Source: Methanomassiliicoccales archaeon | GTDB lineage: Archaea > Thermoplasmatota > Thermoplasmata > Methanomassiliicoccales > UBA472 | NCBI GenBank assembly: GCA_040768245.1 | Contig: JAXGNA010000004.1 | Coordinates: 42,684 to 106,683, forward strand | Reading direction: 5' to 3' | Length of the DNA: 64,000 nt | In this document: positions 1 to 64,000 of the stretch, one piece after another | Layout of the letters: every line of letters starts with the position of its first letter | How positions within the stretch are numbered: position 1 is the first letter of the stretch | Position numbers and translations under genes: made by a program | The notes under the pieces: generated by a model | Told to the model about the DNA's origin: nothing | Database searches by the model: none | What the model saw: only the letters and a program-made list of their open reading frames with translations

Positions 1-694
1 TGCTGTCGATCCCGGTGACCTTGACGTCCCAGCCGACGCTGCCCTCCCCGTAGATGTGGTAGAGCGCGTTGAGGGTGGGCACGTTCTTCACGGTGACCCG
101 GTCGGCCTGGGTGTCGTACTCATAAACGGTCGCTTCCCAGCCATAGAGGGGATCGTAGACCGTCAGTCCGTATACGGCGTCCGTCCCGTACTCGGCCTTG
201 AAAGCGCTGGCCGTCATGGTCCTCAGCAACGGGGCCGTCTCGGTCAGCTGGAAGGTGACCAGCTTGGCAGGGTCCATGTCCCCGTACGCTTCAGCAGGGG
301 TCAGGGTGACGGTCTTGGTCTCCCCGACCTTCATCCCTACCACCGCCGCGTCGAAACCGGAGATCATCTTTCCCGCCCCGACCTCGAAACTGAGCGGAGT
401 GTACGATGAATTGCTGCGCTTGGTGAACGACAAGGACTTGGGGTATGCGGCGTCATCATTGGCCACCGACACCAGGGACGTGTCGAACACCCTTCCATCC
501 GGCAGCTTTCCGATGTAGTTGACCTTGATGATCTGCCCGGCGGCGACCACATCGGTCGAGCTTTCCTCGGACTGGCCGCCCTGATAGATCAGAATAACGA
601 CCGTGCTGGCGCTCACCATCAGAACGGCGATCAGAACGATGAGCAGGACGTTCACGGCCCCCGTGACATCCCTGGATAGCCTGAATGACCTCAT
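1..694 (-). CDS. FKBP-type peptidyl-prolyl cis-trans isomerase (SlyD-like) with N-terminal hydrophobic anchor; 3' end runs off the window
   Basis: Not in the ORF track (no stop in window). Hand translation from ATG 694: MRSFRLSRDVTGAVNVLLIVLIAVLMVSASTVVILIYQGGQ...GQIIKVNYIGKLPDGRVFDTS, the FKBP N-terminal signature. Confidence 0.85.
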   Translation of the reverse strand, partial: MRSFRLSRDVTGAVNVLLIVLIAVLMVSASTVVILIYQGGQSEESSTDVVAAGQIIKVNYIGKLPDGRVFDTSLVSVANDDAAYPKSLSFTKRSNSSYTPLSFEVGAGKMISGFDAAVVGMKVGETKTVTLTPAEAYGDMDPAKLVTFQLTETAPLLRTMTASAFKAEYGTDAVYGLTVYDPLYGWEATVYEYDTQADRVTVKNVPTLNALYHIYGEGSVGWDVKVTGIDS

Positions 695-841
695 AAAGAT
701 GCGAATCAGGCAAACCTTTTCTTGAATTTAAACATTGCTTATGGGAGAGGACTGGCGAAGCGATGCTGGCCATGCGGAAGTCCCGGAATCGCTTATTTAT
801 ACACGTGGACCATTACCAACCACACCCTATCAGGCGATAAG

Positions 842-2677
842 ATGAGGACGCTCTACATACACGCCGATTTCATGGAGTTCGAGGTTAAGAAGCCCACCCC
901 GCTGGCCGAAGCCATCACCGACCAGGAGAGGACCGGTCGGATGGACGAGGTGCTGGTGGCCTTCCTCACCGTGGAGAAGAAGGACCAGGACAGGTTCGAG
1001 GCGGTGGCCTCCCAGGCCTCGGCGGACATCATGGAAACGGCCAAGAAGGTCGGCGCCGAGCGCATCATGCTGTACCCCTACGCTCATCTCAGCGCGGAGC
1101 TGTCCGACGCCGAGACGGGAAAGAAGGTGCTGAGGGAGATGGAACGCCTGGTGACCGAGGGCGGGTGGCAGGTGCACCGCGCCCCCTTCGGATGGTACAA
1201 GGCGTTCAAGATCAGCTGCAAGGGACACCCCCTTTCCGAACTGTCAAGGGAGATCGAGGGCGAGGAGACCGCCCCGACCCCCAAGGGCGAGGAGCGCTTC
1301 ATCGTGCTGCTCCCGGACGGCAGCGAGGTGGACCCTGTAGACTATAAGAAAGGCACCGAGTGCTTCCAGATCATGATGGCCAAGGAGGCCCTGAAAAAGG
1401 ACTGGCCATCCACCGGCGAGGTCAAGTACACCCGCCTTTGCAAGAAGTTCGGCATAAACTGGGAATCGATGAGCGACTCCGGCCACATGTGCTTCTCTCC
1501 GAAAGGGGCGTTGATGTTCGACCTGGTGGCCGACTACTCTTCACGCATAGTCAACGACATGACCCTACCGGTGTACACCGTCCGCGGCACGAACATGTTC
1601 AGCCTGGACGAGGGCCCGGTGGCCGAGCATGCCAAGCTGTTCGGTGACCGTCTGTACGTCATCAAGGGCGAGAAACGCGACTTCGTGATGCGGTATGCCG
1701 CCTGCCACCAGCAGTTCGCCATGATGCGCCTCTGGAACATCAGCTACAAGACCCTGCCCTTCGGGGCCTTCGAGGTGGCCGATTCCTACCGCCTGGAACA
1801 GTCCGGTGAGACCATGCTCTGCTTCCGCACCAGGCGCATGAACATGCCCGACCTGCACGTGGTCTGCAGAGACATCCCGGAATCGGAGGATTGGTTCACG
1901 CGATTGGACTCCAGGATATACAAGGAGGCCAACGACCTGGGGCGGGACTACGAGATGCTGGTGAACTTCTCCTCCTGGGAGGCCTACCAGAACCACAAGG
2001 AGATGCTGATGGACATCGTGCGCAAGCACGACAAGCCCGCCCTGCTGCACTTCTACCCCGAGGGTATCAACTACTACTGGACGGTCAATATCGAATATCA
2101 TATCCTGGACGATCTCAAGCGGGCCAGGGAGATCGGCACGGTGCAGATCGACGTGGGCAACGCCCAGCGCTTCGGGATCACCTACACCGACGAATCGGGG
2201 AAGAAGGTGTTCCCGGTGATATTGCACACCGCCGTGATCGGCACGGTGGAGCGTTACCTTTACATGCTCTTCGACACCGCGGTGCAGATGGAGACCCAGG
2301 GCAAGCTGGGAACGCTCCCGACGTGGGTATTGCCGGAGCAGGTGCGCTTCATGAACGTCTCCGAACCGCATCTGGAGAAGGCCAGAGAATTGGCCGACCG
2401 GGTCCGCAAGGCGCAGATACGGGTGGGACTGGACGACCGTTCCGAGACCGTGGGCAAGAAGGTAAGGGAGGCCAAGCAGGACTGGGTCGGCTACGCCATC
2501 GTCATCGGGGACAAGGAGATGACCTCCGACGTTCTGACGGTCTACGACCGCTCGCAGAACAAGAACGTGGAGATGACGGTGGAGCAGCTCATCGAGCGGG
2601 TCAGGGGCGAGATCGGCGATATGCCGTTCAGGCCCATGTACCTCCCCAGCGAGCTGAGCCGCCGGGTAGATATGTGA
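842..2677 (+). CDS. thrS: Threonyl-tRNA synthetase, archaeal type with N-terminal editing domain
   Basis: MRTLYIHADFMEF, APFGWYKAFKISCKGHPLSELSR, RYAACHQQF, anticodon-binding C-terminus; start ATG 842. Confidence 0.96.
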   Translation: MRTLYIHADFMEFEVKKPTPLAEAITDQERTGRMDEVLVAFLTVEKKDQDRFEAVASQASADIMETAKKVGAERIMLYPYAHLSAELSDAETGKKVLREMERLVTEGGWQVHRAPFGWYKAFKISCKGHPLSELSREIEGEETAPTPKGEERFIVLLPDGSEVDPVDYKKGTECFQIMMAKEALKKDWPSTGEVKYTRLCKKFGINWESMSDSGHMCFSPKGALMFDLVADYSSRIVNDMTLPVYTVRGTNMFSLDEGPVAEHAKLFGDRLYVIKGEKRDFVMRYAACHQQFAMMRLWNISYKTLPFGAFEVADSYRLEQSGETMLCFRTRRMNMPDLHVVCRDIPESEDWFTRLDSRIYKEANDLGRDYEMLVNFSSWEAYQNHKEMLMDIVRKHDKPALLHFYPEGINYYWTVNIEYHILDDLKRAREIGTVQIDVGNAQRFGITYTDESGKKVFPVILHTAVIGTVERYLYMLFDTAVQMETQGKLGTLPTWVLPEQVRFMNVSEPHLEKARELADRVRKAQIRVGLDDRSETVGKKVREAKQDWVGYAIVIGDKEMTSDVLTVYDRSQNKNVEMTVEQLIERVRGEIGDMPFRPMYLPSELSRRVDM

Positions 2678-2686
2678 GGTCGTAAG

Positions 2687-3760
2687 TTGCGGATCGTCGA
2701 GGTAAACGCTTTCCACTATCCTTTTATCGGCGGCATAGAGAACCGCCTGCACCACGTCTGCCGGAGGCTTGGAAAGGAGCACGAGGTGTTCGTGCTCACC
2801 AGCCGCCTGCCGGGAACGGAGGAGAGGGAGGAGATGGACAACTACACCGTCATCCGTCTTCCCTCGAGATACCTGAACATCTACAATCCGCCTTACGTCC
2901 GAATTGCCAAGGTGCGCGAGGCTTTGAACGATATTGCACCGGACATCGTGGACCTTCATTATCGCTGGGCCGGCTCGCTGATCAAAGGCGTCCTCGGTTA
3001 CGATGGGCCGAAGGTCTACACCTGCCACAACACCCTGGGGGAAGGCGTCGGCCTGACCCATTACGCCAGCGAGCTGAACGATCGCATGTTCCTGCGTCAC
3101 CTGCACCAATTCGATAAGGTGATCTGCGTCTCTGACTATATGAAGAGGGACGTGGCCGCCCGCGGTTTCTCCGAGGACCGGCTGCAGACCATCTACAATG
3201 GCGTGGACATCCCAGAAGTACCCTGCCAGGACGGCGATTACATTCTGTCCCTGGGACGGCTGGTCCGGCTGAAGGGACTGGACACTTTGATAAGGGCGAT
3301 GCGACACACCAAATGCCAGCTGCGCATCTGCGGCGAGGGCCCGGAACGCAGGAACCTGGAAAAGTTGTCGCAGCATCTGGGCCTGACCGACCGCATCGAC
3401 TTCATGGGCTGGATCAGCGAGGAGGAGAAGCGCCGTATGCTCTGCGAGTGCCGCATGTTCGTCATCCCCTCGGTGCACGAGGCCTACGGGATGGTCGCCG
3501 CGGAGGCCATGTCCTACGGTAAACCGGTCATAGCCTCGAACACCGGCGGTCTCCCGGAGGTGGTGGGCGAGGCCGGGATCCTGGTCCCGCCGCAGGACGA
3601 TGGGGCCCTGGCGGAAGCGATCAACGCCCTGGACGGAGACGCGGACAAACGTCAAGCATTGGGCGGCGCGGCCAGGGAGAGGATGAGAGGATTCAGCTGG
3701 GACGAGGTGGCCAGGCGCACCCTGCTCGTTTATCAGGACATCGTTGAAGGTCAGAGCTGA
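2687..3760 (+). CDS. Glycosyltransferase family 4 (GT-B)
   Basis: YPFIGGIE, IYNGVD, GRLVRLKG, EAYGMVAAEAMSYGKPVIAS motifs. Confidence 0.92.
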   Translation: MRIVEVNAFHYPFIGGIENRLHHVCRRLGKEHEVFVLTSRLPGTEEREEMDNYTVIRLPSRYLNIYNPPYVRIAKVREALNDIAPDIVDLHYRWAGSLIKGVLGYDGPKVYTCHNTLGEGVGLTHYASELNDRMFLRHLHQFDKVICVSDYMKRDVAARGFSEDRLQTIYNGVDIPEVPCQDGDYILSLGRLVRLKGLDTLIRAMRHTKCQLRICGEGPERRNLEKLSQHLGLTDRIDFMGWISEEEKRRMLCECRMFVIPSVHEAYGMVAAEAMSYGKPVIASNTGGLPEVVGEAGILVPPQDDGALAEAINALDGDADKRQALGGAARERMRGFSWDEVARRTLLVYQDIVEGQS

Positions 3761-4497
3761 ACGAGCGTCATACTGGTCATTTCGTCCGTGTACATCCGCC
3801 CCTGCCCGAAGCTCACTTCGAGAACGTGACCGCCGTAGGACAGATCATCGCTCAGGAAATGCAGGTGGAATCCCGCCAGGTTGATCTCCCCCAGCCCGCT
3901 GGACATTATGAACCCCACCAGCGTTCCCTGGACGTTATGGAGGACCAGGGTGCTCTGCTCGGCTATCACATCGACCAGGGGTGGATAGGGGACCTGCTGC
4001 CCTGGGACGCTTCGAATGGTGATGGAATCGAACTCCGCCTCCAGCATGACCGCCACGGCCACGCGGGGACGCGGCCGGTCCGCCATTCCGCCGTACAGGT
4101 CCTTCAGCTCGTCGTAATCGTCAATGTCCGCCATGACGGAGATGGCATCGGTGGAGAACCTGGTGACCATGGCGAAGGGGATCATGGTGCCCGAGGGGAC
4201 CTCCTTCGGGACCAGGTCCGTCCCGGCCCGGTAGGCCGTCCCGTCCAGGATGATCATCTCCCCGTCTATGCCTTCCACGGTCCCGATGCCGAAGTCCCCG
4301 TGCTCCAGCAGGCGGTCCACTGTCATCACTCCCTCGTAGTGCCCTTGGCTTAGGCGCCCGTATGTTGACACCTGGTAATATGGATCTATAGCTGAACCGT
4401 CATCACCACCAGGCGCCATCCAGTATCCCACCAGTCCGCTGGATAGCATCAGGATCGCCACGCCCATGGCGAACGCCCAACCCCCCGCCTTGGCCAT
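3751..4497 (-). CDS. budA: Alpha-acetolactate decarboxylase with N-terminal hydrophobic segment
   Basis: YQVST, HGDFGIGT..GIDGEMIILDG, GFHLHF...GGHVL Zn-binding motif. Confidence 0.88.
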   Translation of the reverse strand: MAKAGGWAFAMGVAILMLSSGLVGYWMAPGGDDGSAIDPYYQVSTYGRLSQGHYEGVMTVDRLLEHGDFGIGTVEGIDGEMIILDGTAYRAGTDLVPKEVPSGTMIPFAMVTRFSTDAISVMADIDDYDELKDLYGGMADRPRPRVAVAVMLEAEFDSITIRSVPGQQVPYPPLVDVIAEQSTLVLHNVQGTLVGFIMSSGLGEINLAGFHLHFLSDDLSYGGHVLEVSFGQGRMYTDEMTSMTLVQL

Positions 4498-4557
4498 GGG
4501 TAAGCAATATTTTTCAAAATATATAAAATAAGGGAAGTGGTTTGAACGGACCGATCA

Positions 4558-5673
4558 TCATTTCAGGGCGTGCATGGCCGCGACCACCGCGTCGCCCATC
4601 TGCCTGGTGGTGGCCTTGCCCCCCAGGTCCTGGGTGTAGACGCCCTTGTCGAAGGCGCCCCTGACGCCCTTGAAGATGACCTCCCCCAGGTCCCGGCGGC
4701 CCAGGTTGTCCATCATCATCTTGGCCGCGAGTATCGTGGCCACTGGGTTGATTCGGTCCATGCCCTTGTACTTGGGAGCGGAGCCGTGAACAGGTTCGAA
4801 CATGGATATGCCCTTGGGGTTGATGTTGCCCCCCGGCGCCAAGCCAAGCCCGCCGGTCACCTCGGCCAGAAGGTCGGTGATTATGTCCCCGAACATGTTG
4901 GGCACGGCGATCACCCGGAACTTGTCCGGATTCTTGACCAGGGCCATGGTCATGGCGTCGACGTACATGTAGCCGTGCTCCTTGCCCGCCCGCTTGCACT
5001 TCTCGTCCCAGACCTCCCTCCACAGGGAGTAGATGTTGCTGCACACATTGGCCTTGTCCACCACGGTGATGTAGTTCTCCCCGATGAGGTTGGAGAAATC
5101 GATGACATGGTCGGCGAACCGCTCGATGTTCTTGCGGGACATCATGCCTATCTCGAAGGCGAAGTCGTCAGCCGCATCGGCGTTCGCGTCCAGCCGGACC
5201 TTCATATCGTACAGCTGACGCTTCACCCGGAGGTCCAAGGTGCCTTTTCCGTTGGAGACCCGACCTCCAGCGCCGATGTAGTAGTCCTCGGTGTTCTCCC
5301 GGAACACGTCTATGTTGAAGTCGACGTCCCTCTTCAACCGCCCGAATGGCTTCCAGAGCGGGGCCGGCCGGTGGTTGATGTATTGATCAAAGTTGAACCG
5401 GAGCGCCAGGAGTATCCCCTTCTCCAGCACTCCCGGCTTCACCCGGTCGTCGCCTATCGCGCCTAGGAATATGCTGTCGAACCTGCGCAGCTGGTCGATG
5501 TCCTCCTCCGTCACCAGCTTCCCGGTGCTCAGATACCTCTCGGAATTGATGTTGAACTCCTGGAGGTCGAACTTCACCGAGTAGTTCTCGGAAAGGGCGT
5601 TCAGAACCTTCAGGCCCTCGGCCACGACCTCCGGGCCGATGCCGTCCCCTGGCAGTACCGCTATCTTGTGCAT
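4558..5673 (-). CDS. leuB: 3-isopropylmalate dehydrogenase
   Basis: [35 protein letters not shown]; last gene of leu operon; start at ATG 5673. Confidence 0.9.
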
Positions 5674-6155
5674 CTCTTCTCCTCCTTGATCTTGGCCATG
5701 AGGCCGCCCTTGTCCATGAGCTCCTGGACGAACTTCGGGAAGGGGGCGAACTTCCACTCCTTCCCCTTGCTGTGGTTGATAATGATCCCCTTGGCGAGGT
5801 CCACCGATAGCACATCGCCGTCGTCCGCCTCGACCGTGCATTCCACTGGCAGCAGACCGGTGTTTATGCAGTTGCGGTAGAATATCCTGGCATAGCTTTC
5901 GGCCACCACACAGGAAATGCCCATCTGCAGCAGCGCCCGCGGAGCGTGCTCCCGGCTCGACCCGCAGCCGAAGTTGCGACCGGCGACTATGATATCGCCC
6001 TTCTCGACCTGCTTGGCCATCTCTGGCCGGACCTTCTCGAAGGCGAACGTGCCCAGCTTGTCGTTGTTATCGCTGGTCAGCCGTTCGGCCGGAATTATCT
6101 GGTCGGTGTCCACATGATCGCCGAAGCGCCAAACCTTGCCCTTCACGTTCCTCAT
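5661..6155 (-). CDS. leuD: 3-isopropylmalate dehydratase small subunit
   Basis: GDHVDTDQIIP, GRNFGCGSSREHA. Confidence 0.93.
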   Translation of the reverse strand: MRNVKGKVWRFGDHVDTDQIIPAERLTSDNNDKLGTFAFEKVRPEMAKQVEKGDIIVAGRNFGCGSSREHAPRALLQMGISCVVAESYARIFYRNCINTGLLPVECTVEADDGDVLSVDLAKGIIINHSKGKEWKFAPFPKFVQELMDKGGLMAKIKEEKRCTR

Positions 6156-7420
6156 TGGACCGCCTCCAGGTCCCGGGGGTCGGTTATGCGTCCGGTTACC
6201 GCGGAAGCGGCCACCACGGCCGGCCCGGCCAGGTATACCTCGGAATCCCGGTGCCCCATACGGCCGATGAAATTACGGTTGGTGCTGCTGACGCACCTCT
6301 CGCCGGGGGCTAGTATCCCCATGTGCCCGCCCAGGCATGCTCCGCAGGTAGGCCCGGAGACGAACGCCCCGGCCCTGGAGAACTCGGCCAGCAGCCCTTC
6401 GGCCATGGCCTGCTCGAACACTTTGACCGAGGCGGGAACAACCACCATTCGCACGTCCTGGTGCACCTTCCGCCCGCGCATGATCTCTGCCGCCAATCGT
6501 AGGTCCTCGATGCGACCGTTGGTGCACGAACCAAGATAGGCCTGATCGATCTGGACCTTGACGTCCCTGGCCACCTTCCCGTTGGACGGCAGATGTGGCA
6601 TGGCCACCATGCTCTCCAAGGAGGATAGGTCGTATTCCAGGGTACGTTCGTAGGACGCGCCGTCGTCCGGCAGGGTCGCCTTGAACCCTTCCTTCCGAAC
6701 GGTCTTCATGTAGGCCACCGTGGCCGCGTCACACGGGAATATGCCGGCCTTCCCGCCGGCCTCGATGGCCATGTTGGATACGGAAAGCCTATCGGAGATG
6801 GTCAATGACGAAACGCCGGTGCCTCCGAACTCCAGGGCCTTGTACGTAGCGCCGTCCACGCCGATGTCGCTGATCAGCTTGAGCACCAGGTCCTTACCGC
6901 CCACGTACTTGGACGGCCGTCCCTTCAGCAGTATCCGGATCGACCCGGGTACCTTGAACCAAAGCTGGCCGGTGGCGAAGACCGCCGCCGCCTCCGAACT
7001 GCCGACACCGGTGGCGAAGGCGTTGACCCCGCCGTAGGTGCAGGTGTGGGAGTCCGCCCCGACCACGAGGGCCCCAGGATAAGCGAAGCCGTTATCCAGC
7101 ATGACCTGGTGGCATACACCTCCTCGACCTACTTCGAAGTAGTTCTTGATGCCCCAGCGCTTGGCGAAATCGCGCATCTCCTTGGCCTGCTTGGCCGAAG
7201 CGACGTCCTTGTTGGGCACGAAGTGGTCCGGAACCAGCACGATCTTCTCGCGCACCGGCTCGCACTCCAGGGCCTCGAACTCCTGGAAGGCCAGCGGCCC
7301 GGTCACATCGTTCACCATGACGTGGTCCACGTCCGCCTCGACGATGTCCCCCGCCCTGGCGTCCGTTCTGGACTTCAGGGACAGTATCTTCTCCGATATG
7401 GTCTTGGGATCCGTTCTCAT
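6152..7420 (-). CDS. leuC: 3-isopropylmalate dehydratase large subunit
   Basis: GADSHTCT, GSCTNGR, CGACLG, STNRNFIGRMG. Confidence 0.94.
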   Translation of the reverse strand: MRTDPKTISEKILSLKSRTDARAGDIVEADVDHVMVNDVTGPLAFQEFEALECEPVREKIVLVPDHFVPNKDVASAKQAKEMRDFAKRWGIKNYFEVGRGGVCHQVMLDNGFAYPGALVVGADSHTCTYGGVNAFATGVGSSEAAAVFATGQLWFKVPGSIRILLKGRPSKYVGGKDLVLKLISDIGVDGATYKALEFGGTGVSSLTISDRLSVSNMAIEAGGKAGIFPCDAATVAYMKTVRKEGFKATLPDDGASYERTLEYDLSSLESMVAMPHLPSNGKVARDVKVQIDQAYLGSCTNGRIEDLRLAAEIMRGRKVHQDVRMVVVPASVKVFEQAMAEGLLAEFSRAGAFVSGPTCGACLGGHMGILAPGERCVSSTNRNFIGRMGHRDSEVYLAGPAVVAASAVTGRITDPRDLEAVQ

Positions 7421-7429
7421 CTCTTCACC

Positions 7430-9034
7430 TTAGGATCTGTGCCTGGCCAGCAGGCGGTCTATCGCGGCCATCGCGGCGTCCACGCTGGTGAGCACGATGT
7501 CCGAGCCGATGCTCTTGCCCACCGACATAACCTTCTGGTCACCGTTCATCCTGAGCTTCACGGTGACCTCGCAGAGGGCGTCGCTGCCCCCGGTTATGGC
7601 GTTCAGGCGGTATTCTACCAGCGATATGTTCTCGCTCACCGCGGTACGTATCGCGTTGAGCGCCGCGTCCACCGGTCCGATGCCTACGTCCGAGGAACGG
7701 ACCATCTTTCCGTCCACCTCTATGACCACGGTCGACGTGGGAGTTATGTTCATGCCGGTGAACACCGTGAACTCCTTTAGCTTTACATGCTGATGCCCTT
7801 GGTCCGCCTGGCCCTGGATGTGCAGGGCGAGCGCCACCAGTTCGGCGTCGTCCACCTCCTTGCCGCTCTCGGCCAGGGTCTTGATCTTCTCGACGACGGT
7901 GGCCAGCATATCCTCGGGAAGGCAGACGCCATACTCGCCCAGCTTCTCCTTGACCGAGTGGGCCCCGGTGTGCTTGCCCATCACGATGTTGCGCTGCATG
8001 CCCACCAGCTCCGGGGAGAAGGCCTCATAGGTGGAAGGGTCCTTGAGCACCCCGTGCACGTGAATGCCCGATTCATGCGCAAAGGCGTTGTTGCCGACGA
8101 TGGCCTTGGTGTCCGGGACGGGTACGCCGGTCATGCGGGCCACCGCCCGGGAGGTCATCCCGAGCTTCCGGGTGTCCACGTTGGTGCGCACGTTCAGGAA
8201 GGCCAGCAGGCTCATCACCACTTCCTCGAGAGCGGCGTTCCCTGCCCGCTCCCCGAGACCGTTCACGCAGACGTGCACCTGGCGAGCGCCCTTGCGGACC
8301 GCCGCCATGGAGTTGGCCACCGCCAGGCCGAAATCGTCGTGGCAATGGATGGATAGCGGCACCTTGGTCACCTTCATCACCTCCGAGACCAGGTATTCCA
8401 TGGCCGCCGGGGACATGGTGCCTACGGTGTCCGGCAGGTTGATCTTGTGAACTCCGGCCTCCTGGACCGCCACATGCATCTCCTTCAGGAAGTCCAGTTC
8501 GGTCCGGGTGCCGTCCTCGCAGGAGAACTCCACGGTGACCCCCCGGGACCGAGCGTACTCGACGGCGTCCACCGCCCGGGCCTTGACCTGCTCCCTGGTC
8601 ATCTTCAGCTTGTTCTTCATGTGCCCTTCGGAGGTGGCGATGAAGGTGTGCACGTAATCCACGCCATTGTCGACCGCGGAATCGATGTCCTCCCGGGAGC
8701 AGCGGGCCAGGCCGCAGACCTTGGCCCTCAGTCCCAGGGAGCTGATCTTGCGGATGGCCTCCTGCTCGCCTTTGGAGGTGCGGGGGAAGCCGGCCTCGAT
8801 GACGTCCACGCCGAGCTCGTCCAGCAGCTGCGCTATCCGCACCTTGTCGTCCATGGACAGGGCGACGCCGGGGGTCTGCTCGCCATCACGAAGGGTGGTG
8901 TCCAGTATCTCCACCTTTTCTGGCGTGCAGGGGTCCAAGGCCAAGCGGTTGAAGTGACTGGTGAATATACTTTCCGCCTCTTGCCCGTCACGGGCGCTAT
9001 GGTCCTGACTGCACGACGATCGAAGTTCGGTCAT
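7430..9034 (-). CDS. leuA: 2-isopropylmalate synthase (LeuA/CimA family) with C-terminal regulatory domain
   Basis: DTTLRDGEQ, HTFIATS, HCHDDFGLA, GLGERAGNA, HESGIH, GPVDA; start uncertain (ATG 9034 chosen). Confidence 0.88.
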   Translation of the reverse strand: MTELRSSCSQDHSARDGQEAESIFTSHFNRLALDPCTPEKVEILDTTLRDGEQTPGVALSMDDKVRIAQLLDELGVDVIEAGFPRTSKGEQEAIRKISSLGLRAKVCGLARCSREDIDSAVDNGVDYVHTFIATSEGHMKNKLKMTREQVKARAVDAVEYARSRGVTVEFSCEDGTRTELDFLKEMHVAVQEAGVHKINLPDTVGTMSPAAMEYLVSEVMKVTKVPLSIHCHDDFGLAVANSMAAVRKGARQVHVCVNGLGERAGNAALEEVVMSLLAFLNVRTNVDTRKLGMTSRAVARMTGVPVPDTKAIVGNNAFAHESGIHVHGVLKDPSTYEAFSPELVGMQRNIVMGKHTGAHSVKEKLGEYGVCLPEDMLATVVEKIKTLAESGKEVDDAELVALALHIQGQADQGHQHVKLKEFTVFTGMNITPTSTVVIEVDGKMVRSSDVGIGPVDAALNAIRTAVSENISLVEYRLNAITGGSDALCEVTVKLRMNGDQKVMSVGKSIGSDIVLTSVDAAMAAIDRLLARHRS

Positions 9035-9076
9035 GATAACCAACTCTCACATCCAAGGTCGCAGCGATGAGCCGAT

Positions 9077-9127
9077 TTAAGCACGCAAAAGACCGTGTTC
9101 CGCCACGATAATGATGCTCATCGTCAT
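9077..9127 (-). CDS. Putative leader peptide MTMSIIIVAEHGLLRA of the leu operon
   Basis: GAGGT SD, then ATG ACG ATG AGC ATC ATT ATC GTG GCG GAA CAC GGT CTT TTG CGT GCT TAA, between the TATA box and leuA. Confidence 0.65.
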   Translation of the reverse strand: MTMSIIIVAEHGLLRA

Positions 9128-9161
9128 ACCTCGTATGTAGTTGAGGGAAACTAGAAGCATA

Positions 9162-9169
9162 TTATATAA
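9162..9169 (-). promoter_or_regulatory. TATA box of leader/leu operon
   Basis: TTATATAA about 35 nt upstream of the leader ATG. Confidence 0.65.
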
Positions 9170-9192
9170 TCATTGCTAAGGTCTGACACGGT

Positions 9193-9822
9193 TCAGACGC
9201 CGCGCCGCTCTCCCCAGATCAGCTTATGCAGCTGCGGCAGCACCCGCACCTCCAGATGGTGACCGAGGACGAACTCCACCACCGGGGCCAGCGTGAGACC
9301 GCCCACCGGGGTGAAGATCACCGGGCAGTCCGGTCGATATTTCCGCAGCACCTCCTCCGCCCTCTCCAGGTCCTCCTTGTCGGCCACCACGAACTTCAGC
9401 TGGTCCTTCGGCCTCAGACGCCCCAGGTTCTCCGCGAGCATTCTGTCCTCCATCCCGGAGGAGGGACATTTGTAATCCATGCTGACCATCAGCTCCGGAT
9501 GCTCTGGCAGACCAGCTATGGAAAGCGAGCCGTTCGTCTCCAGGGAGACGTGCTTCCCTTCCTCCAGCAGTCTGGAGATGAGGTTCGGGGTCCCGGCGTG
9601 CCAAAGAGGCTCGCCGCCGGTCAAGCACACATGCCTGGTACGGTAACCGTTCACCCCGGCCATCACCTCGTCCACGGACAGTTCCGACCCGCCCTCCTCC
9701 GCGTAACGCGTATCGCACCACCGGCAATCGAGGTTGCAGCCGCTGAGACGGACGAACACCGTCGGCAGGCCCATGGTCCTCCCCTCCCCCTGGATGGAGA
9801 GGAACATCTCATTGACCAGCAT
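9193..9822 (-). CDS. queE: 7-carboxy-7-deazaguanine synthase (radical SAM)
   Basis: MLVNEMFLSIQGEG, GCNLDCRWCDT, LTGGEP, LPQLHK; clustered with queC/queD. Confidence 0.93.
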   Translation of the reverse strand: MLVNEMFLSIQGEGRTMGLPTVFVRLSGCNLDCRWCDTRYAEEGGSELSVDEVMAGVNGYRTRHVCLTGGEPLWHAGTPNLISRLLEEGKHVSLETNGSLSIAGLPEHPELMVSMDYKCPSSGMEDRMLAENLGRLRPKDQLKFVVADKEDLERAEEVLRKYRPDCPVIFTPVGGLTLAPVVEFVLGHHLEVRVLPQLHKLIWGERRGV

Positions 9823-9824
9823 CC

Positions 9825-10493
9825 TCAGCCCTCGTAGGGGACGGGGTCCTTGGACCTGGCCTCCTTGAAGCCCTTGAGCCGGAGAACGCAGGAGTCGCAG
9901 TGACCGCATGCCTTCTCACCGCCGCGGTAGCAGCTCCAGGTGAGGTGGAGAGGCGCGCCCAGCTTCAATCCCATCTTCACGATCTCCGCCTTGGACTTCT
10001 TTAGTATGGGATGCTCGATGCGCACCGGATGACCCAGAACGCCCCTCTTCGTTCCCACCTCGAGCATGTCCTCGAAGGCCTGGAAGAACTCCGGCCGGCA
10101 GTCAGGATAGCCGCTATAATCGATGGCGTTGGCCCCGATGAACACCGCGCTGGCGTCGACCGATTCAGCCAGGCCGGCGGCCAGGCTCAGGAACACGATG
10201 TTCCTGGCTGGAACGTACGTCTCCGGTATGTCGTACCCGATCTCCTCCGGCTTTCGGTCCGGCACGGGAATGGACTCGTCGGTCAGGGCGCTGCGGAACC
10301 CGGTGAGCGGGAACTGCATGATGATATGCGGCACCTTGTAGTGAGCGGCGACCGCCTTGGCGGCGTCCAGCTCTCGCTTGTGCCTCTGGCCGTAGTTTAT
10401 GGTGAGGGCGGTGACCTCGAAACCCCGGTGAAGGGCGTAGGCCAGGGTGACCGTTGAATCCAGTCCTCCGGACAACAGACATATGGCCTTCAT
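9825..10493 (-). CDS. queC: 7-cyano-7-deazaguanine synthase
   Basis: SGGLDS, YGQRH, TYVPARN, GYPDCR, TWSCY...CGHCDSC. Confidence 0.95.
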   Translation of the reverse strand: MKAICLLSGGLDSTVTLAYALHRGFEVTALTINYGQRHKRELDAAKAVAAHYKVPHIIMQFPLTGFRSALTDESIPVPDRKPEEIGYDIPETYVPARNIVFLSLAAGLAESVDASAVFIGANAIDYSGYPDCRPEFFQAFEDMLEVGTKRGVLGHPVRIEHPILKKSKAEIVKMGLKLGAPLHLTWSCYRGGEKACGHCDSCVLRLKGFKEARSKDPVPYEG

Positions 10494-10972
10494 TTCCTGC
10501 CTCCCAGCTTCCTGCTCACCCAGGCGCTCTGGCCCAGTTCCTCGTGCACCCCCACCTCGACCTCCTTGACGTTGTCCGGGAAATCGACGTTCTCGATGAC
10601 CTTTTCCAGGATGAAATGGCAAAGCTCCTCGGCGCTGCTCTCCTCCGTGGGAAGCAGAACGACATCCTCCTTGGGCAGGGCGTACTTCTTGCCGTCGGCC
10701 TTGATGAAGACCTCCTCCCCCAGCGCCAAGGTTATCTTTTTGGAGTTGGCCGGCACCAGGACGCGATGGTCCAGTTCCTCGGCGATGGCCCGCAGCTCCT
10801 TCTTCAGGGGTATGAAGTCCATGACCATGCCGTCCTTGCCCATGTCACCGTGCAGCTTCAGGCTCACCACGTAGGTATGACCGTGAAGGCGACCGCACTT
10901 CTTGTGCCCGGCTATGAAATGGCAGGCCGAGAACCTGATCCCCGCGAACTCACCGTCGATCTCCAATCTCAT
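10490..10972 (-). CDS. queD: 6-carboxy-5,6,7,8-tetrahydropterin synthase
   Basis: FSACH, CGRLHGHTY, MVMDF, LDHR, SAEEL. Confidence 0.9.
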   Translation of the reverse strand: MRLEIDGEFAGIRFSACHFIAGHKKCGRLHGHTYVVSLKLHGDMGKDGMVMDFIPLKKELRAIAEELDHRVLVPANSKKITLALGEEVFIKADGKKYALPKEDVVLLPTEESSAEELCHFILEKVIENVDFPDNVKEVEVGVHEELGQSAWVSRKLGGRK

Positions 10973-11009
10973 GTTATCGCCCTCTCCCTATCGCCCCGGT
11001 TAGCAATAA

Positions 11010-11771
11010 TCATTTTCCTTGGTTGGCCAGGGCGGAGGCCAGGGCGATGGAGTCCTCATAGCACCTCTTGGCCCTAGAGGTATCTATGAAGACCCTGTCC
11101 AGGTTCAGTATGGGGGCGCCCATGGACACGCAGCCGTCCACCAGGTGCATGGTCCGGAAGATGAGATTGCCGGTGATCCCGTCCGGAGCGATGATCAGGT
11201 TCTTGGTACGTACCGCCTCCTCGATCAGTATCTGGCAGTGCTCGACGTCGTACCCCTCTTCCCGGCCCAGACGCTCCACCTCGATGGCATCATGAATGCT
11301 ACGGTCCACCTCAGCGCTCCTTCCCAGGTCGCCTATCCGGCCGCCGGAGAGCGCCCCGGCCCGCATCGGGATTCCGAGCTGTAGGAACAGCGGGGCGGAG
11401 CATCGTACGAACTCCAGCTTCTGTTCCACGCTCCATCCCTCATCGACCCCTACCGGGGCCAGGAAGAACATCCGGCCGCCCTTGGGCTGCATCAGCGCGG
11501 CCCGCAGAAGATGGTCCAGGGAGAACTGGGCCTTCACCTCGGCCATGGCCTGGTTCGCGCTGAGGTCGCCCCGCACCACCGCGTCCACCTCGCCGTGCCG
11601 CAGCGCGTCGATCATGCCTTTCGCGGTATCGAAGGTGATCACCTCAGCGTAACCGTGCCTTTCCGCGCCTCGGGCGCTCTTTTTGACCTTCCGCGAGTCC
11701 TCCCCCAGCCCGATGCCTACCCTGGCATGGTTGGCCGCGGCCCTTTGGAATATGTGCTCGGGGGTCAGCAT
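11010..11771 (-). CDS. mtxX: Methanogenesis marker protein 4 (MtxX-like, phosphate acyltransferase fold)
   Basis: AVVRGDL, FLAPVGVDEG, LSGGRIGDLGR, APDGITGNLIFR, FIDTSR. Confidence 0.8.
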   Translation of the reverse strand: MLTPEHIFQRAAANHARVGIGLGEDSRKVKKSARGAERHGYAEVITFDTAKGMIDALRHGEVDAVVRGDLSANQAMAEVKAQFSLDHLLRAALMQPKGGRMFFLAPVGVDEGWSVEQKLEFVRCSAPLFLQLGIPMRAGALSGGRIGDLGRSAEVDRSIHDAIEVERLGREEGYDVEHCQILIEEAVRTKNLIIAPDGITGNLIFRTMHLVDGCVSMGAPILNLDRVFIDTSRAKRCYEDSIALASALANQGK

Positions 11772-11828
11772 GAAAGGGTGATTCGCCCCAACCGATATAT
11801 TATCTTCATCAGAACCACAGGGTAGCGT

Positions 11829-13457
11829 TCAGGCCATCCTTTCCCTCAACCGCTCCTGGAACTTTGACTCGTCCTCGTATCGGTAGATGTGCTTCGGTTT
11901 GAGCTGTCCCAGCGACCGGCCGGCCTTGGCCCTCTCGTCGATCTCGGCCTGGACGTGCACATACGCCGAGGGTTTGGCCACCAGGACCTGCAGCCGGTCC
12001 AGGTCCCGGCCCATCTTAAGCGTTCCCAGCAGGTCATTGCACTCGTTGAGCAACTTTCTTTCCACCAGTCGGCGGAAGTTCTCCTCGTTCTCCACCGGCC
12101 TTTCCGGGATTATCAGGAACACCAGTCTCGAGGGTCGGCCTCCCACGTCATAGAGCTCCCACCACCGTACGTTGTCGGAGCGCTGCAACGCCTCCTGGAT
12201 ATGTCTGGAGTATATCTTGCAACCGAGGTAGTTGCCGCTCTCGTCCTGGGCATCGAAGTCCAGGGTGTCCACCGAGCGGCCCATGACCTTGATGGACGGG
12301 GATACCAACTGGCGGACACCGTCCTCCAGCATGACCTCGGTCGAGCACCTGGGGTCGACCACCTCTATCTGGTCCCCGGTGGCGTAACGCAGGAGGGGCA
12401 GACAATCCCCGGGACGGCTTATGATCAGCTCCCCGGTCATCCCGGTCTTCCACTCCGTCCAGGGTATGGCCTGCAGAGGGGTCCTCTCCTTTTTGGACCG
12501 CTGCACCTCCCGAGGGTCGGCGAGCTCGGCGATGACCCCGGGCAGGAACAGCTGAAGACCTTTCTGACCGGGCGAGTACTGTGAGGCGATGAGCGGACAC
12601 TCCGTGCTTCCCAGCACGTCATAGGCCTTCATGTCGGGATAATAGTCCATCAGAGAGCCCAGGTAGGGGCTGAGCGGCTCGGCATAGGTGATGGCGATTC
12701 GCACCGCCCGGACATTTTCCCGTAATCGGCCCAGATCAATACCGGCCAGCATGAGCGTTGCGGCCAGCCTGGCCAGGGGCCCCGGCAGATGGTAATTGTT
12801 CTTTGCCGCCCGTTCGATCATACTTCGAAAATAATCATCCTCGTGTGCGATGCGGCCGATCACGTAGAATAGCAGGGGCGTACCGGCCATGACGTCGAAG
12901 CGCTGGGCACGGGAAGCCTTGGTCACCGCCTTGCGCAGGTCGGTGTCCTGCGCTAGGAGCGTGGACATCAGGTCCGCTTCCAGAACCTTGCTGGCGTTGT
13001 GAAGTGTGGGTCCGGACACCAGGGGCTCCTCGCCAGCGATGCTCCAGCCGGTCATGCCCCTCCTGACCCCGATGAGGTGGCCGAAGAGAGCATAACTGTT
13101 GGCCATGCGCTCGATGTCCTTGGCACTGTAATATACGCGTTTGGAGACCCCGGTGTAACCGGAGGTGTGATAATAACGGTCGGCGGGTGCCAGCAGCGAT
13201 CTTTCCAGCCCATACTTTTTGAAGGCCTCGTCCATCCGGTCGTAGCCGATGGCCGGGAGCCTCTGCAGATCGTCCCAGGAACCTATGTCCGGCATGTCCT
13301 GCGCGTAGACCGGAGAAGCCCTGGCCCTTTCCACCTCTCTGTTCAGGATCTCAAGGTGCGATCTTTCGAAATCCTCAGGGCGTCTGGATAGAAAAAGCTC
13401 GATCTCGCCTTTCAGCGTAGACGGTCCGTTCGGCGATGTCCGCACGCCCAACCTCAA
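11829..13457 (-). CDS. Adenylate-forming enzyme, GH3/PaaK(F390 synthetase)-like
   Basis: HTSGYTGVSK P-loop, GSTE, GELIIS, LLRYATGD, GRS..., C-terminal GQLKPK; start uncertain. Confidence 0.7.
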   Translation of the reverse strand: MRLGVRTSPNGPSTLKGEIELFLSRRPEDFERSHLEILNREVERARASPVYAQDMPDIGSWDDLQRLPAIGYDRMDEAFKKYGLERSLLAPADRYYHTSGYTGVSKRVYYSAKDIERMANSYALFGHLIGVRRGMTGWSIAGEEPLVSGPTLHNASKVLEADLMSTLLAQDTDLRKAVTKASRAQRFDVMAGTPLLFYVIGRIAHEDDYFRSMIERAAKNNYHLPGPLARLAATLMLAGIDLGRLRENVRAVRIAITYAEPLSPYLGSLMDYYPDMKAYDVLGSTECPLIASQYSPGQKGLQLFLPGVIAELADPREVQRSKKERTPLQAIPWTEWKTGMTGELIISRPGDCLPLLRYATGDQIEVVDPRCSTEVMLEDGVRQLVSPSIKVMGRSVDTLDFDAQDESGNYLGCKIYSRHIQEALQRSDNVRWWELYDVGGRPSRLVFLIIPERPVENEENFRRLVERKLLNECNDLLGTLKMGRDLDRLQVLVAKPSAYVHVQAEIDERAKAGRSLGQLKPKHIYRYEDESKFQERLRERMA

Positions 13458-13476
13458 CAGGTTTGATATATAAAAC

Positions 13477-14469
13477 CTAGTCGGGGGTCTCTCCCGCCCT
13501 TATCTGATCGAAACGATAGTCGTCCATGCTGCGAAGCCCCAGCACCATCTCCATCTCCCAAGGGGTCAGCAGGGGAATGGGGTAATGCGGACCATCGTCG
13601 ATGGCCAGGCGAGGGCAGGCCGTGCTGACCGCCGCTTCCGCCCGGTAGGGCAGGAGGGCCTCGGCCCTTACCTCGTTGAGCTGAACGATGTCCGCCCTCA
13701 TCCCTTTTTCCCGGAGGACGTCCCGGCACCTGACCGCCAGCTCATACCTCCTTTGACCGGGCTTGTCGCAGAGCAGCACCAGCCAATCCTTGGCCGCCAT
13801 GGCCTTGGCCATCGCCGCATACCTCTGCCTGATGACCTTCTCCTTCGCGGAGGAAATGTCGTCCACCACCCCTCGGTAGGGATCTATGCACAGCACCGGA
13901 AGGCCGGTTCCCAGCGATACGGCGAGAGGATGGAAGTAACCGCTTCCCAGAAAGATGAACTGTTCGACGTCCTTCATGACGCTGAGTGCTGAGGTGACGT
14001 TACACCCCAGCACCTGGCCGGGAGCGGCGATGCGGGAATCCCCCCTGCCGATCAGGACGGTCCGGCCAGAGTCCAGAAGGGCGTTCTGCATCACCGGCAG
14101 AAGATGGACGTGCTGAGCGGTGGCCACCAGACCTATCTTGGCCTTGACCCTGTCCAGGTCCTTCATCAGGACGCCCACGGGATCGAAGTCCATGCGGACC
14201 TCCAGGAACACCGTTGGCACCTCAGGTCTGAGGTCGGGTATGGGGGCGTGGCCTACATGGACCAGCAGGTCCAATCCCTTCAGCGACCTCAGGTCGCAGG
14301 CCCCGTAACAGGGATCGCCCAGTATGATCACCTGGCAGCCCGTGGAATCCTCCAGATGGCCGGCGAACTCTCTGGCCCTGGTCTTCAGACCCTCGGGCAT
14401 CTGCAGCCCGACCAGCTTGGCCTTCCTTGAGCGGACCTCGGAGACCGCCCTTTCCATCTGCAGGTCCAT
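13477..14469 (-). CDS. dph2: Diphthamide biosynthesis protein Dph2
   Basis: LQMPEGLK, PCYGACD, HVGH, GQVLGC, GSGYFHP, KPGQ, TACPRLAIDD. Confidence 0.93.
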   Translation of the reverse strand: MDLQMERAVSEVRSRKAKLVGLQMPEGLKTRAREFAGHLEDSTGCQVIILGDPCYGACDLRSLKGLDLLVHVGHAPIPDLRPEVPTVFLEVRMDFDPVGVLMKDLDRVKAKIGLVATAQHVHLLPVMQNALLDSGRTVLIGRGDSRIAAPGQVLGCNVTSALSVMKDVEQFIFLGSGYFHPLAVSLGTGLPVLCIDPYRGVVDDISSAKEKVIRQRYAAMAKAMAAKDWLVLLCDKPGQRRYELAVRCRDVLREKGMRADIVQLNEVRAEALLPYRAEAAVSTACPRLAIDDGPHYPIPLLTPWEMEMVLGLRSMDDYRFDQIRAGETPD

Positions 14470-14472
14470 CGC

Positions 14473-15762
14473 TCACGCCCTGCCTTCGTCCGGTTCGGAC
14501 GATCTCTCATTGCCGTTCGGAACGCCGTTCCCGTTACGCTTGGCGTGTATCTCCATGTAGAAGGCGCCTATGGAGGCCAGGACCGTGGAGAGCAGGACGA
14601 CCACCACGGTGACCCCCAAGATGGCCGTGGCGGTCTCGTTGTCGAAGACCAGCGGATATGAGAACGGGATCGAGGCCATGACCGCCGCGGCCAGCCCGCG
14701 GGGCATCATGTAGAAAAGTCCCATCTCGTCGCTGGCGTCCAGTCCGATATACTTGTCCGCCAGAAGCAGAGATATATAACGGGCGAGGAGCAGCCCGAAG
14801 AAGACGATCAGCCCAAGCAGCAGGTACCAGGCAGTAAAATGGATGGTGGTGATGACCAAGCCCAGGTACACGAAGAACACCGTTCGGATAAGGAAAGCTA
14901 TCTCGTCGTGGAAACGCTTGACCTTGTCCCCCAGGGCGAACTGCTCGCCCTTTTGCTTTAGCACCTTGGCTATTTCGTCCCAGTTGCCGATGGTCAGGCC
15001 GAAAACGAGCACCGCGATGGCGCCTCCTCCGGCCTTGTCCACCAGGAAGTCGGTGACCGAGAACACGATCAGCATGGCGGCGATGGTTATCATGTATGAG
15101 AAAGGCTGCTTGCTCAGTCGCTGCAGTATCTTGGTCCACAGTATACCGGAGATTATCCCGATCATGGTGGAGACCATGAACGAGCTGACCAGAAGCTCCA
15201 CCGCGCTCATGATGTCCGCCGTATCCTGGCTCATGAAGACGATCAGCGAGGTGGCCACGACAATCACCAGCACGTCGGTGATCGCCGATTCCAGGGTCAG
15301 GACCATCTTGAGTTTGGTGGATATCTTCAACGCGGAGATGATAGGAATGACGATAGCGCCGCTGGTGCCGCCTACGATGGACCCGAGCAGAAGACACGTC
15401 TCCAGACGCCAGTCGGTGAGCAGGCTCAGCACCAGTGCGGTTATGAGCATGGAGGCCACGAACGCAATGACCGTCTGGACCAGGGATTTGCTGAACGATT
15501 TGACCACATCGCCTAAGGCCAGGTCCATGCCGGCCTGGAACATGATTATGGCTAACGCGGCCGCGGCCACGTAGGGTGTCAGTGACTCTATCCCCTGGGC
15601 CGCCTCGGAGTTGATCAGCCCGATACCTCCCGGGCCCAGGGCGATGCCGAGCACCATGAGGATCAGGACGTCGGGTGCTTTGAAACGGCGGAACAGGTAG
15701 TTGGATATGAAGCCCATGAAGATGACCGCCCCGGCGGCCAGGAATAGCGTGTCCGCGTCCAA
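14473..15762 (-). CDS. Cation/proton antiporter (CPA1/NhaP family)
   Basis: Many TM segments, TLESAITD, FFVYLG, PRGLAAA; GAGGTG SD before TTG. Confidence 0.87.
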   Translation of the reverse strand: MDADTLFLAAGAVIFMGFISNYLFRRFKAPDVLILMVLGIALGPGGIGLINSEAAQGIESLTPYVAAAALAIIMFQAGMDLALGDVVKSFSKSLVQTVIAFVASMLITALVLSLLTDWRLETCLLLGSIVGGTSGAIVIPIISALKISTKLKMVLTLESAITDVLVIVVATSLIVFMSQDTADIMSAVELLVSSFMVSTMIGIISGILWTKILQRLSKQPFSYMITIAAMLIVFSVTDFLVDKAGGGAIAVLVFGLTIGNWDEIAKVLKQKGEQFALGDKVKRFHDEIAFLIRTVFFVYLGLVITTIHFTAWYLLLGLIVFFGLLLARYISLLLADKYIGLDASDEMGLFYMMPRGLAAAVMASIPFSYPLVFDNETATAILGVTVVVVLLSTVLASIGAFYMEIHAKRNGNGVPNGNERSSEPDEGRA

Positions 15763-15846
15763 ATCACACCTCGGTGTGTAAAAGTGTCATGGATAAATAA
15801 TGCTTGCAGAAAAGTGAGGAAAAATAAGGGATTTTGGAGTGGGTTT

Positions 15847-16362
15847 TCACTTCACCAGCTCAGCGCCCTTCTCCACTTCGATGAAGCATGGGGTGGGCAG
15901 CTTCAGGGAAGCCTTCCACAAAGCCTCCTTAGCGCTGTTGAAGTTGGCGACCGGCACCCTGATGGTGAGGACGACCTGACCGGCGTGCACGCGGGCTGCG
16001 GTGCCAACGTTCTTGCCGAAGGCTCCCCTCATTCCGCTGGAGACACGGTCGGCACCGGCGCCGGTGGCGAGCTTGTTCTCCCTCAGCACGTGATGGGGAT
16101 AGATCCTGAACTTGATGTGGTAGTTGTTGCCGGGGGTCTTGGACATCACCCTGTTGGCGGCGATACGGGCGGCCTCCATGGCAGTGTGCCTGATCTGGCA
16201 GGTCTCCTTGACCTTCATGTTGATGGTAATCGGGAAGTCACCATTGGTGGACCCCAGGTCGAAAGTGTTGATCCTCAGGGCTGGAACTCCACCCATGTAC
16301 TCCCTGCGGGTGTAGGCCTGTCCCGTGAGCCTCCTGTACATCCTTGCCGGCTTTCTGGCCAT
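15847..16362 (-). CDS. rpl10e: 50S ribosomal protein L10e (uL16)
   Basis: [44 protein letters not shown]. Confidence 0.96.
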
Positions 16363-16503
16363 ATCATATCACCTGTTATCTATCAATGCGACGGGATGGC
16401 TACATTCATATTTTCCTATATAAGGCTGATGGATGCGAAGGTGAGCCATATCACGCTGACCAGAGGGAAAAAGCTTCTTGCATATGAGGATATCTGTCTA
16501 TAG

Positions 16504-16995
16504 ATGCGCGTTCACTACGAGGTCATGACCGAGGAGGGGCTGGACCTTATCGCACCGGTCTGGCTGGAACTGAGGCAGATGCACCGGGCCAGGTCTACCC
16601 ATTTCAAGGCCACGCTAGGTTCGAGGAGCTTCGACGAAAGACGAGAGGAGCTCCTGGAAAAGGCCGCCGGCGGACTGATGAGGGTGGAGCTTGCGAGGGC
16701 CGAGGATGGGCGAGTGGTGGGATATTGCGTTTCCAGCCTGGGACCGAACATGACCGGGGAAGTGGACTCCATCTTCGTCACCGCCGCCTATCGGGGAACG
16801 GGGATCGGCACCGCTCTAATGGAGGGGGCCTTGCGATGGATGGATGGTCTGGGGGCCAAACGCAAGATAATTCTGGCCATAGTCGGCAATGAGGAGGTCC
16901 ACGCATTCTACGCCCGCTTCGGCTTCCTGCCCAGGAGCGTCATCCTCGAACAGGCCCAGGCGCCTGGCGGGAAGAGGTCGGACAAACATATTTAA
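16504..16995 (+). CDS. GNAT family N-acetyltransferase
   Basis: SIFV..AYRGTGIG..LM, GNEE...FYARFGF. Confidence 0.87.
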   Translation: MRVHYEVMTEEGLDLIAPVWLELRQMHRARSTHFKATLGSRSFDERREELLEKAAGGLMRVELARAEDGRVVGYCVSSLGPNMTGEVDSIFVTAAYRGTGIGTALMEGALRWMDGLGAKRKIILAIVGNEEVHAFYARFGFLPRSVILEQAQAPGGKRSDKHI

Positions 16996-17029
16996 CGAGA
17001 GGGCATTATCGCACCTGAAGGAGAGCCCT

Positions 17030-17374
17030 TTGAGCAGGAAGAAGGTGTCGAGCAACCAGGTGCGGGGCATCGCCCGCAAGAGGATGGACATTCTGGTCCG
17101 GCTTTCGGAGAAGGAGGCCCTGGGCGGCAACATGCCGAGGGCCAAGCGCTACATGACCATCGCCAGGCGCATCTCCGGACGCAATAAGGTTCCCATGCCC
17201 AAAGGAGCGCTGTACTGCCGGCGCTGCTCGACGCCGCTGGTCCCGGGACTGAACTGCCGGGTGCGGCTGCGGAACCATCGCGTAGGCACCCATTGCCTGG
17301 AATGCGATAATATCAGGAGAACGCCATATCTAATGGAGATAAAGGAGAGAAGGACATGCCGCCAAGGACGATGA
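17030..17374 (+). CDS. rnp4: Ribonuclease P protein component 4 (Rpp21)
   Basis: IARKRMDIL, AKRY..IARRI, YCRRC...CLEC..IRRTPY zinc ribbon; TTG start after GAAGGAG. Confidence 0.88.
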   Translation: MSRKKVSSNQVRGIARKRMDILVRLSEKEALGGNMPRAKRYMTIARRISGRNKVPMPKGALYCRRCSTPLVPGLNCRVRLRNHRVGTHCLECDNIRRTPYLMEIKERRTCRQGR

Positions 17375-17646
17375 AGGATGTTAAGAGGGTCGGGCATGGC
17401 CTGCGACCCACCGTGCACGTGGGCAAGGAAGGGGTGACCGATACCCTGATCGAGGAGATCGCAAAGCAGGTCAAGTCCAGGAAGGTCGTAAAGGTGCGCC
17501 TGCTCCCCAGCGTGGAGGAGGACCGCAAGCAGGTGGCCGAGGACCTGGCCAATCGGTCAAACTCAGTATTGATAGAGGTCGTGGGCCATACCGTGCTGCT
17601 TTGCGACCGCAAATATCTGGAAGGCAAGGGAGATATAGATTTCTAG
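17356..17646 (+). CDS. YhbY/CRM-domain RNA-binding protein
   Basis: LRPTVHVGKEGV, VVKVRLL, VVGHTVLL; usual partner of rnp4. Confidence 0.87.
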   Translation: MPPRTMKDVKRVGHGLRPTVHVGKEGVTDTLIEEIAKQVKSRKVVKVRLLPSVEEDRKQVAEDLANRSNSVLIEVVGHTVLLCDRKYLEGKGDIDF

Positions 17647-17656
17647 GGTGAGCTCA

Positions 17657-18919
17657 GTGTTGGACGTCAACGTTATAAGGGAAGATCCAGAGGCCATCCG
17701 GACCATGCTCAGGAACCGCACCTACAGCGAGGACGTGCTGGACAAGTTCCTGGAGCTGGACCAGGCCTGGCGGGCGGCGGTGGAGGAGGGAAATCGCCTC
17801 AGGAAGCAGAGGAACGAGGCCTCCCTGCGCATCGCCAAGCTCAGCGGCAAGGATAAGGCGGATGCGGTGGCGGAGATGAAGGTCGTCGCCACCAGGATCT
17901 CCGAGCTGGAGACCGAGGCCGCCGGGCTGGAGGCCCAGAGGGACGAGGTCATCCTGCTCATCCCCAACATACCTCATTCCACCGTTCCGGTGGGTGACTG
18001 CTACGAGAAGAACCGCGTGGTGATGGAACATGGGAAGGTCACCAAGTTCGATTTCCAGCCCAAGGACCACATCGCTCTGGGAGAGGACCTGGACATAATA
18101 GACTTCCAGCGCGGGGTGAAGGTGGCGGGCAGCGGCTTCTTCGTGCTGAAGGGTGACGGCGCTCGAATGGAAAGGGCGCTGATCAACTACATGCTGGACC
18201 TACATCACCGTCAGGGTTACACCGAGGTTTTTCCACCGGTGGTCGTTAACCGCGCTGCGGTCATCGGTACCGGACAGTACCCCAAGATGAAGGACGACAT
18301 GTACTGGTGCGAGAGGGACGACCTCTGGCTGAACCCGACGGCGGAGGTGCCGGTCACCAATCTGCTGCAGGACGATATTCTAGCCAAGGAGGACCTGCCC
18401 ATCTATTACACGGCATACCTTCCCTCGTTCAGACGGGAGGCTGGACGTCACGCGGAGATGAAGGGGATGATCCGAGTGCACGAGTTCAACAAGGTTGAGC
18501 TGGTGAAGTTCGTTCTCCCCGAAGGCTCCTTCCAAGAACTGGAGACACTGCTCAATGATGCCCAGGACGTGCTGCGAGGCCTGGAGCTGCCGTTCCGCAC
18601 CCTGCTGCTGTGCACTGGGGACATGGGCTTTGCCTCCGCCAAGACCTATGACCTGGAATCGCACGCCCCGGGAACGGGAAGCTGGCTCGAGGTATCGTCC
18701 TGCAGCTGCTTCACCGACTTCCAGGCCAGGCGCGCTCGTGTCAAGTATCGTCCGGAGCCGCACCTGAAGAGCGAGTTCGTACACACCCTGAACGGTTCCG
18801 GACTGGCCTTGCCCAGGACGATGGTGTCCATAATGGAGAACAATCAGGACCGGGAGGGGCGCATACGTATACCCAAGGTCCTGCAGCCCTATATGCAGGG
18901 ACAGGAACTGATAGAATAG
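17657..18919 (+). CDS. serS: Seryl-tRNA synthetase (standard type)
   Basis: IPNIPH, PTAEVP, FRREAG, RVHEFNKVE, EVSSCS, HTLNGSGLA. Confidence 0.96.
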   Translation: MLDVNVIREDPEAIRTMLRNRTYSEDVLDKFLELDQAWRAAVEEGNRLRKQRNEASLRIAKLSGKDKADAVAEMKVVATRISELETEAAGLEAQRDEVILLIPNIPHSTVPVGDCYEKNRVVMEHGKVTKFDFQPKDHIALGEDLDIIDFQRGVKVAGSGFFVLKGDGARMERALINYMLDLHHRQGYTEVFPPVVVNRAAVIGTGQYPKMKDDMYWCERDDLWLNPTAEVPVTNLLQDDILAKEDLPIYYTAYLPSFRREAGRHAEMKGMIRVHEFNKVELVKFVLPEGSFQELETLLNDAQDVLRGLELPFRTLLLCTGDMGFASAKTYDLESHAPGTGSWLEVSSCSCFTDFQARRARVKYRPEPHLKSEFVHTLNGSGLALPRTMVSIMENNQDREGRIRIPKVLQPYMQGQELIE

Positions 18920-18924
18920 GAAAG

Positions 18925-18953
18925 GTAAACGGTTTACTGGCCGCTAAGCGGCC
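18925..18953. terminator. Two small hairpins between convergent genes (likely terminator region)
   Basis: GTAAAC-G-GTTTAC and GGCCGC-TAA-GCGGCC. Confidence 0.4.
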
Positions 18954-19211
18954 TTACTTCTTTCCCTTCTTGGCCGGGGCCTTCTTGGGCTTCTCCTCTT
19001 CCTTCTCTTCCTCTTCCTCCTCTTCTTCCTCGCCCTCTTCCATCTCTTCGTATCCAAGGAAGTCGAAGAGGTCCTCTTCCAGCCCCTTCAAAACCTCAAC
19101 GGCCTCTTCCTGCTCGCCTTCCTCAAGAAGGTCGATGGCCAGGGTTACCTGGTCTAAAAAGTCCTCCAGGGTGCAGTCGAGCTCCTCGATCAGATCGTTC
19201 AGGCTAACCAT
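18954..19211 (-). CDS. Small highly acidic hypothetical protein with basic tail
   Basis: MVSLNDLIEELD...EEEEEEEEEKEEEKPKKAPAKKGKK; GAGGT SD upstream. Confidence 0.72.
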   Translation of the reverse strand: MVSLNDLIEELDCTLEDFLDQVTLAIDLLEEGEQEEAVEVLKGLEEDLFDFLGYEEMEEGEEEEEEEEEKEEEKPKKAPAKKGKK

Positions 19212-19313
19212 GTGTTTTACCTCGTCCTCCAATATCCTTTGCCAATAGATAAGACATCGGGTGGGCGAGCGGGGAAACTGGGACCATTCCCGTTCGACCG
19301 TATGCCCGACCCA

Positions 19314-22300
19314 TCATGCTGACATCCCCTGGACGGTGACCTTGCACAGCCAAATGTCCAGCGTCGTTCCGTAAGGGGCCTTGAACATGGGGACGGCGGT
19401 CGCCGGCACTCCGGTTATCCTGACCCCGGCCTCCATGGACCAGCCGGAGTTCTTTTGACCGAAGACCCTGGCCAGCACGCCCAGGTCCACTGCCACTGAG
19501 GTCTGGTATCTGACCTCGGTGCTGTACCCGGGAGCGCAGATCATCCGGGGAACGCCCATCGCACCGAAGGCGGACATAGCGAGCCAGATGCCATTGGCCG
19601 AAGGCAATCCGTCCAGATATGCTTGGAACGGGTTGCCCAGGGAAATGGTCAGCGGCCTGGCGGAAAAGGCCAGATCGTGCAACGCGTCCCTGAGGTTTCC
19701 ACAGCGCCAGATGACCTCCATCCGTATTCCCGATTTCGCGGTGGAGGTGGCCTCGGCCACCGCTACTTCCACGAACAGACCGGCCATCACCTCTTTGTCC
19801 AGTATGTTCGAGGTCAGCCGTTCCAGCATCCGCAGCAGGGCGGTCTCGATGGTGATGGCCAGAGCCTCCATGCTCAGATCCCCGGAGGAGAGCTGATGGA
19901 GCGATTCGGTGACCGCCGCGAAAAAGACCTGCTCGACGTTGTCCAGTTCCAGGACGGAGAAGGCATCTCTTCCGTTGGACGCTCCCTTCGAACCGCTCTT
20001 GAACTCCCAGCGGTCGGCGGCGTCCTTGGCCCTCTGCCAGGTCCTCTCATCGTTCCAGCAGTCGGTGGAAAAGGGGGCGCTGTCCACCCTGCGGCCACGA
20101 TCATCCCTCAGCACCAGGCTCTCCTCGAACGGAAATCCCTCGCCAATGTTGTCCAGGGCCTGCTCGGAGAACTGATATACCACTCGTGCGCGGGGCATCA
20201 TGATCCCGCCCAGCCTTCCAAGCCCCTGCACACCGTGCCTGGTCTCGATCGACCATCCCGTGAGGTCCACGGCCTCGTTGGTAGGATTGTACAGCTCCAC
20301 CCATTCCCGCCCGGCGTCCTCGCCCGCGGGGTTCAGCTCGTATTCGTTGATCACCACGCGATCGGTCCTGCCTTCCAGGACCTTGATGTACACACCAGCG
20401 TTCACGGTCCCCTTCAGACCTGGTATGGGAAGAGGGATGTTGGAGAGGAGCGCGCCGACCCCGGGAATGTCCGAGAGGGAGAAAGTGACTTTCCTGTAAC
20501 TGACCACCTCTGGCATGACCAGTTCTACACAGGCGCCGCTCACCAATCCCCTGACCTCGACCATGTGGCTGAAGATGTCCATGAAGGGGTCGATCACCGC
20601 TGAGACGGTCCAATCCTCTCCGCGAAGGGAGGCGTTGGTCAGCAGGCTGAGGTTGCCCTCCCCCTTGATCAGCCTGGTGGTCACGTCGATGCGGCAATCA
20701 TCGGCCTTGAAAGCCAGGGAGATGGACGCGGGAACCCCGACCTCCCGGTAATCGAGGTCCCTTGGCTTCAGCTTCACCGTCATGTCCACGCCCATGAATG
20801 TCAGCGTCACGACCCGCTCACCTAAGATATCCAGCAACAGCCTGGAGGCTCTGGACTCCACGACGGACATCGCTGAGCGGATAAAATCCTGCAGCTCCTC
20901 CACCATGGTGCCCAGGAGAGATGAGAGGGACCCCAGGGCTTCCCTGCCCATCTCGACCAGGCAGGCGACGGCATCTTGGAGCAGCCGATATGCATCCCGA
21001 AGATAAGACGCGATCGTGCCCAGCCCCTCCTGGAGAGGGCGAAGCAGGGATTCCATGATCTCAACGAGCTGCTGCCCCAGCGTGTTCACGTTTACATAGT
21101 TCACACCCATCAGGGCATGTCCGGTCAGGACCGTCACCGTTAGCTCGGAACCGAGCGACACTTTCTTATCGAGCCTCACTGGAAGCACGCCACCGATGTC
21201 ACCGCCCGGTGCCAACGATATCGATATCTGCCCTGAGAAGACGACCTTCCAGACCGATTGATAGGAGGAGGCCTTGGCGTCCAGGACATCAGTGTCGTGT
21301 ATCTGGGCGGAAGCCCCTGGAGACCCCGTATTCAAGCTCGGATCGACCATGGAGGACGAGATCCAGGAATCCCGTGACCCCGGGTTCGGATACGTTAGGT
21401 TCACCTGGAGCGACTCCTGATAGCACCGGCCGTCCGGACCGAGCAATGAGAAGCATGGCGTGGTGGGGAGGGCGACCACCATCTGGTTCCCCCTCAAGCG
21501 AAATCCATGGGACATCTCGGAGAGCATCCGGATGACGTCATCGCTGATGATCACCGATATGCCGGCGCAGGGATCCCCGGTCCTGGCTATGACGTCGGCC
21601 ATCCAGGAGGTCACGGTGCCCGAGGAGGATCCCCGGCTCAGACCGGCCATGAAGTATCGCTCGAGGAAGTTGGCATGAGCATCGAACGTCCGATCGATCG
21701 ACATTTGGACACCCCATGCGGTGTCCGCTGCGATGCGCCCCTCGAGAAGGACCAGGTTCTCGTCCCAGGGAAGGTCTTGTTCCTCGTTGCAGGACAGTGC
21801 ACCGGATAGCAGCTGGCTGGCGGCATTGGATACCATGGACCCCAAGGCCTGCTGTCTCCGCAGGATAGCGTCACGGTTCTCCAGGAACTCGGCCTTGGTA
21901 GCCTCGGCCAGAGGATCGGCGGTCATCACGGAGGAGCCTGAAGCGCTCATGGCCGCCCTTATCCAGGTGTCCTTGCTCTCGAGAGCGGTGGTAAGCGATG
22001 CCCTCACCTCATCCAGGAAGGAGACCCCGTCCCGGGGATCGAGGACCAGTTCAGCGGATGGGAGGAACATGCTCCGGGATATCTGCTCCGCCACCGCGGC
22101 GATCTCCCTCCGGATGCCGTCCAGTATCTCCAAGGTGCCCTTCTTGTACTGGTCATGGAACGCCCCCCACCCCTCCCAGGCCAGGATATCGGTCCGCGGT
22201 ATGTCGAGGTCCACCTTCCCCCCTACGTTGATCGGCACGACCTCTCCCTGGGCGTTCACCAGTTCCATGGTCATCTCTTCCACGATTATCGATCCGTCCG

Positions 22301-23477
22301 GTGCGCCGGTTCCAAGATGACGGTAGAGAGTTTCGGGAATGCCAGCATTATTAAAGACGCCTTCCAGCCAGTCCTTGAACTGCTCCTCCGCCAGGTCATA
22401 GTCGAAGGCGCGGTCGATCAGCTCATTGGCAAAGGAGAAAACCGCCTCTCCGGCCTTCTCGGCGAGCTCGATGAGCTTGACCAGCCCTATGTGCTCCATC
22501 CATCTCAGGGACAGGCGTTCCACTGCCGAGTTCAAGGCCTGGGAGAACACCTTTCGCCAATCCAGTTCATCGTACCCATATAGACCGAGGAAGATGTCCG
22601 CAGGATCGATGCCCCCACCCCCTCTTAGCTCATCCTCGACGAGATACCAGCATTCTTCCCCATTCATCACGTCCGTGCTAATGCCGTAACATGGTGTGAC
22701 CTGGCGGAAATACTTCATCTGAAGAACCGCCAGTCCAAGGTCGATGGCGTTCGTCAGGTCCCTTTGGGTAATGATCTCGGACAACGCTCCCTCACCGACG
22801 ATGACGCTCCCCCAGCCTTGGATGGATCGATATGCCGCCAGTGATTCCAAGAGGTAGTTCACCATCGATGCGAGGTCGCCGAGGCCTCCGGAGACCGCTT
22901 TTTCGAAGCCCCTCATCCGGTCGTTCAGGAGGGGCCAGGGGACCTTGCCCTGGTCCTCCATGGGATAGTCCCGGCTGAGGTTCCCGCTCTCCGATGACAC
23001 CTTGACCGACATGGACCCGGCGAGCCCGACGTATGCCGGAACGTACTTGTCGGTATAATTATCGCCGGCAAGGTCCTGGTCCAGGGGGAGGCGGATGAAA
23101 GAAAGCCTCGCCCCGCTCACGTTCACTTCCACGTTCATCCCCGACCGGGTGATGGGATAGCCAGACATGATCCGTTGCGCCAGTTCGCCATCGAAGCGCG
23201 ATGACATGGCGTCCTCGTTCAGAGGATCGCCGGCGCAGGCGGCCAGCAATGACTGCCAGGCCATCCCCTGGACCTGCTCCCGGGCGTCGATGGACAGCTC
23301 GTTCATGCGCTCGATCTCCTCAACGGTCAATCCCACCTCTTGGGACCCGTCTCGAAGGTCGGCTATGAGCGCCGCGGAGAGACTGGAGACAATGATGAGA
23401 ACGACAGCTATCAGGGAGAACGGCATCTGAGCCCGGCGGTCCCGGGACATCGCCCGAATCGAACCTCTTTCGGTCAT
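19314..23477 (-). CDS. Large exported protein with lamin-tail domain and pilin-like N-terminus
   Basis: 1387 aa ORF; RRAQ-MPFSLIAVVLIIV N-terminus; VVINEYELNP...EWVELYNP...VDLTGW LTD motif. Confidence 0.8.
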   Translation of the reverse strand: MTERGSIRAMSRDRRAQMPFSLIAVVLIIVSSLSAALIADLRDGSQEVGLTVEEIERMNELSIDAREQVQGMAWQSLLAACAGDPLNEDAMSSRFDGELAQRIMSGYPITRSGMNVEVNVSGARLSFIRLPLDQDLAGDNYTDKYVPAYVGLAGSMSVKVSSESGNLSRDYPMEDQGKVPWPLLNDRMRGFEKAVSGGLGDLASMVNYLLESLAAYRSIQGWGSVIVGEGALSEIITQRDLTNAIDLGLAVLQMKYFRQVTPCYGISTDVMNGEECWYLVEDELRGGGGIDPADIFLGLYGYDELDWRKVFSQALNSAVERLSLRWMEHIGLVKLIELAEKAGEAVFSFANELIDRAFDYDLAEEQFKDWLEGVFNNAGIPETLYRHLGTGAPDGSIIVEEMTMELVNAQGEVVPINVGGKVDLDIPRTDILAWEGWGAFHDQYKKGTLEILDGIRREIAAVAEQISRSMFLPSAELVLDPRDGVSFLDEVRASLTTALESKDTWIRAAMSASGSSVMTADPLAEATKAEFLENRDAILRRQQALGSMVSNAASQLLSGALSCNEEQDLPWDENLVLLEGRIAADTAWGVQMSIDRTFDAHANFLERYFMAGLSRGSSSGTVTSWMADVIARTGDPCAGISVIISDDVIRMLSEMSHGFRLRGNQMVVALPTTPCFSLLGPDGRCYQESLQVNLTYPNPGSRDSWISSSMVDPSLNTGSPGASAQIHDTDVLDAKASSYQSVWKVVFSGQISISLAPGGDIGGVLPVRLDKKVSLGSELTVTVLTGHALMGVNYVNVNTLGQQLVEIMESLLRPLQEGLGTIASYLRDAYRLLQDAVACLVEMGREALGSLSSLLGTMVEELQDFIRSAMSVVESRASRLLLDILGERVVTLTFMGVDMTVKLKPRDLDYREVGVPASISLAFKADDCRIDVTTRLIKGEGNLSLLTNASLRGEDWTVSAVIDPFMDIFSHMVEVRGLVSGACVELVMPEVVSYRKVTFSLSDIPGVGALLSNIPLPIPGLKGTVNAGVYIKVLEGRTDRVVINEYELNPAGEDAGREWVELYNPTNEAVDLTGWSIETRHGVQGLGRLGGIMMPRARVVYQFSEQALDNIGEGFPFEESLVLRDDRGRRVDSAPFSTDCWNDERTWQRAKDAADRWEFKSGSKGASNGRDAFSVLELDNVEQVFFAAVTESLHQLSSGDLSMEALAITIETALLRMLERLTSNILDKEVMAGLFVEVAVAEATSTAKSGIRMEVIWRCGNLRDALHDLAFSARPLTISLGNPFQAYLDGLPSANGIWLAMSAFGAMGVPRMICAPGYSTEVRYQTSVAVDLGVLARVFGQKNSGWSMEAGVRITGVPATAVPMFKAPYGTTLDIWLCKVTVQGMSA

Positions 23478-23527
23478 CCCTCCTGACCAATGCCTGTCGG
23501 ATAAAAAGGGGGTGAGCTACAATCAGG

Positions 23528-24265
23528 TTACGGTTCTGAACCCTTGACCATGTGCAGGAAGTTCTCGAGATGTGCAGCGATAAGCGGATTGTCCGAGAAG
23601 CCGCATAGGTCCAGGTCCTCGGTGGCGATCATGGCCAAAGCTCCGTCGACTATCACGTCCGTGGCGATCAGCCCCTTCCTGCGGTACACCTCATTGGCTG
23701 AGGGCACCTTGACCGCCGGTTCGGTGATGATGGTGATCTTCACTCCCCTGGCCAGGGCCTCCTTGAAATTATCTGAGAGCTCGGAACGGATGTCCTGCAT
23801 CTTGGGCGAGGAGATGAGGAAGACCGAACGGGCGGAATCCAGCATCTCACCTATCTTGGCCAGTACCTTCCTTCTCCCATAGATCGTGTACACCAGCTCC
23901 GGCGTTCCTTTTTCGGAGAGCAGCCCCTTGATGGAGCTCAGCTTGGCGAACATGCCGTTCATCTCGTTCATGGTCCTCTCCCGCAGTTCCTCTATGTCCA
24001 ACGGATGATAGATGGCGGGTCGCCCGCCGGTCTCCTGGGAATAGCCCTTGCCGATCAAGGATTGCAGGGATTTGTAGGCCGAGGTGCGCGGGATCATCGC
24101 CAGCTCTGCCACCTCCTCGGCGGTGGCATGCGTTCGAAGGATCAGGGCCACGTAGGCCCGGGCCTCATATTTTGACAGCCCCAAATTCCCTAGGACGGAA
24201 GCTATCTGCGCGAACTCCTTCTCTATATCGCCTATATCCAGTCTGAGTACGTCCACGATATTCAT
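23528..24265 (-). CDS. TrmB family transcriptional regulator
   Basis: LGLSKYEARAYVAL, IPRTSAYKSLQSL, GRPAIY wHTH plus PLD-like effector domain. Confidence 0.9.
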   Translation of the reverse strand: MNIVDVLRLDIGDIEKEFAQIASVLGNLGLSKYEARAYVALILRTHATAEEVAELAMIPRTSAYKSLQSLIGKGYSQETGGRPAIYHPLDIEELRERTMNEMNGMFAKLSSIKGLLSEKGTPELVYTIYGRRKVLAKIGEMLDSARSVFLISSPKMQDIRSELSDNFKEALARGVKITIITEPAVKVPSANEVYRRKGLIATDVIVDGALAMIATEDLDLCGFSDNPLIAAHLENFLHMVKGSEP

Positions 24266-24273
24266 GGCCTAAC

Positions 24274-24294
24274 ATGTAGCTAAGCTCGCTACAT
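24274..24294. promoter_or_regulatory. Palindromic operator candidate in trmB/tes divergent promoter
   Basis: ATGTAGC-N7-GCTACAT abutting the AT-rich TATA region 24293-24308. Confidence 0.55.
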
Positions 24295-24338
24295 AAATAT
24301 TATATTATCGTGTTGAAGTATCAGCCTGGGGTGCAATC

Positions 24339-25892
24339 GTGATTGCAAAAGAGAGTTCATTGCCCAGAGGATTGCCGAAGAAGACGGAGTCGCTCTGCCC
24401 TGAGTGTAGGAAGATCATCATCGCCACCATGTCCGAGAAGGACGGGAAGGTGGTCATGGATAAGGAATGCCCAGAGCACGGTCATTTCTCGGACGTCATA
24501 TGGTCCGATGTGGAGATGTACCTGAAATCCGAAAGCCTCTCCTATGACGGGGTAGGCGTGGAGAATCCTTTCATCCCACAGGCCAAGGTCTGCCCTAACG
24601 ACTGCGGTCTCTGCGACCTGCACCTTAGCCATACCGCGCTGGCCAATCTGGACCTCACCAACCGCTGCAACATGAAGTGCCCTATCTGCTTCGCCAACGC
24701 CAATCAGTCTGGCTATGTCTACGAACCTAGCTATGACGAGGTGGTGAAGATGATGCAGGTGCTACGGGAAAGCAAGCCCGTTCCCTGCCCGGCCATCCAG
24801 TTCGCCGGCGGCGAACCTACCATCTATCCCCAGTTCGTTGACGTGGTGAAGAAGGCCAAGGAGCTTGGGTTCGCCCAGATCCAGGTGGCCACCAACGGCA
24901 TTATGTTCGCCAACGATTTCGAGTTCCTGAAGGCCTCCACCGAGGCCGGTCTGAACACCATCTACCTGCAGTTCGATGGGATGAGCGATGATATATACAT
25001 GGTCTCCCGGGCCAGGAAGATGCTCGAGATCAAGATGAAGGTCATCGAGAACGTCCGGAAGCTGGAGAAGCGACCGTCGGTTGTGCTGGTTCCCGTGGTG
25101 GTCAAAGGGGTCACCGACAGCCAGATCGGTCCGATCTTCAAGTACGCCCTGGAAAACTCCGATGTGATCCGGGGCATCAACTTCCAGCCAGTGTCCTTCA
25201 CCGGGAGAATCAACAAGGAAGAACTGGCCAAACAGAGGTACACCCTGCCCGACCTGGTCAGGGACTTCGAGGTCCAGACCAAGGGACAGATCAAGAAGAG
25301 CGACTGGTTCCCGGTGCCCAGTGTCGTCCCGCTCTCCACCCTGGCCTCCGCCTTCGTCGGCGAACCAAAGGTCACCTTCACCACGCACCCTCACTGCGGC
25401 ATCGCCACCTATCTGTTCATCCAGGACAAGGGCCACGTCGTGCCGTTGACCTCCTTCGTGGACGTGGAACCGCTGTTCAAGGAGCTGTACGAGCTGTCCA
25501 AGAAGGCGGAGAAGGCCAAGCTGAAGTTCCCCAGCAAGGTGAAGGTCTACTCCCTGCTGAAGAAGTACACCCACGAGGACAAGATGCCTGAGGGACTGGA
25601 CATGAAAACGTTCCTTGGCCTGCTGACCTCTCTTATGGACGACAAGTCCAAGGAGTCCCTGGCCAAGTTCTCCTGGAAGATGATGATGATCGGAGGAATG
25701 CACTTCCAGGACCTGTACAACTACGATATAGAAAGGGTCAAGCGCTGCGCTATCCATTACGTAGTGCCTGACGGAAGGATAATCCCCTTCTGCGCCTACA
25801 ATGGCGGACCCACCTTCAGGGAGCAGGTGGAGAAGAAGTTCTCCGTACCCATCGAGGAGTGGAGACGGACCAGGGGAACGGAGCACACATAA
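24339..25892 (+). CDS. tes: Tetraether lipid synthase (radical SAM, MJ0619/GDGT-MAS family)
   Basis: SLCPEC, CPEHG, CPNDCGLC..H, TNRCNMKCPICFANA, HPHCG, MHFQD.YNYD.ERVKRCAIHY..PDGRIIPFC. Confidence 0.88.
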   Translation: MIAKESSLPRGLPKKTESLCPECRKIIIATMSEKDGKVVMDKECPEHGHFSDVIWSDVEMYLKSESLSYDGVGVENPFIPQAKVCPNDCGLCDLHLSHTALANLDLTNRCNMKCPICFANANQSGYVYEPSYDEVVKMMQVLRESKPVPCPAIQFAGGEPTIYPQFVDVVKKAKELGFAQIQVATNGIMFANDFEFLKASTEAGLNTIYLQFDGMSDDIYMVSRARKMLEIKMKVIENVRKLEKRPSVVLVPVVVKGVTDSQIGPIFKYALENSDVIRGINFQPVSFTGRINKEELAKQRYTLPDLVRDFEVQTKGQIKKSDWFPVPSVVPLSTLASAFVGEPKVTFTTHPHCGIATYLFIQDKGHVVPLTSFVDVEPLFKELYELSKKAEKAKLKFPSKVKVYSLLKKYTHEDKMPEGLDMKTFLGLLTSLMDDKSKESLAKFSWKMMMIGGMHFQDLYNYDIERVKRCAIHYVVPDGRIIPFCAYNGGPTFREQVEKKFSVPIEEWRRTRGTEHT

Positions 25893-25904
25893 GGAGGATC
25901 CATA

Positions 25905-26078
25905 ATGATAGTGAGCATCGAGAAGTGTATGCATTGCGGCGCCTGCGTGGGCTCCTGCCCCCAGAACGCCATCTACCTTAACGAGATAGTGCTGGAGTTC
26001 AACGAGAACTGCAACAAGTGCGGCCGCTGCGTGCGCCTCTGCCCGGCCGGCGCCTTGAAGATGGAGGGGAAGAAATGA
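25905..26078 (+). CDS. 2x[4Fe-4S] ferredoxin (57 aa, below ORF-track cutoff)
   Basis: AGGAGG SD; MIVSIEKCMHCGACVGSCPQNAIYLNEIVLEFNENCNKCGRCVRLCPAGALKMEGKK; stop overlaps ggr start (ATGA). Confidence 0.92.
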   Translation: MIVSIEKCMHCGACVGSCPQNAIYLNEIVLEFNENCNKCGRCVRLCPAGALKMEGKK

Positions 26079-27262
26079 AGCCCGATTACGATGTGATCGT
26101 GGTCGGCGCCGGTCCGGCCGGCAGCATGACCGCCAAGCACGCGGCCAAGAAGGGCGCCCGCGTCCTGATGATCGAGAAGCGCCAGGAGATCGGCGCCTCG
26201 CTGCGCTGTGCCGAAGGCGTGAACAAGAAGGGATTGGCCAAGGCCGGGGTCCCCGTGGACAAGCGCTGGGTCTCCGCCGACATCGCTGGCGCTAAACTTG
26301 TCTCTCCGGGAGGCAAGGTCTTCCGCATAGACGAGAGCCAGGCCGGGGCCGAGGTCGGACTGGTGCTGGAAAGGCATCTCTTCGACAAGGCCATGGCCGC
26401 TGACGCAGCTCGGGCCGGTGCCGAGATCTGGCTCAAGACGGCGGCGGTCGACGTCATCAAGGAAGGCGACAAGGTGGTCGGTGTAAAGGCCAAGCGTGAG
26501 GGCGAGCCGCTGAAGCTCACCGCTGGTTGCGTCGTTGCCGCGGACGGTTTCGAATCCCAGGTGGCCCGCTGGGCGGGGATCGACACCTCTCTTAAGGCCG
26601 GAGACATAACCACCTGCTACCAGTATCGCATGACCAACCTGAAGACCGAGCCGGACTATTGCGAGTTCATCATTGGCTCCGTCGCCCCGGGCGGATACAT
26701 CTGGATATTCCCCAAGGGAGACGATACCGCCAACGTCGGGATCGGCGTCCTAGCTTCCAAGCTCAAGAAACCGGGAGATGTCAAGATGTACCTGGACAGC
26801 TGGATCAAGAAGGACCCCCGGCTCAGCTGCGGACAGCCCCTGGAAGCTTTGGCCGGTGGCGTTTCCGTATCCCCGCCGGTCGAGCAGTCGGTCATGAACG
26901 GCCTTATCCTGGTCGGAGATTCCGCGCGCATCATCGACCCCATAACCGGAGGCGGGATCGCCAACGGGCTCCTGGCCGGTAAGTTCGCCGGAGAGGTGCT
27001 GGGCGACTGCGTTCAGTCCAACGATTACTCCGAGGCCGCGCTGATGCCTTACGACAAGAAGTGGCGCGACGCCATGGAGAACCGCCTATGGCGCAACTGG
27101 ATGGCCAAGGAGAAGTTCCTTACCCTCTCGGATAAGACCCTGGACGGGGTGATCGACACGCTCTCCACGGCCAACGTGGACAAGATGTCGGTGCACAACA
27201 TCCTGATCGCCATCAAGGAGAAGCACCCCGAGCTGGTAAAGGAGTTCGAGGAACTGATCTGA
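26075..27262 (+). CDS. Digeranylgeranylglycerophospholipid reductase (GGR family)
   Basis: YDVIVVGAGPAGS, RCAEG, AADGFES, APGGYIWIFPKG, VGDSA..IDPITGGGI. Confidence 0.9.
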   Translation: MKPDYDVIVVGAGPAGSMTAKHAAKKGARVLMIEKRQEIGASLRCAEGVNKKGLAKAGVPVDKRWVSADIAGAKLVSPGGKVFRIDESQAGAEVGLVLERHLFDKAMAADAARAGAEIWLKTAAVDVIKEGDKVVGVKAKREGEPLKLTAGCVVAADGFESQVARWAGIDTSLKAGDITTCYQYRMTNLKTEPDYCEFIIGSVAPGGYIWIFPKGDDTANVGIGVLASKLKKPGDVKMYLDSWIKKDPRLSCGQPLEALAGGVSVSPPVEQSVMNGLILVGDSARIIDPITGGGIANGLLAGKFAGEVLGDCVQSNDYSEAALMPYDKKWRDAMENRLWRNWMAKEKFLTLSDKTLDGVIDTLSTANVDKMSVHNILIAIKEKHPELVKEFEELI

Positions 27263-27283
27263 AACCTTTTTCTTAAAAACCCT

Positions 27284-28216
27284 TTAATCGATCTTTACTC
27301 CCGGTACCCCGGTCTCCGCAGCGAACGGCTGGCCGCCCTTCCTGCGTATGATGTCCATCACCTTTTGGGGTTCGTCCGTCAGAGCGATCATGCTGCCGCC
27401 ACCTCCCGCCCCGGTGAGCTTTGCGCCGTACGAATGCGGGAGAACGGAAGACACCAGCTTATCCAACTCACGGGAGGAGACGCCCAGGATGGCTAACAAC
27501 TTGTGGTCCTTGGTCATGGTCCTGCCGAGCCCTTCCAGGTCGCCCTTGGCCATCTGCTGTACTCCTTCCATGGTCACCGTCCCTATCTCATCCACGATGT
27601 CCCTGGCGAAGGTGCTGTGGTCGACATAGCGCTTCACCTTGGCCACCAGTGGGCCGGTGGGCTTGGATTTGCCAGTGAAGCCGACCACCAGGGTCATCTT
27701 GGGCATCGGGACATCGTGAACGCACCATCGACGGGTGTCCTTGGAGATCTCCCAGAGGAAGTCATCGCCCCTCTCCCTCTTCACCAGGATGCCATGGCCG
27801 TGCGTGCAGGTGGAGGTGTCGATGGGACTTGCGCGGCCTTGGACCTCACACTCCACCTCGAAGGCCTCCCTGGCCACGGTCTCTTCCTGAAAACCGCCCT
27901 TCGAGGCGTTCAGGGCAGCCAGCAAGGCCACCGTGACCGCAGCTGAAGAACCGAGCCCCGAACCGGACGGGAAATCGGAATCGGTCAGCACCGCGGTCGG
28001 CGGCGCACCATGCTTGTCCAAGCAAGCCGACACGTAGGAATAGTTGTGGGGGGTGAGCGGGACACCGTTAAGCGAGGGAACGGCCGCCGGCCGGACCTGG
28101 CAGCGCAGACGGAGCCCGATGGCCACGGAGACCGCAGGCTTACCGAACACCACCGCGTGCTCGCCGAGCAGTATCACCTTGGCCGGTGCCGACGCGCCCC
28201 AGGTTCGACCGGACAT
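27284..28216 (-). CDS. mvk: Mevalonate kinase
   Basis: APAKVILLGEHAVVFG, PSGSGLGSSAA, QGRASPID, KLTGAGGGG. Confidence 0.92.
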   Translation of the reverse strand: MSGRTWGASAPAKVILLGEHAVVFGKPAVSVAIGLRLRCQVRPAAVPSLNGVPLTPHNYSYVSACLDKHGAPPTAVLTDSDFPSGSGLGSSAAVTVALLAALNASKGGFQEETVAREAFEVECEVQGRASPIDTSTCTHGHGILVKRERGDDFLWEISKDTRRWCVHDVPMPKMTLVVGFTGKSKPTGPLVAKVKRYVDHSTFARDIVDEIGTVTMEGVQQMAKGDLEGLGRTMTKDHKLLAILGVSSRELDKLVSSVLPHSYGAKLTGAGGGGSMIALTDEPQKVMDIIRRKGGQPFAAETGVPGVKID

Positions 28217-28226
28217 CTGGCGACCT

Positions 28227-29168
28227 TCACAGACCGTACTTGCGGCCCATGGCCTGCATGGCCTGGTCAGGACTATTTCCGCCCAGTTCCTTCAAGCCAG
28301 AGTTCCACCACTCGTCCTCGAACTTGGCCAAGGCGGACTCGAACATCTCCAGGACGTCCACCTTGTTCTCCTTGTTGACCAACGTCAGTTCCAGATTGTG
28401 GTCCAGACCCTGGAACATGTCCTCGCTCATGAAGTCCGGCATGACGTTGACGACCAGGTCCAGCAGGGCGTTGGCCACCGATATGAAAAGACGCTCCCTC
28501 TTCTGCGGAGAAGGCATGGACTCCTTGGCCATGCTCTCCTCGATGCTGGAGAACCACAGGTCCCGGATGATGTAGGAACGCGACGCCCAGTAATCCTCGT
28601 CGCCGCACTCCTCGCACCCACAGCCGCATTCGTCCTCATGTTCGATGACCGAATCCATCTTTTCCCGGGCCTGGTCCATGAGCCCGTTGGGCGACGCCCC
28701 GCCGAGGAAGTCCTTGGGCGATCCCCACCACTGGTCCTCGAAGGCCACCAAGGCCTCCATGAGCTCGCGCTCGTCGTTGAAGTCGTCCCCCTGGGACTCC
28801 AGGAACTGATCGCGGAACAGGGAGAGAAGGTCGACCTCGTGCTCCTTGTTGATCAAGGCGATGGAAAGATAGTCGTCCAGGTTCTCCTTGAAGATGTACG
28901 AGAGGTCCTCTGGAAGGTTGAGGCCTATCCGTTCCAAGACCGCGTTCGCCGCGGTGAGGAACAGCACCTCGTCCATGTCCTCCTTGGGGACCTGCTCGGC
29001 CTTGAGCCCGTCCACGATCTCCTGGAGCATAGCGTCCTTGAACATCAAGGCCCGGATGGGGTTCTTCGACAGCACCGGGTTCTCTGGCACGGAACTCTGC
29101 TCGGGCTCCGCGGCCTTTGCTTTCTTGGACTCCTTGGGCTTGCTCTCCTTGGTCTTCTTGACTGCCAT
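28227..29168 (-). CDS. Acidic hypothetical protein with two internal repeats and a Cys-rich linker
   Basis: MAVKKTKESK start with GAAGGTG SD; repeats end FEDQWWGSPKDFLGGASP / FEDEWWNSGLKELGGNSP. Confidence 0.78.
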   Translation of the reverse strand: MAVKKTKESKPKESKKAKAAEPEQSSVPENPVLSKNPIRALMFKDAMLQEIVDGLKAEQVPKEDMDEVLFLTAANAVLERIGLNLPEDLSYIFKENLDDYLSIALINKEHEVDLLSLFRDQFLESQGDDFNDERELMEALVAFEDQWWGSPKDFLGGASPNGLMDQAREKMDSVIEHEDECGCGCEECGDEDYWASRSYIIRDLWFSSIEESMAKESMPSPQKRERLFISVANALLDLVVNVMPDFMSEDMFQGLDHNLELTLVNKENKVDVLEMFESALAKFEDEWWNSGLKELGGNSPDQAMQAMGRKYGL

Positions 29169-29352
29169 GATAACACCTTCCAGATGATGCCTTGCGGTTA
29201 ATGCGAGGCAAATATCGGTATGAACGGACAAAGTCCGAGGGAGATATAAATCCATGGCGTTGCGGCCATATCAAGATCCGATCCTACGGGTCCGACCGTT
29301 TGTTATCTGGTATCGAGAGATCAATTCTGGCCGCATTCTGGCTCATGATCTC

Positions 29353-29377
29353 TGTTTTGACCGGATTGGTCAAAACA
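29353..29377. promoter_or_regulatory. Perfect inverted repeat, candidate regulator site
   Basis: TGTTTTGACC-GGATT-GGTCAAAACA about 30 nt upstream of a TTTATA box. Confidence 0.55.
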
Positions 29378-29454
29378 TCCAGTATAAAAAAAGTCCGAAT
29401 AATTATTTATACAGATCATAGTGATTATTTGTAAAACCATTAGGAGAGTGAAAT

Positions 29455-29805
29455 ATGGCAGAATGGATTCTAGGATTGACATTGATATTTTCGGGTTTGA
29501 TACTGGCCATGGGCATCCTGACCAGCATTCCCGCTCTGGGCAAGTCATTGGAAAAATTAGCTAAGTGGCTGGGAAGGTTCCAGACCATCATCGGTATTGT
29601 CGCCATAATCCTGGCGATACTCTATTGGGGCAACCTGTTGTACAGCCTCGTTGCTGTGATCGCTGGCCTGGTACTTCTGGTCGGTATCCTCCCGAGCATT
29701 CCTGCTCTGGGTAAGTACCTTGAGAAGCTGGCCAAGTGGCTGGGCAGGTTCCAGACCATCATCGGCGTCGTCGCCATAATCGTCGGTATCCTGGCGATAC
29801 TCTAA
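29455..29805 (+). CDS. Small membrane protein made of a 57-aa tandem duplication
   Basis: AGGAGAG SD; SIPALGKxLEKLAKWLGRFQTIIG occurs twice. Confidence 0.82.
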   Translation: MAEWILGLTLIFSGLILAMGILTSIPALGKSLEKLAKWLGRFQTIIGIVAIILAILYWGNLLYSLVAVIAGLVLLVGILPSIPALGKYLEKLAKWLGRFQTIIGVVAIIVGILAIL

Positions 29806-29892
29806 ACGCAACGGGCCTCCGGGCCCAAAATCATTTTTTTCTTCCTTTTCAATCACTGTGGATGTTCCATTCGAGATGACGTTATTGAAAAA

Positions 29893-30002
29893 TGGTGCGA
29901 GGGACCGGATTCGAACCGGCGAACCTCTGCAGGAACAGATCTTGAGTCTGTCGCCTTTGGTCGGCGTTCCGCACGCCATTGACCGAGCTTGGCTACCCTC
30001 GC
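29893..30002 (-). tRNA. tRNA-Leu(CAA) with encoded CCA and a 22-nt D-loop intron (29957-29978)
   Basis: GCGAGGG/CCCTCGC acceptor, ACAGA-CTCAAGA-TCTGT anticodon arm, long variable arm, GGTTCGAATCC T-arm; D-loop too long by 22 nt with a BHB motif. Confidence 0.9.
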
Positions 30003-30046
30003 GTGAGGCCAGATAAAAGAGCCGACCTTAATAAATGTATTCGAGC

Positions 30047-30946
30047 TCAAGATGTGGTGATCTCGCCGTGCCCATTCCCGACCAGTATGGTGTGCTCGGC
30101 CTGGGAGACCATCCCCTGCTTGGTCTCGATGAGGACTGGGTAGGTGGATATCACTCCGTGCCTGTGCAGCGTCCTTAGTACAGGGCCGGAATTGGGCTGA
30201 AGGCGGTCGCACCAACGCTCGCAGAACGGAAGCGTGGTGAACTCCTGTTTGATCAGCTGGAACAGCCTATCGGCTTCCGGGTCCTTGAGCGGACGGTCCC
30301 TCAGCACCCGATAGATATTGCCCGAGCGGCCGTTGGAGACCTGCCCCTGGCCGTTGGTGGCGAACGGCTCTATGGCCAGTAACATGTTGCCACGCACCTT
30401 GGTCAGCGTCCCGTCGTCATAGTTCGGTATCGACAGCCCGGCGTGAAGGTTGTATCTCTTCATCTCGTGGCCGCTGAGGTTAACCACTGGATGGAATCCG
30501 GTCTCCTTGATGCTTCTCCCGACCACTCCGCCGATGGTGCCCACGGAGATCCCGTCCTGGGCCACCTCCAGGGCCTGCTGCAATGCCCTCTCGGAAGCTT
30601 GTATGAGCGATTGCCAGTTACGGGTCCCGACCTCCACGGTGGTGGCAGTGTCACCGAGCCAGCCATCCACCTGCGCACCGACGTCCAGTTTCACCAGGTC
30701 TCCTGCCTTGAAGACGACATCGTCATTGCTGTTGGGGGTGAAATGAGCGGCCATCGCGTTCAGGGAGATGTTGACCGGGAAGGCCAGTTTGCCCCCATGC
30801 TCCAGTATGTGCAATTCCATGCCCTCGGCCACATCGCGGAGCTTGATGCCTTCGGCAACCAGGGATCTGCCCAGCTCCCGGGCTTCAGCGGACAGGCGCC
30901 CGGCCTTGCGGATGCAATCCAGGGCGTGCTCATCTAACAAGTACAT
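30047..30946 (-). CDS. map: Methionine aminopeptidase type II
   Basis: AFPVNIS..AAHFTP, KLDVGAQVDG..GDTA, NLSGH, LHAG, AIEPF, SQAEHT. Confidence 0.94.
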   Translation of the reverse strand: MYLLDEHALDCIRKAGRLSAEARELGRSLVAEGIKLRDVAEGMELHILEHGGKLAFPVNISLNAMAAHFTPNSNDDVVFKAGDLVKLDVGAQVDGWLGDTATTVEVGTRNWQSLIQASERALQQALEVAQDGISVGTIGGVVGRSIKETGFHPVVNLSGHEMKRYNLHAGLSIPNYDDGTLTKVRGNMLLAIEPFATNGQGQVSNGRSGNIYRVLRDRPLKDPEADRLFQLIKQEFTTLPFCERWCDRLQPNSGPVLRTLHRHGVISTYPVLIETKQGMVSQAEHTILVGNGHGEITTS

Positions 30947-31571
30947 CTTCGATCTTCTCTTTAGGAATAGCGCCATAACGGATCACCTCTACGGTGCCAT
31001 CGATTATCTGGACGATGGTCGAAGGGGTGCCCACCTTGCACGGTCCGCCGTCCACGTAGGTGGCCACGCTCTGACCCAGGTCGGCTATGGCCTCCTCTAC
31101 GGTCACCGGGTTGGGATGGGAATGCACGTTGGCACTGGTGGAAACGATGGGGCCGAACTCCTCCAGCATGCGCAGGGCCACCGGATGGTCCGGAATTCTG
31201 ATGCCCACCTCGGGCAGGGAAGCGGTGACGATGTCGGGCAATACCGGGCGTTTTTTGACCAGCAGGGTGAGAGGTCCAGGCAGGAAAGCCTTGGCCAGCC
31301 GATAGGCGTTCTCGTCCAGCTCGGCCACGTGCTCGGCCACGCTGATGTCGTTCACGGCGATGGAGAGCGGCATGTCGAAAGGGCGCCTCTTGGCCAGGAA
31401 CACCCTCTTGACCGCGGTCTCGTCGAAGGGATCTGCGCCCAGACCGTATACGGTCTCGGTGGGGTAGACTACCAGCCTGCCGAAGCGCAGGGTGGACAGT
31501 ACGTGTTCCAGATCATGCTTGGACATGCCGACCTCGGCGCCCTTCCCCTCCTTGATCTTAATAATGTCCAT
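30930..31571 (-). CDS. tsaC: Threonylcarbamoyl-AMP synthase (TsaC/YrdC domain only)
   Basis: YPTETVYGLGA, KRRP, PGPLT, GIRIPDHP, STSAN, PSTIV. Confidence 0.92.
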   Translation of the reverse strand: MDIIKIKEGKGAEVGMSKHDLEHVLSTLRFGRLVVYPTETVYGLGADPFDETAVKRVFLAKRRPFDMPLSIAVNDISVAEHVAELDENAYRLAKAFLPGPLTLLVKKRPVLPDIVTASLPEVGIRIPDHPVALRMLEEFGPIVSTSANVHSHPNPVTVEEAIADLGQSVATYVDGGPCKVGTPSTIVQIIDGTVEVIRYGAIPKEKIEDVLVR

Positions 31572-32213
31572 TCAAGATTCTCCCAGATATTTTAACGCCT
31601 CTTCCAGTATCCCTGATGCTCCGCTCTGGCTTACATCGCCATGCCCAGGATATATTTCCTGGGGGGCCAGGGATAAAAGCTTTTTGACCGAACCCGCGAG
31701 CTGCTCGAAGTTGCCGCTCGGCAGGTCCCATCGTCCGATCCCTCCGACGAACACCGTGTCCCCTGGCAGAAGGACCTTGCTTTGTCTGTCGTACAGGGAT
31801 ATTCCGCCCGAGGTATGTCCTGGCGTATGGACGACCTCGTAGCTCGATTCTCCGGTGGTCAGGACCTGCCCGTCCCGCAGTTCGGTGACCTCCACCGGCT
31901 GGCTGTGTATCCCGAACATATATGACAGGGTCTGGCGCGGGTCCCCTTCCCTCACCGCGGGGGCGTCCAAGGGATGCATGAGCACCTCCGCGCCCAGCTC
32001 CCTGGCCAGTGCCGCTGCCCCACCGGTGTGATCGTAATGGCGGTGCGTCAGGACTATGCGGCGCACCTTATCCTTCTTTACAACGGATGACAGCCACTTG
32101 AGGATGTCCTGATGATGCATGCCGGTCCCGGCATCGACGAGGATCGGATCCTCACCGGTCAGAAGGTACACGTTGGAATCAAAGTCCATACCAGCGAGAC
32201 ATCTGACAGCCAT
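31572..32213 (-). CDS. MBL-fold metallo-hydrolase (glyoxalase II-like)
   Basis: THRHYDHTGG, HTPGHT, GDTVF..GIGRWDLP, YPGHG. Confidence 0.9.
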   Translation of the reverse strand: MAVRCLAGMDFDSNVYLLTGEDPILVDAGTGMHHQDILKWLSSVVKKDKVRRIVLTHRHYDHTGGAAALARELGAEVLMHPLDAPAVREGDPRQTLSYMFGIHSQPVEVTELRDGQVLTTGESSYEVVHTPGHTSGGISLYDRQSKVLLPGDTVFVGGIGRWDLPSGNFEQLAGSVKKLLSLAPQEIYPGHGDVSQSGASGILEEALKYLGES

Positions 32214-32332
32214 CAACTTTCGATAAAATATGGTCGTATTTAAACTTTTGAACATCAACATCCAGAATCATTTTCTCATCTGGTCGAACAAGTCAAATAT
32301 ATCTTGAAGGACCATAGATGAGCGGTGATGGG

Positions 32333-33460
32333 ATGAACCTATTGGAGAGCGAGGCAAAAACACTGTTCAGGCGGTATCGCATATCCACCCCCAGAGGCCT
32401 GTTCTTTCCGGACATGAACGGGATCGCTGGCTCTCTGGACAATCTGAGGTTCCCGCTCATGGTGAAGGCCCAGACCACGGTCGGGGGCCGGGGCAAGGCC
32501 GGAGGGATACGCACAGCGCTGCATGGGCAGGAAGCACTGGAGGCCTGTGAAAGAATTCTGGGAATGCATGTTTCCGGAAGCAAGGTGCACGGAGTGCTGC
32601 TGGAGGAGATGATAGACGCGTCCCGGGAGATCTATCTGGCCATCACCATTGATCAACCATCCCGCTGTCCGCTGCTCCTGGCCGGATCCGCAGGCGGCAT
32701 GGACGTGGAGAACATGCCATCCCACACCATGAGAAGGTGGAACATCGATCCCCTGGAACCGTTCCCAGAGGAGGTCCTGGACCAAGCCTCGCATTTCCTT
32801 CTGCGAGGGGACCAGGGGTCAAAGGAGGTACGCTCGACCATTGAGGCCATGTGGAGATTGTTCAAGAACATGGACTGCGAACTGGTAGAGATCAATCCCC
32901 TTATGATAACCGATTCCGGCAAGGCCATCGCCGCGGACGCCAAGGTCTCGATCGATGACGACGCTCTGTCCCGGCACACCGAGTTCCTCGACCGGTATGG
33001 ACGTGACCTCACCGAACTGGAGCGACTGGCCAGGGACAAGGGGTTCAACCTGGTCGAACTTCCCGGCGATATCGGGGTGCTGGCCAACGGGGCCGGCCTG
33101 ACCATGGCCGCACTGGACACCTTGCAGAGGTACGGAGGAAGGGGAGGGACGTTCCTGGACCTGGGGGGAACGGACGATCCGAACCGTGTATCGGAGGCCC
33201 TGGGCCTGCTCAGCTATGACCTGGCCAGAGGGAGGATAAGGTCCCTGTTGGTCTGCATATTCGGGGGAATAACCAAATGTGACACGGTGGCCGATGCGAT
33301 GATGCATACCATCACCGACAGGAACGTCAAGGCCCGGACCGTGGTCAGGCTTCGCGGGAACAACGAGGACGAAGCGGCCCAGATGCTCCGCCTGGCCAAT
33401 TTCAATGTCCATATCGACCTGGATGATGCCTGCCTGCAAGCAGTGAAGGTGAGAGAATGA
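32333..33460 (+). CDS. sucC: Succinyl-CoA synthetase-like beta subunit (ADP-forming)
   Basis: MNLLESEAK, VKAQ...GGRGKAGG, EINPL, DAK..IDD.A, NGAGLTM, FLDLGG. Confidence 0.87.
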   Translation: MNLLESEAKTLFRRYRISTPRGLFFPDMNGIAGSLDNLRFPLMVKAQTTVGGRGKAGGIRTALHGQEALEACERILGMHVSGSKVHGVLLEEMIDASREIYLAITIDQPSRCPLLLAGSAGGMDVENMPSHTMRRWNIDPLEPFPEEVLDQASHFLLRGDQGSKEVRSTIEAMWRLFKNMDCELVEINPLMITDSGKAIAADAKVSIDDDALSRHTEFLDRYGRDLTELERLARDKGFNLVELPGDIGVLANGAGLTMAALDTLQRYGGRGGTFLDLGGTDDPNRVSEALGLLSYDLARGRIRSLLVCIFGGITKCDTVADAMMHTITDRNVKARTVVRLRGNNEDEAAQMLRLANFNVHIDLDDACLQAVKVRE

Positions 33461-34329
33461 AAGGCGATGCCCTTCTCAGAGAGCACAAGCTTCTGGTCCA
33501 AGGGATCACCGGACGGCAGGGCGGCCATCACACGGGCCAGATGCTGGAATATGGAACCAAGGTGGTGGCAGGGGTCACCCCTGGCAAAGGTGGGGCGTTC
33601 GTTCATGGTGTTCCGGTCTTCAGCGATGTCCAGAAGGCCGTCGAACGTACCGGGGCGACGGCCAGCGTTCTCTTCGTCCCGGCTGCGAACCTCAAACAGG
33701 CGGCGGTGGAGGGCATTGAGGCCGGCCTGGAGGCCATGGTGATCATAACCGAACGTACCCCCATACACGACGCGATGCATGTACTGGCACTTGCCAGGAG
33801 GAACGGCGTGGCCATATTGGGACCGAACTGTCCCGGTCTTTGCTTGGTTGGGGACAGCAAGGTCGGCATCATGCCTAACCGGATATTCCGAAAGGGCGAT
33901 CTGGCAGTGATCTCGCGCAGCGGGACACTGACCTATGAGGTGGTGCAGGCGCTGAGCTCTGCCAATCTGGGCCAGAGCGTCGTACTTGGTCTGGGCGGGG
34001 ATAGATTGCTGGGGACCGACATGCGCGAGGCGGTGGAGATGGTCCTTGAGAAAGGGCCGTCCGGAGTGGTCATGATCGGCGAGATCGGCGGCCAGATGGA
34101 AGAGGAGGCCTCCCTTCTGATCAAGGAGCTGGGCACGGAGAACGTCTTCGCCTATGTGGCCGGGGTGTCCGCACCGCCGGCCCGACGAATGGGGCACGCC
34201 GGGGCGATCGTGGCCAGAGGGTCCGGTGGAGCCTGGGATAAGATAAGAGCGTTGGAGGATTCAGGGGTGGCCGTGGGCAGGTCGCTGGGAGACCTGGTGG
34301 GACTGATATCCAAACGATTCAGCGTGTGA
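33457..34329 (+). CDS. sucD: Succinyl-CoA synthetase-like alpha subunit
   Basis: VQGITG, GVTPGKGG, GPNCPG, SRSGTLTYE, IGEIGG, RMGHAGA phospho-His. Confidence 0.9.
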   Translation: MKGDALLREHKLLVQGITGRQGGHHTGQMLEYGTKVVAGVTPGKGGAFVHGVPVFSDVQKAVERTGATASVLFVPAANLKQAAVEGIEAGLEAMVIITERTPIHDAMHVLALARRNGVAILGPNCPGLCLVGDSKVGIMPNRIFRKGDLAVISRSGTLTYEVVQALSSANLGQSVVLGLGGDRLLGTDMREAVEMVLEKGPSGVVMIGEIGGQMEEEASLLIKELGTENVFAYVAGVSAPPARRMGHAGAIVARGSGGAWDKIRALEDSGVAVGRSLGDLVGLISKRFSV

Positions 34330-34457
34330 GGTCCTCCTTTTTGTGTAATATACATAGTATAGGGAGGGCAGAAAACCTTATGAGGAGAGAGTGCGTAGTA
34401 AATGAACACCGGCGAGAACGGTGGTAGCAACCTACAACTGGCTGCGATAAGAAACCG

Positions 34458-34552
34458 TTATATAATGGAACTGTAGTAGCCGGTTCCACTCGCGAAGTAG
34501 GCGAGTGGGAGCATGAACATACGGAAATCCCGTATGGGTAATGCTTAAATAT
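34458..34552 (+). promoter_or_regulatory. Tandem rRNA promoters
   Basis: TTATATAA at 34458-34465 preceded by purine-rich BRE-like AAGAAA, and TTAAATAT at 34545-34552. Confidence 0.55.
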
Positions 34553-34707
34553 ACCCTCAATTATTGGGGGACTCACGCGTTCCAGCCATGTGCTGGGGCG
34601 AAGTGAGAAGTGCTCATGCACCCGGAGAGCGACCCTCTTCGGGGAAGTGGAGGAGGATCCTCGGGGAAATTGGAAGAGGTCCCGAGGAGTTCGTTGATAC
34701 CAATCAT

Positions 34708-37698
<2,991 letters not shown>

Positions 37699-37792
37699 GT
37701 GTACCCTCTTCCAGGGCCTTTATCTTAGCATTTCTTCAGGTGGAATTTTGTTGCGTATGATTTTGTCATCAGCGTAAGCTTCGCGTTTTTGA

Positions 37793-38200
37793 TCAATAGG
37801 AGAAAACGGTGTTGGACGCCGTGGGGAGCTTGTCCCGGATCTCCTTTAGGTATGGATAGAACACCCTCATCTCGTCCTCCTTCTCCGGCTCCCGGCCGAT
37901 GATGCAGGAAACGACCTTCACCTCAAGCTTGCCGATGATCTTCCAGTAGCCATCGCCATACGAGGTGTCCGTCATGATCAGGATGGGCAACTTAAGTCGG
38001 GAGGACTCATCGTCGTCCAGGAACCCCGAGAGGAACTCCAGCTCCTCCCGGCCTAACCTATACCGCCTTCCGTCCTTACCTTCGTAAGAAGGATCGGGGT
38101 CCTCGAGCAGCTGCTTCAAGGACCTTCTCTTTGCGGGCACGTGCTGGTTCATGTTGGAGAACAGCCTCTGCATGGCCCGTTCGTTGAAGATATCGCTCAT
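37793..38200 (-). CDS. DUF61/UPF0216 family protein
   Basis: MNQHVPAKRRSLKQLLE...GKDG....EELE.L...LKLPI. Confidence 0.75.
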   Translation of the reverse strand: MSDIFNERAMQRLFSNMNQHVPAKRRSLKQLLEDPDPSYEGKDGRRYRLGREELEFLSGFLDDDESSRLKLPILIMTDTSYGDGYWKIIGKLEVKVVSCIIGREPEKEDEMRVFYPYLKEIRDKLPTASNTVFSY

Positions 38201-38328
38201 TTTCCTGTGTTTCACGATCGCCCCGGAATAAAACATTTTCTCCAGGTCGCCCCTGCCGGGATAATCTATAACTACGATTTGCTGGATATTCAAACGGCGA
38301 TGATAGACCGTTCTGTAGGAGGGTTGCG

Positions 38329-39606
38329 ATGAGCGAGATCCCGCTCTATGTCCAGGAGATGCTGAAAACTCATCCCTGCTATAACGAGAAGGCCCACAAG
38401 AGCTTCGCCCGCATGCATCTGCCCATAGCTCCCAGATGCAATATCCAATGCAATTACTGCAACCGGAAGTACGATTGCATGAACGAGTCGCGGCCGGGGG
38501 TGACCAGCGAGGTGCTCTCCCCCGAGGACGCGGTGTACAAGATAAGGATCGTAAAGGAAAAGATCCCTCAGCTCAGCGTGATCGGGATCGCTGGCCCGGG
38601 GGACCCATTGGCCAACGAGGAGACCTTCACCACCTTGGAGATGGTGAGGAAAGAGTTCCCGGAACTGACCCTCTGCCTGAGCACCAACGGCCTCAATCTC
38701 CCTCGATCGGTAGAGCGACTGAAGGCCTTGGGCGTGAAGTTCGTCACCGTGACCATCAACGCAGTGGACCCTGAGATTGGGGCCAAGATGTACGATTTTG
38801 TCATCTGGGACGGCAAGGTCCTGCGTGGCAGGGACGCTGCGGACCGCCTGCTCAGGAACCAGCTTGAAGGTATCAAAAGATGCACCGACGCCGGGATCCT
38901 GGTAAAGGCCAACATCGTGATGGTGCCCACGGTGAACGCGGACCATATCCCGGAGATCGCCAAGAAGGTCAAGGAGCTCGGGGCATACATCGTGAACATC
39001 ATTCCGCTCATCCCGGTGCCAGGCACCAAGTTCGAGAAGATGTCCGCGCCCACCCCGGAACAACGCAAGATGCTGCAGGACCTGTGTGAAGGTGATATAA
39101 GACAGATGCGTCATTGCCGTTTCTGCCGGGCTGATGCCATAGGTATGCTGGACAATGACCGTTCGGCGGAGTTCGCGCATATAACCTGTGGTGCTCGGGA
39201 GGCACCCGAGGGAGGACCGGTGGGGATACAGATGGAGGGGGCGACCAAGCACCGGGTGGCGGTGGCCACTTCGGACGGAAGGAGCGTCGACCAGCACTTC
39301 GGCCAGACCAGGGAGTTCTGGCTTTTCGACGTGCAGGAGGGCAAACTGACCCCGGCCGGAAAGGTACGTACCGATCCGTTCCTGGAGGAATCGATGTTCG
39401 GCCCCAGGCACAGGAGCAAGATCGAAGGTATGGTGACTGCACTGGCCGGCTCGGACATAGTGCTCACCTCCGGTTTCGGGGGAAGGGCGGAGGCGGAGAT
39501 CAGGGCGCGAGGAATGCACCCTTACAAGGGCGAGGGCGACCTGGAGCAGGCGGTCCTCTGCGCGGTGAGGGACCTTTTCGAGAAGCGGGCCGAGGTCTTC
39601 GAGTGA
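38329..39606 (+). CDS. nifB: NifB radical SAM protein with C-terminal NifX-like domain
   Basis: HPCY...ARMHLPIAPRCNIQCNYCNRKYDCMNESRPG, GIAGPGDPLAN, QMRHCRFCRADA, VAVAT...VDQHFG. Confidence 0.92.
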   Translation: MSEIPLYVQEMLKTHPCYNEKAHKSFARMHLPIAPRCNIQCNYCNRKYDCMNESRPGVTSEVLSPEDAVYKIRIVKEKIPQLSVIGIAGPGDPLANEETFTTLEMVRKEFPELTLCLSTNGLNLPRSVERLKALGVKFVTVTINAVDPEIGAKMYDFVIWDGKVLRGRDAADRLLRNQLEGIKRCTDAGILVKANIVMVPTVNADHIPEIAKKVKELGAYIVNIIPLIPVPGTKFEKMSAPTPEQRKMLQDLCEGDIRQMRHCRFCRADAIGMLDNDRSAEFAHITCGAREAPEGGPVGIQMEGATKHRVAVATSDGRSVDQHFGQTREFWLFDVQEGKLTPAGKVRTDPFLEESMFGPRHRSKIEGMVTALAGSDIVLTSGFGGRAEAEIRARGMHPYKGEGDLEQAVLCAVRDLFEKRAEVFE

Positions 39607-39610
39607 TGAC

Positions 39611-41188
39611 ATGAAAGCGTCCAGGTTGCTGGTGGAATGCTTGAAGGCCGAGGGTGTGGAACGGGTGTTCGGCATCCCTGGAGAAGAGAACCTGGACGTC
39701 ATGGACGATATCCATTCGGCAGGCATGGAGTTCGTTCTCGTCCGTCATGAGCAGGCCGCGGCGTTCATGGCCGCCACGGTCGGGCGGCTGACCGGAAGCC
39801 CGGGGGTCTGCCTGAGCACCCTGGGGCCGGGCGCCACCAACCTGGTCAGCGGGGTCGCCGACGCCTTCCTGAGCAACCTGCCGATGGTGGCCCTGGTGGC
39901 CCAGGCCGGAGCGGCTCGCCGGGATCCCCCACAGAAGCAGGTCATCGACCTGCTGGCACTTTTCCGTCCGATAACCAAAAAAGCTATGGACTTAGGCGGT
40001 CCCGATGAAGTTCCCAGGTCCGTGCGGAAGGCGTTCAGGGTCGCCTCGGCGGAGAGGAGCGGCCCGGTCATGCTTCAGTTGCCCGAGGACGTCATGAAGA
40101 AGGACGCCTCAGGAACTCCGTCCCCGCCTTCGTTAAGGAGAGTCAAGAAGGCCACGGACAGAGAGCTGGCCATCATCCATGATATCCTTTCATCGTCGAA
40201 GCGGCCACTGGTCATAGCTGGTCATGGGGTGCTACGAGAGAACGCCGGGAAGGCGCTCATCGACCTCTGCGACGCCTGGAACCTGCCGGTCGGATGCACC
40301 TGGATGGCGGCCGGTACGGTGCCTATCGATCATCATCTTAGCTTGGGCACCATCGGCATGCGCAATAGCGATCTGGTGAAGGGATCCTACGATGAAGCGG
40401 ACGCCGTACTGCTGGTGGGGTTTGACTCCACCGAGTTCCAGCCCCAGTATTGGAATCGCGGACGCGTGAAGCGCATCGCCCATCTGGGGAGCTCGAAGCC
40501 CATCCCCTGCCGGAACCTGGAGCTGGAATCGATCGCCCTGGGCGATATCTCCGATTCATTGGGACGATTGTCGTTGAACGCGGTCCGAAGGAAGACCTGG
40601 CATCACAATCTTCGCCAGAAGCTTTTGGACGACCTCTTCATCGAGGCCGTTGGACCCAAGGCCCTGGTACAGGCGATGCGCCGCTGCCTGGGAAAGGACG
40701 ACATAATGGTGAGCGATGTGGGGGCCCACCTGATCTGGCTGGCCAAGTATTATCCGGTATACGGGCCCAACACGCTACTGTTGCAGAACGGCCTGATACC
40801 CATGGGCATAGCCATACCTTCGGCCATCGCCGCCAAGATGGTCCATCCAGAACGACACGTCTGCGCAACGGTGGGTGACGGCGGGTTCATGATGTCCTCG
40901 GCGGAGCTGGAGACGGCCAAGCGACTGGGGATCAACTTCGTCACGGTCATATTCAACGATAACGGGCTCGGCCTGATCCGGGAGAAGATGTCCCGTCAGA
41001 TGGGCAGAAGCTCGAACGTGGACCTCAGCAATCCTGACATCCCGACCTACGCCCGCTCCTTCGGGGCGGAGGGGTATTCCGTGGACGGTAAGGAGTTCGA
41101 ACCGGTCCTGCAAGACTGCTTGGACCGGGACGCCCTGGCGGTGATCGACGTCAAGGTCGATTATTCCTGCAACCGAACCCTCTTCTGA
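39611..41188 (+). CDS. Acetolactate synthase-like ThDP enzyme
   Basis: FGIPGEENL, RHEQAAAFMA, TLGPGATN, SDVGAH, GDGGFMM...N ThDP motif. Confidence 0.87.
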   Translation: MKASRLLVECLKAEGVERVFGIPGEENLDVMDDIHSAGMEFVLVRHEQAAAFMAATVGRLTGSPGVCLSTLGPGATNLVSGVADAFLSNLPMVALVAQAGAARRDPPQKQVIDLLALFRPITKKAMDLGGPDEVPRSVRKAFRVASAERSGPVMLQLPEDVMKKDASGTPSPPSLRRVKKATDRELAIIHDILSSSKRPLVIAGHGVLRENAGKALIDLCDAWNLPVGCTWMAAGTVPIDHHLSLGTIGMRNSDLVKGSYDEADAVLLVGFDSTEFQPQYWNRGRVKRIAHLGSSKPIPCRNLELESIALGDISDSLGRLSLNAVRRKTWHHNLRQKLLDDLFIEAVGPKALVQAMRRCLGKDDIMVSDVGAHLIWLAKYYPVYGPNTLLLQNGLIPMGIAIPSAIAAKMVHPERHVCATVGDGGFMMSSAELETAKRLGINFVTVIFNDNGLGLIREKMSRQMGRSSNVDLSNPDIPTYARSFGAEGYSVDGKEFEPVLQDCLDRDALAVIDVKVDYSCNRTLF

Positions 41189-41233
41189 TGCAGGATTAAA
41201 TATCCGAGGCTGCCTTCAAAGTCGGAGGAGTCC

Positions 41234-41710
41234 ATGACGCTCAAGAAAGCAACTTTCGCCGCCGGATGCTTCTGGGGAGTGGAGGCGACTTTCGCGAAGG
41301 TCGGAGGAGTGGTGCAGACCGAGGTCGGGTTCATGGGCGGACATACCGAGTCGCCATCTTATCGCGAGGTGTGCACGGACCGCACCGGGCACGCCGAGGT
41401 GGTGCACCTGACCTATGATGATTCTATCGTCAGCTACGAACATCTGCTGGACGTGTTCTGGAGTTCCCACGATCCCACCCAGAAGAACCGCCAGGGACCG
41501 GACGTGGGCACCCAGTATCGTACGGTCATATTCTATCATGACGAGGAGCAGCGCTCCGCCGCCGAGAGATCCAAAACGGCCATGGACGCCAGCGGTAGGT
41601 TCAAGCGGCCCATAGCCACATCGGTGGAGGGGGCCGGGCCGTTCTGGAAGGCGGAGGAATATCACCAGAAGTACCTCCAGAAGAAAGGACTGGACACCTG
41701 CCACATATGA
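41234..41710 (+). CDS. msrA: Peptide methionine sulfoxide reductase A
   Basis: GCFWGVE, TGHAE, HDPT..NRQG.D.GTQYR, AEEYHQKY. Confidence 0.95.
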   Translation: MTLKKATFAAGCFWGVEATFAKVGGVVQTEVGFMGGHTESPSYREVCTDRTGHAEVVHLTYDDSIVSYEHLLDVFWSSHDPTQKNRQGPDVGTQYRTVIFYHDEEQRSAAERSKTAMDASGRFKRPIATSVEGAGPFWKAEEYHQKYLQKKGLDTCHI

Positions 41711-41777
41711 CTGGATGGCGCCCGAAGGTGCGATAGCATGACAATATTCTTATAACGACCCCGAAATAACGCCAGTT

Positions 41778-44459
41778 ATGACCGGTTCGGAGTTCGACCT
41801 CGCCTTCTTCCAGGAGAAGGGTTTCATGCGCAAGCAATGCCCCAAGTGCCAGAGGCACTTCTGGAGCCTGGGCGACTGGCCCACTTGCGGAGAGCCGCCT
41901 TGCGAGGAGTACACCTTCATCGGCAACTCCCCCATGAACCGGAAGCTCAGCCTGCACGAGATGCGCGAGGCGTACCTGGGATTCTTCGAGGATAACGGGC
42001 ATGGCCGGGTGAAAAGATACCCGATCGTGGCCCGGTGGAGGGACGATGTGTTCTTCACCCAGGCCTCCATCTACGACTTTCAGCCCTGGGTGCTGAACGG
42101 GGTGATCGAGCCGCCCTTCAACCCCCTGACCATCTCGCAGACCTGCGTCCGCTTCAACGACATCGATAACGTCGGAAAGACCGGCAGGCACTTCACCTTC
42201 TTCGAGATGTGCGCCCATCACGCCTTCAACAAGAAGGACGGCAAGTTCATCTATTTCAAGGACCGGACGGTGGAGCTCTGCCATCGCTTCTTCACCGAGC
42301 GCCTGGGGACGGACCCGGGCAAGATGCGTTACATAGAGGAGTGGTGGGAGGGCGGCGGGAACGCCGGACCCTGCGTGGAGGTCATCCTGGACGGGGTGGA
42401 GGTCGCTACGCTCGTCTTCATGATGTACCGTGATACGCCCGACGGACGGAAGCCCATGGACATGACCGTGGTGGACACTGGTTACGGTCTGGAGCGCATG
42501 ACCTGGGTGTCCCAGGGGGTGTCCTCCGCCTACGAGGCGGTGTTCGGACCGGTGGTGGAGTGGCTCAAGGACCTTTCCAAGGTGGAACCGGACCAGAGGG
42601 TCCTCACCGAGTACTCCAAGGTCGCTGGGGCCACCAACATGAGGACCGCCGCGGACGTGCGCCGCATCAGGGAGACCACCGCCGAGAGGATCGGCATCAG
42701 CTATGAGGAGCTGATGAGGACCATCGCCCCCCTGGAGGACATCTATGTGGTTTGCGACCACTCCCGCGCGCTAATGCTCATGCTGAACGACGGCGTGGTG
42801 CCCTCGAACGTCCGGGAGGGTTACTTCGCCCGGATGCTGGTGCGCCGCGCGCTTCGTTCCATCCGCTCCCTGAACCTGGACATCAGGTTATCGGAGGCGG
42901 TGGGAAGGCAGATCGACCACTTCCAGGACATATTCCCGGAGCTGAAGGAGAATCGCCAGGACATCCTCAACCTGGTCGAGGTCGAGGAGGAGCGTTACTT
43001 TGAGACCCTGGGAAGGGGAAAGCAGCTGGTCGGCCGGCTGGTCAAGGACCTCAAGAAGGGCGAGAAGCTGCCCAACGAGAAGCTCATCGAGCTTTACGAT
43101 TCCCACGGACTGAACCCGGAGATCGCCCAGGAGTTCGCGCCCGGACAGATAGATGTCCCGGACAACTTCTACATGCAGGTGGCCGCCCGGCACGAGAAGC
43201 CCGAGGCGGAGGTGGCGGAGGCCAAGGAACGCCCGGAGAAGATGCCCGAGACGCGCATGCTCTACTACGAGGACCCGGAGATGGTGGAGTTCGAGGGCAC
43301 CGTCATCGCCGAGATAGACGGAGGCATCGTCCTGGACCAGAGCGCCTTCTACCCGGAGGGCGGAGGCCAGGAATGGGACCTCGGCATACTGGACGGTAAG
43401 AGGGTCTGCCGGGTCATCAAGATCAAGACCACCATAGTGCACTTCGTGGAGGGCGAGAACCCCAGGATAGGCGCCAAGGTGAAAGGCTCTATCGACCTGG
43501 AGCGCCGCCAGCAGCTGATGCGCCACCACACCGCAGCGCACCTGATCAACGGGGTCGCTCGTAACTTGTTCGGCAACCACGTATGGCAGGCCGGAGCCCA
43601 CAAGGCCGTGGACCAGGCCCGCCTGGACATAACCCACTTCGAGAACCTGAGCACCGAGCAGCGGGACATGCTGGAGAGAGAGGTGAACAGAGTGGTGCTG
43701 CAGGACCGCCCCATCAGCATACAGTTCATGCAGAGGGACGAGGCTGAAAGATCGCACGGCTACCGGCTCTACCAGGGCGGTGCGGTACCGGGTAAGATCA
43801 TCCGGGTGGTCGAGGTCAAGGGACTGGACGCCGAGGCCTGCGGAGGCCTGCACTGCTCCCATACCGGAATGGTCGGTCCCGTTCGCATCACTCGCACCAA
43901 GCGCATCCAGGACGGGATCGTACGTGTGGAATACACCGCCGGCATGGCGGCCGTCTCCGGCATGCAGTCCGACAAGCGACTGGTGGAGAGCCTTGGCGAT
44001 TCCCTTAACGTTCCTGGGGAGAAGCTGCCTGAGGCGGTGGTCAAGCTTCAGGACGACCTGCGCGAGCAGCGCAAGAGCATAGAGCACCTCTCCTCGGTCA
44101 TCAACGACATGAGCGTGAAAGGCCTGGTCTCGGAGGCCCCCAAGGCTGGCGAGGCCCGTGTGGTGATCCACGAGGCGCTCCCCGGAGAGGACCCCGAGGA
44201 GATGTCCAAGCAGCTGGCCTCCATGCCCTGCACCGTGGCCGTCATCGGCGTCCCCGGGGACAAGGCCAAACTGCTGGTGGCCTGCTCTCCGGACGTCAGG
44301 ATGGACTGCCGCAAGGCCCTGAAAGGCATCATGTCCTACATGGGCGGCGGCGGGGGCGGTAAGCCGGACTACGCTCAGGGAGGCGGTGGGGACCCGACGC
44401 GTCTGAAGGAGGCCTTGTCCAAAGCTTATGACGTCATCTGCCGGGAGATCGGCGCCTGA
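41778..44459 (+). CDS. alaS: Alanyl-tRNA synthetase (archaeal)
   Basis: VARWRDDVFFT, VDTGYGLER, RHHTAAH and CGGLH editing motifs, GGGGGGKPDYAQGGG. Confidence 0.96.
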   Translation: MTGSEFDLAFFQEKGFMRKQCPKCQRHFWSLGDWPTCGEPPCEEYTFIGNSPMNRKLSLHEMREAYLGFFEDNGHGRVKRYPIVARWRDDVFFTQASIYDFQPWVLNGVIEPPFNPLTISQTCVRFNDIDNVGKTGRHFTFFEMCAHHAFNKKDGKFIYFKDRTVELCHRFFTERLGTDPGKMRYIEEWWEGGGNAGPCVEVILDGVEVATLVFMMYRDTPDGRKPMDMTVVDTGYGLERMTWVSQGVSSAYEAVFGPVVEWLKDLSKVEPDQRVLTEYSKVAGATNMRTAADVRRIRETTAERIGISYEELMRTIAPLEDIYVVCDHSRALMLMLNDGVVPSNVREGYFARMLVRRALRSIRSLNLDIRLSEAVGRQIDHFQDIFPELKENRQDILNLVEVEEERYFETLGRGKQLVGRLVKDLKKGEKLPNEKLIELYDSHGLNPEIAQEFAPGQIDVPDNFYMQVAARHEKPEAEVAEAKERPEKMPETRMLYYEDPEMVEFEGTVIAEIDGGIVLDQSAFYPEGGGQEWDLGILDGKRVCRVIKIKTTIVHFVEGENPRIGAKVKGSIDLERRQQLMRHHTAAHLINGVARNLFGNHVWQAGAHKAVDQARLDITHFENLSTEQRDMLEREVNRVVLQDRPISIQFMQRDEAERSHGYRLYQGGAVPGKIIRVVEVKGLDAEACGGLHCSHTGMVGPVRITRTKRIQDGIVRVEYTAGMAAVSGMQSDKRLVESLGDSLNVPGEKLPEAVVKLQDDLREQRKSIEHLSSVINDMSVKGLVSEAPKAGEARVVIHEALPGEDPEEMSKQLASMPCTVAVIGVPGDKAKLLVACSPDVRMDCRKALKGIMSYMGGGGGGKPDYAQGGGGDPTRLKEALSKAYDVICREIGA

Positions 44460-44528
44460 AACCTCTTCCAAATCACCCTTTTCATTGCAGAATACTTATA
44501 TACAGGCTCAAGCTTGGCATGTCCGACA

Positions 44529-44658
44529 GAATCGATGCTGTTGAGGGAGCCCTTCATGAGAGGGGCTTGTTCCCGGACCGGTAGCCCTATCCGGAGATGG
44601 GAACTGCAAACCGTGGCCTTCGTCGCGGGGCGTACTTCGTGAGGGCGAGATTCGATTC
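44529..44658 (+). ncRNA. Structured 5' leader RNA of rps13 operon (candidate r-leader)
   Basis: Closing helix GAATCGA/TCGATTC enclosing four hairpins, downstream of the TTATATA box near 44496-44502. Confidence 0.55.
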
Positions 44659-44681
44659 GCGATCGTCAGCGAGGGATACTC

Positions 44682-45185
44682 TTGGCTGAAGCGAAGAAGA
44701 CAACTAAGACTGAAGAGAAGGACGACTTCCGGTACATTGTCCGCATAGTCAACACTGACATTGACGGTAACAAGCCCACCGTGGTCGGCCTGCAGAGCAT
44801 AAAAGGCGTGGGAAAGAGGGTTGCTGAGGTCGTCGTCCGCAAGGCCGGCGTCGACCGCTCGGTCAAGATCGGCTCCCTGGACGAGGCGGCCACCGACGAG
44901 CTGGCCAGGCTCGTGACCACCTACTCTGAGTACGCCCCCAACTGGGCCATCAACCGGCAGGCGGACTACGAGACCGGCGAGGACCAGCACATCGTCAGCA
45001 CCGACCTGGACATCGTGCTCAAGGACGACATCAACCGCTTGAAGATGATCAGATGCTACCGCGGAGTGCGCCATGAGTCCGGACACAAGGTCCGGGGCCA
45101 GCGCACCAGGTCCAACGGCAGGAAGGGTCTGACCCTGGGCGTTTCCAAGAACAAGAACCAGCCCGCCCCTAAGAAGGAGGCCTGA
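44682..45185 (+). CDS. rps13: 30S ribosomal protein S13 (uS13)
   Basis: FRYIVRI, IKGVG, YRGVRHESGHKVRGQRTRSNGR. Confidence 0.96.
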   Translation: MAEAKKTTKTEEKDDFRYIVRIVNTDIDGNKPTVVGLQSIKGVGKRVAEVVVRKAGVDRSVKIGSLDEAATDELARLVTTYSEYAPNWAINRQADYETGEDQHIVSTDLDIVLKDDINRLKMIRCYRGVRHESGHKVRGQRTRSNGRKGLTLGVSKNKNQPAPKKEA

Positions 45186-45187
45186 AC

Positions 45188-45874
45188 ATGGGTGATCCAA
45201 AGTTCCCGAGAAGGAGCTTCGACACGCCCTCCCATCCCTGGCAGGGCGAGCGCATAAAGGAGGAGGCCCTGCTGGTCAAGCAGTACGGCCTGAAGAGCAA
45301 GAAGGAGCTGTGGAAGGCCAAGACCATCCTCAGGAACCTGCGCAAGCAGTCCCGTGACCTCCAGGCCAGACTGAGGACCGGCGAGCACCAGGCCAAGATG
45401 GAGACCGAGAACCTGCTGCGCAAGTGCGCCAGGATCGGCCTGCTGCCCATGGAGGGTACCAGGTTGGACGATGTTCTGGGACTTTCCGACATCGCCCTGC
45501 TGGAGCGCCGCCTGCAGACCGTGGTCTACAACCGTGGACTGGCGTCCACCGTCGGACAGGCCAGGCAGTTCATCGTGCATGGGCATGTGTGCATCGACGA
45601 CCAGAAGGTCACCATACCCGGGTACATCGTCACCCGCGAGGACGAGGAGAAGATCGTGCTCAACCCGAGGTCCCCCATCGCTGACGAGCTGCACCCGCTG
45701 AAGCAGGCCCAGAAGGAGGCTGCTGCGGCGAAGGCCCGCCACGAGGAGGCCGCGGAGATGAAGAAGGACCTGGGCAAGAAGAAGTTCGTGAAGCATGTGC
45801 CCAAGGATGTTGAGGCGGCGGTACAGGACGTCGAGGACGTCCCGGCCGAGCTGCCGACCGAGGAGGTGAACTGA
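45188..45874 (+). CDS. rps4: 30S ribosomal protein S4 (uS4) with charged C-terminal extension
   Basis: MGDPKFPR...[34 protein letters not shown]. Confidence 0.96.
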
Positions 45875-46257
45875 TGGGCAAGTGGGGAATCGCGAACGTT
45901 TTCGCCAGCTACAACAACATCATCATCACCTTGACCGACGTCACCGGTGCTGAGACCATAACCAAGTGCACCGGCGGAATGGTGGTCAAGGCGGCCAAGG
46001 ACGAGTCCTCTCCCTACGCGGCCATGAGGGCCGCGGAGAAGGTGGCCGAGATCGCCAAGGAGAAGGGGATAGAGGGTATCCACGTCAAGGTGCGCGCACC
46101 CGGTGGAAACCGCTCCACCTCCCCCGGTCCGGGCGCTCAGGCGGCCATCAGGGCCCTGGCCCGCGCTGGACTGAGGATCGGACGCATCGAGGATGTCACC
46201 CCTATCCCGCATGACGGCACCAAGAAGAAGGGCGGGCGCCGGGGCAGAAGGGTGTAA
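45874..46257 (+). CDS. rps11: 30S ribosomal protein S11 (uS11)
   Basis: [39 protein letters not shown]. Confidence 0.97.
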
Positions 46258-46268
46258 AGAGGCGCTTT

Positions 46269-47105
46269 ATGCACATAAAGATGCTAGAGGAGATGGAGAC
46301 CAGGGCCAAGTTCCTGGTCACCGACGCCAGTCCGGAGAAGGTCAACGCCCTGCGCAGGGCGCTGATCATGGACGTGCCCAAGTTGGCCATCGACGACGTG
46401 GAGTTCCACCTCGGTTCCTCCGTCGATGCCGAGGGCAACGAGTACGAGAGCATCAGCCCGGTGTTCGACGAGATCGTCGCTCACCGCCTGGGCCTTGTGC
46501 CTATCCCGACCGACCTGGAGCTCTTCGGCTTCCGGGACCAGTGCTCCTGCGGCGGCGAGGGCTGCCCGAGCTGCACCATCTACTACTCCCTGGAGAAGAG
46601 GGGGCCGTGCGAGGTGTACTCCGGTGACCTGAGCTGCCTGGGCGACGCCAAGTTCCAGCCCAAGGACTCGCTCATCCCGATCGTCAGGCTGGGCGAGCGC
46701 CAGGGCATATTGGCCTACGCCATCGCCGAGCTGGGCACCGGCCGCAAGCACGCCAAGTGGCAGCCGACCCACGGTGTAGGATACAAGTACTTCCCCACCG
46801 TGACCATCGACCAGTCCAAGTGCGACAACGGCGGCACCTGCATCAAGGTCTGCCCGAAGGAGGTCATGAAGTTCAAGGACCAGAAGGTGCAGGTGGTGGA
46901 CAACGACGCCTGCGTCCTGTGCGAGGAATGCGTCAGGGTCTGCCGCACTGGTGCCATCAAGGTGAAGTGGTCCGAGAACAAGTTCATCTTCGAGTTCGAG
47001 ACCGACGGGTCCCTGAGCGCGAGGGTGGCCCTGACCAAGGCCCTGGAATCGCTGGAGAAGACCTTCGACGAGTTCAGGGAGAAGGTCGCTTCCCTGGAAG
47101 GCTGA
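46269..47105 (+). CDS. rpoD: RNA polymerase subunit D (Rpo3) with ferredoxin-like insert
   Basis: NALRR...DVPKLAI, DEIVAHRLGLVP, GRKHAKW, CVLCEECVRVC. Confidence 0.94.
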   Translation: MHIKMLEEMETRAKFLVTDASPEKVNALRRALIMDVPKLAIDDVEFHLGSSVDAEGNEYESISPVFDEIVAHRLGLVPIPTDLELFGFRDQCSCGGEGCPSCTIYYSLEKRGPCEVYSGDLSCLGDAKFQPKDSLIPIVRLGERQGILAYAIAELGTGRKHAKWQPTHGVGYKYFPTVTIDQSKCDNGGTCIKVCPKEVMKFKDQKVQVVDNDACVLCEECVRVCRTGAIKVKWSENKFIFEFETDGSLSARVALTKALESLEKTFDEFREKVASLEG

Positions 47106-47136
47106 AACGGCGGCACCCCCGCCACTTTTTATCTTT

Positions 47137-50100
47137 TTAAAAATCATCCAGGCTTATCGCCTTTTTACTCGCTTTCTCGTATATCGGTTCTTCAGGGATA
47201 TCGTCGGCGTCCGGGTCTCGAGGGAACTCCAGAGGCTGTTCCTCCCCTCCCTCGTCGAAGGAATCGAGCGAGGCCGGAGAACTGTCCACCGGGTCACCGA
47301 AGATCGAGGTTATGGACCGTTCTATCAGGCGTATCCGCTGCTGCGTGTAGTCCGACACACCGTAATCGCGCCCGATGCGACTGGTCACCTCCAGATACTT
47401 CTTCACGCTGGCCTCGTACACCGTCAGGTTGAGCTTGTTGCCGCAGTAGCAATGCCCGATGAGCGGGACCCGGCGGTAGCTCTCCCCGCACTTGGTGCAG
47501 CGGAACTTCTGTCCGGAGAAGCTCTTCAGGTTGCCGATCAGGTCGGGCAGGAAGTGCTTGGTGATGACCCGGTGAACGACATCCCCCTCGTCCACCGCCC
47601 GGATGCGCTTGGCCAGCTCCAGCTGGGCGGTCATCTTGTCCATCATGGTCTCTAGCGTCTTGTACGCGGACTCGTCCGGCCCCTCGGCTATGTCATAGGT
47701 ATCGTGGGTGAAGCCGAAGCCCTCGTACTGCAGCAGCGACTTGATGCGGTCGGAGACCAGGTCCATCTTGGACTGGATGTCCTTGGGATGGCGGAACTCC
47801 ACGCAGGCCCGGTAGAACTCCAGCGGATACTCCCAGTGCACGTCGATGTTCTGAGCTTCCTTGTCCACCTCGTTGGGGTCCAGTCGTAAGGCGAGAACCA
47901 GAGGGGCGTCCATCAGCCCTCCCCGGGAGTCCGGCAGATAGGAGCGGGAGAAGTTCAGGAGGCCGTCCAGCAGCAGCACCACGCTATCCTCGTCACCATC
48001 GGCGTTGCGCCTCTTGGCGGCGTGGAAGAAGGGATGACCGAAGCATACGCTGGCCTTGGTGAAGCCGATCATGCGGCAGAGGATGCCGCCGGAGGTGTGG
48101 GGAGCCAGACCGATGGCAAGGTGGCCGATGAGGTCCTCCTTGCCCTTGGCATTGTAATACCGGGGCAGTTCATAGAACCTCTCCAGCAGGTCGTCTATGA
48201 AGCCGGCCACCCGCACCATGAACTCCCCACAGGATATGGACGGGACGATGTCCTGCACCTTCAGCTCGCAGAGCTGTTCGGGATCGGTGAGCGGCCGGTC
48301 GTAGATATCGTGGTCGTATCCTAGCTCCAACGCCTTCTGTACGCTCAACCCTATCTCCCGCGGGCGGAAATGGGTCAGCGGAACGTCGGTGAGGTCGAAG
48401 CGGATGGTCCCGTCCTTGTTGACGAATATCTCGTGCTTGCGCCTCAGAATTCCCTTCTCGAGGGGCTCCGGGCACATGTCCTTGGACTTGAGCTCCTTCT
48501 CCGCCTTGAGCTTGGGCGGGACGGCCCTTTCGCCCAATACCTTCCGGGCCTTGTCGAGCTCCTCGGCGATGTTGACGGGGACCTCCTTGGACTCGCCCAC
48601 CGGCACGGTGTGGCCGCCGCAGGGGCACCGGTAATAGACCCGGTGCTCGCCGCAGACCTGACACTTCCTTACCCCTAGCTCGACGGTGATGCTCCCCTTT
48701 CCAGCAGCCTTCTCCATGAGCCGCTGCGGACCCCCGTGCATGCCTATCGGGAATATGGTGTGCGAGGGTGCTTTGGCCGACCGGTCCTTGGCCTTCTCCG
48801 GCCGGGCCATGCGCGCGCCTATCCTGGTCACCGAGCGGGGGTTCACCTTCACGCCGGTGCACCTGGACACCGCCTCCATGACTGTGGCGCCTTCCAGGGG
48901 GGTTAGGTCCTCGATGCCTCCCTTTCCCAGAACCCCCAGTCCGGCCAGCAGAGGTTCGGCGTACTTGTCTATGATCAAATGGTCGTTCTCCACCCGGTGA
49001 AGGGCGCCCAGCGTCTCCAGGGTCCGCTTTGACGAAGGTTCCAGGACCACGTTGAGGGACCCATCGATCAATCTAGCATGGCCGAGCAGGTGGGACCTCA
49101 GCTCCTTCAGCTTGTCCAGGGGGAGATCGTACCAGAAGAGGTTGTACTTGGGGTGCAGCGGCACGCCGTATCGCCTGGACATGTCCAGGGCGGTCGCGAG
49201 GTCCGGTGGGTCCTCCCAGCCTTCCGGCAGCTGCCAGTCGTTGGCGGCGTACAGCTCGGCCCGGTGCCATTCCAGGTCGTAATCGCCCGGCACCAGGACG
49301 TGGTTGTTCTCCACGAACTCCCCGAAGGGGAAGAGTATCTGCCCGACGTCGATGATCTCCCTTATCCTTTCCTTGACCGCCTTCAGCTCGGCGACCGTGT
49401 TCGTCTGGACGAGGTCGCCGTTGTCGAGCAGCAATATCGGGCCTTCCAGGCAGTCGCAGGGGGTCACCGCACCAGCCTTGCCGGGCCGCTCGATCTTGAT
49501 CTGGGTTCCGATGGCCAGGAAGTCGTCCAGCGCGAACATGGTGGCCGGATTCAGAGCTATGGCCGCCAGCCCGGTGGTCCTTCCCCTGCCATAACGGAGC
49601 CGTAGCCCCCCCGGCCGGGAGGGATGACCGATCACCGGACGCCCGGCCACGATGTCCTTGAGGTACTTGTAGTCGGGGACCACCTTGACCTCCTTCTGCT
49701 CCTTGGCCGCCCCTTTCTTGAGCTTCAGGTACTCGCTGATGAAGTCCCAGCCCTCCAGGCCCAGCTTCTTGACGTGCTTCTCCAGCTTGGGGGCCTTTAG
49801 GCAAAGCCCCTCAGCGATGACCAGGCACACCCCTCCACGTACGGCGTTGGTCTTGATGCGCGGCAGGTTGCGATAACCGGAGATCTCGGCGTCCTCGGTC
49901 TTCTCGCCGTCGACGCAGACCGGGCAGTTCCTGTAGATGATCTCGATCTCCTGGTTGCTGGGAGTGAACTGAAGATGCTGGACCTGCTTGTATAGGGGGA
50001 TCTCCTCCTTGAGCCTCTCCACCTCCCCGACGGTGGGCTTGTAGGTGCCGATGCCGAACTCCCGCCGTACCACGTCGGCGATGAGCACGCTCATGGCCTG

Positions 50101-50583
50101 GGCGGTTCCCCCGGCGGCCCGGATGGGACCGTTGAAGAATACGGAAAGGTACTCGGTGCCGTCCGGGTTGGGATTGATCTTGACCCCGGCGATGCCCACG
50201 ATAGGCGCCACCAGTATGCCTTCGGTGAGCACGGAAAGACCCACGCGGACCGCCCGCTCGATGGCCATCTCCCGACCCTCGTTGGCGGCGACCGCCTCCT
50301 TGGCCAGCTCCTTGGCTATGAAAAGGGAGAGCTCCTCCCGGCTCTCGATCCGCCTTGACAGCTCGCGGATCCGTTCGGCGACACCCTCCACGTGCCAGTC
50401 GGAGAGCTGCTTCTCCACCCGGGCGGCCAGGTCCTCGGCCTGCGGTATCTCCACCTTGGTGGAAGGGTCCAGCCCTTTGCCCCTAGCCTCGGCGGCCAGG
50501 GCGTAGCAGCGCTCGTTCTCCTGGAAAAGACCGGAGAAGTAACGGCGCATTGATTCGCTGCAGGCCAGTTCTTGCAAGGGCAC
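47137..50583 (-). CDS. polC: DNA polymerase D large subunit DP2 (no intein)
   Basis: GPIRAAGGT, GGLRLRYGR, RIGARMARPEK, KDGTIRFD, LAPHTS, HAAKRRNADGDED, C-terminal Zn finger and PIP-like SLDDF. Confidence 0.96.
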   Translation of the reverse strand: MPLQELACSESMRRYFSGLFQENERCYALAAEARGKGLDPSTKVEIPQAEDLAARVEKQLSDWHVEGVAERIRELSRRIESREELSLFIAKELAKEAVAANEGREMAIERAVRVGLSVLTEGILVAPIVGIAGVKINPNPDGTEYLSVFFNGPIRAAGGTAQAMSVLIADVVRREFGIGTYKPTVGEVERLKEEIPLYKQVQHLQFTPSNQEIEIIYRNCPVCVDGEKTEDAEISGYRNLPRIKTNAVRGGVCLVIAEGLCLKAPKLEKHVKKLGLEGWDFISEYLKLKKGAAKEQKEVKVVPDYKYLKDIVAGRPVIGHPSRPGGLRLRYGRGRTTGLAAIALNPATMFALDDFLAIGTQIKIERPGKAGAVTPCDCLEGPILLLDNGDLVQTNTVAELKAVKERIREIIDVGQILFPFGEFVENNHVLVPGDYDLEWHRAELYAANDWQLPEGWEDPPDLATALDMSRRYGVPLHPKYNLFWYDLPLDKLKELRSHLLGHARLIDGSLNVVLEPSSKRTLETLGALHRVENDHLIIDKYAEPLLAGLGVLGKGGIEDLTPLEGATVMEAVSRCTGVKVNPRSVTRIGARMARPEKAKDRSAKAPSHTIFPIGMHGGPQRLMEKAAGKGSITVELGVRKCQVCGEHRVYYRCPCGGHTVPVGESKEVPVNIAEELDKARKVLGERAVPPKLKAEKELKSKDMCPEPLEKGILRRKHEIFVNKDGTIRFDLTDVPLTHFRPREIGLSVQKALELGYDHDIYDRPLTDPEQLCELKVQDIVPSISCGEFMVRVAGFIDDLLERFYELPRYYNAKGKEDLIGHLAIGLAPHTSGGILCRMIGFTKASVCFGHPFFHAAKRRNADGDEDSVVLLLDGLLNFSRSYLPDSRGGLMDAPLVLALRLDPNEVDKEAQNIDVHWEYPLEFYRACVEFRHPKDIQSKMDLVSDRIKSLLQYEGFGFTHDTYDIAEGPDESAYKTLETMMDKMTAQLELAKRIRAVDEGDVVHRVITKHFLPDLIGNLKSFSGQKFRCTKCGESYRRVPLIGHCYCGNKLNLTVYEASVKKYLEVTSRIGRDYGVSDYTQQRIRLIERSITSIFGDPVDSSPASLDSFDEGGEEQPLEFPRDPDADDIPEEPIYEKASKKAISLDDF

Positions 50584-50622
50584 CCCTTCCGCACTAAGGG
50601 GAGAGAAAATTAATAAGTTTGC

Positions 50623-51609
50623 TTAGAAGAGAGGCTCAGGCGACTCCAGATGCTTGACCGACCCACGCAGGGCGGCCATGACCTCTGGGACGCCAAGCCC
50701 GGTGGCCGCGCTCATCTTAAGCCGGTCGGAACCGCTGTTCAGGATGTCCACCTTGTTCTCCACCACCAGCATCGGCACCTCGGGGAACAGCCCCTTGACC
50801 GATTCCAGCAGCCTCATCTGCCCGTCCATGTGGTAGCCGCAGGTCTCCGACGGGTCCAGGATGAACAATATGGAGTTGGCCAGGTGCTTGAGGGCGGTCA
50901 CCGCCTGCATCTCGATCCGGTTGCGGTCGCCCAGCTCCCGGTCCAGCAGTCCGGGGGTGTCGATGACCTGGTAACGGCGGTGATCGGCTTCGTGGATACC
51001 TACCTCGATCCCTTTGGTGGTGAACGGATAGGCGGCCACCTCCGGTTCGGCCGCGGAGATGGTGCGCAGGAACTGGCTCTTACCCACGTTGGGAAAACCG
51101 GCGATGACGAAGGTGAGCATGTCGTCGTTGAAGTCCGGAACCTTGCGGAACTCGTTCCTGGCATAGGTCAGGAACTCCAGGTCCGGACCGATCTTGTTGA
51201 CCACCGAGGAGGCGCGGCCGTAGAAGGCCTTGCGGGCGTTGTCGGCCGCGAACGTCGAAGAAGAGGTCATGACCTTGCTGGTGTACTGCTTCTGCAGCTC
51301 CTTGATCTTGGAGGAGGCCCAGTCCAGGTTCCCTAGCGCCTTCTTCAGCCTGTCCACGCCCACCGTGACCTCGATCATCTCAGCGAGAAAATCGCCGCGG
51401 TCGTTGATGCTGGGGAAGGCCTTGACATACTTCTGGAGAGTGGACGAGATCACGTCCGTGGCCGAGGCTATGCGGGCCATGGATTTCCTTTTCACAAGCT
51501 CGACCTTGTCCGGTCCCTGCTTGTCGATCTTGCTGACCTTACGGAACGCCTTGTCCAGTATCTCGTCCGCGGTAAGGATGGTCGGGACGCGCTTCCTAAG
51601 GTTCTGCAC
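50623..51609 (-). CDS. NOG1 family GTP-binding protein
   Basis: GFPNVGKS, YPFTT, DTPGLLDR, DPSETCGY, NKVD. Confidence 0.9.
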   Translation of the reverse strand: MQNLRKRVPTILTADEILDKAFRKVSKIDKQGPDKVELVKRKSMARIASATDVISSTLQKYVKAFPSINDRGDFLAEMIEVTVGVDRLKKALGNLDWASSKIKELQKQYTSKVMTSSSTFAADNARKAFYGRASSVVNKIGPDLEFLTYARNEFRKVPDFNDDMLTFVIAGFPNVGKSQFLRTISAAEPEVAAYPFTTKGIEVGIHEADHRRYQVIDTPGLLDRELGDRNRIEMQAVTALKHLANSILFILDPSETCGYHMDGQMRLLESVKGLFPEVPMLVVENKVDILNSGSDRLKMSAATGLGVPEVMAALRGSVKHLESPEPLF

Positions 51610-51654
51610 GGTCCGTCACAAAGTAGAGGTAGTTTATAAAACATGGCTCCCACC

Positions 51655-52344
51655 ATGACCTATGCCCTGCGGGCGGAACCGGTGCTGACCAGGGATGGCG
51701 TTGATGTCCTGGACGGCAAGGACCTTCACCTGCTGCTATCGCTCCGGAACGGGGGGGAGGAAGCAGCTGCCGCGAACCTTGGGGTATCACCACGATCGAT
51801 GCGACTGAAGGTCTGGCGGATGGAGAGCAGGGTGGGCGGAAAGGTCCTGGAGAACGGAAGGCTCACCCCGCTCGGTTTTGAGCTCGTCGACAGGATGGAA
51901 CGGTACGCCGAACTGCTGGAAGCCCAGCTGCAGCACCTCTGGCGAAAGCCTAGTCTGACCTGCGACGGTCTGGTGCTGCGTGATGGAAAGGTGTTGCTGG
52001 TGAGAAGGGCGAGGGAACCCTTCAAGGGGTGCCACGCCCTGCCCGGAGGTTTCCTGGAATACGGGGAGAGAGCCGAGGATTGCGTGGTACGCGAGGTGAG
52101 AGAGGAGACCGGGCTGGACACCGAGGTGGTGCGACTGCTGAACGTTTACTCCGAGATGGGAAGGGACCCCCGGGGGCACTTCGTCACCCTGCTGTACCTG
52201 CTCCGTGAGAAGGGGGGAGCGCTCCAGGCGGGAGATGACGCTGATTCGGCAGGGTTCTTCGGTCGGTCATCGTTACCGGAGATGGCCTTCGACCACCGGA
52301 AGATGATATTGGACAACATTCGGGCCGTGGAACATCCTTTATAG
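51655..52344 (+). CDS. NUDIX hydrolase with N-terminal ModE/LysR-like winged helix
   Basis: AAAANLGVS...W.ME..VGG.....LTP.G N-terminus; LPGGFLEYGE..EDCVVREVREETGL Nudix box; RDPR, AFDH. Confidence 0.82.
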   Translation: MTYALRAEPVLTRDGVDVLDGKDLHLLLSLRNGGEEAAAANLGVSPRSMRLKVWRMESRVGGKVLENGRLTPLGFELVDRMERYAELLEAQLQHLWRKPSLTCDGLVLRDGKVLLVRRAREPFKGCHALPGGFLEYGERAEDCVVREVREETGLDTEVVRLLNVYSEMGRDPRGHFVTLLYLLREKGGALQAGDDADSAGFFGRSSLPEMAFDHRKMILDNIRAVEHPL

Positions 52345-52368
52345 CCCCATGAAGGGTTATGGATAAGC

Positions 52369-52812
52369 ATGGGGCAGGACGACCTGGACGAGACGGTCCT
52401 GCGCATGCTGCAGGGCAACGGCAAGATGAGCATCGAGGAGATCGCCGAGAAGCTGGACCGTTCTCCATCCACCATCCGGGACCGCATACGGAGAATGGAG
52501 GAGGAGCGGCTGATCCTGGGCTACTCCACCATAATCGACCAGGAGAGATTGGAGATCCAGGCCGAGGCGCTGGTCCTGGCGGACATCGACCCCCAGTCCG
52601 AGGGGAAAGCCATGAGCGCCCTGATGTCCATGGAGGAGGTCAGCGAGGTGATGAAGGTGACCGGGGAGCCGCGCCTCATGTTCCGGGTGAAGGCCTCGGA
52701 CCGCAAGGAGCTGCTAAGCTTCCTGGACCGAAAGATCAGGCCACTGAGCTTCCGCCGCCTGGACGTACGCCTGGTGTTGGACCGCTCGGTGCGCTATCCC
52801 GGCTCGGTCTGA
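52369..52812 (+). CDS. Lrp/AsnC family transcriptional regulator
   Basis: DDLDETVL..LQ.NGK.SIEEIAEKL..S.STIRDRIRRME, VTGE. Confidence 0.9.
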   Translation: MGQDDLDETVLRMLQGNGKMSIEEIAEKLDRSPSTIRDRIRRMEEERLILGYSTIIDQERLEIQAEALVLADIDPQSEGKAMSALMSMEEVSEVMKVTGEPRLMFRVKASDRKELLSFLDRKIRPLSFRRLDVRLVLDRSVRYPGSV

Positions 52813-52852
52813 TGGTGTTGTTTAATTATCCACTATTTTCTATATCCCCAAG

Positions 52853-54127
52853 ATGCAGACCGTGACCTGGTTGGCCCTGCTGGTTTTCCTGTTCACCTAC
52901 GCCCTCATATCCGTGCGTAGGATACGCAGCGTCAGCATCGACCGCCCGGCCGCCGCGCTCTTCGGTGCGCTGCTCATGATACTCCTGGGAGTGGTCACCG
53001 CCGACCAGGTGCTGGAGGCCATCGACCTGGACATCATAGGTCTGCTGTTGGGCATGATGATCATCGTCTCCTGTCTGGAGATCACCGGGCTGTTCGACCG
53101 GGTCGCGGTACTACTGGTGAACCGGTGCGCGGACCACTTCACCCTTCTGTGGTTGAGCATGGGAGTGACCGCCCTGCTCTCCGCCCTCATCCTGAACGAC
53201 ACGGTGGTCCTGATGTTCACCCCCATCCTGATCAAGGTCTGCCGCTCTATAGACGCCAACCCGGTACCTTACCTGGTAGGGGAGGCCCTGGCCGCCAACA
53301 TCGGCTCGGTGGCCACCGGCGTCGGCAACCCCCAGAACGCCTACATCCTGATCCAGTCCGGGATATCCTTCTCCGATTTCGCCCTGGCCCTTACCCCTCT
53401 GGCCTTGGTCTCGTTGGCGGTGGCCGTGGGCCTGGTCGCCCTGGTGTTCCGCAAGGACATATTCGATGGGGGGCTGGGGAAGCCCCGCCCCATCGACCGC
53501 TCCCTGGTTATCTCTGCCGCCCCCAGGACCAGGATGGAGGCCCCGTTCTTCCTGGTCCTGACGGTCCTGGTGGCAGTGTTCGTCGGATTCACCGCCTCCT
53601 CCTGGCTGGACATCCCGATATCTTTGGTGGCCTTCCTGGGCGGCTGCTTTCTCCTGTTGGCCTTGCCCCTGATAAAGAAAGACACTGGAACCACGCCGAT
53701 CCTGCGCGGAGTGGACTGGACCTTGATCCTGTTCTTCGTCGGGCTGTTCATCCTGCTCAAGGGGGTGGAGACCTCCGGGCTCATGGACCTGATGCTCGAT
53801 TCCTTCGAGAACATGGGCGCGGGAATGGCCGGGGTGGCCGGCCTGACCTTGATATCCTCGGTGCTGTCCAATCTGATCAGCAACGTCCCGGCGGTGATGC
53901 TGCTGTCGCCGGTGGTCCCGGCGGGCAATGACACGTTGTGGTTGAGCCTGGCCACGTCGTCGACCCTGGCCGGGAACGCCACCATCCTGGGAGCGGCGGC
54001 GAACGTCATCGTGGTGGAGAAGGGATTGAACATGGGGGTCGAGGTCCGCCTGTGGGACTTCGTCAAGGCCGGGCTGCCGGTGACCTTGGTGACGCTGCTT
54101 ATCTCCGTCCTTTTCCTAGGAATGTGA
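52853..54127 (+). CDS. ArsB/NhaD (SLC13-like) anion transporter
   Basis: LSALILND, ANIGSVAT.VGNPQN, VDW.LILFF.GLF, SNLISNVPA, STLAGNAT.LGAAAN. Confidence 0.88.
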   Translation: MQTVTWLALLVFLFTYALISVRRIRSVSIDRPAAALFGALLMILLGVVTADQVLEAIDLDIIGLLLGMMIIVSCLEITGLFDRVAVLLVNRCADHFTLLWLSMGVTALLSALILNDTVVLMFTPILIKVCRSIDANPVPYLVGEALAANIGSVATGVGNPQNAYILIQSGISFSDFALALTPLALVSLAVAVGLVALVFRKDIFDGGLGKPRPIDRSLVISAAPRTRMEAPFFLVLTVLVAVFVGFTASSWLDIPISLVAFLGGCFLLLALPLIKKDTGTTPILRGVDWTLILFFVGLFILLKGVETSGLMDLMLDSFENMGAGMAGVAGLTLISSVLSNLISNVPAVMLLSPVVPAGNDTLWLSLATSSTLAGNATILGAAANVIVVEKGLNMGVEVRLWDFVKAGLPVTLVTLLISVLFLGM

Positions 54128-54163
54128 AAAGAGGGAAGGGGTTTTCAGAAGGGGTTTGGAGGC

Positions 54164-54835
54164 TCAGAGCTTCTTGGTGCAGAACCACCAGTCGTAGCAG
54201 TCCTTGCCCTTGCCCACGTTCTTCTTCCTCTCCATGGCGGTCTTGTAGTCCCTGGGCGGAGGAATGATGGCGCGGTCGCCGACCAGCTCGCTGTTGGGCC
54301 ATCCCTCGGGAGTGGCCAATCCGTTCTTGTCACAGAACTGCAGGGCCTGCAGGGCACGCACGACCTCGTTAACGCTGCGTCCGATCTCCTGCGGGTAGTA
54401 GATTATCAGTCGGACGATGGCCTTGGGATCGATCAGGAACACGGCCCTGACCGTGTTGCTGGCCTTTCCGGGGTGTATCATTCCCAACCTCATGGCCACA
54501 TCACCGTGGTCAGCGATTATCGGGAAGGGAACCTTCACCCCGATGTTCTCCTCGATCCATTCCACCCACTTAATGTGAGAGAAGACCTGGTCAATAGACA
54601 GTCCGACCAGCACTGCGTTCATCTTCTTGAACTCCTCTGCCCGCTTGGCGAAGGCCACGAACTCGGTGGTGCAGGTGGGGGTGAAGTCAGCCGGGTGGCT
54701 GAACAGTACCAACCACTTTCCCTCTACATCCTTCGGGAGGTTCATCGGACCATGGGTGGTGACCACCGTCATGTCCGGAAACTTGTCCCCGATCAGGGGC
54801 ATGCCCATCATGGAATCTTCTATATCTTCGCACAT
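54164..54835 (-). CDS. Peroxiredoxin (archaeal Prx6 type)
   Basis: [36 protein letters not shown]. Confidence 0.93.
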
Positions 54836-55019
54836 GTGAACCACTGGAAGATAATACCCACCATCACATTATTTAATGATTATTGATTTTTCTGAATTTT
54901 TGATATCTGGCCAGGAGAGATACTATCAGGTAATAACCGGTTTAACTTAACCCAATTGTGATATGCGAGGCCTTTAACGGAAATAAAGGATAAATACCGA
55001 AAGACCCATTGGATAGAAC

Positions 55020-55472
55020 ATGTCCCTAGCCACTGACCTTTCGTTGGTGTTCATAGTGATCGGGGTGCTGATGCTCCTGGTGGAGATCAGCCAGCCCGGG
55101 TCCTTCTTGTTGGTTCCGGCCACGGTGCTCCTGGCCTTGGGAGGCATCGGACTGGTGTTCCCGGACCTTCTGCTAACGGTCTGGTCACCGATCATCGCGG
55201 TCATTATCCTGGTGCCCACCACCCTGCTGACCATCAAGCTCTATCAGCGCCTGGCCCCTCCGGCCCCGCCGGAGACCACGGTGGCTACGTCCCTGATAGG
55301 AAAGGAGGGATCGGTGGAGACGGAGGTCGTGCCCGGCTCCCTTAGGGGCAAGGTTCGCATCGCGAACGTTATCTGGAGCGCCACCTCGGCGACGCCTATA
55401 CCGGTGGGGAAGCGGGTCAAGGTGGTCCGCAGCGAGGGCGTGCACGTGACCGTTGAGGAGATTACCCAGTAG
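55020..55472 (+). CDS. NfeD family membrane protein
   Basis: N-terminal TM helices plus LIGKEG.V...GKVRI...WSA OB-fold; precedes SPFH gene. Confidence 0.87.
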   Translation: MSLATDLSLVFIVIGVLMLLVEISQPGSFLLVPATVLLALGGIGLVFPDLLLTVWSPIIAVIILVPTTLLTIKLYQRLAPPAPPETTVATSLIGKEGSVETEVVPGSLRGKVRIANVIWSATSATPIPVGKRVKVVRSEGVHVTVEEITQ

Positions 55473-55489
55473 AGCAGGAGAAGGAGAAA

Positions 55490-56593
55490 ATGGCACTAGC
55501 AGCTGAGATATTAGGTTTGTTGATACTGGCCATCATCGCGGCCATCGTGATATTGGTCAATGGTGTCAAGATAGTTAGACCGTACGAACAGGCGGTGTAC
55601 ATCCGTCTGGGCATGTTCATGAGAGTGCTGAACCCGGGTTTCAACTACGTCGCCCCGCTGATCAACGAGACGGTGAAGCTGGACCTGAGGACGCAGGTGC
55701 TGGACGTTCCCAGGCAAGAGGTCATCACCAAGGACAACTCCCCGGTGAACGTGGACGCCATCATCTATGTCAAGGTGGTCGATCCCAAGAAGGCCTTCTT
55801 CGAGGTCACCGACTACAGGGCGGCGACGGTCTACCTGGCCCAGACCACCCTGAGGTCCATAATAGGGGACATGGAACTGGACGAGATATTGTCCAACCGC
55901 GAGAAGATCAACCTGAAGCTCAGGGACATTCTGGACGAGGCTACCGACCAGTGGGGCGTAAAGGTGGACGCGGTGGAGATCAGGGAGATAGACCCGGCCC
56001 CCAAGGTCAAGCAGGCCATGGAGGAGCAGACCTCCGCGGAGAGGCTGAGAAGGGCGGCCATCCTGAAGGCCGACGGTGCTAAGACCGCGGCCATCCTGAA
56101 CGCGGAAGGTGAGAAGCGGTCTCGGGTACTGCAGGCCGAGGGTCTGCGTCAGGCCAAGATCCTGGAGGCGGAAGGAGAGCGACTGGCCATCATCCTGGAG
56201 AGCCAGGGTGAGTCCCAGAAGCTCAGGATACTCAGCGTGGGTGCCAGCACTCTGGACTCCAAGGCCCTGACCGTGCTCTCCCTGGAGGCGGTCAAGAAAC
56301 TGGGCGAAGGACAGTCCACCAAGATCGTCCTGCCCTTCGAGGTCACCCGGCTGGTGGAGGGCATCTCCGATTACGTCGGAGCGGGAAAGCAGGTCCCGGA
56401 GAGGGAGATATCCAAGCCCGAGGAGCTGGAGAAGTTCGTCGGAAAGGCGGACGACATCCTGGGACCGATACCCACCATGGCCGAGCTGAGAGCGGACATG
56501 AAGGAGCTAGAGGTGGCCATGGCCCAGGAAAGGCGCGAGGCTGAGGCCATCAAGGCAGGAAGCAGGGTCTCCCTGGAGAAGGACCGCGCTTGA
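55490..56593 (+). CDS. SPFH/stomatin (band 7) protein
   Basis: DLRTQVLDVPRQEVITKDN, AQTTLRSIIG.MELDE, WGVKV, AERLRRA.IL.A.G. Confidence 0.93.
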   Translation: MALAAEILGLLILAIIAAIVILVNGVKIVRPYEQAVYIRLGMFMRVLNPGFNYVAPLINETVKLDLRTQVLDVPRQEVITKDNSPVNVDAIIYVKVVDPKKAFFEVTDYRAATVYLAQTTLRSIIGDMELDEILSNREKINLKLRDILDEATDQWGVKVDAVEIREIDPAPKVKQAMEEQTSAERLRRAAILKADGAKTAAILNAEGEKRSRVLQAEGLRQAKILEAEGERLAIILESQGESQKLRILSVGASTLDSKALTVLSLEAVKKLGEGQSTKIVLPFEVTRLVEGISDYVGAGKQVPEREISKPEELEKFVGKADDILGPIPTMAELRADMKELEVAMAQERREAEAIKAGSRVSLEKDRA

Positions 56594-56617
56594 AACCCTT
56601 TAGTCAATCCCTTTTTT

Positions 56618-58267
56618 TTATTTTTCCTTACCTCTGGACGTCCGTCTGAACATCAGTAAGACCAGCAGCGCCACGGCCATCACTATGGGTATTCCGTAAT
56701 ACCAGCTCCATTCCGTTCCATCATCTGCCTCGGCGGCCGCCGCCAGGGCGCTGAGGGCGAACACTTCGGCCTGGTCCTTGAGGTCCTGTTCATCGACCCA
56801 GGAAGGGTCCTCGACCCCAGATATGGAGTCCAGGGAGGTGTGTATCAGCCCCTTTACCGGACCGCCAGGCTCGTCATAGATGGTCATGGGATAGGAATAG
56901 AAGAGAACAGCGTTCTGGATGCCCGTGGTTGATTGAAGGCCGAGGTCGACTCCCCAGTAGCTCTGGAGGTTCGCCGATATCTGCGAAGGATAGATGAACG
57001 AGGTGTGGTCCGAACCGTCCATCTGAGCGATGGAGAATGGAACATCCAGGGTCTGGGAAGCCTGCTCGACGACCTCGTTGATGTTGGGATCTCCAGTGGA
57101 ATAAGCGTATGTGACCTCGAGGGATCGCGAGCCGATGCAATCGGCGACCATCACAGCCACGTGGTCCGAGAGCTCGTCCAGATGGTCCTTCACATAGTGG
57201 ATGGAGCCTACCAGACCCATCTCCTCCCCGGCGAAGGCGACGAATCTCAGGTTGTAGCGCAGCTCGATCTCGCCGGACGTCTTGGCCTCCTGTATCACCC
57301 TGGCGGTCTCCAGCAACGTGGCCACGCTCGCTGTGTTATCGATATACCCTTCGCACATGACCGTGTCATAGTGGGCTCCCAGCAGCACGATCTTATCGGA
57401 ACCATCGCTGGATGGGATGTCCGCGACAATGTTCCTGTGCAGCCCGCTGCCGCAGGATGAAGGGATGCTGATATTGGCGGTCCTGCCATTCATTGCCGAT
57501 GCCTTCAGGGTCTGCCCATCACTGTAATTCACGCACCCCACGGCGATGTCCAGGTCCCAAAAGAAAGGACCTGCCGACCCCAAGGGCCTTCCCCCGGTGG
57601 ATAGCTGCGAATATTGTTCGGCATAGCTCATCCAGGAGTAGCTGTAGTGGAAAATTATCACCGAGGGCGGTTGTTCAGCCAACTTGTCCTTGAACGTTTG
57701 CTCCCAATCGGTATCCCAACGTACCTCCCGGCCGATCAGGAGCGCCTTGTCCGTGGTGTTCACGTTGCTCCAGGCCTCCTCATCTATTGGTTCGTTCCCT
57801 ATGGACACCCGATTGAGGGTCGAGGGCAGCGGCAGGGTCGCCAGCTCCTTGATGCCTTCAATTGGCAGGCTGAACCCTTCGGCGTTGAAGGACGCTACCG
57901 CTACCATGTCGGTGTTGGGGTCCCCGTCATCGTCATAGAATAGGTAGGGGCTCGCCGAGAGGTCCCACACTGGCATCTCGAAGCTCTCCTCACTGACCTC
58001 AAGCCCGTAATCCTGGAACGTTTGGGCTATCATGTCGGCCGCCTCCTCGGCCCCTGCTGAACCTGCCACCCGATAAGCGGGATGACCCGCCGAGATGTCG
58101 CACAGCTGCTGGGTCAGATCGATTATGTTCTCCCCGTTCAGGTTCTGATGAATGACCGTTACCGCACCTTCCCATCCTTCATCCATGGCCAGTAATGGCA
58201 GGGGAGCGGCGATCAAGGTCAACCCTATTGCTAGGGTCAAGAACGAGATGGAGATCCTTCCTATCAT
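56618..58267 (-). CDS. Exported M28 family metallopeptidase with C-terminal membrane anchor
   Basis: Signal peptide, R.AGS.G, GAHYDT, IDN.ASV, AGEEMGLVGS, SDH, HT..D; C-terminal TM followed by RRTSRGKEK. Confidence 0.85.
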   Translation of the reverse strand: MIGRISISFLTLAIGLTLIAAPLPLLAMDEGWEGAVTVIHQNLNGENIIDLTQQLCDISAGHPAYRVAGSAGAEEAADMIAQTFQDYGLEVSEESFEMPVWDLSASPYLFYDDDGDPNTDMVAVASFNAEGFSLPIEGIKELATLPLPSTLNRVSIGNEPIDEEAWSNVNTTDKALLIGREVRWDTDWEQTFKDKLAEQPPSVIIFHYSYSWMSYAEQYSQLSTGGRPLGSAGPFFWDLDIAVGCVNYSDGQTLKASAMNGRTANISIPSSCGSGLHRNIVADIPSSDGSDKIVLLGAHYDTVMCEGYIDNTASVATLLETARVIQEAKTSGEIELRYNLRFVAFAGEEMGLVGSIHYVKDHLDELSDHVAVMVADCIGSRSLEVTYAYSTGDPNINEVVEQASQTLDVPFSIAQMDGSDHTSFIYPSQISANLQSYWGVDLGLQSTTGIQNAVLFYSYPMTIYDEPGGPVKGLIHTSLDSISGVEDPSWVDEQDLKDQAEVFALSALAAAAEADDGTEWSWYYGIPIVMAVALLVLLMFRRTSRGKEK

Positions 58268-58352
58268 CTCACCGGATTTAATAATCGAGTACGCTATAAA
58301 ACGATATTGGGTTCATATCCGGGGTGTCACCAGCGCGCGGTCGGGCTTCCTC

Positions 58353-59330
58353 TCATTTCCTTTTCCCATCCGGGATCCGGACAGAGATGAGGCACTTCTC
58401 GTCCCCATCCAGTACGGACCGCAATACCTTGGCCTCCGTCTCCTCACCGAAGATGACGTCCCAGGGCAGTTTAGCGAAACCGGCGCTGCAGTTGCAGAAG
58501 GAGGAGGACACCTTGGGCCTTCCCTCCGTTATCGATGAGCGCACCAGCGGGCAATGGCAATAATAATATCGCCTCATGCGAGGGTCCTTCTCACCATAGA
58601 AATGCTTGGGATCGAAGGGTACCTTCTCGATGATTATGAGATCCCCTTCCCGGACCCCGGTCTGGACCATCTGGTTCGCGGCCACCTCGTCAATGAACTC
58701 CTGGGTGACCTCTTGTTCATACCACATCTGGCCGTTCCTAAGACGCTCCCTCAGCTCCTCGACCAGGGCGTTATGCTCGGATGCCAGGAAGTCATCGATG
58801 CTGGCCGATACCTCGAACCGCTGCTTCTTGTCCTTGAAGGTCTCGGGCGGTATCTCATGGTAGTTCCAGGTTAGTAATGAACGGACCTGCGCCGGCGAGA
58901 GCTCCTCCTCCATGCGCCGGACTATCCTGGAGGTGAGCGATGGATAGGAATCGGTGGAAGTACCTAGTGGCGGTCTCACGAACCCATGGAAGACCGCCTC
59001 GCACTTGTCGTTCCCGTGCAGGTCACGGAGCCTTCTTTCCATCAGGGGTAGGATATCGTAGGAGTTGATCATCGCGGCCAGATGTATGAACAGGTCAGGG
59101 CGTGAACGGAAGGCGCAATATCTGGCCATGTCCACCAGCCGCTCCGGTTCGTTCCTGCCCTCCGCGATCAGCGCCTCCAGGTATCGGTCCAGAAGGACCT
59201 TTTCACAATTACGGATATCACTATCCGACCTGGCGAGGTGCCCTTCGAACTCCAGCGCGTTCGCCACCGCCGATCGGGACCGGCCCTCGTCCAATCCTTT
59301 CCTCACCAGATACTCTCTGAACCCCTCCAC
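58353..59330 (-). CDS. Hypothetical Cys-motif protein (DUF6144-like, V4R-like C-terminus)
   Basis: YYCHCPLVR, FCNCSAGF, SVLDGDEKC. Confidence 0.65.
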   Translation of the reverse strand: MEGFREYLVRKGLDEGRSRSAVANALEFEGHLARSDSDIRNCEKVLLDRYLEALIAEGRNEPERLVDMARYCAFRSRPDLFIHLAAMINSYDILPLMERRLRDLHGNDKCEAVFHGFVRPPLGTSTDSYPSLTSRIVRRMEEELSPAQVRSLLTWNYHEIPPETFKDKKQRFEVSASIDDFLASEHNALVEELRERLRNGQMWYEQEVTQEFIDEVAANQMVQTGVREGDLIIIEKVPFDPKHFYGEKDPRMRRYYYCHCPLVRSSITEGRPKVSSSFCNCSAGFAKLPWDVIFGEETEAKVLRSVLDGDEKCLISVRIPDGKRK

Positions 59331-59411
59331 ATCAGACCCCTGGTATCATATTCTATGTGCGGGAACTTTATCGTTTGCAGGACGGCCGTTGGGATTTGTG
59401 AGTAAAAATAG

Positions 59412-59485
59412 TGGACGGGCCGGGATTTGAACCCGGGGCTTCCTGCTTGCAAAGCAGGCGATCTTCCGAGCTGATCTACCCGCCC
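59412..59485 (-). tRNA. tRNA-Ala(UGC), CCA not encoded
   Basis: GGGCGGG/CCCGTCC acceptor with G3:U70, CCTGC-TTTGCAA-GCAGG anticodon arm, GGTTCAAATCC. Confidence 0.95.
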
Positions 59486-59528
59486 AGTGTGGCCGCATAA
59501 AAGAAGTTCGAATAAAAAGGTTTCGAGG

Positions 59529-61175
59529 TCAGCGGCATATGGCACCGGAGGAGGCCTCTCCGACCAGCTTTCGGTACTTGGCCAATACACCAGTGGGCTT
59601 GCGGTCCACCACCTTGACCTGAGCCAGGCGTTCCTCGATCTCCTTCGGCGGGACGAGCAGCTCTATCTTTCGGCCAGGTATGTCGATGGATATGCGGTCC
59701 CCGTTGCATATGGCGGCTATTGGCCCCTTGTCGAAGGCCTCCGGAGCGACGTGACCGATGCAGGGACCCCTGGTGGCCCCGGAGAACCTGCCGTCGGTTA
59801 TCAGCGCCACACTGTTCGACAATCCCATCCCGGCGATCAGGCTGGTCGGGGAGAGCATCTCCGGCATTCCCGGCCCGCCCTTTGGCCCCTCGTAGCGTAT
59901 CACCACCACGTCCCCGGCCTCGATCCTACGGGCGGATATGGCCTCGTATGCTTCCTGTTCGGAATCGAAGACCTTGGCCTTTCCTTCGAACCTCATCATC
60001 TCCGCCGATACCGCGGCCTGCTTGACCACCGAGCCCTGGGGGGCCAGATTGCCATAAAGCACCGCGATCCCTCCCTCCCTGTGGAACGGGCGGTTCTTCG
60101 GCCGGATGACCTCCTCATCGCGAACGACGGCCTGGCGGGCGATCTCCCGGATGCCTTTCCCGTTGACGGTCGTCTCGTCGGAGAGGTCGTCGAGCAAACG
60201 GTTCAGCATGGCCGGCACGCCTCCAGCGGTATCGAAGTCCTTCATGTAGTAGGGACCGCTGGGCTTGATGCTGGTGAGATGAGGTACCTTCTTGGATATC
60301 TCGTCGAAGGTGCGCAGGTCGATGTCTATGCCGAAATCGGCGGCGACGGCCGGAAGGTGCAGCGCGGTGTTGCTGGAACCTCCGATGGCCATGTCCAGTA
60401 TTATGGCGTTGGTGAACGATCCCTTCCTGACCACCTTGCGAGCGCTCAGGCCTTCCTTGACCAGCTCAACGATGCGTCTGCCGGTCGCCCTGGCCAGCTC
60501 CTTCTTGCGGTAATCGGTGGCCAGCATGGAGCCGCAGCCGGTGAGGCTGAGCCCCAGGGCCTCGGTCAAACAGGCCATGGTGTTGGCCGTGAACAGCCCG
60601 GAGCAGGCTCCCTGTCCAGGACAGGCGCACCTTTCTATCTCCAGCACCTCGGCCTCGCTCATCTTCCCGGCCTTGTTGGCCCCGAGCGCCTCGAAGACGC
60701 TCTGCAGGTCCAGTCCGTTCTCGTCCCTGCGGCCGGGCTCCATAGGCCCTCCGGTGAGTATGATGGTCGGTAGGTCCAGGCGTCCGGCGGCCATCAGCAT
60801 GCCGGGGGTGATCTTGTCGCAGTTGGTGACGCCCACCCAGCCGTCCATGCAATGCGCCTGCACCATGATCTCCACGCAGTCGGAGATGACGTCACGGGAC
60901 ACCAATGAGTAGCGCATACCGGCGTGGCCCATGGCCACCCCGTCGCAGACACCAGGTACGCCGAACGTAAGGGGTACGCCCCCCGCCTCGATTATGCCCT
61001 TGCGGACCTCTTCCGCCAGCTCGTTCAGGTGAATGTGCCCGGGAACCACATCGTTCCAGGAGTTGGCGATACCTATCAACGGCTTTTCCATGTCAGCATC
61101 GGTCAGCCCGGTGGCGCGCAGCAGGCTGCGCTGTGGGGCCCGGTCCACCCCTTTCTTGACCGCGTCGCTTCGCAT
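59529..61175 (-). CDS. ilvD: Dihydroxy-acid dehydratase
   Basis: [61 protein letters not shown]. Confidence 0.96.
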
Positions 61176-61216
61176 CGGGGACGGTTATGTTCGAACGCTT
61201 AAATTAAGTTCTTCCC

Positions 61217-62086
61217 TCAGTCGTCCCCGAGCTCTATGCCTTCCTTGGCGAAACGGAGCTGTAGTGAGTCCAGGAAGCCGGTCACGATCTCGTCCTTCCT
61301 GGAGATATCGCGGATCCAGATCTTGATGTCCACCTCGACCTTTTCCCGCTGGACGTCCTTTATGATGACCGAGGGGGCGAACTGGGACAGGTCCACCTTC
61401 TTCTCCAGATACCTGCTCACGCTCTTGAGCTCGAAGGTCTTGGTGACCTTCTTTCGTTCCTCCTCGCCCACGTTCGGCAGGATCAGGGGGTCCTTGTCGG
61501 CCACGTCCAGGACGGCGTTCTTGATCCCCTCGAAGTCCTTCAGAGAACGTAGCCATACCGAGACCCGGATCGCGACTATTCCCGCCCGGGAGTAATTGAT
61601 GACCTTGTTGTTCACCATCACCGAGTTCGGGACGTAGAGTATGCGTCCGTCCAGGTCCTTGATGACCGTGTTCATCAGGTTGATGTCCTTGACCTTACCG
61701 ATCCCGGTCACTGGAACCCCGGAGACCTCCACCCACTCGTCGATCTTCACCGGTTTGGTGAATGACATCAGGATGCCGGAGAAGGCGTTCATGAGAACCT
61801 GCTGGGAGGCCAGTGCCACGCCGATACCGAGTATTCCCAGGGAGGCCAGCAGGGCGGTCATGTCCAGTCCGAGCACCTCCCAGAAGCCCAGATAGAGACC
61901 TAGGGCGAGCACCATGTACTGTAAGAGCCTGGCCGCGGCCTTGGATTGGGTGCGTGATATTCGGCTGTCCAGGAGCCTCCTGGTGAGCATGTTCGTTCCT
62001 TTGGCCAGAACGATGGTTGCCAATACGACGATTATGAACCCTATCAGGTCGGTCACTGACAGGCCTAGCAATGTGGGGTCCGCCAT
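61217..62086 (-). CDS. MscS family mechanosensitive channel
   Basis: Three TM helices, LASLGILGIGVALASQ...NAFSGI, G.V.DINL..T, VPNS. Confidence 0.88.
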   Translation of the reverse strand: MADPTLLGLSVTDLIGFIIVVLATIVLAKGTNMLTRRLLDSRISRTQSKAAARLLQYMVLALGLYLGFWEVLGLDMTALLASLGILGIGVALASQQVLMNAFSGILMSFTKPVKIDEWVEVSGVPVTGIGKVKDINLMNTVIKDLDGRILYVPNSVMVNNKVINYSRAGIVAIRVSVWLRSLKDFEGIKNAVLDVADKDPLILPNVGEEERKKVTKTFELKSVSRYLEKKVDLSQFAPSVIIKDVQREKVEVDIKIWIRDISRKDEIVTGFLDSLQLRFAKEGIELGDD

Positions 62087-62225
62087 CGTCCTTCAAGAAG
62101 CCGCCCCGGTTTATATTGGTTGCCCTTGGCCTATGCCCAGGGATACAAGTGACATACCCCAGATTGGAATGATCACGAAAAAAGTAAGGTTTGGAAAGGG
62201 AAGATGTTGATTAAGGGATTTACGT

Positions 62226-62537
62226 TCAGGACCTGAGGACTATCTCGATGTTGACCCCGTCTGGGACTTGGATCCTCATCAGTTGCCTCAGGGCCCTCTC
62301 GTCCGCGTCCAGGTCGATGAGGCGCTTGTGAATGCGCATCTCCCACCTGTCCCAGGTCTCGGAACCTTCTCCGTCCGGGCTCTTGCGGCAGGGCACCTGC
62401 AACCTCTTGGTGGGCAGCGGAATCGGTCCGCGTATGGCCACACCAGTACGGGTGGAGATCTGCTTTATCTGGGTGCAGACGCTGTCCACCTTCTCCGGGT
62501 CGGTGCCGCTCAGCGATATCCTTGCTCTCTGTGCCAT
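62226..62537 (-). CDS. rps10: 30S ribosomal protein S10 (uS10)
   Basis: [10 protein letters not shown]...[25 protein letters not shown]. Confidence 0.97.
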
Positions 62538-62574
62538 GTTTCAATCCCCAAAAAATGGAAAGGGAAAAAGGGGT

Positions 62575-63852
62575 TTACATCTCCTTCTTTTCGACATCGA
62601 TGCAGACACCGGCAGCCACGGTCTGGCCCATGTCGCGGATGGCGAACCTTCCCAGCTGCGGGAAGTCCTTGGCCTTCTCCACGACGAACGGCTTGGTGGG
62701 CATGACCTTGACGATGGCGATGTCACCGGTCTTCAGGAAGGTGGGGTTCTCCTCCTTGACCTGTCCGGTCTTGGGGTCCAACTTCTTCTGGAGCTCGATG
62801 AAGGTGCAAGCGACCTGAGCGGTGTGGCAGTGGAACACCGGGGTGTACCCGACCGGGATGGCGGTGGGGTGGTTCAGCACCACGATCTGGCAGGTGAAGG
62901 TCTTGGCCACGGTCGGCGGGTTGTCGACCGGTCCGGCCACATCTCCCCTGTGCACATCGTTCTTGGCGATGCCCCTGACGTTGAAGCCGACGTTGTCGCC
63001 GGGCTTGGCGATGGGCAGAACCTCGTGATGCATCTCGATGCTCTTTACCTCGCCGATCTTGTTGGAGGGCATGAAGATGACCTTCATGTCCGGCTTCAGG
63101 ACACCGGTCTCGATACGGCCGACCGGGACGGTCCCGATGCCGGTGATGGTGTAGACGTCCTGGATGGGCAGGCGCAGGGCCAGGCCCTCGGTGGAGGCGG
63201 GAACCTTCAGGTTGTTCAGGCACTCGAAGAGCGTCGGGCCCTTGTACCAGGCGGTGTTGGCGCTCTTGGTCTTGATGTTGTCGGCCTTGTAGGCGCTGAT
63301 GGGAATGATCGGGATCTCATCCAGCTTGAAGCCGACGGACTTCAGGAGCTGTCCGATCTGTTCCTTCACCTTGTTGAACTGCGCCTCGTCGTAGGCCGGC
63401 TTGATGGCGTCCATCTTGTTGATGGCGATGATGATCTGCTTCACACCCAAGGTCTTGGCCAGGAACACGTGCTCCCTGGTCTGGGCCTGGGGACCCTCGA
63501 TGGCGGAGCACACCACAACGGCGGCGTCGGCCTGGGAGGTACCGGTGATCATGTTCTTGACGAAGTCCCTGTGGCCAGGGGCGTCGATGACGGTGAAGTA
63601 GTACTTGTCGGTGTCGAACCGCTTGTGGGAAACGTCGATGGTCACACCGCGCTCCCTCTCTTCCTTCAAGCTGTCCATGACCCATGCGAACTCAAAGGTC
63701 GCCTTTCCCTTCTCTTCAGCCTGCTTCTTGAACTTCTCGATCACATAGGGGTCGATGGCGCCGGCCTCCAAAAGGACCCTACCGACGGTGGTGGACTTGC
63801 CGTGATCGACGTGACCTATGAATACGATGTTCATGTGAGGTTTGTCAGCCAT
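62575..63852 (-). CDS. tuf: Translation elongation factor EF-1alpha
   Basis: [46 protein letters not shown]. Confidence 0.98.
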
Positions 63853-63936
63853 TTGTTTTCCCTCCAGATTTTTCCTTAAATACTATTGGTTGGTTGCCTC
63901 TCGATATTATTCATTCTATATAACCGTTTTTCATCT

Positions 63937-64000
63937 TCAGCCGGAGTAATATCCTGCGTCGTAAGGCTGGGGGTTCAGTCCCTTCCTCTTTCTGATGTCT
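63937..64000 (-). CDS. fusA: C-terminus of elongation factor EF-2 (partial)
   Basis: IRKRKGLNPQPYDAGYYSG*, directly upstream of tuf-rps10 as in the str operon. Confidence 0.85.
   Translation of the reverse strand, partial: DIRKRKGLNPQPYDAGYYSG

Follow-up and report, generated by a model that had tools for sequence, protein, structure and literature searches.

The window, that is, the whole stretch of 64,000 nucleotides from a Methanomassiliicoccales archaeon that was analyzed, carries on its minus strand a leucine biosynthesis locus headed by leuA, which encodes 2-isopropylmalate synthase (7430-9034; 649 bits against a cut-off of 517 for NCBIfam NF002085). It is followed by genes for a leuC-type dehydratase large subunit (6152-7420) and a leuD-type small subunit (5661-6155), both identified with NCBIfam models, and for a leuB-type dehydrogenase (4558-5673), so that the leuA-C-D-B identities given in the preliminary description hold, with the best NCBIfam matches of the leuB-like gene lying under their cut-offs. 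The queE-queC-queD genes are located upstream of the leader that is the subject of this work. Downstream of leuB and in the same direction, there is an acetolactate decarboxylase-like gene (3751-4497, minus strand; TIGR01252, just below the cut-off) that encodes an N-terminal hydrophobic segment. In LeuA itself, the catalytic domain is preceded by some 40 additional N-terminal residues (9034-8915, minus strand); this extension differs in sequence across the order, and its first codons are part of the RNA helix denoted P3 below.

All features upstream of leuA are likewise on the minus strand. The TATA box (9162-9169), whose first base in most relatives lies 46-50 nt upstream of the leader start, is preceded by a BRE-position element, TAGCAATG (9171-9178). 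An AGCAA-like motif recurs at this place in the promoters of relatives (leuA and some ilvB) and is found at the BRE position of only 5 of the 385 TATA-like sites in the window's genome, which makes the element a possible regulator site. The predicted 5' end of the transcript, together with the Shine-Dalgarno (SD) motif of the leader (GAGGT, 9128-9132), occupies 9128-9139 and is also the 5' arm of an outer helix, P0. The TATA box, the GAGGT motif, the exact 8-bp complementarity between 9116-9123 and 9065-9072, and the ORF of 16 codons (9127-9077) with an ATC-ATT-ATC-GTG run and a CTT-TTG pair, the stop of which lies 42 nt before the leuA ATG (9034), are all present as first described. The ORF is indeed SD-led, but its start was probably misplaced: the SD motif directly abuts the first ATG (9127; 0 nt) and is 6 nt from the second (9121), and the second ATG alone is retained across the genus (15 of 15 members). 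Given this spacing and conservation, the first ATG is disfavoured as the start, and the leader most likely consists of the 14 codons MSIIIVAEHGLLRA (9121-9077).

Within this leader, codons Leu11-Leu12 (CUU UUG, 9086-9091), the putative control codons, coincide with a U4 tract that is also a potential +1 slippery site, and directly 5' of this tract codons 5-10 can form a small hairpin (9092-9109), a possible pause or terminator-like site whose 5' arm in the window's genus is made of the ATC-GTG codons. This is the sole terminator-like match and it lies inside the leader ORF, and there is no classical terminator between the leader stop and leuA, in agreement with the original remark that a clear U-tract terminator is lacking after the leader. 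The stop is followed by a segment (9063-9077) that contributes the 3' arm of helix P1 (9065-9072) or, alternatively, the anti-SD arm of helix P2. Next comes the leuA SD region (9038-9052, with GAGTTGG at 9040-9046; GAGGTGG in most relatives), which is predicted to be sequestered in P2 or P3. The whole element spans about 110 nt and is found order-wide.

In RNA data from three studies, leuA and the leader are represented by contigs that reach 9098-9123, one of which (8735-9123) bridges the two, and 9164-9331 is left uncovered; contrary to these, a fourth run continues beyond the TATA box as far as 9167 and also has cover at 9203-9361. Because such contigs carry no strand, level or true ends, they are only a weak hint of a separate transcript that includes the leader.

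Orthologs of leuA were identified in 189 of the 249 genomes of the order, and 91 upstream regions were taken for comparison, from most genomes of families f1-f6 with a usable match and from 20 of the 112 genomes of family f7, leaving out duplicates and truncated loci. The case made in the preliminary description depended on the upstream ORF being present in relatives, and a leader of 12-20 codons precedes leuA at 89 of the 91 loci, in 30 genera and all 7 families (f1-f7); leader starts were assigned by an SD rule and partly by manual choice among candidates, and loci from kin are not independent. At the two loci without a leader (L103 and L104, genus g32) another gene is directly upstream and leuA lacks a promoter, an arrangement that reads as a natural loss of leader control. 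Outside the 91-locus set, no SD-led leader was found at the leuA gene of L050, an archaeon with 51% identity.

A conserved feature of these leaders is leucine at a nearly fixed position. Codon 12 specifies Leu in 85 of the 89 leaders, codon 11 in 58 (otherwise Ile in 23, Phe in 7 and Gly in 1) and codon 10 in 53, and 87 leaders have at least two Leu codons within codons 9-13. When each genus is represented by one leader (n = 30), Leu, Val and Ile account for 57%, 0% and 11% of codons 9-13 and for 7%, 4% and 15% of codons 2-8, respectively, compared with genome backgrounds (long ORFs) of about 10% for Leu and about 5% for Ile. Taken together, the leaders of the order draw on six synonymous Leu codons, with UUG and CUU prevailing in f1-f6, and CUU and CUA in f7; in the window's genome UUG and CUU are minor codons, amounting to 9% and 13% of Leu codons in a crude ORF set. 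The run of three Ile codons is present in 9 of the 89 leaders, all from the window's genus (9 of its 15 members), and is replaced by IFI, INI, IKF or TDI in 5 members of the same genus. Thus, the conserved signal is leucine and not the Ile run, and the Ile3-Val run, which had been proposed as the control codons of a general branched-chain amino acid sensor, has to be abandoned in that role. As judged from these comparisons, the leuA leader is real and order-wide, and probably Leu-sensing rather than Ile-sensing.

Several variants of the leader are of interest. In four genomes of genus g18 (L072, L074, L079 and L084), the AUG is lost and an in-frame GUG near the 5' end keeps the frame; these leaders, which are offset by six codons in the codon alignment, apparently reflect a change from SD-led to leaderless initiation, the GUG lying where the transcript is predicted to begin. 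At 18 loci (L018-L022, L025, L026, L029, L030 and others) the leaders are long (19-20 codons) and read through the anti-SD motif as Ser/Pro-Leu-Leu ahead of the stop, and this terminal Leu-Leu might be a second Leu stall site that directly covers the anti-SD. Leu-rich ORFs of about 19-21 codons, with a longer 5' UTR, also precede leuA at all 19 loci examined in two other families of Thermoplasmata, f10 and f30 (L243-L261), and at one locus from a third further family the ORF before leuA ends in four Leu codons.

Folding of the 5' 92 nt yields P0 (9128-9139 with 9048-9059) outside P1 (9116-9123, an arm that includes the leader AUG, with 9065-9072), with codons 3-14 in the loop (z = -1.87). When the 5' arm is withheld, P2 forms between the post-stop segment and the leuA SD region (9063-9077 with 9038-9052; z = -1.67). 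In P3, the leuA SD pairs with leuA codons 1-4, so that the start codon and codons 2-4 (9023-9034) lie over the SD (z = 0.13 on its own). The single-sequence fold alone is only modestly stable, with z values from -1.5 to -1.9; that the architecture goes beyond chance is seen from its recurrence at 89 of 91 orthologous loci. The 3' arm of P0 (9048-9059) overlaps the partner strands of both P2 and P3, and its main partner is the transcript's 5' end. The mutually exclusive pairing envisaged previously is sound in that the post-stop segment has a competing partner, but this partner is the leuA SD region (9038-9052) and not GATGTGAG alone.

Across 47 aligned loci, P1 shows two-sided changes in 34 cells compared to 16.7 in shuffled alignments, a value that none of 500 shuffles attained, although related sequences can beat this control, and its pairing reaches 73% versus 22-56% in slid positions. 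This covariation of P1 across genera bears out the predicted pairing between the leader start and the post-stop segment. Among 14 members of the window's genus, P0 and P1 are 98% paired (the 5' arm of P0, 99%), with one covarying pair. For P2, the conserved post-stop motif can pair with the leuA SD in 95.6% of cells, but two-sided changes are absent and shuffled alignments do as well. RNAalifold, applied to 47 sequences, returns only a marginal 5-pair helix between the post-stop motif and the SD (-0.14 kcal/mol), because P0 and P3 change register between genera.

We also employed an alignment-free test in which each arm is paired with its cognate partner or with partners from other genera (20 genera of f1-f6 and 10 of f7). 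For P0, the cognate pairing is the stronger one in 17 of the 20 genera of f1-f6 and in 9 of the 10 of f7; the corresponding figures are 15 and 7 for P3 and 11 and 5 for P2, against 6 and 3 for a control pairing. P1 is favoured in 17 of the 20 genera of f1-f6 but in 2 of 10 in f7, where P1 as defined here is unsupported. The outer part of P3 shows no cognate preference in f1-f6 (10 of 20 genera). The internal hairpin (codons 5-10) is above shuffles in 9 of 20 and 3 of 10 genera; a pause hairpin is thus confined to some genera and was discarded as an order-wide feature.

The arrangement of the Leu codons relative to these helices suggests how the leader might work. In Haloferax, the ribosome footprint is 27 nt long and extends 12 nt upstream and 15-16 nt downstream of the P site (PMC7261190). 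In the leuA leaders, the Leu site lies about 30 nt after the leader AUG, and in 61 of the 71 loci of f1-f6 it is separated from the 3' arm of P1 by 14-15 nt (measured from the UUG-C motif to the post-stop segment), in agreement with the downstream reach of the Haloferax footprint. With this spacing and footprint, a ribosome at codons 10-12 would fit in the loop and leave both arms free, and a ribosome at the start would cover the 5' arm. On balance, then, we consider it probable that the leader is a ribosome-read leucine gauge, a translational switch in which a ribosome stalled on the Leu codons in the loop would free the leuA initiation site. In the proposed sequence of events, a ribosome would load on the leader during transcription and, if Leu-tRNA is short, would stall at codons 10-12, its 27-nt footprint leaving both P0/P1 arms accessible; P0/P1 would then close around the stalled ribosome and withdraw the anti-SD strand, such that leuA and subsequently leuC-D-B could be translated. 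If leucine is plentiful, the ribosome would reach the stop and cover the 3' arm of P1, the next ribosome would occupy the 5' arm, and P2 and P3 would bury the leuA SD. The untranslated RNA might then be cut by aCPSF1/FttA, making the effect also transcriptional. The gene for this protein is present in the window's genome, and on the basis of PMC8116511 and PMC11616081 aCPSF1 is a likely downstream executor of the switch.

Constrained folding of the 89 leaders with a ribosome of one footprint size is partly in line with this scheme. Moving the ribosome from the leader start to codon 11 makes the leuA site cheaper to open in 59 leaders and more costly in 14, the shift being small (mean 1.3 kcal/mol); in the window the values are 9.2 kcal/mol at codon 11 and 11.7 kcal/mol at the start, both of which fall within the range of ordinary SD-led starts of this genome (10.2, s.d. 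3.3, n = 105), and the state with the ribosome at the stop is the most open (8.2). The calculation does not separate a stall at codon 11 from a ribosome at the stop (30 of 89 leaders lower, 24 higher), so that the off-state needs re-initiation on the leader. Moreover, the ribosome-free fold resembles the on-state, with the leader SD hidden, which implies that the switch must be kinetic. Leu sensing alone also does not account for the near-invariant NUU-UUG of f1-f6. Overall, the notion of a ribosome-mediated attenuator is retained with respect to the conserved SD-led leader, the competing helices and the likely action at the level of translation, and given up with respect to Ile and Val as the signal.

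Candidate ribosome-read elements were identified at other amino acid biosynthesis genes of the order. An ORF precedes ilvB at 26 of 30 loci (three paralogous loci lack it and one is truncated), including that of the window's genome; its first codon lies some 30 nt downstream of the first base of the TATA box, that is, at the predicted 5' end, 76% of its last six codons are for Val, Ile or Leu, and a stable hairpin follows it. These are leaderless-type GUG ORFs of 20-26 codons, with the Val/Ile/Leu run at the end and a conserved GAGG...CCUC hairpin after it (L120-L146). The one in the window's genome is located upstream of position 70738 (minus strand) of contig G000:C8 (L141), and in this genus there is also a Leu-Leu-Leu in the middle of the ORF.

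Upstream of cimA, 46 of 70 loci (L147-L176 and L203-L242), including that of the window's genome, contain the cassette GGA(U/C)-3 nt-UUU-AU(U/C) with cimA in the +1 frame (22 loci lack it and 2 could not be parsed). It is absent from g13 and from all f7 loci except one. The landing codon is UUG in 27 cases, UUA in 10, UUU in 6 and UCU in 3, such that 19 loci land on a non-start codon, and 7 loci have no in-frame AUG, GUG or UUG. On the strength of this layout, the cassette is a candidate Ile-sensing +1 frameshift site. In the window's genome (G000:C7, about 90850-90910, plus strand; L153), an SD-led ORF overlaps cimA one base out of frame and contains an SD-like GGGAU, 3 nt, UUU and an Ile codon. 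Two variants, L149 and L173, have an altered frame or a lost start and are either errors or natural bypass alleles.

At 6 of the 22 trpE loci for which parsing was attempted (L177, L178, L179, L181, L182 and L183, from f2, f3 and f5), a leaderless AUG ORF contains an AGGGAU-like motif, 3 nt and CUU-UGG, with trpE in the +1 frame, which makes it a candidate Trp-sensing frameshift site; in other families trpE has a plain start and a conserved A/T-rich promoter motif. No trpE was found in the window's genome (81% complete). A short SD-led ORF before leuS in the same genome (G000:C10, about 56176-56214) was considered and rejected since it sits behind a GGAGG-rich gene end. The codon content of these elements matches the product of each pathway, which supports ribosome sensing in general and places the sensing of Ile and Val away from leuA; both appear to be gauged at other genes, cimA and ilvB.

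Several explanations compete with the translational switch. In one of these, which we regard as unlikely, leucine sensing would act directly on transcription, with the U4 tract, together with the small hairpin preceding it, being an aCPSF1/FttA loading or pause site that is shielded by the stalled ribosome, similarly to bacterial Rho-dependent attenuation. The U4 tract is present in 66 of 71 loci of f1-f6, where codon 11 varies between Leu, Ile and Phe provided that it is U-rich, and the terminator-like match (9092-9109) with its tail and the aCPSF1 gene are in place in the window's genome. FttA favours U-rich RNA, and its exclusion by a coupled ribosome has been proposed and not shown (PMC11616081, PMC8116511). 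However, the U4 tract is found in just 3 of 18 f7 loci, the hairpin is limited to the minority of genera given above, the RNA contigs from three studies bridge the leader and leuA (although they carry no levels), and this explanation does not address the covarying P0/P1 or the anti-SD complementarity.

A second explanation, which seems rather unlikely, is that leucine shortage causes a +1 slip at CUU-UUG, after which the new frame is read through the structured spacer to a UGA that overlaps the leuA AUG, resulting in translational coupling or, in some relatives, in-frame entry. Such a slip would account for the fixed NUU-UUG and has parallels in the prfB-like +1 cassettes that cimA and trpE carry in this order. 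Reading in the +1 frame continues without interruption up to a stop that overlaps the start (AUGA) in the window, in 15 of 15 members of its own genus, in 5 of 5 loci of genus g4 and altogether in 40 of 89 loci and 13 of 30 genera; the genus-averaged success is 0.47 versus 0.28 in a shuffled, frame-randomized null, compared with 0.19 versus 0.27 for the -1 frame. Against this, the overlap arises by default whenever codon 2 starts with A, the frame relation between leader and leuA drifts even within genera, and an SD-like GGAY 3 nt before the slippery codon, as at cimA and trpE, is present in 2 of the 89 leuA leaders, the window's not among them. The layout fails in 17 of the 30 genera. We rejected slippage as an order-wide mechanism and keep it as a rival for the window's genus.

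It is improbable that the ORF is incidental, the conserved motifs being instead either a site bound by a protein, at the DNA or the RNA level, or a structure that simply dampens translation, an argument made for the actinobacterial LEU element. GCAA-like words do occur three times on the DNA, at 9173-9177 and, in relatives, in reverse at the Leu codons and the post-stop motif, and for leuA of Streptomyces, leader mutations did not act as in classical attenuation (PMC1262725). Nevertheless, the ORF, its SD, its length (12-20 codons) and the Leu position survive where the nucleotide motifs do not (f7, f10 and f30), loss of the start codon is made good in frame, and the motif pair occurs once in the genome. 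Most improbable is sensing of Ile and Val besides Leu through Ile3-Val, which would match the use of LeuCD and LeuB in the citramalate route to Ile and which could draw on the Ile excess in codons 2-8, on Ile at codon 11 of 23 leaders and on the citramalate synthase of this genome, but the Ile run is restricted to, and substituted within, a single genus, the early Ile codons coincide with helix arms, and a ribosome held at codons 3-5 would obstruct P1, its modeled effect being neutral or repressing (at codon 5, opening the leuA site costs 10.5 versus 9.2 kcal/mol at codon 11).

A broader and more speculative scheme, which we consider doubtful, combines the ribosome-read Leu switch with slippage. 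The order would run three ribosome-read gauges, namely the leuA Leu leader, the leaderless ilvB leader for Val, Ile and Leu with its hairpin and the Ile-dependent +1 frameshift at cimA, and, in addition, the window's genus would have a leuA hybrid unknown from bacteria, in which the Leu-starved ribosome in the loop of the closing helix slips +1 at CUU-UUG, forces its way across the anti-SD structure and begins anew at the overlapping AUG of leuA.

Ribosome-mediated attenuation is a textbook mode of bacterial control and has so far been proven in bacteria only, and the leuA leader is its likely archaeal counterpart. With an element that is compact, order-wide and matched in codon content to its pathway, in an order that has cultured members, two questions become testable, namely whether archaea employ transcription-translation coupling in regulation and whether aCPSF1/FttA takes the role of Rho in 5' leaders. 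The geometry is unlike that of bacterial attenuators in that the control codons are in a ribosome-sized loop and the leader SD and AUG serve as the 5' arm. The enterobacterial leader-peptide attenuators, such as leuL of leuABCD and ilvL, share with the window's leader mutually exclusive helices and, ahead of the pathway's first gene, a small SD-led ORF in which rare cognate codons occur. They differ from it in that the window has no terminator hairpin with a U run between the leader stop and leuA, and in that its control codons lie in a loop closed by the leader's own SD and AUG, the target being the leuA SD. Bacterial translational attenuators of the ermC/cat type, in which stalling on an upstream ORF unmasks a downstream SD, and leaderless polycysteine sORFs of mycobacteria (10.1101/834739) are similar as regards the proposed unmasking; in contrast to these, the window's leader would respond to an amino acid, in an archaeon, and the stalled ribosome would not open its helix but be enclosed by it. 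The bacterial prfB gene has a programmed +1 frameshift, with CUU-U as the slippery context before a hungry codon and an internal SD. The CUU UUG of the leader (9086-9091) and the NUU UUG of most f1-f6 loci likewise place a slippery P-site codon before a slow A-site codon, but the leuA leaders have neither an internal SD about 3 nt before the slippery codon, apart from the two exceptions noted above, nor a consistent frame relation.

Scans against Rfam gave chance matches only, both for the window from 8800 to 9500 (E up to 10) and for 14 relatives, where E values up to 5 were considered. The leuA-Halobacteria motif (RF03001) is similar in being archaeal and named for leuA, and a leader role has been proposed for it. 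Its model (53 positions) has no match in the genome, and the control does match in Haloferax volcanii. A literature search, which covered a minority of the subscription journals, returned no paper on leader-peptide control in archaea, the only candidate being Rfam's leuA-Halobacteria; a mini-leader reported for trpY of Methanothermobacter is said to be a possible archaeal precedent. The main text of PMC5737381 does not mention leuA-Halobacteria, and its supplement may describe the motif as an attenuator, which bears on novelty. A similar layout is that of the actinobacterial LEU element, which has a Leu-codon leader before leuA, no terminator and a structure over the leuA SD, with the Leu run itself pairing with the SD and a pseudoknot being formed (PMC1262725). 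Such a LEU-type stem was rejected for the leuA leaders since the Leu codons do not prefer their cognate leuA SD as a pairing partner (-5.4 versus -5.2 kcal/mol for cognate and non-cognate partners; stronger cognate pairing in 7 of 20 genera of f1-f6 and 5 of 10 of f7). In the 18 long leaders, however, the post-stop motif is read as extra terminal Leu codons. Judging from sequence and predicted structure, the leuA leader of Methanomassiliicoccales is neither a classical attenuator nor a LEU element nor a leuA-Halobacteria motif, but would work like the leader-peptide control of bacteria.

Follow-up and report, generated by a model that had tools for sequence, protein, structure and literature searches.

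Among the closest described counterparts is the leader of the Escherichia coli alpha operon. It resembles the archaeal locus considered here in that it heads an rps13-led operon with uS4, uS11 and an RNA polymerase subunit and is pseudoknotted; via this pseudoknot uS4 represses the operon (PMC10931766, accessible part). The bacterial pseudoknot includes the ribosome-binding site, whereas the conserved core of the archaeal leader, a four-way junction for which Rfam offers no match, stops 24-36 nt short of the SD. A mechanistic precedent for such an arrangement is the mycobacterial rpsO leader, where uS15 represses via a pseudoknot that lies upstream of the initiation site and does not cover it. 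It differs from the archaeal element in its protein, its simpler fold and its U-G/C-G rRNA motif (same part of PMC10931766).

S4 r-leaders have been predicted in Clostridia, Fusobacteriales, Bacteroidia and Flavobacteria, in addition to the Firmicutes S4 leader (PMC7247131, accessible part). Like the archaeal element, they are lineage-restricted, covarying structures before the same genes, and most of them do without rRNA mimicry. Unlike them, the archaeal element is larger and does not have the GUAA mimic present in the motifs of Firmicutes and Fusobacteriales, and their models do not match it. Outside bacteria, autoregulation is reported for uS4 orthologues in yeast and flies and for S14/uS11 in yeast; for S4 orthologues the accessible text of PMC3315480 speaks of bacteria “and possibly archaea”, with reference to work on Halobacterium (Sano et al. 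1999).

In archaea, few cis-regulatory RNAs are known (PMC7247131, same part). Among the archaeal r-leaders, L1 and L7Ae have been tested, while L4-Archaeoglobi, eL15, S15-Halobacteria and S15-Methanomicrobia are predictions, as far as the accessible sources go. They are likewise structured 5' UTRs of r-protein genes, but operon and fold differ from the case at rps13. The archaeal motifs in the accessible part of PMC7247131 are L4, eL15 and two S15, none for S13-S4-S11 or Thermoplasmata; the portion of its supplements searched yields no match to Methanomassiliicocc- or Thermoplasmat-, and the portion searched of the PMC8040213 supplement no relevant row. The element thus apparently is undescribed: the literature searched, a scope that most subscription papers fall outside, holds no account of it. 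We consider it a real structured leader that is restricted to one family; its most likely identity is that of an r-leader, with a putative ligand.

The locus and its transcript

The window, i.e., the whole stretch of DNA analysed, comprises 64,000 nucleotides from a Methanomassiliicoccales archaeon. The leader region is flanked by alaS (41778-44459) upstream and by rps13-rps4-rps11-rpoD downstream; matches to family models (Table 1) agree with the initial annotation in identifying the products of the latter as uS13, uS4, uS11 and RpoD. Where a TATA box had been noted, at about 44496-44502, TTATATA is indeed read, and the weak TTG start is found at 44682. In thirteen genomes of the genus with a detected TATA box, the spacing that corresponds to the inferred leader is 156-159 nt. 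In 39 short promoters chosen for a spacing of TATA+29, this distance falls on the same RCUCC-type start. A scan of the locus for bacterial promoters and terminators gave no match. A coding leader was rejected: in-frame upstream readings differ between genomes and are not kept.

A few neighbouring features may be mentioned. The start of rps13 is TTG throughout the leader-carrying family and in most loci of families f2-f6, and ATG in family f7 and genus g13. In many relatives uS13 carries a long N-terminal extension rich in Lys and Glu. The 23S (window 34740-37645) and 16S (G000:C4:117631-119098) rRNA genes lie on the same contig, about 37 kb apart and not in one operon.

Several studies have yielded RNA assemblies in which rps13 is contiguous with the 3' part of the leader; one such contig begins at 44583 and is 2541 nt long. 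Such contigs document presence in RNA libraries and carry no information on start, strand or level. In 8/8 runs their starts fall within 44580-44588, and the first variable bases of P4 (44610-18) follow some 30 nt later; one run of unknown type likewise breaks at 44580-44588. These starts fit a branching of the assembly graph at the invariant arm; the missing RNA cover over 44477-44579 was not counted as evidence.

Table 1. Features of the leader and its operon, with the loci of the sister-family leader (window positions unless loci are named)
Feature	Position or loci	Strand	Remarks
TATA box	44496..44502	+	TTATATA; A-rich, BRE-like bases immediately 5'; same place relative to the element in relatives
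5' leader, 157 nt (inferred)	44525..44681	+	start site inferred as TATA+29
P0, 5' hairpin	44525..44542	+	44525-29/44538-42; 5 pairs in 20/21 cores of the genus type
Long-range helix (P1 of the initial annotation)	44529..44658	+	44529-35 with 44652-58; genus-specific long-range pairing
P1 of the core	44543..44638	+	44543-46 (GAGG) with 44635-38 (CUUC); closes a perfect four-way junction
P2	44547..44568	+	9-bp hairpin; sequence varies, length almost constant
P3, invariant arm	44569..44604	+	6 bp, 3x4 internal loop, 4 bp, 9-nt loop
P4	44605..44634	+	3-bp base (44605-07/44632-34), variable internal loop, 6-7-bp hairpin (44611-17/44622-28)
Pseudoknot, 5' strand (predicted)	44584..44588	+	in the loop of P3
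Pseudoknot, 3' strand (predicted)	44642..44646	+	3-4 nt past P1; takes bases of the earlier P5
SD-like GAGGG (44671-75) and TTG start	44666..44689	+	weak local hairpin (predicted)
rps13 (uS13)	44682..45185	+	TIGR03629
rps4 (uS4)	45188..45874	+	TIGR01018; 2 nt past the rps13 stop
rps11 (uS11)	45874..46257	+	TIGR03628; start shares one base with the rps4 stop
rpoD	46269..47105	+	NF001988; last gene of the cluster; next long ORF on the opposite strand
f7 leader loci (alignment A2)	L017, L024-L030, L091-L108, L110		upstream of rps13

Distribution of the element

The core of about 104 nt (44543-44646) occurs in a single copy per genome and always 5' of rps13. Within one Methanomassiliicoccales family a covariance model recovers it from 30 of 45 genomes; the carriers belong to five of the eight genera, and the same 30 genomes also built the model. 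Besides these strong matches at rps13, the 45 genomes yielded one weak match (E 0.36). Genera g3, g5 and g6 of the family are devoid of matches (0/13 genomes), and the two misses within carrier genera are genomes 55-59% complete, in which rps13 is missing as well. Elsewhere in the class, 0/149 other Thermoplasmata carry the core, the matches among the 151 genomes searched being the source genome and one congener. Within the order, rps13 was detected in 144/149 genomes. A DNA search with the leader in 259 genomes gave matches to the whole of it or the greater part in 15/15 genomes of the genus, and three other genera contributed 11 genomes that matched by P3 alone; the fifth carrier genus was recognised by reading upstream regions. 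A pattern search with P3 yielded 20 metagenome stretches and, among 185,579 species genomes, 25 stretches. All 50 pattern instances examined (30 from genomes, 20 from metagenomes) lie 5' of rps13 on the same strand, and the element always sits between a TATA box and rps13.

Fold and covariation of the core

Forty distinct cores of 103-107 nt can be aligned nearly without gaps. From this alignment RNAalifold, unprompted, derives a four-way junction with zero unpaired junction bases and the helices P1-P4. The complementarity noted in the initial annotation for P2 (44547-68), P3 (44569-604) and P4 (44611-28) holds at precisely these coordinates, and all three are kept in the conserved fold. The five-helix junction into which they had been assembled was not confirmed: the conserved junction is four-way and closed by a GAGG/CUUC helix absent from the earlier proposal. 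Its P5 is better taken as a strand of the pseudoknot; as a hairpin it has 3 pairs only, two of them G-U in the source genus, displays no two-sided change and competes with the core P1. The internal loop of P3 is predicted to contain tandem G.A pairs and one bulged A.

Folding of the single sequence does not outdo chance. Its z is -1.26, with 20/200 shuffles equally stable, and the folding energy is -61.4 kcal/mol for the + strand vs -47 kcal/mol for the - strand. The lone-sequence fold being ordinary, the case for structure rests on relatives. Within the genus (15 genomes) identity amounts to 1.00 in P3, 0.98 in P0, 0.95 in the tail and 0.76-0.78 in P2 and P4; third codon positions of rps13, the reference, are 0.70 identical. 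Over the 40 cores, 97.3% of the paired cells are indeed paired, against 38-50% in controls with slid partners, and 19/32 pairs display compensatory, i.e., two-sided changes. None of 500 shuffles reached the observed value on four of five measures; on the fifth, further pair types, 165/500 did. Two-sided changes affect all 9 pairs of P2 and, across genera, two pairs of P3. In the core P1 an A-U pair has become G-C in 18/40 cores, which is one event on the tree (E 0.17).

The strand is also evident. The cells of the five helices comprise 932 Watson-Crick pairs, 90 G-U, 3 A-C and 15 others. G-U pairs had been noted earlier as favouring the + strand; with G-U so far above A-C, it is the RNA of the + strand on which selection acts.

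A tree-aware covariation test, our own implementation after R-scape and not R-scape itself, was more reserved. Within the proposed set 9/37 pairs reach E<0.05, and three P2 pairs rank first, yet six of these nine do not stand out from unpaired columns that mark lineages; corrected for all 5151 column pairs, no pair is significant (best 0.137). The changes in P1 and P3 trace to one or two lineage events, and P1 and the pseudoknot fall short of significance. Columns of the core that differ between genus groups do so as complementary pairs, which lends support to P1 and P3. Covariation in relatives, whose absence would have spoken against the element, is therefore present, firmest for P2 and as single events for P1 and P3. 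Judged from these comparisons, the structured RNA is real, though its fold differs somewhat from the one first drawn.

Pseudoknot and flanks

A pseudoknot between 44584-88 and 44642-46, which are complementary, is plausible. Four of its pairs are invariant in 40/40 cores; the fifth is G-C in 22 cores and C-G in 8, and the remaining 10 show a C.A mismatch, so that the pseudoknot is supported by a single compensatory event (tree-aware test: E 0.75). The linker measures 3 nt in the source genus, which has the longest P3 loop, and 4 nt in the other carriers.

The 5' hairpin P0 is invariant and without covariation, and a hairpin of differing sequence sits at the same place in all five genera. Its loop contains a self-complementary hexamer (44531-44536), invariant within the genus, which could permit loop-loop dimers. 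The long-range helix that the initial annotation had drawn as P1 is complementary as stated (7 pairs in 20/21 cores of the genus type), but it is invariant, does not covary and is without counterpart in the four remaining genera. Of the 19 cores not of this type, 18 offer a comparable complement of at most 5 nt and one offers 7 nt; the place of the helix is taken by a local hairpin after the pseudoknot strand. On the sequence, this long-range pairing is a possible one.

The structure had also been said to end just before the SD. It does end upstream, the core by 24 nt and the long-range helix by about 12 nt, and leaves the SD untouched; across 9 leaders the distance from core to SD is 24-36 nt. 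Modelling places the closed junction 1.8-9.6 kcal/mol above the free ensemble, the energy of the pseudoknot being left out, and predicts that the core P1 is seldom formed in that ensemble (genus means 0-0.18). The closed junction thus appears marginal, and tertiary contacts, Mg2+ or a protein are likely needed to close it. The alternative partners of the 3' strand of the core P1 vary between genera. Accessibility of the ribosome-binding site differs by at most 0.04 per genus between the closed and the free state, i.e., no conserved switch was detected there.

A probable ribosomal-protein leader

Probably, although by no means certainly, the four-way-junction leader with its predicted pseudoknot is a ribosomal-protein feedback element. 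As is usual for r-leaders, it always lies directly 5' of an r-protein gene on the same strand and has a covarying conserved structure. An invariant arm next to variable arms of fixed length looks, by sequence, like a binding surface carried by a scaffold. That a sister family has another, unrelated structured leader ahead of this operon is counted in favour of this reading; short leaders without the core in three genera of the leader-carrying family and in most other sampled families of the order are counted against it. The initial annotation had arrived at a feedback element, too. That idea remains the best supported one, while the likeness to the 16S binding site of S4, which it had seen in five helices, is gone.

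The ligand may be uS4, ranked first because of precedent alone; S4 is what the prior-ligand rule would suggest, and new r-leaders mostly have a narrow distribution and no mimicry (PMC7247131, accessible part). Mimicry of rRNA was not detected here either by primary sequence and by eye: the longest shared word is 11 nt, reached by 5/100 shuffles, and lies in a variable arm. In Halobacterium, Sano et al. reportedly proposed a pseudoknot-like S4 site in 1999. The protein uS11 binds the k-turn of h23 in 16S rRNA. The internal loop of P3 resembles, when compared by eye, the non-canonical stem of this k-turn, but has a bulge of 1 nt; as the ligand, uS11 ranks second with a rather low probability, and uS13 is a highly unlikely candidate.

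Mechanistically, surplus protein of the operon would bind to the invariant face made up of P3 and the pseudoknot and close the marginal junction together with the pseudoknot. The compact complex, 24-36 nt upstream, would hinder or trap the loading of 30S at a weak site (TTG, SD in a hairpin). Repression would be passed on to rps4 and rps11 by translational coupling, their starts being separated from the preceding genes by a 2-nt gap and a 1-nt overlap, respectively. Repression would be lifted once newly made 16S rRNA titrates the protein off the leader. With a 104-nt substrate and 40 natural variants, autoregulation by an archaeal uS4 becomes amenable to testing; the element also raises the question of how, in archaea, a structure that leaves the SD uncovered can bring about repression of an operon.

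Other readings of the element

The leader could be a cis element read by a factor from outside the operon, be it L7Ae, another RNA-binding protein, or a small molecule or an ion in the manner of a riboswitch, which would tie the operon to the state of growth; we regard this as unlikely, albeit worth keeping in mind. A four-way junction with an invariant internal loop and a pseudoknot is elaborate for an r-leader, and such elaborate folds are typical of aptamers. A metabolite sensor, however, would often recur, while the element is single-copy and found at the rps13 operon only; the Rfam riboswitch models do not match, and an expression platform was not detected. For L7Ae in particular, the loop of P3 offers the tandem G.A plus G.U/G.G signature of the non-canonical stem of a k-turn. 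The tandem G.A/A.G lies by a canonical stem, its GGA/AGAK loop is found in 40/40 cores, and the geometry is predicted. L7Ae does regulate archaeal 5' UTRs, but the standard k-turn has a 3-nt bulge, where P3 has 1 nt (PMC5539422, accessible part). Less probable still is a constitutive structure that, without any feedback, stabilises the 5' end of the mRNA or aids recruitment of ribosomes to the weak TTG. The 5' hairpin of all five genera, the lack of a predicted switch and the weak start in the carrier family would suit it, yet short-leader relatives start at the same TTG without the element, and a stabiliser has no need of 36 invariant bases in one arm.

That an independent small RNA is cut from the operon transcript and acts in trans is very improbable. 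The fold is compact, closed and highly conserved, tRNAs lie at this position in other archaea, and a tRNA-Leu lies upstream in 6 sister-family loci. The leader itself, as already claimed in the initial annotation, is not a tRNA: ARAGORN and RF00005 find none, and all four tRNA-Ser types are encoded elsewhere in the genome, as is RNase P RNA. Guide-like complementarity to rRNA extends over at most 9 nt, the chance level. Moreover, the element never occurs away from rps13, and RNA contigs extend from P3 into this gene. Finally, the dyad of P3 might work as a DNA operator just past the promoter and not as RNA. It is near-palindromic and invariant, and g6 has a P3-like stretch upstream of its TATA box; the one-sided changes (G-U 90 vs A-C 3) and the covariation of P1, P2 and P4 as nested helices make this exceedingly unlikely. 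The feedback leader thus remains the reading that we prefer.

No gathering-level match to the leader came out of the Rfam check that the initial annotation had called for, families of alpha-operon and S4 leaders, riboswitches and snoRNAs included; with E allowed up to 10, one 11-nt chance match appeared (E 6). Across the window Rfam matches are limited to 23S rRNA and one tRNA-Ala, and on 20 relative loci to tRNAs and chance matches. RNase P RNA and SRP RNA were rejected as identities; the SRP model has no match in the source genome, which is 81% complete.

The sister family and a conceivable origin

In family f7 a different multi-helix leader of 89-130 nt precedes rps13 in 27/30 loci, with 10/19 pairs compensatory (alignment A2); it has no Rfam match among the loci tested. 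It shares with the core the operon, the order, a multi-helix junction and an internal loop starting with GA, but its closing helix touches the SD and a pseudoknot was not seen. Homology was not detectable: the core model reaches a best E of 0.49 on 80 loci, and the f7 model, on 45 loci, one of 0.74, off the element. In the f7 genomes L017, L099, L102, L104, L106 and L110 the rps13 promoter has a tRNA-Leu(CAA) upstream of it. Read by eye, the leaders are short, at no more than about 85 nt, in most other sampled families of the order, in g3, g5 and g6 and in the 20 other Thermoplasmata sampled, of which 0/20 has a tRNA at the position of the rps13 leader. Sister-family leader and short-leader relatives are natural controls, by which the origin of RNA-protein regulatory pairs becomes testable.

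How might such a leader have arisen? A profile of 39 short promoters, with the TATA left out, was run on 13 long leaders. In 9/13 it lands on the 3' strand of P3, the P4 loop and the 3' strand of P1; two g4 leaders are significant (0/200 shuffles), three are weak (10-19/200) and the rest are not significant. P3-like DNA 5' of short promoters was found in 6/49 loci at no more than 6/300 shuffles, consistently in g6 only (2, 3, 4 and 18 of 300 shuffles for the stretch upstream of TATA). Both tests were designed after the likeness had been noticed, and the operon tree leaves the monophyly of the long-leader genera unsettled (support 0.23). That the 3' half of the core is the reused old rps13 promoter is, from the sequences, suggestive only. 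In a fuller scenario, which we consider somewhat unlikely, the family gained a new upstream promoter, the old promoter with its BRE, TATA region and start site, together with the spacer preceding it, became a pseudoknotted four-way junction binding uS4 or uS11, and the sister family evolved its own, unrelated four-armed leader independently. If true, this would be the first archaeal uS4/uS11 feedback RNA and a traceable birth of an r-leader from promoter DNA.

Some observations on short-leader relatives deserve mention in their own right. In g6 (L020, L022, L050, L051) the P3-like stretch between the alaS stop and TATA is conserved and might fold into a small pseudoknot, in which L022 shows one apparent compensatory change from C-G to U-A. 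In g5 (L023, L046-L049) the conserved alaS-rps13 spacer of 97 nt holds several possible hairpins upstream of TATA. At the short-leader loci of f1, f5 and f6 the 22 bases from TATA to the inferred start are nearly identical across the three families, which is unusual for a promoter spacer; they are possibly the DNA site of a regulator. Many rps13 leaders of Thermoplasmata (L155-L174 and the short-leader loci) start with a pyrimidine-rich, CUCC-like sequence complementary to their own SD.
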